A stretch of 36,087 nucleotides of DNA. It comes from a virus. Each line of letters starts with the position of its first letter. Positions within the stretch are counted from its first letter, which is position 1. The translations under genes were made by a program, and so were the position numbers. The notes under the pieces are model-generated. The model was given only the letters and a program-made list of their open reading frames with translations, did not search any database and was not told where the DNA came from. This document shows positions 1 through 36,087 of the stretch, in pieces. The stretch is from the UHGV virus genome UHGV-0213252; one strand, written 5' to 3'.

Positions 1-117
1 TTGTCTTCTGTTGAGTTTCTCCTCGTAGATGTAGAACATGGACATGGCGTCATTCTGGTTTTTGTACTCGACATCATAATGGAACCTTTTCGTGTTGATG
101 CCTATAACGTACGTCAT
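1..117 (-). CDS. 5' part of a 68-aa hypothetical protein that continues at 36087..35998 (MTYVIGINTKRF...LNRRQ)
   Basis: ATG at 117 overlaps the TGA of the upstream gene; 39 open codons to position 1; GGAGG RBS upstream. Confidence 0.75.
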   Translation of the reverse strand, partial: MTYVIGINTKRFHYDVEYKNQNDAMSMFYIYEEKLNRRQ

Positions 118-455
118 TCAGTGCCTCCTTTCTTCAATACGGAGGATATTGCATCCTTCAGCTCCTTCGATTCGTTCTCTACGCATTTGCAGATAAGCTC
201 GTTAATGACACACGAGAGCCCGAACGGTGTCATCGGCTGGGCCATCTTCCTGTACATGTAATCATCCAGCAATTTGTCCGCGTGACTGTTGATCTCTGGC
301 TTGTCGCCGCCCCTTTCCAGAACGAGCAGACCAGCATCGATCAATGAATGACCGAGCTCATACCATGTCCTGTTCGAGTATTCCGTCGTCAATAAGCGTA
401 TGAACCTATTGAACTGTTTCTCATCCATCGTGATGGGTAGTTTAACTTCATTCAT
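114..455 (-). CDS. Hypothetical protein (start MNEVKLP)
   Basis: ATGA overlap with 452..706; the ORF track's longer N-terminus overlaps another gene. Confidence 0.7.
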   Translation of the reverse strand: MNEVKLPITMDEKQFNRFIRLLTTEYSNRTWYELGHSLIDAGLLVLERGGDKPEINSHADKLLDDYMYRKMAQPMTPFGLSCVINELICKCVENESKELKDAISSVLKKGGTE

Positions 456-706
456 TCGGCATCCCCCTTTATGTCGTAGATCGCGAGCCTGTCGACTATG
501 GTCTTGGTCAGCAGGCCCTTCCTGCACATCGCGTTCAAGTGAATGATGGTCGTGGATCTCTTCTGCTTGTTCTCCCAATATGGGAGCTTGCCGAAGATGG
601 TCTCGACTATCTCGCTGACGTTCATCGGTCTCCCCGTTTCCTTGAGGGTGTCGATTATCCTGCGCTCGGCCTCTGGGAGGAACATGTAGCGATGTGTCTC
701 GATCAT
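452..706 (-). CDS. Winged-helix DNA-binding protein
   Basis: LPEAERRIIDTL..GRPMNVSEI...L..KGLL pattern typical of wHTH (BlaI/TrmB-like). Confidence 0.7.
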   Translation of the reverse strand: MIETHRYMFLPEAERRIIDTLKETGRPMNVSEIVETIFGKLPYWENKQKRSTTIIHLNAMCRKGLLTKTIVDRLAIYDIKGDAE

Positions 707-870
707 TCCCCTTCCTCGCTGGATTCAACGGAGCAGAATGGCCCCGTTACCATGATCTCACATGCGACGAGGCCTTTGTTGATGACCTCGTCCCATGTGA
801 TGCTCGCGTTCTTCTTCCTCAATTCGAGGTATCTCGCTGCCTGCTCTTCGTCAATAAAGATCCGATACAT
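703..870 (-). CDS. Small hypothetical protein (MYRIFID), possibly RHH-like
   Basis: AGGAGG RBS upstream of ATG 870; coupled to the next gene. Confidence 0.6.
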   Translation of the reverse strand: MYRIFIDEEQAARYLELRKKNASITWDEVINKGLVACEIMVTGPFCSVESSEEGE

Positions 871-1363
871 GATCCGTCCTCCTGTTCGCTTCTTTCTTGA
901 ACTGCTCGAACCAGCCTTTGTCGTGTAAGTCGTAATCCATCTTCGAGAAGAATGTGAATCCACACGGGCATGATATCTGTACGTACTCTATACCGTACAA
1001 CAATTCGTTCAGATAGAAGTCTATCCTATCCTTCCTTTCATCCTCTGTATACTCCTCGCCGTCTGGGATGGCGTTGATAGGGTTGCATAGATCCGTGAAG
1101 TCCTTCACGTTGTCCATATCCCCTATCATATAGCCCTCATCGTCCATGAAGGCTATGTTCAACACAGTGAGCCCCTTGCCACACATCGGGCAGGGCTCGA
1201 ACTCGTTCGCGCATATATAGTGTGGGCATTTGTCCTCGTTCGCACATTCCACATCCTCATCCGTGAGCTCATCCTCGATGTCGCAGACGAACATGTCCTC
1301 GCCATCGCCATAATTCAAAACATAGTCCGCATGTATGCAGCGGTCACAATCACTCTTCATCAT
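851..1363 (-). CDS. Acidic Cys-rich Zn-binding protein (Lar-like CPxCG...CxCG ribbon)
   Basis: CDRC, CPHY, EPCPMCG and CPCG motifs. Confidence 0.6.
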   Translation of the reverse strand: MMKSDCDRCIHADYVLNYGDGEDMFVCDIEDELTDEDVECANEDKCPHYICANEFEPCPMCGKGLTVLNIAFMDDEGYMIGDMDNVKDFTDLCNPINAIPDGEEYTEDERKDRIDFYLNELLYGIEYVQISCPCGFTFFSKMDYDLHDKGWFEQFKKEANRRTDHVSDLY

Positions 1364-1697
1364 CCTTCCTCACCACCCTTATGTCGAGGAATCCTAACGG
1401 ATCGTCCTCAACGGTCAGCCTTCCTGTTGTGTAGGTATTCACTCCCTCTTTCTCCTTCTCGTCCAGCATCCAGCTGAACACATGCTTTATCAGTGCCGAG
1501 AATCCTCCATTGATCATGGCCAATGCTATCATCTGGTCGCATACCTCTCCGTCATGCACTCCCCTCATCCACTGCAAGCAATGGATTGTCAAGTCGTACT
1601 TCTCCATCGTCATATATCTGGCTTCGGTGAGGTCAGCTAATGTGGAGTAGTCCCCAAGGCGCAACTTGTCAATCTTGTAAGATATGTGCTTGGTCAT
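1350..1697 (-). CDS. Hypothetical protein
   Basis: ORF in a coupled operon. Confidence 0.65.
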   Translation of the reverse strand: MTKHISYKIDKLRLGDYSTLADLTEARYMTMEKYDLTIHCLQWMRGVHDGEVCDQMIALAMINGGFSALIKHVFSWMLDEKEKEGVNTYTTGRLTVEDDPLGFLDIRVVRKDDEE

Positions 1698-1873
1698 TCC
1701 GACCCCTCTCCGTTCAATATCTCGGTCACATGGTCCTCCCCGAGAACAGCTGCGAATCCTTTCTTGGTCATCGAGGCGAAAATCTCGCCATCGCTGTTCG
1801 TGAGGCTGAACTTCGAGCGTAACTCCTCGGCCAGCCTCTCGAATCTGTCGCCGTAACCGACGATGACGGTCAT
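1694..1873 (-). CDS. 59-aa hypothetical protein (MTVIVGYGDRF...), not in ORF track
   Basis: Manual translation; ATGA overlaps at both ends. Confidence 0.65.
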   Translation of the reverse strand: MTVIVGYGDRFERLAEELRSKFSLTNSDGEIFASMTKKGFAAVLGEDHVTEILNGEGSE

Positions 1874-2010
1874 TCCTTCGCCTCCTTGAGGTATTGCCTC
1901 ACGGCTCTGATAACAATCGTTGACTTGCGCACGTTGTCCTTCTTGGCCCTCTCCTTTACCTCCTCCAGCAACTCGGCTGGAATCGTGATTGTCAATGCCA
2001 CTTTACTCAT
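1870..2010 (-). CDS. Ribbon-helix-helix (CopG-like) regulator
   Basis: MSKVALTITIPAELLEEV...STIVIRAVRQYL is a classic RHH pattern. Confidence 0.8.
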   Translation of the reverse strand: MSKVALTITIPAELLEEVKERAKKDNVRKSTIVIRAVRQYLKEAKE

Positions 2011-2239
2011 TCCTTTCCCTCCTGCGCAATAGCGAGAATACACGCTTATCTCCGTTGTAACCGCACACGTGGACCACTCCCTCATCGATCAGGGTCTGGA
2101 TGTGCCTGCCGTAAGCATAGGTCGATCTCTTGCATCCTATCGCATCGATGATGTCGCGCGTAGTCCCCATGTGGATACGCTCCAACGCCTGTATGATCTG
2201 GCGTTGCTTCTCCGTCCTGAACATGTCCACCGTCTCCAT
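2003..2239 (-). CDS. Winged-helix DNA-binding protein (start METVDM)
   Basis: EKQRQIIQAL..GTTRDIIDAIG...HIQTLIDEGVV. Confidence 0.7.
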   Translation of the reverse strand: METVDMFRTEKQRQIIQALERIHMGTTRDIIDAIGCKRSTYAYGRHIQTLIDEGVVHVCGYNGDKRVFSLLRRRERNE

Positions 2240-2412
2240 CAGAACACACTCCCTGTCATCTTGCATTCCCATTGAGGATAGCTGCATGCCTTCGGGCATC
2301 CTATCGGCTCCTCGCTGATGCGATTCTCCTCCGTTCCGTCGTAGATTGTCATGAACGCACAGGGTCCGCGCGGACACTTCTCGCAGATGTATTCGGCCTT
2401 CTTGATAGCCAT
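2239..2412 (-). CDS. Small Cys-rich protein
   Basis: CEKC..PC...CP..C motifs; coupled. Confidence 0.55.
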   Translation of the reverse strand: MAIKKAEYICEKCPRGPCAFMTIYDGTEENRISEEPIGCPKACSYPQWECKMTGSVF

Positions 2413-2639
2413 CAGTACCACCCCAGCTTGCCGAACTCATCCTCGTAGTCGTTCCTCGTGTAATTGCCTGCGAGGGCCTCCGATGCCCTCTCCCCTATCG
2501 AGGACCCGTTCATGCACATCCTCGTGACGTAGGCCTCGATGGCCTCCTCTATGATGTCATCGACCGATGTGTCGTCATTGATCGCTATCACGTTCAATGC
2601 GACCCATTCGCGTTCTGACAGCATGATAGTCGGGCTCAT
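2412..2639 (-). CDS. RHH-like hypothetical protein
   Basis: TIMLSE..W.AL.......SVDDIIEEAIEAY pattern. Confidence 0.6.
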   Translation of the reverse strand: MSPTIMLSEREWVALNVIAINDDTSVDDIIEEAIEAYVTRMCMNGSSIGERASEALAGNYTRNDYEDEFGKLGWY

Positions 2640-2968
2640 GATCTCCTCTCCACTGTCTCGGCGAATGCATCGAGGACCTGGCTGTATGCCAAGCGTGCTA
2701 TGAGGTCGGGCATCGTCACGAAGCGCTTACCCGCCCTGCGGTTCATGCCCTCCAGGATGCATTTCATAAGGTCGAACGTACCGTCATCGAACGGTACCTC
2801 CACGATGTGCGGAGCATCGGATGTCAGCTCCTCGGATGTCCTGATGACCTCGTCCCTGAACCTGCGCTGGTCATCATCGAGGACATCATCATCGAGGTCC
2901 TTGACGAAGGCCAGCATCCTTCCGTAGCTGATGCGCCTCATTGCATCCTGTTCCATCGTCATCTCCAT
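2636..2968 (-). CDS. Hypothetical protein
   Basis: Coupled ORF with GGAGG RBS. Confidence 0.65.
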   Translation of the reverse strand: MEMTMEQDAMRRISYGRMLAFVKDLDDDVLDDDQRRFRDEVIRTSEELTSDAPHIVEVPFDDGTFDLMKCILEGMNRRAGKRFVTMPDLIARLAYSQVLDAFAETVERRS

Positions 2969-3312
2969 TCCTCCGTTATCCTTGTGTAAGTGGTTTTGAC
3001 GTGGTCTATCTCCTCCACGATGTCCGCATCGATGTCGGGCATCTGCTCCAAGTAGAGGATCAGATCATACATCCTCTCGAGGAGGGTGGCTGCGACCATG
3101 CTCTCCGGGAGGAAGTCCTCGTCCTCGTTCATCGGCCAATACCTATCACGGATCATGCGAGCCGCTTCAGGCACGTCCTTACATCTGGTCATCCTTATCT
3201 CGGTGGCATCTGGGTGGATAAGGCGTGCCTTTGACAGCACGTCGGCCGTGTCCGTTCCGACGATGAAGTGGGATTTCCCGTCACAATAGACCGCAAAGAC
3301 AGAGCTCATCAT
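2959..3312 (-). CDS. Hypothetical protein (start MMSSVF)
   Basis: GGAGG RBS upstream of 3312. Confidence 0.6.
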   Translation of the reverse strand: MMSSVFAVYCDGKSHFIVGTDTADVLSKARLIHPDATEIRMTRCKDVPEAARMIRDRYWPMNEDEDFLPESMVAATLLERMYDLILYLEQMPDIDADIVEEIDHVKTTYTRITEEWR

Positions 3313-3473
3313 TGGTATGACCTCCAAAGGTACCACACGAAGACACGGCGTTTCTTCATCCCGAAGATGTTCTTGCATTCGCCCTCGCATTTCATCACAA
3401 CCTTGTTGTGATGGTTCTGCGATGGACCGTATTGGATGTGTCCGCAGTGGGAACAGCGATATAATGCGGTCAT
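3309..3473 (-). CDS. 54-aa Zn-ribbon protein (MTALYRCSHCG...CEGEC), not in ORF track
   Basis: Manual translation; GGAGGT RBS; stop overlaps the next start. Confidence 0.55.
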   Translation of the reverse strand: MTALYRCSHCGHIQYGPSQNHHNKVVMKCEGECKNIFGMKKRRVFVWYLWRSYQ

Positions 3474-3488
3474 TCCGTCGACCTCCAT

Positions 3489-3860
3489 TCATTCCTCACA
3501 GGCATCCCCCTCATACCTCCACACTGTGCGATTCTTCGCTATATCGACCTTCCTCACATCCGCGTGGTTGGCGAGGAACTTCGACAGCTCGTTCGATGAG
3601 CCGAGGTCGTAAGGATGGTACGTCTCGACTATCCAATCCTTGAAGTCACGGGTAGTGAAGTCGAATGGGCACGCTACTCCCTTTAGATACTCGTCCAGCC
3701 ATCCCTGACGGCGTGAGCATTTCTCCCTCATCTCTCTGTCCTCCTTTATCTCCCTCAACCGTGCATTGATGGCGCGACGGACGAATTGCGAGACCGTGAG
3801 ATCCCCACGGTTCTCCTCGATGATCCTGACGGTGTCCGCGTCCGCACGGAAGGCTATCAC
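3489..3860 (-). CDS. DNA-binding protein, N-terminal RHH-like
   Basis: IAFRAD...LTVSQFVRRAI; GTGA overlap. Confidence 0.6.
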   Translation of the reverse strand: MIAFRADADTVRIIEENRGDLTVSQFVRRAINARLREIKEDREMREKCSRRQGWLDEYLKGVACPFDFTTRDFKDWIVETYHPYDLGSSNELSKFLANHADVRKVDIAKNRTVWRYEGDACEE

Positions 3861-4552
3861 GCACAGCCCTCCTGCATGCGGATCCTGTCCTCTAACTCCT
3901 TGATCCTCTTCTCTCTGGTGGCCTTGTAGTGGTCCCTCTGCGTGTTGTAGAAGGTCTCGGCATCGAACGGGCCGTAAATCGTGAGGTCCTCGATGTTGCT
4001 CAATGTCCCGATGTTCTTAGCCGCTCTCTGCATCGCGCGGTCCTTCGTGTACTCGACGATTACGCAGTTATTGATGACCTTGAACGGCTGGCCCTGAACA
4101 GGGTTCTGCGTGGTCTTGAACCGTGCTATCGCATAATACAACGGCTGACGTTCTCCGCCGATGTAGATGGCTACCGTGCGGTGGCCTATCTCGACTATGA
4201 CGTGTCCTTCCTCCATCCCTTTGCTCACGAGGGATGCCCTATCCAATGCCTCGGAGAATTTGCCAACAACCCTCGTGTGATAGTGCTTGAAATCCACGCC
4301 GTCCCTCGTAGGGATCATCTTGATATGCCATGTCGCTTCGTGGTCTGGCCCGTAGTCATCGGTGGCGAATGCTTCGAAGTCCATCTTGGCCACCTCCTTG
4401 GACAATCTCCACTTTACGCGGAGCTCCTTGTCCACCCCAGTGGAGAGGCCGTAGGGCTGTCCGCAGTGCTTACAGCGACCTACGACATGCCCACGCTCCC
4501 CCTCGAATCCGTAGACACGGCCTCCGCACATTCCGCATGTCCATGAGGTCAT
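3857..4552 (-). CDS. Hypothetical protein with N-terminal Zn ribbon
   Basis: CGMCG...CKHCG. Confidence 0.7.
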   Translation of the reverse strand: MTSWTCGMCGGRVYGFEGERGHVVGRCKHCGQPYGLSTGVDKELRVKWRLSKEVAKMDFEAFATDDYGPDHEATWHIKMIPTRDGVDFKHYHTRVVGKFSEALDRASLVSKGMEEGHVIVEIGHRTVAIYIGGERQPLYYAIARFKTTQNPVQGQPFKVINNCVIVEYTKDRAMQRAAKNIGTLSNIEDLTIYGPFDAETFYNTQRDHYKATREKRIKELEDRIRMQEGCA

Positions 4553-4728
4553 TTGCTCTCCTCCTCGAAGTATTCGTCAGTGACCTCTCTCCTTCTGGCC
4601 TCCTCGATGATCAGATGATCGAGGATGATCTCGAGGTCCGTAGTTGTGTGCGGTTTGAGGCCGACCATGTGGTCAGCGATCCTGTTGAGGTATCTCTCGA
4701 TGTGGTCGTCTAATGTGATGTCCAGCAT
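4549..4728 (-). CDS. 59-aa hypothetical protein (MLDITLDDHI...), not in ORF track
   Basis: Manual translation; fills the gap, stop overlaps the next ATG. Confidence 0.65.
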   Translation of the reverse strand: MLDITLDDHIERYLNRIADHMVGLKPHTTTDLEIILDHLIIEEARRREVTDEYFEEESK

Positions 4729-5025
4729 TCACTCCACCTCTGGGAAGTTGGTGTTCTTAATCGCATTCTTTATCGTGTCTGTAAGGGAGGGTACCCTGCC
4801 TTCTTCCGTGATAATGTACTCACGATAGCGGTACATCTCCCTGTTGATTTCTGTCCAACCACCATAGATTCTTGGATAGATGGATACGTGATCTTCATTG
4901 AGGTATCTGGACGTCTCGATCCTGTATCCCGTCTTTGTCTTGCGAGCGAAGAATTTGACATAGTATCCGCGCGGGCATTTCTTCGCGTATTCCACTGTGG
5001 TCCTAAGGCCTTTGTAAGTGGTCAT
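4729..5025 (-). CDS. Hypothetical protein
   Basis: Coupled ORF. Confidence 0.65.
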   Translation of the reverse strand: MTTYKGLRTTVEYAKKCPRGYYVKFFARKTKTGYRIETSRYLNEDHVSIYPRIYGGWTEINREMYRYREYIITEEGRVPSLTDTIKNAIKNTNFPEVE

Positions 5026-5261
5026 CTTACCAGCTCCCTGCTCAATGCTGCGAATACCGCACAGATGTCCTCTGTGGGCTCTGCGACATAATGAACGTCC
5101 GTGTCATCGCTCTGGAGGATGACCTTGCCGCTCTCGGCGGTGCCGTCGACCCATTCGATTGTGAAGTTGACCCACTCGATTGTGAAGTTGCCCCATTCGC
5201 TCGGGACCGTCTTTCCAACGAGGGACACGGTCTTTCCGACCATCTCCTTGATGGCTGTCAT
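5022..5261 (-). CDS. Hypothetical protein with in-frame 7-aa duplication
   Basis: NFTIEWV twice; coupled ORF. Confidence 0.65.
   Translation of the reverse strand: MTAIKEMVGKTVSLVGKTVPSEWGNFTIEWVNFTIEWVDGTAESGKVILQSDDTDVHYVAEPTEDICAVFAALSRELVR
5148..5189. repeat. 21-bp tandem duplication (2 copies, 1 mismatch)
   Basis: gacccattcgattgtgaagtt / gacccactcgattgtgaagtt. Confidence 0.85.
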
Positions 5262-5509
5262 TCAGCCACCTCCAGATCCTTCACTTCGATTGTGACCTGT
5301 GAATACTCGGCCCTGACCGTGAGCTCACGGCTCAACCTCTCGGTCAGGATCATGCATTCGGCCGCGTCCACGCTCGTGCGGAATGATAGTTCGCTATCCT
5401 TGAGCATGGGATGATAGAACGGGAACTCGTTCCTCCACTCGTGCCATGCCAAGCCGAGGTCATAGTCCGGAGAGACGATGGCACGGACAACGAGGTTCTT
5501 GGTCTTCAT
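5258..5509 (-). CDS. Hypothetical protein
   Basis: Coupled ORF. Confidence 0.65.
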   Translation of the reverse strand: MKTKNLVVRAIVSPDYDLGLAWHEWRNEFPFYHPMLKDSELSFRTSVDAAECMILTERLSRELTVRAEYSQVTIEVKDLEVAE

Positions 5510-6066
5510 TGGCCCACCTTCCCGAAGAACTTGTCCTTGGCGATATTCTCGGCCGTTGCAGGGACCTTCTTGTGTGGAAGCTCTCCTTGGTTGAAGTCGT
5601 TGTCCTGCTCCCTTGCATCGTCATACTTGCTGTCATCCTTGCTGGATTCGGAGAATCCGAAGATGATCTTGATCAGGTTCTTGTATGCCATCGTGTAGAC
5701 CTTGTTCACGACCTTGTCGCTGTCGGCCATGTCCTGCGCCTCCGCGCGGATCGTGACCGTGAATGAATCCTCTGGTCCAGCGATGCAGAAGTCGATGTCC
5801 GCACACTCGAAGTACCATTCTTTCTCGCCGTAGTTCGTCTTGCGCGTGTACTTGTGCGTCCTCTCCCCTACTACGGAGTAATTGAGAGGGATGATGGAGA
5901 TTCCTTCCTCGCTCGTGCATTGCTCGATTAACGGCTTCGCCGATTCTACAGGGAGGTATGCGAAACGGAGGCCCTCGGACATGACCTTCTTGAAGTTGCC
6001 CTTGGCTTGGAAGCTCGCGCGAGCCCTCGCCAAACGCGAGTACACGTTATCTGCTGGCTCGGTCAT
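5506..6066 (-). CDS. erf: ERF-family single-strand annealing protein
   Basis: N-terminal VYSRL..AR, FAYL, and C-terminal D..DK..NK..T.AYK..I...F motif of the ERF superfamily. Confidence 0.7.
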   Translation of the reverse strand: MTEPADNVYSRLARARASFQAKGNFKKVMSEGLRFAYLPVESAKPLIEQCTSEEGISIIPLNYSVVGERTHKYTRKTNYGEKEWYFECADIDFCIAGPEDSFTVTIRAEAQDMADSDKVVNKVYTMAYKNLIKIIFGFSESSKDDSKYDDAREQDNDFNQGELPHKKVPATAENIAKDKFFGKVGQ

Positions 6067-6473
6067 TCCGACCCCTCCACATATATAATGCTATCAGACA
6101 CTTTTTTTTTGTTTTTTTCTTTTTCTTTTTCGGCGTATAACGAAGCCGAGAAAGGGATCCTCTTCCACTTGAAGACCGAGTTCTTGACAGCTGTGAGATC
6201 TATCACTGCCGTGTCCGTCTTCTTGGAATAATTACAGATCACTCCTGAACCCATCAATGCGAGCCATTTGCCCTTGACAGTCGGAATACATCCGATGAAC
6301 CCGTCTGCGAGCATATACTTCGTAAAATCCTGCCTTCTGATGATCGATGCTCTAAGGAGATCGCTCTCTATCGGAGTATCCCCTATGCTATCGATCAGCC
6401 TCCAATCGATGTGCATTCCGACATAATGCCTATCGATTAGCCTCTCGATTACGTCCGTAATTTCGATTTTCAT
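6063..6473 (-). CDS. Hypothetical protein, first gene of the early operon
   Basis: ORF with GAGG RBS; Lys/Glu-rich tail encoded by A tracts. Confidence 0.65.
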   Translation of the reverse strand: MKIEITDVIERLIDRHYVGMHIDWRLIDSIGDTPIESDLLRASIIRRQDFTKYMLADGFIGCIPTVKGKWLALMGSGVICNYSKKTDTAVIDLTAVKNSVFKWKRIPFSASLYAEKEKEKNKKKVSDSIIYVEGSE

Positions 6474-6474
6474 T

Positions 6475-6570
6475 CAAATTCCTCTTTCGAGGGTTTGAAC
6501 TTCGTTTTTTTCAAAATTCGACTTAATAGTTATTTAGTCGGATTTTGACGAATCGATACTCCAAACCCTT
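6475..6570 (-). promoter_or_regulatory. Structured 5' leader with two mutually exclusive hairpins
   Basis: 6490-6497 pairs with 6562-6569; 6511-6523 pairs with 6536-6548; alternative CAAACCCTC-GAAA-GAGGAATTTG hairpin covers the RBS. Confidence 0.55.
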
Positions 6571-6590
6571 GTTACCTTGATTATTCTTGA

Positions 6591-6601
6591 GATATATAAA
6601 A
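6591..6601 (-). promoter_or_regulatory. Putative archaeal TATA box
   Basis: Minus strand TTTTATATATC, about 25 nt upstream of the leader hairpin. Confidence 0.55.
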
Positions 6602-6603
6602 CC

Positions 6604-7491
6604 TCATATTTTCGCTGAAATCATTTCCATCGCAGACATCAATGCAGACCGTTCTCTCTTGACGTAGCGTTCTGTTGTCGATATATTCGTATGTCCCATC
6701 AATGTCTGAACGACATGAAGGTCCGTGCATGATGCAGCTGTCGTTGCGAACAGCCTTCTTAATGAGTGCGGCGTGAAGTCTATCTTGGATCTCTCGCTGA
6801 TTCCTTTGATGACGAAGTTTATCTTATTGTCTGCGAATGGTGTAATCTTATTCTTCGTCATCCTAAATAGTAAGTAATCTCCGGGTGTGACCCTTTTTCC
6901 AAATTTGCATTCTTCTCTATATAGATTGTATTCAGAGATCTTCTTGAGCATCTTCTCCGATAGAGGGATTATGCGGATCTTCCCGTCAGCTCCGTGTCCT
7001 TTCCCGTGGACCGTCATCATCCCGTCCCTTATGTCGGTGGTCTTGAGAACCACCATCTCATGCCTCCTTAATCCGCATCTCGCTCCCAAGAGCATGATCA
7101 TCTCCTCGGTGGGATTCTTCGTCATAGTGAGGGCTACTTTGAACTCGGCTTCGTTGATCCATTTGACATTTGCTTTTGCATTATCGCTCCACAGCAAGCC
7201 CATGTCCTCGATGACGCTGTTTCCATTATATTTTAACCAACTTCTCAATACGGCGACGTATGTTTTCTTCGTCGTCGGAGATAGATTACAATCAAGCATG
7301 GTCAGCACCTCATCCCTTCCGATCTTTGTCGGATCCGTGTGTTGGTCCTTATCGCTCATTCTCCTTATGGATCCTGTGAGCATGTATCTCATAGTCTCGA
7401 TGCTGTTCGTTTTACGCCCTCTTTTCGCTAAATACTCGCTATATTCATCGATTTTGCGAATGGCGACCATATATTCCTCTATACTCTCCAT
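6604..7491 (-). CDS. int: Tyrosine recombinase / integrase (XerC/D-like)
   Basis: Catalytic R (GLRRHE), K (GKG), HSLRR, LMGH and Y (TERY). Confidence 0.93.
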   Translation of the reverse strand: MESIEEYMVAIRKIDEYSEYLAKRGRKTNSIETMRYMLTGSIRRMSDKDQHTDPTKIGRDEVLTMLDCNLSPTTKKTYVAVLRSWLKYNGNSVIEDMGLLWSDNAKANVKWINEAEFKVALTMTKNPTEEMIMLLGARCGLRRHEMVVLKTTDIRDGMMTVHGKGHGADGKIRIIPLSEKMLKKISEYNLYREECKFGKRVTPGDYLLFRMTKNKITPFADNKINFVIKGISERSKIDFTPHSLRRLFATTAASCTDLHVVQTLMGHTNISTTERYVKRERSALMSAMEMISAKI

Positions 7492-7502
7492 TATATTCCT
7501 CC

Positions 7503-7530
7503 AAAAAAAAGAAAAAAAAAGAAAAAAAAA
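7503..7530. repeat. A8-G-A9-G-A9 tract (poly-U in mRNA) abutting the integrase RBS
   Basis: Seen directly; GGAGG follows at once on the minus strand. Confidence 0.85.
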
Positions 7531-7566
7531 GAATGTAACAAATAAATATCGTGGAATGTCTATAAG

Positions 7567-7614
7567 GGTTGTAATCGGCCGTCATCCAAACCCGTTTTAC
7601 GGCCGATTATAACC
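7567..7614. repeat. 16-bp inverted repeat with 16-bp spacer (terminator or att-like site)
   Basis: ggttgtaatcggccgt ... acggccgattataacc, 1 mismatch. Confidence 0.75.
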
Positions 7615-7626
7615 TCTTTCGAGTTA

Positions 7627-7818
7627 TTATTCCAACCTTGCCTCAAAGCGTGTGACCTTCGAGGCCCTGTTCACGCTCATCCCACAGTATGGTGCTCCCG
7701 CTACCTGCAGATTGAGCGCGATGGATTGACAGTCCTCCTTACTGCCCATGTAGATCGTTGTGCCGTTCACAACGACCGTATAGGTCATCAGTCCGAGCTT
7801 CTGACGAAGTGATCCCAT
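7627..7818 (-). CDS. Small hypothetical protein (start MGSLRQK)
   Basis: GGAGGGGTGA RBS upstream of 7818. Confidence 0.6.
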   Translation of the reverse strand: MGSLRQKLGLMTYTVVVNGTTIYMGSKEDCQSIALNLQVAGAPYCGMSVNRASKVTRFEARLE

Positions 7819-7847
7819 CTTCACCCCTCCTGCGCCACTGACCGAGG

Positions 7848-8147
7848 TCAGTAGTCCTCCTGCTCGATGGCCTTGTGCATGTAGCGGAGCTCTTCCTCGT
7901 TCCATACGAGCGGTGCAGTGAGCTCGTTCGCCCTCGTGATCATCCAGCACGCCTCGTGGAGGTCATCGCTGAACAATGCATCGACTGCCCTGACGAAGCA
8001 GTCGCGGAGTTCTGTGTTGTTCGTGTATCTCGTGTCCGCGAGGTTGTACATCTGCTTGACACATTCGCGTGTCATCATGATCCTGCGGTCCTTGTTGGCA
8101 GCGTAAAGAACGCCTGCCTGCTTTCTCGAAAAATTGGTGTATTCCAT
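7848..8147 (-). CDS. Hypothetical protein behind duplicated promoter copy 1
   Basis: ORF with AGGAG RBS and TATA box. Confidence 0.7.
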   Translation of the reverse strand: MEYTNFSRKQAGVLYAANKDRRIMMTRECVKQMYNLADTRYTNNTELRDCFVRAVDALFSDDLHEACWMITRANELTAPLVWNEEELRYMHKAIEQEDY

Positions 8148-8150
8148 TTC

Positions 8151-8215
8151 TGATCGCTCCTGTCGGGTTTCCCCTTGTCGTAATACTACATAGTATTACT
8201 ATTATATAAAACTAT
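8151..8215 (-). promoter_or_regulatory. Duplicated promoter/operator/leader, copy 1
   Basis: 8157-8195 identical to 9618-9656; TTTATATA box; TAATACTA-ca-TAGTATTA palindrome; GGG-GAAA-CCC hairpin; AGGAG RBS. Confidence 0.8.
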
Positions 8216-8217
8216 GT

Positions 8218-8829
8218 TTACTCTATCTTCTCCAGCGTTACCTTGACGAGGTCCCCTCTCTTGAGACCAAGAGCATGTGCGAGCTCCGTGATCGTTACTG
8301 ATAGGGAGTAGGATCCTACCCCGCGTATGGTCGTTATGTCCGATGCCTTCCTGACCTTTTTGATGATGATATCGCCCGATGGTGTCTGCCTCGGACGGGT
8401 CATCGATTGCGCTATCTCTGCGGTGGCCTCCTCGAGGGTCATCCACGTGTTGAGCACGCAGTCGAGGAGATTTCCGTCCTCGTCAGTAACAGAGTACTCT
8501 TCAACAATATGCTTCTTTCCACGCTCGTCCACCCATGTCTCCTTTTCTGCTCCGGGTTCGTCGACCCATGACAGCGTGAACTCCTCGCCATTGACGATGT
8601 GGTGGTATCCGTCGGTTACGTCCAACTCGAGGGATTCCCCGATGACTGTATTCTCTACCGAGATGACCGAGCTCTCGTCGATCATCTCATAGAGCTTATG
8701 GTCATACACATCCAACGATCCCCACACTCCGGAGCATGGCCCAGCGGCGGCAGGGAAGACTATCGTCTCCTCCACTTCCGTCTTCGTTCTCTCGTCCTCT
8801 ACCTCATATGTCATCCTGTATCCTTTCAT
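8218..8829 (-). CDS. Acidic protein with C-terminal AbrB/MazE-like DNA-binding domain
   Basis: IRGVGSYSLSVTITE...ALGLKRGDLVKVTL. Confidence 0.7.
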   Translation of the reverse strand: MKGYRMTYEVEDERTKTEVEETIVFPAAAGPCSGVWGSLDVYDHKLYEMIDESSVISVENTVIGESLELDVTDGYHHIVNGEEFTLSWVDEPGAEKETWVDERGKKHIVEEYSVTDEDGNLLDCVLNTWMTLEEATAEIAQSMTRPRQTPSGDIIIKKVRKASDITTIRGVGSYSLSVTITELAHALGLKRGDLVKVTLEKIE

Positions 8830-9131
8830 TCTTCTTCCTCCTCCTTATCCTCATATATGATGCCGAACCCATACATGTCCTCGGGATCGCAGCGTGCGAT
8901 GATTGCATCCGTTACCATCGAGCGGACCATGCAGTCATGTCCATCGTAGTTCACAGGATCCTTCTTGATCCTCTCGAACTCCTCGTCATCATCGCATCCG
9001 GCGCGGATGGCCTCCTCGATGTCCGCGTCGCTCATGAGGAGGCTGACGATTTGGAAGATGTCCGCATCGTCGAGCTTCTGTCCATAATCGATGCCATAGA
9101 TTGGCTCCTTTCCCATGTAGTAGAACGACAT
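8826..9131 (-). CDS. Acidic hypothetical protein
   Basis: Coupled ORF. Confidence 0.65.
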   Translation of the reverse strand: MSFYYMGKEPIYGIDYGQKLDDADIFQIVSLLMSDADIEEAIRAGCDDDEEFERIKKDPVNYDGHDCMVRSMVTDAIIARCDPEDMYGFGIIYEDKEEEEE

Positions 9132-9133
9132 GA

Positions 9134-9349
9134 TTACATCAACTCCCTTATAGCTCCCCCGAGCTCACTGATAGCCTCGCGCACTTTGTCGATTTTATCA
9201 TAGATAAGCGCGATTTGTTCGTCATCGGCCACGCCAGATATCCTGATGTCATTAGTCTCGTATTTGAAATCATCTAGAATCGCGTACATCTTAGAGATTT
9301 TCCTCAACATCCCCATACACTGGATTATCGTGGGCTCCGGTGTGTTCAT
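9134..9349 (-). CDS. Hypothetical helical protein (start MNTPEP)
   Basis: ATGA overlap with the upstream gene. Confidence 0.6.
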   Translation of the reverse strand: MNTPEPTIIQCMGMLRKISKMYAILDDFKYETNDIRISGVADDEQIALIYDKIDKVREAISELGGAIRELM

Positions 9350-9609
9350 TCCATCTCCTCCATGTTCTCGAGGCAGACGGTGTTCCCGAATCCGTCCGAC
9401 CATCCGTCCTCGATCGGCGAGTACCCTTCGTTCAATCTCTCGCGGCAAACATCGACATCCTTCGTGAACTGCGGGACCACCGTCTGGTGGACCTCTACGC
9501 CGTCCCTCTTTGCGACGACGTCGAACACGATTGTCGTGTACTGCTCGTCGTCGACCTCGTAGACCGTGCAGTCATCGAATTTCCATGTGTTGTTGATTTT
9601 TCCAACCAT
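9346..9609 (-). CDS. Hypothetical protein behind duplicated promoter copy 2
   Basis: AGGAGTGA RBS upstream of ATG 9609. Confidence 0.7.
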   Translation of the reverse strand: MVGKINNTWKFDDCTVYEVDDEQYTTIVFDVVAKRDGVEVHQTVVPQFTKDVDVCRERLNEGYSPIEDGWSDGFGNTVCLENMEEME

Positions 9610-9612
9610 TTT

Positions 9613-9676
9613 TATCACTCCTGTCGGGTTTCCCCTTGTCGTAATACTACATAGTAATAGTAGTATATATAACTAT
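9613..9676 (-). promoter_or_regulatory. Duplicated promoter/operator/leader, copy 2
   Basis: 39-bp identity with copy 1; TTATATAT box. Confidence 0.8.
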
Positions 9677-9694
9677 CTACAAATTGCCATAGAT

Positions 9695-9772
9695 TGAGAA
9701 AGGATCCTTTTGCAAATGAAGAACAATGACCCGCCGACAGGAGCGATCAAACTCGAACGACGGGTCAATTAC
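9695..9772 (-). ncRNA. Candidate antisense hairpin small RNA
   Basis: TATA-like TTTTATAT near 9789-9796; stem TGACCCG/CGGGTCA; contains 16 nt complementary to the leader/RBS at 8151-8166. Confidence 0.45.
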
Positions 9773-9798
9773 CTATCGCTATTGCAGATATAAAATAA

Positions 9799-9823
9799 AC
9801 GGGTGGGCCGAGGCCCTACCCGT
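9799..9823 (-). terminator. Hairpin terminator
   Basis: acgggt-gggcc-ga-ggccc-t-acccgt followed by a T-rich run on the minus strand. Confidence 0.65.
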
Positions 9824-10041
9824 CAGTTAAGGAGTTTGCTCGCGAGCTCCCTCGCGCTCTCGAATTGGTCGGGAATCCTTGCGCCTCTCTCGATGTATTC
9901 GAGAAGTACGTCCTTGGCCGTGATAGGCAGGAACTCGCTACCGTTTATACGGTAGTAGGTCCCGTCAGGACCGATGCCTAATCCGTAGTCATCGGCCATG
10001 ACCTCGACGTAATTAACGACCTGCATCTGTACGACTTGCAT
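9823..10041 (-). CDS. Hypothetical protein (start MQVVQM)
   Basis: GAGTGA RBS, directly after the membrane gene. Confidence 0.6.
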   Translation of the reverse strand: MQVVQMQVVNYVEVMADDYGLGIGPDGTYYRINGSEFLPITAKDVLLEYIERGARIPDQFESARELASKLLN

Positions 10042-10045
10042 AAGA

Positions 10046-10666
10046 TCACTCGCCGTTGTCGTCGCCAAGAAAAACGGTCAGTTTGTCGGCATCATTGCCT
10101 TTGACTATTTCAGCAATTTTCTGAAGAGACATGAGGTCAAGCTTTCCGCCAGCCGAAGCGATTTTGCAGAAGATCCTGATCTTCTCCTCATCGACGACAC
10201 CGAGGGCCTTCGCTTTGGCCTCGAGCATGTCGATGGCCTTCTGCCTCGCTTCCTCGGACTTGGCTGCCTCCCTGATGAGGGCCTGTCCCTGAATGTATGC
10301 CTTGTCAAGCTGGCCGTTGAGCCATGCCTGTGGGAACCATGCGTCTACGACGTAGGCGGCTCCTGCGCCGAATATAGCGGCGATGAGCAACACTGCAGGT
10401 ATGTCCTCTCCACCGAACGGCTGTCCGGTGTAGAGCCAATTGGCGACCCTGTAAGAGCCGTATGTGAGAACGACACCGAGGATGATGTCGACAGCTGCGG
10501 CGATGAAGGCGCGGTTGTCCCAATCCTCGGGATCCTCCCCTCTCTTGAGCCTGGCCTTACAGGCCCTCTCGTAGAGGGAGTAGTATCTGAAGCCGATGAG
10601 GAGCCCTGCACCGAGGAACGATGCGACGAGTATCCAAATCAAGCTATAATCAAAATCGACGATCAT
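10046..10666 (-). CDS. Three-TM membrane protein with helical C-terminus, holin-like candidate
   Basis: Three hydrophobic segments; position downstream of the tail module. Confidence 0.6.
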   Translation of the reverse strand: MIVDFDYSLIWILVASFLGAGLLIGFRYYSLYERACKARLKRGEDPEDWDNRAFIAAAVDIILGVVLTYGSYRVANWLYTGQPFGGEDIPAVLLIAAIFGAGAAYVVDAWFPQAWLNGQLDKAYIQGQALIREAAKSEEARQKAIDMLEAKAKALGVVDEEKIRIFCKIASAGGKLDLMSLQKIAEIVKGNDADKLTVFLGDDNGE

Positions 10667-10688
10667 GTGATTACTTCCTGTGTCTTGT

Positions 10689-10866
10689 GATACCAAAAGT
10701 AGCCCTGTGAATCCTGTTGTCAGGTAGCTATATGATAACGATACCTTCATCAGACTTTTTGATGCCGTAAGCGGCGTTGGGCAGTACATTATTGGACCTC
10801 ACGGTAGAGGTGCCTCGGGAGATCAGAAAAGAATCATGGCCGACGGAGGAACGGATGTCGGCCATG
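10689..10866 (-). ncRNA. Candidate structured leader / ncRNA
   Basis: 10-bp perfect stem 10835-10866, two short hairpins and a long imperfect hairpin 10689-10765; TTTATATA box near 10901-10908. Confidence 0.4.
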
Positions 10867-10938
10867 TAGACACACACAATCGCCTCCATGTTATTATGAT
10901 TATATAAAGAAAATGAAGAAAGGGTTTTAATCGAATGT

Positions 10939-11784
10939 TTATGCGACTATTACAGTCCCTTGGACATCCGATGATGTGGAGCTCCATTCGATAGTTACCT
11001 TGTGCAAGTCTGCGACCTTCGGAATGGAGAACATCTGCGTTGTTACCTTGGATTCTCCCTTGTTGAGCGTTACCTCGACGTAGGGATCCTCTGTGAGCTG
11101 CGATGATGATCCTATCATCCATATCGCGTTGCCACTAACTGCCACGTCATAATTGGTCCATCTCGTGCTTATCTTCCCGTGATTGCATGTGAGCTTTATC
11201 TTCACGAGCATTATGGTCATGTTCGGTTCCGCATTATAGACGGTCCCATCCTTGAGCGTAACGCTATCTGCCGTGCTGATGGTGGCCTCGAAGTTCCCCA
11301 TCGGCTCCATTTCCGTCTGGACGTATTTCGTCGTTCCCGACAGGTTCCATGACCCCTTGTAGATGATCTCCGCCTTGTTAGGGTCTGCGGCCTTTGGTAT
11401 CTGGAAGACGTAGCATGATGTATCGCTGGCCCCGATGCCGATGTTCTTCAGGACATATCTCTTATCGTGATTGAGCGACGATGTCTTCCACAGGTCGCAA
11501 CCGTACGTTATTCCGTCGGCTTTGATGTTCATGTAGAGATAGTTATTCGATATTCCGTCATCGGCCCTGTCGTTGGTTATCGTTACCAATGCAAGAACGA
11601 ACGTATTTCCTGCATCGGGTGTCTGTATACCCATTGTCGTATAGATCATGTCATGCGTGGATAGTTCCGCCGTGAACGATCCCTTATCCTCCGCCACATA
11701 GTTTCCGAAACTCATGGCCAATGCACCGCCAGCGATGACCATTATCGCTACGACGGCTATCACTGCGATTGTTATCTTTTTCAT
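10939..11784 (-). CDS. Membrane-anchored protein with two DUF4352-like Ig domains
   Basis: MKK + hydrophobic signal/anchor; repeated GNTFVLALVTITN..VFQIPK and MLVKIKLT..MFSIPK; own TATA near 11835-11841. Confidence 0.7.
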   Translation of the reverse strand: MKKITIAVIAVVAIMVIAGGALAMSFGNYVAEDKGSFTAELSTHDMIYTTMGIQTPDAGNTFVLALVTITNDRADDGISNNYLYMNIKADGITYGCDLWKTSSLNHDKRYVLKNIGIGASDTSCYVFQIPKAADPNKAEIIYKGSWNLSGTTKYVQTEMEPMGNFEATISTADSVTLKDGTVYNAEPNMTIMLVKIKLTCNHGKISTRWTNYDVAVSGNAIWMIGSSSQLTEDPYVEVTLNKGESKVTTQMFSIPKVADLHKVTIEWSSTSSDVQGTVIVA

Positions 11785-11845
11785 AATAGAATCCAACCCG
11801 TGCTATGCACAGGTCGACTAACGCCCTACTCCGTTATATAAGCTG

Positions 11846-12247
11846 TCAAGCCTTGACGACGGGTTTCTGGTTTTTCTTCGCATATGCGGTCTCGATAGCC
11901 GTTCTGCGTGCATCGGATAAACGAGAATATTCCGCATCCTTACGGCAGACCTCATCGATGATCGCATCACGTCTCTCGGAGAGCTCCTTCGATGCCTTTA
12001 CTACGTCGGGATCATCCTTGACGGATGATTCCATCATGGCGAACAGCCCCGGATCTATCTTCGGAGCCGATTCCATCTCCTCGATCCTTTTCTTCAGAGC
12101 ATCAACCTCCTTTATCTTGGCCATGAGGTCGGGAATGTACACGCCCTGATCCATGAGCTCGTTGAATGCCTTGAAGTTCTCATTCTTCTGCTCATTGGAT
12201 AATCCATTGTTGCCCTGCATCGCTCTCATGATGTTGTTGTATTGCAT
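11846..12247 (-). CDS. Coiled-coil hypothetical protein (start MQYNN)
   Basis: GGGGG RBS; helical composition. Confidence 0.65.
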   Translation of the reverse strand: MQYNNIMRAMQGNNGLSNEQKNENFKAFNELMDQGVYIPDLMAKIKEVDALKKRIEEMESAPKIDPGLFAMMESSVKDDPDVVKASKELSERRDAIIDEVCRKDAEYSRLSDARRTAIETAYAKKNQKPVVKA

Positions 12248-12268
12248 AGTTCCCCCTGTAAGAGGTTT

Positions 12269-12286
12269 GAGGGCCGTGTGGCCCTC
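12269..12286 (-). terminator. Intergenic hairpin
   Basis: gagggcc-gtgt-ggccctc. Confidence 0.45.
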
Positions 12287-12290
12287 GTGT

Positions 12291-13148
12291 TCAGGACATA
12301 ACTCCCATACCCTGCCAAGTTCCCGCTGTGCTGTCGACCGTGCCGTTTCCGGTGAAGAGCCTGTTGGCATTGACTGCCGAGAGGATCTGTGCGGTCTGCG
12401 CAGTCTGGGATTGCTCCGCGACTTTATCGCGCAATGCATCGATCTGGTTCTTCAATTCTCTTTTCTCGAGGTCGCAGAACCTTTCATTCATAGCGACCGT
12501 TTGGGCCTGTATCGCCTGTATGATGGCATTGTTCCCTCTCTCGATGCCGAGGTTGGTCTGGCAGCAGCATTGCTGGAGCTGACTGCCGAGGCTGGCCAGC
12601 CCTGATTGGACAGCGTTCTGTGAGCTCGCTATCTCCGCACGGAGATTGCAGCAACATGATTGGATCGCTGATGTTATGCTCCCGTTGTTCATTGCCAACT
12701 GCTTATCCAAGCCAGCGAGGGCTGACATGATGGTGTTGTTGTTGCATCCGAGAGCTGTCGCGAGGTCGTTGATAGCTGCCTGCTGCTGTACGCCCTGTGT
12801 GCTGATGGCATCCAGCAGTCTGGTGTAGTTGGCAGAATTGACCACCGTGTCATTCGTTGCCAAATCCGCGCCTCCTTTGCTGAATCCGAATCCGCTCCCT
12901 CCGAATCCGAGCATGAGGATCAGGAACAGGACGATGAGATAGCCTCCGCCCCATCCTTCTTCTTTCCCCCTGTCGAGCATGGCGAGGACCGCAGGATCCA
13001 CGCCCTTGTTATTGAGCATGCTCGCGATTGCGCCATAATCTATACCGTCGTTCATGTGTGTGTCCTCCAATATCTCGTCGGTGTCGTGGCCGATGTCGCT
13101 GATCTGGTCCTTCATCCATTCGATGTCCTTACCGTCCATCTCTGCCAT
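12291..13148 (-). CDS. Conserved phage protein with TM segment, Gly-rich linker, two CCC motifs and coiled coil
   Basis: GGYLIVLFLILMLGFGGSGFG, SCCCN, QCCCQT; AGGAGGTG RBS. Confidence 0.75.
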   Translation of the reverse strand: MAEMDGKDIEWMKDQISDIGHDTDEILEDTHMNDGIDYGAIASMLNNKGVDPAVLAMLDRGKEEGWGGGYLIVLFLILMLGFGGSGFGFSKGGADLATNDTVVNSANYTRLLDAISTQGVQQQAAINDLATALGCNNNTIMSALAGLDKQLAMNNGSITSAIQSCCCNLRAEIASSQNAVQSGLASLGSQLQQCCCQTNLGIERGNNAIIQAIQAQTVAMNERFCDLEKRELKNQIDALRDKVAEQSQTAQTAQILSAVNANRLFTGNGTVDSTAGTWQGMGVMS

Positions 13149-13241
13149 GATCCACCTCCTGCCTAATGGCGGATATAACATGACCATGACGGATTATAAG
13201 TGAAATGATGGTTACGTTCTTATAACGTCTATTCAAAAAAC

Positions 13242-13261
13242 GATGGCCTTCAGTAGCCATC
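13242..13261 (-). terminator. Hairpin terminator
   Basis: gatggc..gccatc followed by T6 on the minus strand. Confidence 0.5.
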
Positions 13262-13273
13262 CCTAAAAACAGT

Positions 13274-13417
13274 TTATGCCTTCGGTCTGCCTTTCGGCCT
13301 TCCCGTGCAGACATATTGCGACAATACCTTGGAACATCTGGCCACGTGCTTTTCTGCTCCGGTGTCGTCAAAATGCGATAATTCGCGGTTACAATATGGA
13401 CACCTTTTGTATTCCAT
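13274..13417 (-). CDS. 47-aa C2HC Zn-finger + AT-hook protein
   Basis: CPYC...H...C and GRPKGRPK. Confidence 0.65.
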   Translation of the reverse strand: MEYKRCPYCNRELSHFDDTGAEKHVARCSKVLSQYVCTGRPKGRPKA

Positions 13418-13454
13418 ATTTGAACATCGGACTATCTCACGATAAACTTTACTG

Positions 13455-13958
13455 TTGAACTCATGTAATTCAACTAAATATAACAATAATTTAGATTTGA
13501 TCGATGTATTAAATAACAAGCAAGACAAACTGATCGCTGGCGATGGAATAACAATAGCGAATGATGGGAAAACGATTAGTTCAAGTACACCAGGAATGAC
13601 TTTTATATCAGACAGTATTAGAAATCATTATACTGTCGAAAATGGTGTATTAACAGTTCCAAAAAATTTATTGTTTATTGGTACTTCATCAAGTGGTAAA
13701 AACGATATAGTATTATCTGTATTAATTTACGCTGGTAAATATTCAACTAATAATTCACGTTTTTCTTCATTTGGTGGACATTTATCAACTGTCCATACAT
13801 ATCCTATAGTTGGGTTAACAGTAAATTTAGCTAGCAATTACGTTTGGGTACATTTTGAACAGTTTAAATCAGCAACAGATAATGATTTTATCGAATTAAC
13901 ACGTTTAAATGTTGATACTACACTTAGTGGTTCAAAATATAAAGTATATACATTTTAA
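13455..13958 (+). CDS. Silent alternative C-terminal cassette of the tail-fibre/adhesin
   Basis: Only credible plus-strand ORF; no ATG or RBS; shares YNNNLDLID and KQDKLIAG.GI.IA.DGKTISSS with 13990..14688. Confidence 0.85.
   Translation: MNSCNSTKYNNNLDLIDVLNNKQDKLIAGDGITIANDGKTISSSTPGMTFISDSIRNHYTVENGVLTVPKNLLFIGTSSSGKNDIVLSVLIYAGKYSTNNSRFSSFGGHLSTVHTYPIVGLTVNLASNYVWVHFEQFKSATDNDFIELTRLNVDTTLSGSKYKVYTF
13471..13506 (+). repeat. Inverted repeat L (36 bp) of the invertible segment
   Basis: caactaaatataacaataatttagatttgatcgatg; 35/36 match to the reverse complement of 14586-14621. Confidence 0.92.
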
Positions 13959-13982
13959 ACAGGCGGTTTATCCGCCTGTTTA
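13956..13982. terminator. Bidirectional hairpin terminator between the convergent cassettes
   Basis: taaacaggcgg-tttat-ccgcctgttta. Confidence 0.75.
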
Positions 13983-13989
13983 TAATTTA

Positions 13990-14688
13990 TTACCAACTTG
14001 CATTTATGAGATATGCTGACAGGTTTCCTGTTCTCATTTTTGTATTTGATGGTATAGTAATAGAAAAAGAACTTGTACTTGTTATAGTTTTGTTAAATGT
14101 AGTTAATGACACAAAATCACTATCTAATACAACAAAAGATAGATTAACAGGTGAACTACTACTTGGTGTTGTTATATATGAGGGAAAATTTTTTGGATCA
14201 ACATATAAGTAACCTGTACTTGCAAGAAGTCTATTTTTTGAACTAAAATTTCTTAATGAATTTGTAATAGAGATGGAATATGAATTAGTGGTGTGTTTTC
14301 CTGTACCGAAATTAACTATTGTTGAACTCGTAACCCCTGATGCATCCGATCTAAGGGCACCTTCAACATTTAAGGTTCCAACCACAATAGGTGCATATAC
14401 AGTTATTTCAGACGGTACCTTTGTACTAATTACACCATCACTGCTGATTTGTATACCATCACCAGCAGTATATTCCTTACCACTACTACTGATCGTCTTT
14501 CCATCACTTGCAATACTAATTCCACTGCCAGCAATCAACTTATCTTGTTTACCCGCAACTGATGTAATAAGATCGCTCTTCAGACCATCGATCAAATCTA
14601 AATTATTGTTATATATAGTTGGAAAATTGCCTGCATAGTCTGTGTCGGCTATCTTCTGCAGCTGTAAGTTCGTGGTCTTGCCTGCCAT
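13990..14688 (-). CDS. Tail-fibre / receptor-binding protein (expressed orientation)
   Basis: MAGKTTNLQL phage-fibre-type N-terminus, AG.GI.I repeats, Ser/Thr-rich beta C-terminus; last gene of the tail operon. Confidence 0.8.
   Translation of the reverse strand: MAGKTTNLQLQKIADTDYAGNFPTIYNNNLDLIDGLKSDLITSVAGKQDKLIAGSGISIASDGKTISSSGKEYTAGDGIQISSDGVISTKVPSEITVYAPIVVGTLNVEGALRSDASGVTSSTIVNFGTGKHTTNSYSISITNSLRNFSSKNRLLASTGYLYVDPKNFPSYITTPSSSSPVNLSFVVLDSDFVSLTTFNKTITSTSSFSITIPSNTKMRTGNLSAYLINASW
14586..14621 (-). repeat. Inverted repeat R (36 bp), inside the fibre gene at about codons 23-35
   Basis: Minus strand caactatatataacaataatttagatttgatcgatg. Confidence 0.92.
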
Positions 14689-14689
14689 C

Positions 14690-14857
14690 TTAATCTCCCC
14701 ACACCTTGGTTAATAATTGATTCCACTTGATCGCTATCAGGTCTATCCAGCGCAATCTCGCACCCTCTGCGACCGTCACAGAGATGAGCACCGTCGACCC
14801 TGCCGTCGCTGGATTGTCGCTCCATGCGACTGCAGTGATCGTCGGCGGCTCCCTCAT
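14690..14857 (-). CDS. 55-aa tail-associated protein (MREPPTITAVAWSDNP...), not in ORF track
   Basis: Manual translation; ATGA overlap; similar to the C-terminus of 15427..16368 (PPTISAV...NP..G.TV.I.VTV). Confidence 0.7.
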   Translation of the reverse strand: MREPPTITAVAWSDNPATAGSTVLISVTVAEGARLRWIDLIAIKWNQLLTKVWGD

Positions 14858-15120
14858 TCCACGACCTCCTTGATGAAACGGGCCATACGGGTCTCCGCCC
14901 CTATCGTGTACGTCAATGTGATGGTATGGATCCCGATCCTGTCTGGAGCGAAGAATATCCTGATCTCGTTGCCCTTGATCGTTCCTATCCCGCTGAACTT
15001 CTGTCCATCGACCTCCACGTCATACTGCGCATTGTCGATGTCGAACTGCTCCCCGTTGATGTTCTTCACTCTGAATACGATGTTGAACTTCTCGCCTAAG
15101 AAGACCTTGTCATGATTCAT
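14854..15120 (-). CDS. Small beta-sandwich tail/baseplate-associated protein (start MNHDK)
   Basis: ATGA overlap; alternating beta pattern. Confidence 0.65.
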   Translation of the reverse strand: MNHDKVFLGEKFNIVFRVKNINGEQFDIDNAQYDVEVDGQKFSGIGTIKGNEIRIFFAPDRIGIHTITLTYTIGAETRMARFIKEVVE

Positions 15121-15422
15121 GCCTTGCACCCCTCCATCGTTACCCTGTATGCGTCCATCTCCTCGCATGCCTCCCATGTGGGGGCCATCATCGTTACCCT
15201 GTATGCATCATCATGCATGCAGAAACAGGTAATCTGTCCTGCGACGAGGGTAACGACGGCCGTCGCATAGCCGACGTTGCCGTAGTCATCCCTCGCCCAA
15301 ATCTCGACGATGTAACGGCCTGTGACCGTTGACGGGAACCGAGCGGTCCACGTGTCTCCATCCCCGTGGAAGAACTCGACATCACGGCCCTCTACTTTGC
15401 CCCACACGTCGACTACGACCAT
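15117..15422 (-). CDS. Ig-like protein (Big_3_4 / PF13754-like)
   Basis: VWGKVEG.DV.F....W....P....G.Y.VEIWA.DD.GN; internal AYRVTM repeat. Confidence 0.7.
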   Translation of the reverse strand: MVVVDVWGKVEGRDVEFFHGDGDTWTARFPSTVTGRYIVEIWARDDYGNVGYATAVVTLVAGQITCFCMHDDAYRVTMMAPTWEACEEMDAYRVTMEGCKA

Positions 15423-15426
15423 GCGA

Positions 15427-16368
15427 TCAGTCGTCCGTTACCGTTACCGCGATAGTCACGGTCTTGCCTGTCTCTGACGGGTTCGGGAGCACCGTTACCG
15501 CGCTGATAGTCGGAGGCGTCATATTGATGTTCACGACGATTGTCTGCTCCGTGAACTTGCCAGCGCTGTCGGTGGCCGTTACCTTGATGGTGTTCGTCCC
15601 AACAACTCCCGTGATCTCCTTCGAGAACGTTCCGTTCTCTCCTATTGTGATTGCCCCGACGGATGTACCGTTGAGCGTGGCCGTTATCGTAACAGGGGAT
15701 GATGTCTCGTCGCTCGTGTTACCGACGAGATTTATCTTGAGGACGTTCTGCTTGGATCCGTTGGTCGGCGATGTGACGACCAATGTCGGAGGGATGGTGT
15801 CTATCTTGAACGAGATAGCGTCTGATGTCTTGCTGTTTCCGTCGTAATCGGTCGTCTTGACCTGTATGGTGTGCGAACCATCGACAAGGGCCGTCGATGG
15901 CGTGTAGGTGCCTGTCCTGTCGGTTCCTGTACCCGTGACAGTGACCTTGGTCCATGAGCCCGCGTCTATCTTGATGTAACACTCGCTGTCCTTGATTCCC
16001 GACCCTGCATCCGTGAATTTGAATGTAATGGCTGGCGTCGAATTAGTGATAGTCGACCCGTTGGTCGGATATGTCACCTGCGCTGTCGGGAGGACCTTCT
16101 CCAGCACCTTCAGACGGAGGGATGCGCCGAGGGTGGCATCGCTGTCCGTCTTGGTCGTCTTGTTCCCATAATCATCGGTCGCAGCTACCTCGACGGGATA
16201 GTACCCCTTACCTGCGGCCGCTGAACCGACCCCGGGTCCGTTCCCTGAATTATTGGATCCTGATGTCTGCGAGGGTGCCGTGATCGTTCCCTCGTACTTG
16301 CCCGTTGAAGAATTGTAGGTCAGTGTCGTCAATTGGCCGTTGATCTTCACTGTTATTGTTAATGCCAT
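15427..16368 (-). CDS. Multi-Ig-domain (Big) virion protein
   Basis: DG.HTI.V...DYDGN, IDTIPPTL.VTSP, G.NTI.VTATDSAG. Confidence 0.85.
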   Translation of the reverse strand: MALTITVKINGQLTTLTYNSSTGKYEGTITAPSQTSGSNNSGNGPGVGSAAAGKGYYPVEVAATDDYGNKTTKTDSDATLGASLRLKVLEKVLPTAQVTYPTNGSTITNSTPAITFKFTDAGSGIKDSECYIKIDAGSWTKVTVTGTGTDRTGTYTPSTALVDGSHTIQVKTTDYDGNSKTSDAISFKIDTIPPTLVVTSPTNGSKQNVLKINLVGNTSDETSSPVTITATLNGTSVGAITIGENGTFSKEITGVVGTNTIKVTATDSAGKFTEQTIVVNINMTPPTISAVTVLPNPSETGKTVTIAVTVTDD

Positions 16369-16430
16369 GGTATACCGTCTATTGAATTAATGTCGCATTA
16401 TAAATAATTAAAGCGACAGCTTTATTTTTA

Positions 16431-19091
16431 TCATGCATCCGTCCTCGGTGTCGTTCCTCCGAAGTTGGTATATATTGCATAGAGATTGCTCTCAACCCTC
16501 TCTATGTCCATATAGGACATCGAGTAACCCGCGTACCATCCGACGAATGTATCGAGGGATAATCCGCGCAATGCACTTAGTCTGCTGGCGCAAGTCTCTA
16601 TCTTATTCATCTCTCTGTAATCCAGCGGGTCTCCTGCAGACGGTTTGGCGAATGCTTCGTATGTCATGCTCACACACCCCATCAATGTCTCGCATGCCGT
16701 CTGAATCCTCGCCATGTCGCTGTATGAGAATACCTCCGCCGATGAACCATCCCAACGTTTGAATTGGATCACTCCGGGATTCTGCGGTATAACCTGCTCC
16801 CATACCGCGTACAGATGTATCGTCGTATTCGTCAGATTGAGGACTATCTCTCCGTCGTCGTACTTGACGGTCGTCGAGCCCTCGGATTCCGCCCATCCGA
16901 TGAATGAGTAGGATGTCTTGCTGAATGTATTGAACATCAGCCTCTCGCTGATCCCTCTCCTTAATGTCTGCTCCTTGGTCTCGCTGGTCCCGTTATTGGC
17001 GTGGAATATGACCTTATATTTCTGCCTCGCGAACACTGCGGTAAACGTGGCGTTGCTCTTGACAGTGATCGTCCTCGATGATGATGTGGATCCATCGCTC
17101 CACTTGATGAACTCATGATCAGCATCGGGTGTCGCGGAGATCGTTATGCTCGTTCCGTATGCGAACGTTCCGCCTCCTGCGACGGAGCCTCCGACATCCT
17201 CCTCTCCGTCCTGCGATGATGCGAGGACCGTGATCGTATAGTTGTTCTTCTGCCACACGGCGTATAATGTGGTCGATGATGTCCCGTTCAGCGAGTATTG
17301 AACGCTTATCGAACTGCCAGCCTGATATTGGGCCGTGCTCGCTCCCGATGATAATGACCATCCGAGGAATGTGTGACCCTCCCTTATCGGGATGACCGAC
17401 GACACCGCCACTGTCCTCGGCGATGGCTGCGTCAGGGATTGTTTCTCGTCGGTGTTGTTCGACGGCGCATTGCTCCCGCCGTTCGCATTATATTTCAGCG
17501 TGGAGACCCATCTCTGCGGTGTCTGCGACCATACGGCGTATAGCGTAGTGGCTCCCTTTGGGAGATATGCGGATGTTCCCGTGAACTCCGCCGATGTCGC
17601 TGATGATGACTTCGCCCAACCGAGGAATGCCCATCCGTTCCGTATGGGCTTGACATCATCCCAACTGACATAGATCGATGTCTCCGACGTGGTCCAATCC
17701 GATACTTTCGGTGACGGCACCCCACTTCCGCCGTTCGCGCTGAAAGATACCTGACAACGATAGTAATTGGTCTCCGACGATACCCTCGCGGATTCCGGAT
17801 AGGGATATACCTCCGAGGTGTCGCTCGGCAAAGTCTTACCATCGCCGCTCGTAACGACCGTGGAACCGTAGACCAACTTCTCGATGTTTGTCCCTGTGTA
17901 AACCGTCTTCTTCTTGTGATAGTTATTGACCTCGGTCTCTACGGTAGCTCCTTCCCAATCGACATCGATAGTCTCTCCGCCATAGTGATCTATCGCCTGA
18001 TTGTAATTGTAATCGACACCGTCGTTGTATCTCGACGGCTGAAGGATCCTGTAACTCTTATAGTTCTGACCCGGGAAGATCATGCAGAAGAACAGCTTCT
18101 TCGAGAATGAGACCGACATCGACATCGATGATGTGACGTCCCCACTCGATGGGCTCCAGCTCGGCACGTCGTAGCCTTTGTTCGGCTTGGCATATATTAT
18201 GTATAGAGGCGTGTTCTTGTACATGAAGTACATCTGATTGTTCGACGATACACCGTAACTCACGCTCGTCTTCGGAACCTTCAGCGATAATGACTGCGTG
18301 TATGTTCCATTCTCCGATGTCGATATGGTACCATTGGTGGCATTGATCGTTACCGTGTACTCCTCGATTACATAGTATTCGAGGATGATCAGACCGTCTC
18401 CACCTTTTCCTCCAATACCATAGTTTCCAGACGAATCGAATCCGGAATCTCCGCCTCCGCCCGTTCCATAATGTCCGGGCTTTCCGCCTTCTTGAGCACT
18501 CGCATTGGCGGATGAATCGGTGTGAGGAGAATAACCAGCGTTGGTCGCATAGTTGTAGATGGTGCTATCTCCGATACCTCCTCCGCCTCCTCCTGCATTT
18601 AAGACGGAACCTCCATGACCGTACCCATTGCCGTCCTTGCCGCTTGCGCCTCCAGCTCCTCCGCTGAATATGGTCGATGGAGATGACCCTCCGCTACCGC
18701 CAGCTCCTCCATCTCCGTCAACTCCGCCGTTGACTGTCGTATATCCCTTGATTCCACCCTTACCGCCATTGACGTAGTAAGAGCCGAATGTGGTCTTGTT
18801 ACCGTCCTTACCGTTAGTACCTGCAATAGATGCACCCGTACCCTTTGCTCCATTGCCTCCAAGTCCGCCTGACCCTATGGAGTAGCTGATGGATTGACCA
18901 GACGACACCTCCATCGTGAACTGTGTACAGGCTCCGCCTCCTCCGCCTCCCCCCTCGTTGACTTGCGAGGAGCCTAATTTGGCGCTGCCTCCTCCGCCTC
19001 CGCCAGCTCCGATCATCGTTACCTTTACTGCCTTTACGCCCGACGGGACGGTCCATGAACCCGACCCTGATGTGAATGCCCTAATCGTCAT
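16431..19091 (-). CDS. Large tail adhesin: Gly-rich N-terminal domain plus Listeria-Bacteroides (Flg_new/InlB-B) repeats
   Basis: FTSGSGSWTVPSGV..V.V..IGAGGGGG; three ANGG..P.R.G..FLGW..TLYAVW-type repeats. Confidence 0.88.
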   Translation of the reverse strand: MTIRAFTSGSGSWTVPSGVKAVKVTMIGAGGGGGGSAKLGSSQVNEGGGGGGGACTQFTMEVSSGQSISYSIGSGGLGGNGAKGTGASIAGTNGKDGNKTTFGSYYVNGGKGGIKGYTTVNGGVDGDGGAGGSGGSSPSTIFSGGAGGASGKDGNGYGHGGSVLNAGGGGGGIGDSTIYNYATNAGYSPHTDSSANASAQEGGKPGHYGTGGGGDSGFDSSGNYGIGGKGGDGLIILEYYVIEEYTVTINATNGTISTSENGTYTQSLSLKVPKTSVSYGVSSNNQMYFMYKNTPLYIIYAKPNKGYDVPSWSPSSGDVTSSMSMSVSFSKKLFFCMIFPGQNYKSYRILQPSRYNDGVDYNYNQAIDHYGGETIDVDWEGATVETEVNNYHKKKTVYTGTNIEKLVYGSTVVTSGDGKTLPSDTSEVYPYPESARVSSETNYYRCQVSFSANGGSGVPSPKVSDWTTSETSIYVSWDDVKPIRNGWAFLGWAKSSSATSAEFTGTSAYLPKGATTLYAVWSQTPQRWVSTLKYNANGGSNAPSNNTDEKQSLTQPSPRTVAVSSVIPIREGHTFLGWSLSSGASTAQYQAGSSISVQYSLNGTSSTTLYAVWQKNNYTITVLASSQDGEEDVGGSVAGGGTFAYGTSITISATPDADHEFIKWSDGSTSSSRTITVKSNATFTAVFARQKYKVIFHANNGTSETKEQTLRRGISERLMFNTFSKTSYSFIGWAESEGSTTVKYDDGEIVLNLTNTTIHLYAVWEQVIPQNPGVIQFKRWDGSSAEVFSYSDMARIQTACETLMGCVSMTYEAFAKPSAGDPLDYREMNKIETCASRLSALRGLSLDTFVGWYAGYSMSYMDIERVESNLYAIYTNFGGTTPRTDA

Positions 19092-20686
19092 TGCCAACCA
19101 CCTGTACAGCCCTTAACGGCACATTTGAGCGAACCAGTGTACGTGTACTCCATCTCCGTCACGACCATCAGCGGAGCATTTTCCGCCGTCGTGAAGCGCG
19201 ACTGCATCCTGACGTAATCGGACGGATCCATACGGAGATCCCCGACCATCGTTGTCGACTTGCATGATGTCATCATTCCCTGTATGACGTGATTGGCGAG
19301 TATCGTCGCCTGCGCTAACGTCTCGATGAACGGATTCTCTATCGCTATATGCTCTTCAGGGACGTTCAGGTCCCTCGCTGGCGTGTAATATTGCTCGCCG
19401 TACTTGACGGAGAGCATGTTGTAGGAATCGTACGTATCAACAAAGGGATGGTCATACTGCACAACGGACAGGATGTTCCCATATGTGTCTCTGGTCCTCG
19501 GTCCGAACGTGAGCGTTCCGTGTCTGTCGATGTACATCTCGATACGGTCCCCGTCTATGAGGACATCTGCGTATTGGATGACGTACTGCGTTATCGTCAA
19601 CAGGTCCACATCCCCGTTGAATGTAACGTCCTTTTGGAATTGCACAGCATTGATGCTGTCATCGACAACGGAACCGATGCCGTAGGTCTTGAGCAGATTC
19701 TTTATCGTGGTCCCGATGCTTGTACCCGCCGAGAATGTGACGGCAGGTGCGACATCCTGCATGAGGACACGGCAGTCCATCGCCGTCACGTTGAACGTGC
19801 CTCCCGTGACGTAGGCATCGACGATGTAGAAACGGCCCATCGGTGCGGATACTTGCAACATGCGACCGTTTACCACCGCTCTGGCCGTCATCGTTAATGT
19901 GATGCTGTTCTCCTTGTCGAATGCCCTCCACGTACCGCTCGGATTGTCGGTGTCGAATATGCCGCCGATATTGATGTAGGATAGATCTAACTCGTCGGGA
20001 GATTGTGTGAGCCCCATCGGGTCGTAGGAGTAGAGGACCGATGTGCCTGCGCTGATGTACTCCGAGCCGACAGTATAGGAGGACCCGAACTCTATCTCCG
20101 CTATGCGGACGTGTGCCCTCGGTCTCGGTATTTTCGTGAAATTGATGACTATCTTGTCATAGTCCGTTATTATGGGTGTGTCGCCCTCGATGACGTTGTA
20201 AGCGACCTTGGTGTTGCCTGTGGCCGTATGTGTCTTGTTGAGGGTCGTCCCCGTGTAGAATTTGATGATAAAATCCGACGGGATGCACATCTCGTCGAAG
20301 TATAGCGTAAGGGATGAATTGTGAACCTTACCGCCGAATGATAGCGTCAATGTGTCGTTGATGTTGCCGTTATCGTCGCTTATCCCGTCCAGCCATATGG
20401 CCGTTTCAGGATAAGTGTCCGTCTTGGGATCCATATCAGGACATACCCATGATTGCCCCGATGCCACACTCATTCCCGCCCCCTCGAAGACTGCGATGCG
20501 GTTGATCTCATAGATGGCATTGGTGCTCTGGTGCATATTGGCGATGGACATGAGCTCATCGGGATCTAAGGAGAGGTCATCGGCCGATGTCTGGTCTATC
20601 CCGACCCCGACAGCTGCGAACAGCTTAATCTCCCTGTTAGGCGATGTCAACACGGCCACTTGGTCAGCGCTAAGACCTTTGAGCAT
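19088..20686 (-). CDS. Tail tip / baseplate hub protein
   Basis: Position after the distal tail gene; RIAEIEFG, PMGRFY, G..R.DP.D motifs. Confidence 0.7.
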   Translation of the reverse strand: MLKGLSADQVAVLTSPNREIKLFAAVGVGIDQTSADDLSLDPDELMSIANMHQSTNAIYEINRIAVFEGAGMSVASGQSWVCPDMDPKTDTYPETAIWLDGISDDNGNINDTLTLSFGGKVHNSSLTLYFDEMCIPSDFIIKFYTGTTLNKTHTATGNTKVAYNVIEGDTPIITDYDKIVINFTKIPRPRAHVRIAEIEFGSSYTVGSEYISAGTSVLYSYDPMGLTQSPDELDLSYINIGGIFDTDNPSGTWRAFDKENSITLTMTARAVVNGRMLQVSAPMGRFYIVDAYVTGGTFNVTAMDCRVLMQDVAPAVTFSAGTSIGTTIKNLLKTYGIGSVVDDSINAVQFQKDVTFNGDVDLLTITQYVIQYADVLIDGDRIEMYIDRHGTLTFGPRTRDTYGNILSVVQYDHPFVDTYDSYNMLSVKYGEQYYTPARDLNVPEEHIAIENPFIETLAQATILANHVIQGMMTSCKSTTMVGDLRMDPSDYVRMQSRFTTAENAPLMVVTEMEYTYTGSLKCAVKGCTGGWQ

Positions 20687-20690
20687 GGGA

Positions 20691-21062
20691 TCATATCTCC
20701 GTGAGGGTCATCGAGAGGGTGTAATACTTGAACCCTGTCGTAGAACCGCCATAATTGAGTAGCGGCGCTATCTCGAAATCGTTACCGCGATAGAACGTGC
20801 CGTTCTTCATCGTGTCCGTCTCACAGTCGAAGTACTCGTTGATGATGAATGTGTTTCCGCTGGTCGAGGCGATGATCTTGTCCTTGTCGCTCTTTGTAAC
20901 GACCGCCCATGAGACGGTTATCTGCTTCTTGACGGCGACACGGTTCTTGATCATCGTTCCCATAACGTTACGCTCGGTCCCCTCGTCGTTTATCTCCTGA
21001 CTGACCGTCGTGTACTCGGACGGCATCGGGAGTTCCTGTCCTTGAATCTTGAGCAAATACAT
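20691..21062 (-). CDS. Distal tail protein (DUF6711-like)
   Basis: LKI.G.ELP.PS...RN..GTM...RVAVK; follows the TMP. Confidence 0.7.
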   Translation of the reverse strand: MYLLKIQGQELPMPSEYTTVSQEINDEGTERNVMGTMIKNRVAVKKQITVSWAVVTKSDKDKIIASTSGNTFIINEYFDCETDTMKNGTFYRGNDFEIAPLLNYGGSTTGFKYYTLSMTLTEI

Positions 21063-22829
21063 CTACACGCTCCTCGCTATCGTTGCGCCTCTCCTGCGGC
21101 TTTCGATGGCGTTGTAATTGTGCGTTATCCTCGCGAGCTTCCTTCCGTCGATATTGAGCGTGATGTCCTGCCTCGATGGCTGGTCATCATACCTGCCTAA
21201 TGCGTTGCGGACGGATTTATCGATCATCTTCTCCAGCGTACTAACGGGAGCGATGGCCTCCTTTTCTTTTGTATTATCTCCGACGATGACGGGCATCGGA
21301 TTGTTGGGATTGACCACCCCTCCCTGTGCGAGCCTCGGGATCCTCAATGCTCCGAGGTCGAATCCGAAGTGTTGATCGAATACATCGAACCCTACCCCTA
21401 TGCCTGCGATGTTGTGGTTCCAAAGGTCGATTATGCCGTTGACAACGCCCTTGAAGGCATCGACCATGCCGTTGAATAATCCCCTCCAATCGATGTCAAA
21501 GAGGCCAGCGAACGTCCTCCCTATACCTGTAACGATGCTGTTGAAGGAGTTGACGAGGTCATTCCACACCCCTCCCCAATTGATGTTGAATATGCCCGTA
21601 AACCATCCGCCGACGGTCCTGACGGCGTTGCCGATAACGGACTTGATGTTATTGGCGGTAGAACCGAGCCAATCGAAGATACCCGTGAACCATCCCGTGA
21701 CCGCGTCCCCTATGGCCTTGTTGAGATTGCTAATCCCGTTCCTGACCTTGGTGGAGAATGTGCTCAATCCTACGGCCATGTCCCTGTATGTCTTCTTGAG
21801 GTCTATCTTGGATATGTGCTTTACAATCTTGGTTATTATGCGAGACACCCATCCGATGGCGGATTGGACGGGAGCGATAAGTCCTTGGATCTTCTCCTTT
21901 ATCTTACCTGCCAGATTGGCTCCAGCTTCCATCGATGCCTTTATTCTCTCGTACTGCTCCGTGTTGCGTTTGACATCATCGACATTGCCCAACGGCGTGT
22001 CATCCGTCGATGAGGAATCCGATGACTTGGATTGAACAGTGAGCTTGTCGAACCCTGCCAGCCCCTTGCCCATCTCCTTTACGTCATCGGCCATCTTGCC
22101 CGTGCTGTCCGATGCGTCGGACATCGTGTCCGATACCGATGATACGCCCGATGTGTCGAATGCATCCATCCACCCGAACATGCCCGAGATGAATCCCCAA
22201 TATGGAGCGACTACCTTCTCGACGAACCATGTCAATGCATCGGCGACGACCTCTATCGCTTTCGAGATCATGGAGAATATAGGCACGAGGACCGTGCCTA
22301 TCGATGTCTTGAGCTTGTTGATGGCATTGTTCATCCCCTCGGTCGCTTTCTTGTATTCATCCGGAGCGGCGAACGCCACGAGCTCCGACATCTTTTGATA
22401 CATCGCCTTGGCGACCTTTGCGATGGCCACTACGGCGATGGCTGCGATAGCGGCACCGACGGCCACCATCGCCCCCTTGCTGGTCTTGGCCAGCCCTTTC
22501 ATGGAACTGCCGACGGCACTTATGCCCTCGCGCATCTGACCGAATTGAGGATTGATCTTGGAGAGAGCGACCGATAATGTATTGGCGACCGATGCCCCTC
22601 CCTGACCGAACATCTTCATGGCAAGGGATGCCTCTTTGGTGGATGTGCTGACATCCTCTATCGGTTTGACCACCCTATTAAATGACGGCTTTATGCTGGC
22701 CGTCGCATTATCGACCGACCTCTTGAGCGAGGTCATCTGCGTCTTTACGCTCGCAACACCCTGTTTAACTTTGTCAGTCGCGAGGCTGACGACTATCTTC
22801 AGTTCACTTATGTTTCCGCCTATCATCAT
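21063..22829 (-). CDS. Tape measure protein
   Basis: Ala-rich helical sequence, periodic Trp repeats, IPRLAQGGVV and LNIDGRKLA C-terminal motifs. Confidence 0.9.
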   Translation of the reverse strand: MMIGGNISELKIVVSLATDKVKQGVASVKTQMTSLKRSVDNATASIKPSFNRVVKPIEDVSTSTKEASLAMKMFGQGGASVANTLSVALSKINPQFGQMREGISAVGSSMKGLAKTSKGAMVAVGAAIAAIAVVAIAKVAKAMYQKMSELVAFAAPDEYKKATEGMNNAINKLKTSIGTVLVPIFSMISKAIEVVADALTWFVEKVVAPYWGFISGMFGWMDAFDTSGVSSVSDTMSDASDSTGKMADDVKEMGKGLAGFDKLTVQSKSSDSSSTDDTPLGNVDDVKRNTEQYERIKASMEAGANLAGKIKEKIQGLIAPVQSAIGWVSRIITKIVKHISKIDLKKTYRDMAVGLSTFSTKVRNGISNLNKAIGDAVTGWFTGIFDWLGSTANNIKSVIGNAVRTVGGWFTGIFNINWGGVWNDLVNSFNSIVTGIGRTFAGLFDIDWRGLFNGMVDAFKGVVNGIIDLWNHNIAGIGVGFDVFDQHFGFDLGALRIPRLAQGGVVNPNNPMPVIVGDNTKEKEAIAPVSTLEKMIDKSVRNALGRYDDQPSRQDITLNIDGRKLARITHNYNAIESRRRGATIARSV

Positions 22830-23135
22830 AGCCCAACCGTTTAACGGATGCGTAGCGTTGGAGCGTGATCATCAGAGCCTGCTGACGTGCGAGCTCCTGT
22901 TCCTCCTCGCGTTTCTCCTGCATCCTCTTCTTCAATTCAGAGAACTCCGTCGGTGGGTACAGGTGCCCCAGCCTCTCCAAGGGATCGCCTCCCTCTGTGG
23001 CTAGGCTGATGGCCTGTACCTGTGTTACGGCATCCATCCTCTTGAGGTCTATGTCGGCCATGTGTTTGACCATGACCGCGTCATAGATCTCCCGAGGCGA
23101 TGCGCTGATGATGCCGACGGACAGTCCTATCGCTT
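22804..23135 (-). CDS. Tail assembly chaperone C-terminal extension (gpGT-like, -1 frame)
   Basis: Frame is open upstream of ATG 23073 through the end of the chaperone gene; IGLSVG..ASPREIYD. Confidence 0.6.
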
Positions 23136-23483
23136 TCAGACGAGCTCTGATGCCTGCTGACCGTCCGTAGCGTCCGACGAGGAATCTCCACCTTTCGGAG
23201 CCGAGATAAACCCCGCCTCGGCGAACACGGACATGATGATCCCGTCCTCCCCCATGAGGTCCGTGAGCGTGAACCCTGCGTTGATGAGTTCGGTCAACGG
23301 ATAGCCGAGGACGGCTGTGCAGATGCGATTCACTCCGAGCAATGATGGGTTGCCCTTATCCGTGAGCATCGATTCGATGCCGTCGAAGATGTTGAACCCG
23401 TCCTTCTCCTCGAGCTCTATCGCTTTCTCGATGTCTATGCAGAAATTGAACTCATGCTCACCCTTCTGAACGATCATCGTCAA
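23136..23483 (-). CDS. Tail assembly chaperone
   Basis: Position between the major tail gene and TMP. Confidence 0.7.
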   Translation of the reverse strand: MTMIVQKGEHEFNFCIDIEKAIELEEKDGFNIFDGIESMLTDKGNPSLLGVNRICTAVLGYPLTELINAGFTLTDLMGEDGIIMSVFAEAGFISAPKGGDSSSDATDGQQASELV

Positions 23484-24136
23484 TCACTCCATACAGCATA
23501 TAACACGGTGTTTCCGTGGATCGTGAACTTCTGGCCAGGATGATAGATCTCTCCGCTTCCGTCGGATGATGTGGCCCAATACTTGAACTGCTTGCCCGTC
23601 TTCGTGAAGCTGTTGTCCATGACGGTAACGAGTGATCCATTGGCGTAAGGGCTGTTGGTGTCGGACATCGTTCCTGTACCAGTATTGGCATCGTAGCTGA
23701 TGGCGTATGTCGCGTCGAGGTCGTCGAAGATCATCTTCGTCCTTCCTGCGAGGCTGATGACGAGCTCCTGAACGGTGGACACTCCGCCTGCGCTGATGTT
23801 GTATGTCCAATCCGCCCTGATGGTCATCTGTACCTTCAGGAGCGGGATCTCCAGCTTCCAATCGTAGGCCTCGTTGATGTTCATGGTGTTCATGACCATA
23901 TCAAGGTTGGAATCCGCGCTATCCGTGGGCATAGCGTTGAACGTGAATTGAAGGTCAGGCATATCAGGAATGTCCTTGATGTATGTCTTGACCGTGTCCG
24001 ATAAACTCGTAGCATCGAGCTTTGAAAGGTCTCCTTCCCCTACCTGTGGGTAGGTCTTCATCTCTTTGAGCTCCTTCCATGCTCCATTGATCCTAACGTA
24101 GAGCTTTGCGTCTCTACAAGTTACTGCCTCTGTCAT
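23480..24136 (-). CDS. Major tail tube protein with C-terminal Flg_new repeat
   Basis: LDATSLSD..KTYI..I.D motif; YDANTGTG..F..W..LYAVW. Confidence 0.85.
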   Translation of the reverse strand: MTEAVTCRDAKLYVRINGAWKELKEMKTYPQVGEGDLSKLDATSLSDTVKTYIKDIPDMPDLQFTFNAMPTDSADSNLDMVMNTMNINEAYDWKLEIPLLKVQMTIRADWTYNISAGGVSTVQELVISLAGRTKMIFDDLDATYAISYDANTGTGTMSDTNSPYANGSLVTVMDNSFTKTGKQFKYWATSSDGSGEIYHPGQKFTIHGNTVLYAVWSD

Positions 24137-24145
24137 GCGATCATC

Positions 24146-24517
24146 TCAATTGTGGTAGCTCCCGCCACGCTTGTCCAGCGTAGCGCGTAAGCTGATGTTC
24201 GCGCGATACAGAGCGCAGTTCGAATCGAAACCCGAACTGCCACCGATTCTAATGATGTTATACTCGGTATATAAATCGTTCAATTCCGCGAGGAGGTCTT
24301 CGGCATCATCGGGTGTATCGGCGTACACGTCAACGGAATAGGTCATAGACGAGATTATTTCCTCTCCCCCTATCACAAGGTCGGCTACACCGCTAATGGT
24401 CGATATGACAACGAACGGAGCCTCTGGGAAGACCTGCGGGAACTCCCTGAATACTTTCCCCTCGAAGTCGGGCATCTGCTTGGCGATTGCGATCATCTGG
24501 TCCATGTTGCGTATCAT
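24146..24517 (-). CDS. Tail terminator-like protein
   Basis: PFVV..YSVDVYA; synteny. Confidence 0.7.
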   Translation of the reverse strand: MIRNMDQMIAIAKQMPDFEGKVFREFPQVFPEAPFVVISTISGVADLVIGGEEIISSMTYSVDVYADTPDDAEDLLAELNDLYTEYNIIRIGGSSGFDSNCALYRANISLRATLDKRGGSYHN

Positions 24518-24999
24518 TCTGTCAGCTCCTTGTCTATCTCTCTCTGGAGTATTGCGCGGATGTTATTCTCGTTGTCATAGAGCGCTGGTCTGATGTAGGG
24601 TTGCGCCCTCTGGCCCCTTATCTCCACGGAGTAATCGACATCCGCGACATGATCTCCGTATGTGCGACCTGTGTCGCTTCCTCTCGTTCCTGTTCCATAT
24701 TCAACGTAAGGCGCATAATGCAGATTGGTTCCGAGCGTGATGTCCGTTCCCTCTGCCGTCGGTATGATCTCCGTGTTGATGCTCTGTTTCAACGCTCCCG
24801 TATCGACGGGAACGCGAAGGATGGCCGTCTCCCTCATGATGGCTGCTATCTCATGGGATGCCCCCTCTATCGCTCCGCTCACGTCATTGGGAATGCCATC
24901 GAGCTTGAGCATCAGCTCGTCCAATCCGAGGATTGATTCAGTGTCGATGACATCCTGATCCGTGATGCGCATCGTCGTGCCCTTGCGGACCGATACCAT
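24514..24999 (-). CDS. HK97 gp10-like tail completion protein
   Basis: PVDTGALKQSI, YAPYVEYGT, AQPYIRPA. Confidence 0.88.
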   Translation of the reverse strand: MVSVRKGTTMRITDQDVIDTESILGLDELMLKLDGIPNDVSGAIEGASHEIAAIMRETAILRVPVDTGALKQSINTEIIPTAEGTDITLGTNLHYAPYVEYGTGTRGSDTGRTYGDHVADVDYSVEIRGQRAQPYIRPALYDNENNIRAILQREIDKELTE

Positions 25000-25000
25000 G

Positions 25001-25315
25001 TCATACCCTCTTTAACGTCAGGCTCCAGCCGTTGATGTGCTTGCTCGATTCCAACACCTCGTAGAGCTCGTCGGTGTCGATGTCCTGCAGGCGGTCTCCT
25101 ACTCCCGCTTTTGATTCGTAGAAGGCAGTGTACACAGAACCGTCAGTGATCCCATACGCCTGACGGGTCTGTGGGTTGTTCATGAGGTATAGCGTGGCCC
25201 ACGATACAGGCCCTGATCTGTATGTGGCCTTCGCCACCCCGCGAGAATCGGATGTCTTGGGAAGAATGCGTTTTAGGTGACGCATCAAGGTCCTATTGCT
25301 CTTTAACGGCATCAT
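25001..25315 (-). CDS. Head closure protein
   Basis: Synteny; YGI, VGDRL motifs. Confidence 0.65.
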   Translation of the reverse strand: MMPLKSNRTLMRHLKRILPKTSDSRGVAKATYRSGPVSWATLYLMNNPQTRQAYGITDGSVYTAFYESKAGVGDRLQDIDTDELYEVLESSKHINGWSLTLKRV

Positions 25316-25625
25316 GACCTATCGGCCTCCTCCATCTGTTCATCCGAATCTGGAGTTCGGGAGGGATGGAGGACCATGTCCTGCTTATCCCTCCCTCTGA
25401 TGCCGACGTAGAGCCTTCCGCGCCTGCCATGTTAACGGAGATAGTTGCAGTGTCCACAATTATGCTGTCTATTGATGGCCCAGGATCGAAGGAACGATTA
25501 GTGTAGTCAAGGAACAGACTGACGGCGTTTGCGAGTTCCTGACGGAGGTATTCGTCAGATTTACCGCTGGCCGATGGTTTTTGCTTGAACATGGTGAGAC
25601 GGCGGTCTTCATCGTTATTCGACAT
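25293..25625 (-). CDS. Head-tail connector (adaptor) protein
   Basis: DYTNR, GAEG..S.SEGGISR.W. Confidence 0.8.
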   Translation of the reverse strand: MSNNDEDRRLTMFKQKPSASGKSDEYLRQELANAVSLFLDYTNRSFDPGPSIDSIIVDTATISVNMAGAEGSTSASEGGISRTWSSIPPELQIRMNRWRRPIGHDAVKEQ

Positions 25626-25679
25626 CGGATTTTAGAATGATGTCGGATTATTTAAGCTATCACGTTAAAAAATAAAGGT

Positions 25680-25702
25680 GGGAATGGTCAGCGACCATTC
25701 CC
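25680..25702 (-). terminator. Terminator after the major capsid gene
   Basis: gggaatggtc-agc-gaccattccc then TTTATTTTT on the minus strand. Confidence 0.75.
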
Positions 25703-25713
25703 TTGGAATGCGT

Positions 25714-26703
25714 TTAGGTCTTCGCATCGACGATACATGCATAGCATCCGTCCCTTTTGTTCTTAGGGACGATCGTATCGAAGTATGCGCGGAAGAGGAT
25801 CCTTGTACCGTCAGCGGTCTGATTCTCGGATGCAGGAACGATCTTTGTCGCCTGATATGCCTTGACGACCATCGCCGAATCGGGAGCGACGATGAGGAAG
25901 GCGATCTTCAGTCCGCCTGTTGTGGCGGGTTTGAATCCTCCAGCCGTCTGGCCGTCTGTGAATCCATCGTTGGTCGTGAACTTCGTGTACATCCTTGATT
26001 CGGGCATCCAAACGATGGACTGTCCGCTGATGGTAGGTGTCCTTGTATCGACACCTGCAAGCTGCGAGACGTTCTTGACCTTCTGGACCTCGGTGGATCC
26101 TTCGATGATGCTCCTGTATGCGCCGTTCACGAAGATTGTGTAACCGTCCTCGATCCCTGTGTTGTCACGGAGCTTGTTCAATGCATCCACGATCTTGCTG
26201 ATGAATGTGGCCACGACAGGTGTGTAGCCGTACTCGATGTTGTGTCCAACACCGGTAGTAACGGTTCCCTGATTGCCGATGATCCTCTGTGCGATCGCCG
26301 CCATTGCGAGGGCATCGATTTCAGGAACGACCTTCTGCCTCACGAACTCCGTGATGACACGTCCAGCCTCAAGCTGTCCTGCCTCCTGCATGATGTCGAC
26401 ACTGTCGAGGTCGAATGATCTCGCCCTGTCGTTCGCGAGGGTGTAATCCTCCCATCCGAGAGAGACGGAGCCTGAAGGGTAACCCTTCTGCTTGTCGTAG
26501 TTTCCGAGGCCGTCCATCGTCAATGACGAGAGCTGGCCTGTCTTAGCCTGCTGGAATCCCCTTACGAGTGCGGGATTCGGTGTGAGCATCGATGTCTTGG
26601 ATTCGGCCATATAGACCTCGTCGGACATCTCGCTTATTGCCAATTTGATGGCATCAAGAGTATTAGCTACGCCTTGAGGCCATGTCTTTGAGCCTGTTGC
26701 CAT
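25714..26703 (-). CDS. Major capsid protein (HK97 fold)
   Basis: DGLGNYD...GY..G.V...WE.YTL..DR...F..D.VD and EF.R.KVVPEIDA; follows the scaffold. Confidence 0.88.
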   Translation of the reverse strand: MATGSKTWPQGVANTLDAIKLAISEMSDEVYMAESKTSMLTPNPALVRGFQQAKTGQLSSLTMDGLGNYDKQKGYPSGSVSLGWEDYTLANDRARSFDLDSVDIMQEAGQLEAGRVITEFVRQKVVPEIDALAMAAIAQRIIGNQGTVTTGVGHNIEYGYTPVVATFISKIVDALNKLRDNTGIEDGYTIFVNGAYRSIIEGSTEVQKVKNVSQLAGVDTRTPTISGQSIVWMPESRMYTKFTTNDGFTDGQTAGGFKPATTGGLKIAFLIVAPDSAMVVKAYQATKIVPASENQTADGTRILFRAYFDTIVPKNKRDGCYACIVDAKT

Positions 26704-26718
26704 GAGTTGTGATTCTCC

Positions 26719-27294
26719 TTATTGTTTCTTGATCCCTGCCGCCTGCATGAATTTGGCACGGATCTTGTCGAGCTCTGACCCCCCATCTCCCCCTTGCGGA
26801 GCAGGAGGCGAGCCCTTAGCTGCCGACTGATTGACCATCGCCTTGGCCATGGCTTCTACGTCGTTCTTGAGTGCAAGGACATTGGCTTTCGTCTCCTCGA
26901 GCGTGGCTCCAACCACCCTCTCGGCTAACGCTGGATTGAGCCCTGATGCCGTGAGTTCTGATCTTGCCTCTGTCGTGCGCAGTTGTCTTTCGATCTCCGC
27001 GTACTTCTCTTTGGCCTCGCGTATCTGCGCGTCATATTGTGCCTTGAGCTTCTCCTCTCCCTCAAGCTTACTGATCCTCTCGGCCTCTTTGCGTTTCGCT
27101 TCCTCTGTATCGCGCTCTTTCTGGAATTGAAGTTCCTGACGTTTCAGGCGCTCGGAGACGATCCTATCAATAGCTGCTTGCTGTTCCTTGGAAAAGGTGA
27201 CCTCTTTCTGCGTTCCTGCGTCGGGTGCGCCCTCTCCGCCGTTGCCGGTATCTGCGGGTGCGCCCTGATTGCCTGTGTTCCCTTCGTCTGCCAT
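26719..27294 (-). CDS. Capsid scaffolding protein (DUF4355-like)
   Basis: TFS.EQ...IDRIVSERL.R; coiled coil. Confidence 0.85.
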   Translation of the reverse strand: MADEGNTGNQGAPADTGNGGEGAPDAGTQKEVTFSKEQQAAIDRIVSERLKRQELQFQKERDTEEAKRKEAERISKLEGEEKLKAQYDAQIREAKEKYAEIERQLRTTEARSELTASGLNPALAERVVGATLEETKANVLALKNDVEAMAKAMVNQSAAKGSPPAPQGGDGGSELDKIRAKFMQAAGIKKQ

Positions 27295-27350
27295 GTTAAC
27301 CCTCTGTAAAGGTAGTTAAGGTATCTGCTTAAATAATTAATAGGTGTCGC

Positions 27351-28376
27351 TTAAACGAGGTATTTCTCGGACCATTCCTTGTAGGTCATCGAGGCAGGGA
27401 CGAAGTCATTCTTCCCTGTCGTTGGATCCCGATACTTCCTCTTCTGCTCCCTGATGACGGCATCGCTGACCACGGCCACGATGTGACATCTGCAGTTCTC
27501 ATGCAATGGGGGGAAGTTCTCCCCCTGCCGACGTGCGCTCATGTTGTAGACCTTGCCGTCATGCTTGCCACAGCGTGGGCATGTCCTCTCGTCCAATGTG
27601 GCGTAATAGCGATAGCGATCATAACCCGCCTTCTCCAAGTGATAGGCTTCGGCGGCGTTCGATGACATGGTTATCTCCGTGCGGACGAACCGCTTAGCCT
27701 TCCACAGCTCCATGTCGGTGGCCTGTGCTACTCTCGCCGAGATGTCGTGCACATCATCGCCTGCCATCAGTCCGCCGAGGATATGCTCCTTGACGGCATC
27801 CCCGTAGCCGTTGGCGAATATCTCGCTATACGCTGGACTGTAATTCCTCTTGAGGATCCCTGCCAATTGTACCTTGTTGGGTTGCTCGAAGGAGAACCCG
27901 ACGTGTGTCGCCCTCTGCATCGTGTAGGCCGATCTGGTCACGGTGGTCATGATGACCATGTTGAGGTGCTTGGTCATCGTGCTATCTACCTGTGCTCCGA
28001 GCTTCCTCGCCTCGGTGTAAATTATGTCATTGATGATCCTACGATTGGTCAGTCTGCCCCTCGTGGCCTTTGCATCATACCATGCGAGGAGCTTCTTCCT
28101 CATGCTCTCGTCCTTTATCTGGAGTATCTGCTGGAGGAGTAGGTTCCTCGTGTCACTGCTGGCCGTTTGATTCAAAAAATGGATAGCCTCGAGGCGGGTG
28201 TCGAACCCGCCCTTGAGGCCGTATATGTCGAGGATGTTCTCCACCTGATCGCTGATGACCCTCTGCGAGCGATTGAGAGCTCTCATTATCTCCTTGACCA
28301 TCATCGGGAGGTGCTGATGTGTCTCCTTCGTGATGTCCTCGGCGTGCTGTGTGGTGATGCGGTCGATGCTGTTCAT
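27351..28376 (-). CDS. SPP1 gp7 / Mu F-like minor head protein
   Basis: RFVRTE, ATLDERTC..C...DG, PPLHENCRC. Confidence 0.92.
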   Translation of the reverse strand: MNSIDRITTQHAEDITKETHQHLPMMVKEIMRALNRSQRVISDQVENILDIYGLKGGFDTRLEAIHFLNQTASSDTRNLLLQQILQIKDESMRKKLLAWYDAKATRGRLTNRRIINDIIYTEARKLGAQVDSTMTKHLNMVIMTTVTRSAYTMQRATHVGFSFEQPNKVQLAGILKRNYSPAYSEIFANGYGDAVKEHILGGLMAGDDVHDISARVAQATDMELWKAKRFVRTEITMSSNAAEAYHLEKAGYDRYRYYATLDERTCPRCGKHDGKVYNMSARRQGENFPPLHENCRCHIVAVVSDAVIREQKRKYRDPTTGKNDFVPASMTYKEWSEKYLV

Positions 28377-29767
28377 TCTCCCTCATCCTTGGTCATGGAT
28401 GCGAACTCATCGGCATATAGTGCACGCTCATGGTCGAGGGTGGCCTTATTCTGCTCCGCTATGCGCTCCTTCTCGATCTGGATGTTCTCGACCAGCGAGC
28501 AGTTCTCCATGAGGGTCTCGTCGCTGACGATCCCTGCCGCCTTGTAGGTCGCGAGGGATTGCGCCTCATAGTTCATGTCCGTAGGGATCGAGAAACGGAA
28601 TATACAGCGCATGGTCGTGAAGTCTATCGATGATGTGTAGTCCAACGATGCTGTCGCATTGTGGAGAGCTGCGTCGTAGAGTTTGAACAGACGGGTCTGC
28701 CCCTTCTGGAAATTGCGGGCCTTGTTGCCTGCGAGGATGTCCGTTCCGAACAGCTTGAACTGCATAGCGACACCGCTTGCGTTCTGACTGAACTGCTCGT
28801 CGGAGAGGTTGGGAACCCTTGCGAACTTGTGCATGTCGCTGACGAGGGCATCGGCGAGTACCTGAACATCCGCCTCATTGAGGGTCTTGGTCAGCCACTG
28901 CGCGGTCATGTTGCCGTCTGCCATCTGGAGTACGCGCTGTTTCTTCAGCTTGTCCTTACCCTCGTTTATCTCCTCCGCATCCACTCCGAGAGCGAATCCC
29001 GACAGCAGGAGCATGGCATCGGCGAAGGCGTCCTTGTCATCCTGCCTATCGCTCATGATCTGATTGTATGCGTCCTGCAGGGAGATTATGCCTTCGATGT
29101 CCGAGAGGTATTGGACATCGTTCTTGTACTCGATGAGAGGGACACGTCCGAAACGATGGATCCTCGGCTCCCCTGTCCTCTGCCACGTCTCGTCCAATCC
29201 TCTGGATTCCCATCTCTGCACATCATGACGCGTGTATAGGTCCATTATGTAGGTCATCGTGCCGTCATCGTTCATCGTCGGATAAACGACCGCTCCGAAT
29301 ACACTGTCGGGCTCCGTGGTGCCCGTGTAGGCCACGAACGCCTCCCTTGGTGTGAAGACTGTCGATTTAGGCGTTAGGTCCTCGTCATCGGCGTGATAGA
29401 CCAAGCGGAACGCTCTTCCGTAGATGGACATGGTCTTGATTATCTCCGCATCCACCTGCGAGCTGTCCTGCCTGTTGAGGAGGTCCACGATCATGTTAGC
29501 GTTCCCGTCCGTCTCGTCGCATGTGTACGTGATGGGATTCCCCGTCATGTAGCCCGTGATGGTGTCGGCGATGTATTTGCACATGTTCCCGCAAATCCTC
29601 GCCCCGTCCTGCTTGTTCTGGATGGCTTGATTTCCGATGTAGTAGTCCTCTAACGTGATATACCTTTGCTGGTATTTCTGCCACGTTTCGAAGGCTTTCT
29701 TGACGCCTTTCTCGGTAGGCTCCCCGTTCTCGTCCGTCTCCACTCTTATCATTGGTGCCGTTATCAT
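28373..29767 (-). CDS. SPP1 gp6-like portal protein
   Basis: LEDYYIG, H.FGRVPLIEY.N, LQDAYN, NASGVAMQFKL. Confidence 0.93.
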   Translation of the reverse strand: MITAPMIRVETDENGEPTEKGVKKAFETWQKYQQRYITLEDYYIGNQAIQNKQDGARICGNMCKYIADTITGYMTGNPITYTCDETDGNANMIVDLLNRQDSSQVDAEIIKTMSIYGRAFRLVYHADDEDLTPKSTVFTPREAFVAYTGTTEPDSVFGAVVYPTMNDDGTMTYIMDLYTRHDVQRWESRGLDETWQRTGEPRIHRFGRVPLIEYKNDVQYLSDIEGIISLQDAYNQIMSDRQDDKDAFADAMLLLSGFALGVDAEEINEGKDKLKKQRVLQMADGNMTAQWLTKTLNEADVQVLADALVSDMHKFARVPNLSDEQFSQNASGVAMQFKLFGTDILAGNKARNFQKGQTRLFKLYDAALHNATASLDYTSSIDFTTMRCIFRFSIPTDMNYEAQSLATYKAAGIVSDETLMENCSLVENIQIEKERIAEQNKATLDHERALYADEFASMTKDEGE

Positions 29768-31086
29768 AGTATCCTTTCCATTCTCAACCTTGGGAATATG
29801 TGTGTGTAGCCGAAGTAACGCAGGGCATCCATGGCGTCATCGTTCTCCTTGATGGGCCTTTCCTCCCCTGCTGGTGCCTTCGGATCATACGCGTACGACG
29901 CGAACTCCCTACGCGCCGCTGTGCATGAATCTGATAGAATTAATCTGCCGTTGTAGAGCAGATAGCGTAAGAACTCGATTCCCGACTTGACCGCGTTCTT
30001 AGCGTTAAAGTCCCTGACATCGCTCGATGCTCCGCCCATCGGCTTGTAACCGTGGCGGATGAATTCATTACGAAGGACCTTCGCGGATGGATCTATCGCA
30101 ACGTAGACCTTGCGAGGGTCTATGCCTAGATCGTTGCATGCCCTCTCGTACAGCTCCATCATGTCGCTCGTGGTCTTGTCCTTCCTTGCGTCATAGACCT
30201 CGTGGACTATGCGCCAGTTCTGATAGTCGTATTTGGTGCCTTTCTTCAGCGGACCGCCGAAATACATAGCGAACGGGTGGTCCGTTCCAAAATCGATACT
30301 GCAGTAATGGATGTGCACGTCCATAGGGTCCACGTTCTGGAAGACGGGCCTCGTCGCAACTCCGGGATAGATCAGTCCCTCGGCCCTTACCCTCTTACCG
30401 AGGATGTACCTGTCGTACTCATAACCGCTGAAAGTCGCCCCTATGCGCTTGATGTCGATGTCCGAATAGATGGGATTGTCGGCCAGCGTGAAGTGGTAGT
30501 AGTTGTATCCGCCGACCTCTAATCTCTCCTCCCTCGATGCTTTCAGCCATCTGTCGATGTGCTTCTCATAGATAGGGGCCTGCGGATTGTCGGGATTCAT
30601 CGTCCAGATGTTGAAACGGTCCTTGTAGGTCAGCGACCTCGTGAGGGCCATGTCGATGAATGTCATGTGATGCTTGTCTATCTCGTCTGCGTACCACCCG
30701 CCGACGGTCAATCCGCGCAGATTATCCTCGCTGTCGATGTTCCCTCCGCCGAAGACATAGACGGTCTTCCATCCCGTGCTTGTCGGGATCATCAATGTGT
30801 TGTCCTTGTTCTTGTACTCCGAACCGGGGAGGATGGCGAGTATCCCCATATCGCCATCGACCACGTTCTTCTTGAACGAACCGATAGTGTTTCCGCTGGC
30901 CATGAAGTAGTTGGCCGATGACATCTCTATGCATGATAGGAAAAGCATAGAACTGGCCAGCGTCTTCCCTGAACGAACGCTGCCTTCGAATACGTTCAGC
31001 CATTTGGGCTGACGGAGGGAACGCTCCGCGTGAGGTCCGAACGGTCTAATGACCGCCTCACGACGGCGGGCTGTCCTGATGGCCAT
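29764..31086 (-). CDS. terL: Terminase large subunit (PBSX-like)
   Basis: Walker A GSVRSGKT, Walker B WYADE, TMNP, nuclease IDFG and DDAMDALRY; start placed at MAIR after a GAGGAGG RBS. Confidence 0.93.
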   Translation of the reverse strand: MAIRTARRREAVIRPFGPHAERSLRQPKWLNVFEGSVRSGKTLASSMLFLSCIEMSSANYFMASGNTIGSFKKNVVDGDMGILAILPGSEYKNKDNTLMIPTSTGWKTVYVFGGGNIDSEDNLRGLTVGGWYADEIDKHHMTFIDMALTRSLTYKDRFNIWTMNPDNPQAPIYEKHIDRWLKASREERLEVGGYNYYHFTLADNPIYSDIDIKRIGATFSGYEYDRYILGKRVRAEGLIYPGVATRPVFQNVDPMDVHIHYCSIDFGTDHPFAMYFGGPLKKGTKYDYQNWRIVHEVYDARKDKTTSDMMELYERACNDLGIDPRKVYVAIDPSAKVLRNEFIRHGYKPMGGASSDVRDFNAKNAVKSGIEFLRYLLYNGRLILSDSCTAARREFASYAYDPKAPAGEERPIKENDDAMDALRYFGYTHIFPRLRMERIL

Positions 31087-31501
31087 CTTCCTCCTCGTCC
31101 TCGTCATCCTGCTTGCGTGCATTGATTCCTTGGACGTAGATCGCTAATGCGCTGTTCGTTCCATCGGGCTGTACGTCCGATGGTTTCTCACCTATCTGGT
31201 CACGGATTAATTCGTAGGCCTTCACGTTGCCTTTCATGGCCTCGTTTATCATGCGGATGTTGATCTTGTCATTTATGGTCAGATTCGCCTTTTCGAGAGC
31301 TTCCTTAGACAGGTCCTTCATCTTGGATAGGTCGGTCACTTTACCGCCCCTCATTGGCATTCCGAGGATGATTTCGAGTGTCTCTTTCCACTCTCTTCTA
31401 ACTCTCTTCGCCTCTGCGGATGCCTTTCCTCCCTTTCTTCCTATCTCCCGTGCTTGCTCCGAGGTGGGAGTACGAAGATTATTGACATTGCCCTTAGGCA
31501 T
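31058..31501 (-). CDS. terS: Terminase small subunit (KGG-motif N-terminus; start MPKGN)
   Basis: AREIGRKGGKAS, KGNVKAYELIRD.IGEKP; directly upstream of terL. Confidence 0.75.
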   Translation of the reverse strand: MPKGNVNNLRTPTSEQAREIGRKGGKASAEAKRVRREWKETLEIILGMPMRGGKVTDLSKMKDLSKEALEKANLTINDKINIRMINEAMKGNVKAYELIRDQIGEKPSDVQPDGTNSALAIYVQGINARKQDDEDEEEDGHQDSPPS

Positions 31502-32165
31502 GATAAGGCTCCCAACCCTTTGGGTTTCCATTGAATGGTATGAGGTCGTCGAAGAATGCTTTGTAAAAATCTGCAACCTCTTTATCCACTGTGATCGTCG
31601 TGTTCTCTATCCTTGGATTGGTATTAACATTGGCGGAGGAGGCTATCGCGAATGCATAATCATCGCCGTAGCCTACCATGACCTTACTGTGATTGCGTGT
31701 AACACATACCCGTCCATTGCATATAGCAACGACTTGTTGCATATACTCCATGACGTCGCCATAGGATCTCGTGAATATCTCCCCGACATAGAGGTCGATC
31801 TTGCCTACCAATCCTCTATTTACCCATGAATTTATTTCCTCGGCATCAGTCATTGACATGCACCAAGTGGAGATCAACACATAGTCGAGTTTCTGTTGTT
31901 TTACAATACCTCTTAAGTATGTGAGCGAATCGACATCTCCTCCGCTTATGCAGTGGTATGTACATCCTCTTTCCAGATGCCAATCCAAAGCTTCATTCAT
32001 CGCCTGTTCTGAAAATGCTCTTCTCGTCACATGGCGTTGTCTCGTCTTGAGAGTATGAAGGTGGATATCTTGCGGTTCGTCCTTCTTATCGTCTTTCGGC
32101 ATTATGTCGCAGAGATCGTCATCGAATAATCCATCGAGATAGTCGTCTAACAGTCCTTCATCCAT
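31494..32165 (-). CDS. Phospholipase D-superfamily putative nuclease
   Basis: Single HxK motif NHSKV...SSANVN.N..E, as in Nuc/BfiI-type PLD nucleases. Confidence 0.75.
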   Translation of the reverse strand: MDEGLLDDYLDGLFDDDLCDIMPKDDKKDEPQDIHLHTLKTRQRHVTRRAFSEQAMNEALDWHLERGCTYHCISGGDVDSLTYLRGIVKQQKLDYVLISTWCMSMTDAEEINSWVNRGLVGKIDLYVGEIFTRSYGDVMEYMQQVVAICNGRVCVTRNHSKVMVGYGDDYAFAIASSANVNTNPRIENTTITVDKEVADFYKAFFDDLIPFNGNPKGWEPYHA

Positions 32166-32169
32166 GATT

Positions 32170-32200
32170 ATAACAATTATAACGTTACTATTTTTATATT
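32170..32200 (-). promoter_or_regulatory. 31-bp repeat copy A (TATA + operator-like)
   Basis: ataacaattataacgttactatttttatatt; 29/31 identical to 34644-34674. Confidence 0.75.
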
Positions 32201-32604
32201 TTCGATTTTCTGCTTAAAAACCGTAGTTGTTTGCCCATTCCCATGCCCTCTAATGGTACTTCGTGATTTGGGAACTTTTGCACCAAATATTTGCGATAAT
32301 TGGTGCCACATAAGAATACGGCTTTTTCATCATAATCGATGTTCTTTCTCTGTAACTCCATACAGACATCGTAAGCCCATCTTTTCCTCTCCTTCTCTGA
32401 CATATGATTTAAGGTCAGTTCGTAAGGATCTATGATGTCATTCAATTCCAATAATCCATATTTTGCAGATAAAATGAATATCCTTCTTGGATTGAGTGAT
32501 TTGGCGTATTGTAACGAATATCTGAACAATGGCGATATGTACATATCTTCGGCTTTGCAACGATGGTTAGCCTTGGTCTTTACACATGATAAGAAAACGA
32601 TCAT
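32194..32604 (-). CDS. DUF6884-like protein (start MIVFLSC)
   Basis: LSCVK.K....A.DMY.S.LF, ILSAKYGL, I.PYE.TL, PL.G.G.G.QL. Confidence 0.75.
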   Translation of the reverse strand: MIVFLSCVKTKANHRCKAEDMYISPLFRYSLQYAKSLNPRRIFILSAKYGLLELNDIIDPYELTLNHMSEKERKRWAYDVCMELQRKNIDYDEKAVFLCGTNYRKYLVQKFPNHEVPLEGMGMGKQLRFLSRKSKI

Positions 32605-33425
32605 AAGTGTACCTCTGCCCAATCAGAGAACTTCTTCCATTCTGTAAAATTGTGCCTGGCCGTTCTTCTTGGATCAGCAATCCTCATCCCTTCTGGCCTC
32701 TTGGTTACGATGATGTTACCTCTACCGTCGAATGTGTGGATGTTCCCGAATCTGTTCCCTGATGTCCATGATGTACTATCCACAGAATCGAAATGATACT
32801 TTGGGAGGTCTTTCAATGATGTGAATCCGAGGCCGTGTATCCTTGCCCCGTGCTTATGTGCTATATCGATCAATGTCGGAAATATCTTCCACTGGTCCGG
32901 TGTGATCTCTCTTGTTACGATACCTCCTATCGCGACATAATCATACTCCTTGCACATCTTGACGAACTCATCCTTTCCTCTTGATCTATGCCAAACGGGT
33001 ATCGAGGGTTGATCAGTCAATCTCTCTAATGTCTGGCGCATCTCCAATACTCTTTGATACCCAACCAAGGGATCTATGTCTAACTCGAAGAAGTGTTTGA
33101 CATTGTTCTTTCTGATAAATTCGCTGTAATTACTGATGTATTCATTCCAGTCGACCTTCTTTCCTTGACCGAAGAATGTGAATGCTCCACTGTCAAGTAG
33201 GAACAGCTTAGAACGAGGGATTACTTGTTTCTCTGTGAAATCATCAACATAATAGAATGATTGTAGGGTTTTTGCTCCATTCAGTATCGAATATTCTCCG
33301 CTCTCTCTCTCTCTCTCTCCCATGTATGATGCCCATACCTTGCCCGAATCTGCCAAGTAGAGATCCATCTCTTCCTTGCCCCCCTTCAACCTTATCTGTT
33401 GATTTGGAACTAAGTATACATCCAT
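32601..33425 (-). CDS. TGT-fold transglycosylase-like protein (DpdA-like); start may be 33368
   Basis: LDSGAF, PVWH, VAIGG, IHGLG, SVDSTSW motifs; adjacent to a preQ0/preQ1 transporter. Confidence 0.72.
   Translation of the reverse strand: MDVYLVPNQQIRLKGGKEEMDLYLADSGKVWASYMGERERESGEYSILNGAKTLQSFYYVDDFTEKQVIPRSKLFLLDSGAFTFFGQGKKVDWNEYISNYSEFIRKNNVKHFFELDIDPLVGYQRVLEMRQTLERLTDQPSIPVWHRSRGKDEFVKMCKEYDYVAIGGIVTREITPDQWKIFPTLIDIAHKHGARIHGLGFTSLKDLPKYHFDSVDSTSWTSGNRFGNIHTFDGRGNIIVTKRPEGMRIADPRRTARHNFTEWKKFSDWAEVHL
33301..33318. repeat. (CT)9 / (AG)9 microsatellite in the 5' part of the TGT-like gene
   Basis: ctctctctctctctctct, encoding GERERES. Confidence 0.92.
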
Positions 33426-33473
33426 GTAGATAGGTTCCGTTCAATATTCCGCCCAAACCTGCAAGGGCTATAA

Positions 33474-34127
33474 TCATGCATTCCTCTTATTCGTCATCAG
33501 ATAGAATATCGGCGTATCGCATGCGGCGATAAGGAACTTGACGAAATATTGTCCGACCATCATTGCTCCAAGTGTCGGCAACATCGCTGGATCGAACAAC
33601 CAACCGAAACCTATTCCGAATGCTATCCCGATGAAGATCACTGTATCGATTATTTGCGATGTCATAGTAGATACATTATTGCGGACCCATCTGCGGGTAC
33701 TCCCGTCATGATCTTTGAATTTGTGAAAAATGAACACATCCCAACTCTGGGAGATTATGTAGGCAGTCAAGGATCCTAATGCGAACATGAAGTTCTGTCC
33801 TAATATCGTCACATATGCATCCTGTACATTCCCGTCTACAGCAGGCAGATATTGCGTGAGGAGGATCATGATCGATGCGAATATCTGAACGATAAAACCG
33901 AATCTTACAATGCGATTGGCTTCTGCTTTCCCCCAAATCTCTCCGACAATGTCCGTTATTAGGAATGTTATTGCATAACAAAGCACAGCCCCGGGGATGG
34001 TTATCGTTGCTCCGAATAACGGTATCCCCGTCTGTACCACTTTGGATGCAACTACATTGGCGATGACCAGTGTTACAGCGAAGAACATCCCCAACAGCAA
34101 TAGATTACTGTCCTTCCTGTCTATCAT
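33474..34127 (-). CDS. yhhQ: Queuosine precursor transporter (YhhQ / COG1738 / Vut_1; start MIDRKD)
   Basis: ANVVASK, FLITDIVGEIWG, SLTAYIISQ.WDV, RNNVST..SQIIDT, DTP. Confidence 0.9.
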   Translation of the reverse strand: MIDRKDSNLLLLGMFFAVTLVIANVVASKVVQTGIPLFGATITIPGAVLCYAITFLITDIVGEIWGKAEANRIVRFGFIVQIFASIMILLTQYLPAVDGNVQDAYVTILGQNFMFALGSLTAYIISQSWDVFIFHKFKDHDGSTRRWVRNNVSTMTSQIIDTVIFIGIAFGIGFGWLFDPAMLPTLGAMMVGQYFVKFLIAACDTPIFYLMTNKRNA

Positions 34128-34588
34128 AGGTCGAACCACTCTCCGCAGTGAGGGCATTGGATCTGTCTCGGTTCCTTTGGTTTCTCCTCTGCTGATGCGA
34201 AGAAGGAATCAACATCTATATCCTCATGATCAATGAATCCGAAATCTGTCATGTCGAGGTCATCTATCAATGCCAATTCTTCATCGAGCTTTGCAAAATC
34301 CCATCCTGCAAGCTCTGATGTTTTGTTGTCAGCCAAACGGAATGCCCTTATCTGCTTAGGTGTGAGGTCATCAGCGAGTATGCATGGTACTTCCTCCAAT
34401 CCGAGTTTTTGAGCTGCCAAAAATCTTGTGTGCCCTGTAACAATCGTATCCTTCTTGTCGATGACGATAGGTACTTTGAATCCGAACTCTTTGATCGAAT
34501 TAGCGACTGCATCTATGGCGCCCTCGTTCTTACGTGGGTTATTCTCATAGGGATGCAATACCTCAATTTTCTTCATGATCATTTCCAT
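34124..34588 (-). CDS. ParB/Srx N-terminal domain protein with C-terminal CPHCG
   Basis: PYENNPRKN, SIKEFGF.VPIVID, GHTR, FRLADNK. Confidence 0.88.
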   Translation of the reverse strand: MEMIMKKIEVLHPYENNPRKNEGAIDAVANSIKEFGFKVPIVIDKKDTIVTGHTRFLAAQKLGLEEVPCILADDLTPKQIRAFRLADNKTSELAGWDFAKLDEELALIDDLDMTDFGFIDHEDIDVDSFFASAEEKPKEPRQIQCPHCGEWFDL

Positions 34589-34643
34589 AGAATCACTTGC
34601 TGACCTATCTGGATAGAGGTATGCAGAATCCAATAGGTCGTTA

Positions 34644-34674
34644 ATAACAATCATAACGTTATTATTTTTATATT
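34644..34674 (-). promoter_or_regulatory. 31-bp repeat copy B (TATA + operator-like)
   Basis: ataacaatcataacgttattatttttatatt; overlaps a TAATAAC-N9-GTTATTA dyad. Confidence 0.75.
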
Positions 34675-34702
34675 GTGTTTAAAAAGAGATTAAAAGGTTT
34701 GT

Positions 34703-35068
34703 TCAATGTATGCCTTTCATGCCTTTGAGCATCATTTTCATCTTGTTCGCGATGTCATCGACTGCGCTGTCCCTCTCCTTTTCCTCGGAGCGATTTATCA
34801 GAGTAAGGACCTCCTCGTCCGTCAGGAAGATTATCTTGCTGGTGATCGTGTTTCCGCATGAAATCTTCCCACTGACCATGGACCAGCATACTCTCTGTAC
34901 GCCGTCTATGGTCTTGTCGCTGTAACTGAACCACATCTCGTCGTAGTTGAGGTAGCTGTACAATGCGGAATATATCCCTGATTTGACATCGAGATAGAAT
35001 ACCTTCCCTTCATTCTCACGTAGGATCCTTTGGTCTTCTTCTGTTATCATATCATCACAATTGTCCAA
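34703..35068 (-). CDS. Hypothetical protein (start may be 35050)
   Basis: ORF track; operon context. Confidence 0.6.
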   Translation of the reverse strand: MDNCDDMITEEDQRILRENEGKVFYLDVKSGIYSALYSYLNYDEMWFSYSDKTIDGVQRVCWSMVSGKISCGNTITSKIIFLTDEEVLTLINRSEEKERDSAVDDIANKMKMMLKGMKGIH

Positions 35069-35083
35069 TAATTAGGGCTTCCA

Positions 35084-35320
35084 TCATTGGTTCCCCTTTC
35101 TGCATTGCTTGTAGATCTCTCTGTCCGCTGCCTTGATTCTCTTTAACAGGTTCCCACGGTAGTGGTCGACGAGCTGGAGCATGTTGAGGGCCAACTTCTC
35201 ATAATCTGCGACCGTCATCATGTGATATTCGCCGTTAGAGAGTAATGCGAGGACGTATCCGTTCTCGATATCCTCCTTGAACTCTGGCGGCGTTCTGCAT
35301 GGAAGGATCTCATTCGTCAT
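35084..35320 (-). CDS. Hypothetical protein, similar to 35516..35707
   Basis: YHMMTVADYEKLALNML. Confidence 0.65.
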   Translation of the reverse strand: MTNEILPCRTPPEFKEDIENGYVLALLSNGEYHMMTVADYEKLALNMLQLVDHYRGNLLKRIKAADREIYKQCRKGNQ

Positions 35321-35513
35321 TGTTCCCCTCCTCGACGTGTACCTTCGACAGGATGTACTTTGCTAAACGAATAGCCTCCTCTGGCGATAAGTGTGCTAAT
35401 GGGAATAATTCGTAATTGCTGATGATCCGAACGCGATTTCTGAAGATAGCGACCTTTATCTTATGATTCTTATCCCAATCGTCGTTGAATATCTCGGACT
35501 CTTCGCACAACAT
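35310..35513 (-). CDS. Hypothetical protein
   Basis: GAGGAG RBS; coupled. Confidence 0.6.
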   Translation of the reverse strand: MLCEESEIFNDDWDKNHKIKVAIFRNRVRIISNYELFPLAHLSPEEAIRLAKYILSKVHVEEGNNDE

Positions 35514-35515
35514 CC

Positions 35516-35707
35516 TTACTCCTCCTCGTCTATCGACAGCTCGATCACGTCAGATTCTTCCTCTGCCAACAGGGAGAGCATCTCAATGGCCAGCTTCTTG
35601 TATTCTGCTGGCGTGAAAAAGTAATCGCTCGTCGCTGTTTTCAAACAGTAGGTCTTACCCTCTGATATTGCGCCTTTCCAAAACCCATCAGTGTGTTCGG
35701 CTATCAT
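35516..35707 (-). CDS. Hypothetical protein, similar to 35084..35320
   Basis: YFFTPAEYKKLAIEML. Confidence 0.65.
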   Translation of the reverse strand: MIAEHTDGFWKGAISEGKTYCLKTATSDYFFTPAEYKKLAIEMLSLLAEEESDVIELSIDEEE

Positions 35708-35769
35708 GCCTTCTCCTCCTTCTTCTTCGGTCTTGTGAAAAATGTGTAACCTTTCGGAACGATGAACAC
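35704..35769 (-). CDS. Possible 21-aa microprotein (MFIVPKGYTFFTRPKKKEEKA)
   Basis: GAGGTGA RBS, GTG start, stop in ATGA overlap. Confidence 0.4.
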   Translation of the reverse strand: MFIVPKGYTFFTRPKKKEEKA

Positions 35770-35773
35770 GGGA

Positions 35774-36001
35774 TCACCTCACTATCCTGCGGAGGGTTGC
35801 GTGTCCCCTGATGCGCATCCATACAGGGTCGCTGACGTAGTCTGCCGTGGCGAACTCCCCACATCCGAACCCCTTAGTGTTCCAATGGATCGTCCTCTCA
35901 TTCCTCTTGCAGTACGGTTCGTAACCCCTGAACGTCAGGCTTAGACAATCATGGCATGTGTACCAATCGCGCTTCATGAATGCGTGAATCTTCCCCATCA
36001 T
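35774..36001 (-). CDS. Small Cys-rich protein
   Basis: CHDC...YC...CGEF; AGGAGG RBS. Confidence 0.65.
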   Translation of the reverse strand: MMGKIHAFMKRDWYTCHDCLSLTFRGYEPYCKRNERTIHWNTKGFGCGEFATADYVSDPVWMRIRGHATLRRIVR

Positions 36002-36087
36002 CGCGCCTCCTTTTTCTTGACATTAATGTCGACGATGTTATCTGCATTGATCAGAGTATATCCTCCGTCGATGTCGAGTATAATTGA
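35998..36087 (-). CDS. 3' part of the junction-spanning ORF (SIILDIDGG...KKEAR*)
   Basis: In frame with 117..1; TGA overlaps the ATG at 36001. Confidence 0.75.
   Translation of the reverse strand, partial: SIILDIDGGYTLINADNIVDINVKKKEAR

Follow-up and report, generated by a model that had tools for sequence, protein, structure and literature searches.

A predicted antisense hairpin, conserved in close relatives, may mask the Shine-Dalgarno sites of two presumed early operons in a probable gut-methanogen virus

The DNA analyzed here (UHGV virus genome UHGV-0213252; 36,087 nt, hereafter the window) comes from a tailed virus. It encodes a terminase, a portal, a capsid, a tape-measure protein and a tyrosine integrase, almost all genes being on the minus strand. 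The virus is temperate, and its hosts are probably gut methanogens. Since its holin-like protein has a 57% relative in a Methanomethylophilaceae sequence, and since its best annotated relative, vir215 (Caudoviricetes sp., NC_092586.1, also L013), is a Methanomassiliicoccales virus, sequence relationships point to Methanomassiliicoccales as the host group. The region of interest is flanked on one side by the end of the late genes and on the other by a module comprising a promoter (P1), four small genes, a second promoter (P2), two genes and, downstream, the tyrosine integrase (6604..7491, minus strand; PF00589, E 7.8e-20). From position and gene content, we infer that P1 and P2 are early promoters. 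P2 is a 68-nt duplicate of P1. On the minus strand, the presumed P1 (9610..9672) comprises a TATA box (9672-9665), an imperfect palindrome (about 9660-9641) and a leader with a GGG/CCC mini-hairpin, a layout that is the same in vir215; the presumed P2 (8148..8211) comprises a TATA box (8211-8204), a 20-bp palindrome with 18 of 20 positions symmetric (8199-8180) and a leader. Leaders across the relatives share this build, with a small GGG/CCC hairpin, a Shine-Dalgarno site and an ATG.

The first genes of the two operons, both on the minus strand, encode acidic proteins of 87 aa (9346..9609, P1) and 99 aa (7848..8147, P2) that belong to no family. Neither found a match in Pfam, PHROG or Atlas, and these searches gave no mark of a toxin and no recognizable antirepressor. 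Among other viral contigs, none was found with the exact leader pattern or through the two proteins, and the promoter pattern matched none of 261 genomes of the order. Genes of the P1 operon overlap or almost abut. Among close relatives the early genes between P1 and P2 differ (window 9597-9607 and 8842-9358): runs X2 and X18 have 243 extra letters at 9597-9607, at the start of 9346..9609, and runs X1 and X7 carry replacements between the promoters; this interval is a hypervariable early cassette flanked by repeated promoters.

No CI-type repressor was found among the 63 scanned proteins, which included only an Arc-like protein (1870..2085) and a weak AbrB/MazE-like domain. The latter is in the last gene of the P1 operon (8218..8829, minus strand), whose C-terminal 45 or so residues are conserved in relatives. 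TIGR02609 was matched by four of the eight members of this family (best E 0.0011, below the cut-off) and an AbrB-like match was present in only four of 20 relatives' regions; Pfam and PDB gave no sequence support, and a structural model (pLDDT 78.7) had no match in a fold search. The palindrome TAxTACTATGTAGTATTA is located between TATA box and start at both promoters (8180-8199 and 9641-9660) and is common to vir215 (L013 35028-35045 and 36021-36038) despite protein identities of 28-35%. It is a candidate operator for the AbrB-like protein, and the product of 8218..8829 a candidate for the protein that binds it.

Upstream of P1, positions 9734-9749 (CCGACAGGAGCGATCA) are the exact reverse complement of 8151-8166, in the P2 leader, as the preliminary description had claimed. 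Read on the minus strand, this 16-nt antisense core (UGAUCGCUCCUGUCGG) falls within a hairpin (9727..9767) made of 10 outer pairs, one of them U-G, a 4-bp inner stem, a CUGU internal loop and a UUGAUC apical loop. The hairpin, also part of the preliminary description, was borne out by folding: a 56-nt minus-strand segment reaches -22.5 kcal/mol (z -4.5), a value that none of 200 shuffles equaled. The plus strand folds less stably (-16.3, z -3.1), the U-G stem pair making the minus strand the favored one. Both loops are predicted to be open, with opening costs of 0.0 for UUGAUC and 0.1 for CUGU. YUNR is a loop motif of antisense RNAs, to which UUGA conforms, albeit as a weak sign.

A transcript of about 50 nt (9716..9766, minus strand) is predicted, with a putative start at G9766 and a putative U-rich 3' end. 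A terminator scan flags the stem at 9746-9731 with its T-rich tail, which is more T-rich in the close relative L004. The minus-strand TATA-like element noticed earlier is present (TTTTATAT, 9788..9795, read 9795-9788), is the same 8-mer as at P2 and lies 20 nt before the stem, but it is ambiguous because it overlaps the T-tract of an upstream terminator-like hairpin (9800..9822, minus strand). The latter closes the upstream late operon, which carries the holin-like gene, and is invariant in the compared runs. The proposed start follows archaeal TATA-to-start spacing: 29 nt separate the first T of TTTTATAT from G9766, the equivalent distance to the leader G being 32 nt at P1 and P2. On the other side of the hairpin, a palindrome of 12 bp (AAAGGATCCTTT, 9699..9710), already noted, is indeed perfect and has no internal variant site in the compared runs. 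Its GGATCC core occurs in six of ten equivalent intergenic regions (including L050, at about 767-777, L044, L001 and L003), 25-59 nt upstream of the early TATA box in five of the ten and 130 nt upstream in vir215. A cmscan of 6000-12000 against Rfam, carried to E 5, returned three sub-threshold hits, none of them in 9695-9800.

The complementarity of the core extends to both early leaders. With the P2 leader (target 8151..8166, minus strand) it forms 16 Watson-Crick pairs, or 18 contiguous pairs counting G-U. For the P1 leader (target 9612..9627, minus strand), a match with a single G-U pair had been claimed; the G-U pair holds, but a second differing position is a true mismatch, leaving a contiguous helix of 14 bp. 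Helices elsewhere do not exceed 11 bp. By itself, the 16-nt inverted match is at chance level: one turns up in 94 of 200 windows after dinucleotide shuffling and in 49 of 100 after block shuffling, and the match is only the second longest exact one in the window, followed by three 15-mers. Its placement is another matter, as 5000 shuffles of the 150-nt intergenic region gave no match to the P2 leader longer than 14 nt, and hence none of 16 nt, in a test devised once the pairing was already known. What makes the 16-mer credible is its context, namely a strand-asymmetric non-coding hairpin, a TATA-like box, specificity and invariance.

Regarding specificity, a scan of 24,044 windows on both strands gave neither leader a better non-self partner than the hairpin, with duplex energies of -29.9 for P1 (runner-up -23.1) and -36.9 for P2 (runner-up -29.1). 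When pairing was scored by local, accessibility-corrected energies, P2 (-16.4) and P1 (-7.9) ranked first and second among 62 gene starts. The remaining 60 have a mean of -2.8 (sd 2.0), and P1 is ahead of the next start (-7.2) by only 0.7 kcal/mol. Starts had been chosen automatically, and some were wrong, both here (9289 for 9346, since corrected) and in the corresponding scan of vir215 (integrase, shifted by one); one start used for L014 was wrong as well. The core resembles the 16S rRNA 3' end (GAUCACCUCCU, from a related host genome) and adds 5-7 leader-specific bases. Predicted energies on the two leaders are -26.7 and -34.5 for the core, against -10.7 and -11.1 for the 16S tail, so that through these leader-specific bases the core is predicted to outbind the tail by 16-23 kcal/mol. 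As expected of an RNA that masks a ribosome-binding site, the complementarity spans a Shine-Dalgarno site on an mRNA that is transcribed separately, and an accessible seed is predicted within a stable structure.

Conservation was assessed in close relatives. Of 21 sequencing runs, all represented by assembled contigs, which carry neither strand nor transcript ends, seven were compared with the window, X4 giving no alignment; run X1 in particular is no evidence of a transcript, since its contigs cover 28 of 30 bins, intergenic DNA included. L004 is 96% identical over 3.5 kb and differs on both flanks of an unchanged 9728-9767, a segment that is also identical in runs X1, X2 and X18. Within 9696-9785, 14 sites vary, none of which falls in 9728-9773 (three of four runs, X1, X2 and X18, from three studies). 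The hypergeometric probability of this invariance is 0.003 for 9728-9767 and 0.022 if 9727 is included, with boundaries set after the data were seen; the change at 9727 preserves a U-G pair. For the 16-mer alone, which is too short to count, p is 0.13. The TATA-like box is invariant in L004 and the runs, whereas the spacer between box and hairpin (9774-9785) contains seven variable sites. Variants of the P1 leader fall at 9637-9644, outside the target, and run X1, which has a different leader, retains 15 pairs, including one G-U, in a count made by eye that began at the loose end at 9641. Changes in the compared relatives are one-sided only, with no two-sided compensatory change, and conservation of the targets is also expected from Shine-Dalgarno function alone. 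Taken together, the sequence comparisons indicate that the anti-leader hairpin is real, specific and conserved among close relatives.

The module recurs in more distant viruses (vir215, L014, L017, L001, L003, L044, L050, L078 and L079); L016 was dropped as unrelated. A matrix of ten intergenic regions was compiled, leaving out L034, L041 and L077, whose leaders are very short, and loci truncated by contig ends. In seven of the ten, a pyrimidine-rich tract lies 39-63 nt upstream of the early TATA box of the first leader (the second leader of L017 is elsewhere). In L001 and L003, a different upstream tract pairs with its own leader over 19 bp with one bulge, the two viruses differing by one G-C/G-U change; the L001-type tract takes first place among 3,960 windows in L003 but only seventh place, self excluded, among 13,638 in L005. 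In L014 and L017, the leaders changed from GGAGTGA to GGAGAGA while the element remained unchanged, and cognate pairing is absent in L044, L050 and L079. Over seven clades, cognate exceeds non-cognate pairing with p 0.05 (best leader), 0.08 (mean) or 0.22 (P1 only), and with p 0.32-0.45 once this virus is removed. The covariation between RNA and leaders that had been put forward as a check is therefore not claimed family-wide, given p 0.05 over seven clades and 0.32 without this virus. The proposal that one RNA acts against both operons keeps the genome-specific pairing with both leaders and the invariant hairpin of close relatives in its favor; across the distant clades its support is borderline.

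vir215 shares with the window the duplicated promoters, the palindrome, the AbrB-like gene and the integrase, at 35% identity for the capsid and 28% for the integrase, and its record annotates no RNA. Like the window, it has before P1 a hairpin with an anti-Shine-Dalgarno loop (CUCACUCC); unlike in the window, this loop matches just 7-8 leader bases and the hairpin is not preceded by a TATA box. Inspection by eye found no TATA box in front of the equivalent elements of L001 and L003 either. As partners of the vir215 hairpin, the P2 leader ranks 14th and the P1 leader below 20th. Of 72 starts in vir215, GAGTGA singles out exactly the four early ones, but neither L014 nor L017 retains it at P1 and P2. 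The strongest vir215 site (-20.3, before the 35482 frame) was discounted, being weaker in L014 (-9.8) and L017 (-7.1). The frame itself (L013 35482-35616), unannotated, recognized by eye and also present in L014, belongs to the early operon and encodes 44 codons with two CxxC motifs. vir215 also carries a reverse transcriptase after its tail protein (L013 27927-31621), which suggests a diversity-generating retroelement; no reverse-transcriptase match was found among the 63 scanned proteins of the window.

The attachment site is likely in the gap that separates the integrase from 6063..6473 (window 6473-6604), because L003 runs into a host gene there (5681-5963) with its 6063..6473 homologue on another contig, and because the vir215 record ends there. 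We take the continuation of L003 to be the start of the host tyrosyl-tRNA synthetase gene. Integration would then cut the replication operon off from the early promoters; the window represents the unintegrated arrangement. Complementary low-complexity repeats occur in all nine loci examined, one arm in the integrase leader and the other at the 3' end of the gene that follows, immediately ahead of the start of an ERF-like gene: 7503-7549 and 6081-6130 in the window, 11725-11756 and 13116-13147 in L001, about 36660-36695 and about 370-410 in L013, and further pairs in L014, L082, L080, L079, L084 and L064. Their type varies by virus (T/A tract, GTCT/AGAC, GT/AC, or GT+CT), their longest stretch of exact complementarity measures 11-22 nt, and in five of nine cases the cognate pair leads its row. 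In phage lambda, sib mediates retroregulation of the integrase. Because the likely attachment site lies between the repeat arms, the repeats suggest by analogy either sib-like retroregulation or an integrase-leader antisense RNA directed against the replication operon.

Elsewhere in the window, an inverted repeat of 36 nt in an AT-rich stretch (97%; 13471-13506 and 14586-14621) surrounds the open reading frames 13455..13958 (plus strand) and 13990..14688 (minus strand), and is possibly a small mobile insert or a set of paired promoters. A queuine tRNA-ribosyltransferase-like gene, a Vut_1 transporter and a DUF6884 gene lie together at 32194-34157, presumably forming a 7-deazaguanine DNA-modification module. 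An AT-rich, near-palindromic direct repeat of 31 nt (94%; 32170-32200 and 34644-34674) flanks the modification and ParB-like genes.

That the hairpin pairs as RNA with the leaders in some form is likely. For the specific reading that an antisense sRNA of about 50 nt from 9727-9767 masks both early Shine-Dalgarno sites in trans, the chances seem a little better than even. Its main RNA-based rival, which we consider unlikely, confines the hairpin to read-through RNA of the late operon, where it would refold onto the P1 leader, perhaps also that of P2, and block early translation in cis. Pairing of the core with the P1 Shine-Dalgarno site is predicted with a probability of 0.56 in an RNA starting at 9822 and about 1.0 in one starting at 9766, and the placement of the relatives' elements close before the early TATA box, often without a TATA box of their own, would suit such an insulator. 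Yet the perfect match is with P2, 1.5 kb away and separately promoted, rather than with neighboring P1, and a TATA-like 8-mer stands at promoter distance, with a variable spacer. It also seems improbable that the element is a by-product, either an ordinary second terminator with a pyrimidine-rich loop that happens to match Shine-Dalgarno-like leaders, or what is left of an inverted leader duplication. The frequency of 16-nt inverted matches in shuffled windows, the terminator-like scoring of part of the hairpin and the loss of significant covariation without this virus agree with that reading, as does the pairing of C/U-rich 3' ends in the family with non-cognate leaders (-12.8 for the L050 region with the L078 leader). 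It accounts poorly for the placement opposite the P2 leader, for a match that exceeds a generic anti-Shine-Dalgarno sequence, and for the invariance of the loop bases and not of the stem alone.

An explanation at the DNA level, which had been proposed as an inverted operator, came out weaker. It would make CCGACAGGAG(C/T)GAT a site bound by a viral or host protein and present in both leaders, with the third, inverted copy upstream of P1 serving for looping. Each copy is conserved in the compared runs, and two copies at gene starts plus one inverted resemble the layout of the start-associated sequences (SAS) of cluster K mycobacteriophages, as far as the accessible text of PMC3203893 describes it. 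However, the site lacks dyad symmetry, whereas the palindrome between TATA box and start, common to vir215, makes a better operator; the inverted copy belongs to a hairpin that is stable mainly on the antisense strand; and two of three changes in the target copies are C-to-T opposite G, which RNA pairing tolerates (by eye, and a weak point as transitions are common). A DNA tag of this kind is thus quite unlikely. A plus-strand product is very improbable: transcription diverging from the symmetric TATA box of P1 would yield either a decoy mimicking the leader or a peptide of 23-25 aa (9716-9793). The frame (MKNNDPPTGAIKLERRVNYLSLLQI) is open, and remains so for 23 codons in L004, but the core shows no synonymous change, flank changes alter residues and shift the stop (by eye), and the plus strand folds less well.

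Under the preferred reading of a trans-acting antisense sRNA, the RNA would start near G9766 behind the TATA-like box and end in the U-rich tail. Its UUGAUC and CUGU loops would nucleate pairing with the leaders, and the helix would extend to 14-18 bp across the Shine-Dalgarno site and outcompete the 16S tail. Action on the P2 mRNA, transcribed from its own promoter 1.5 kb away, would be in trans, and on P1 in trans or in cis; trans action is favored because the better match is to distant P2. Silencing of the first gene would be polar on closely spaced downstream genes, which is likely in the P1 operon since its genes overlap or nearly abut. Most likely, such an RNA would serve to hold down early genes in a provirus or once infection has reached its late stage, with a protein repressor acting in parallel at the promoter palindrome. 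Given the position of the attachment site, a provirus would retain the early module beside the integrase, where silencing is needed.

Several known systems offer points of comparison. The c4 antisense RNA of phages P1 and P7 acts in immunity control: its loops bind a viral mRNA at the ribosome-binding region, which blocks translation, according to the accessible part of PMC12197685. The predicted RNA resembles it as a phage-encoded structured RNA with loops complementary to a viral ribosome-binding region. It differs in being a single simple hairpin of about 50 nt, predicted from sequence in a virus of an archaeal host, with first genes behind two duplicated promoters as targets instead of a recognizable antirepressor; the covariance-model search places nothing at 9695-9800 in the Rfam C4 (c4 / P4 CI) family. 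In Methanosarcina mazei, sRNA162 uses a single-stranded region to mask, in trans, a ribosome-binding site (PMC3510493; also PMC3432209, both as far as their available text goes), but it is host-encoded, longer, processed and directed at a metabolic target, whereas the hairpin described here is viral and near-perfectly complementary. Halovirus phiH produces Tant, an antisense RNA against the early lytic transcript that confers immunity by removing the ribosome-binding site (PMC4284463, in the portion available). Both are temperate archaeal viruses with an antisense RNA, here a predicted one, against an early transcript; the element shares the minus strand with its targets but occupies a separate locus, and is hence not a cis-antisense RNA of the Tant type. 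In cluster K mycobacteriophages, SAS and ESAS form an asymmetric extended Shine-Dalgarno tag at non-structural starts with inverted repeats nearby; many genes per genome are tagged, four phages have one inverted copy, and the function is unknown, according to the same partial text (PMC3203893). Unlike these phages, the window has two tagged starts, and its inverted copy forms part of a conserved hairpin preceded by a TATA-like box. The 13-bp SAS tag (GGGATAGGAGCCC) differs in sequence, with only three copies within two mismatches in the window.

Lysogeny maintenance in methanogen viruses has been little studied. In the accessible part of one review, the example of RNA control in an archaeal virus is the cis-encoded antisense RNA of phiH (PMC4284463), and a search of openly accessible literature listed no publication on an RNA of the present kind in a Methanomassiliicoccales virus. 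If a c4-like sRNA does act in trans in a gut-methanogen virus, that logic would reach archaea. It is tempting, though doubtful, to extend this further and suppose that temperate viruses of Methanomassiliicoccales run their lysis-lysogeny switch largely by RNA, combining an anti-Shine-Dalgarno sRNA, which would silence the transcripts of both early promoters and whose match to its own leaders would provide immunity specificity, with an integrase-leader repeat across the attachment site. If so, integration itself would alter which RNAs can pair, the integrase-leader repeat being parted from its complement at the end of the first replication gene. The exact bases for a test by compensatory mutation are named here, and the element may ultimately offer a compact translational off-switch for methanogen genetics.
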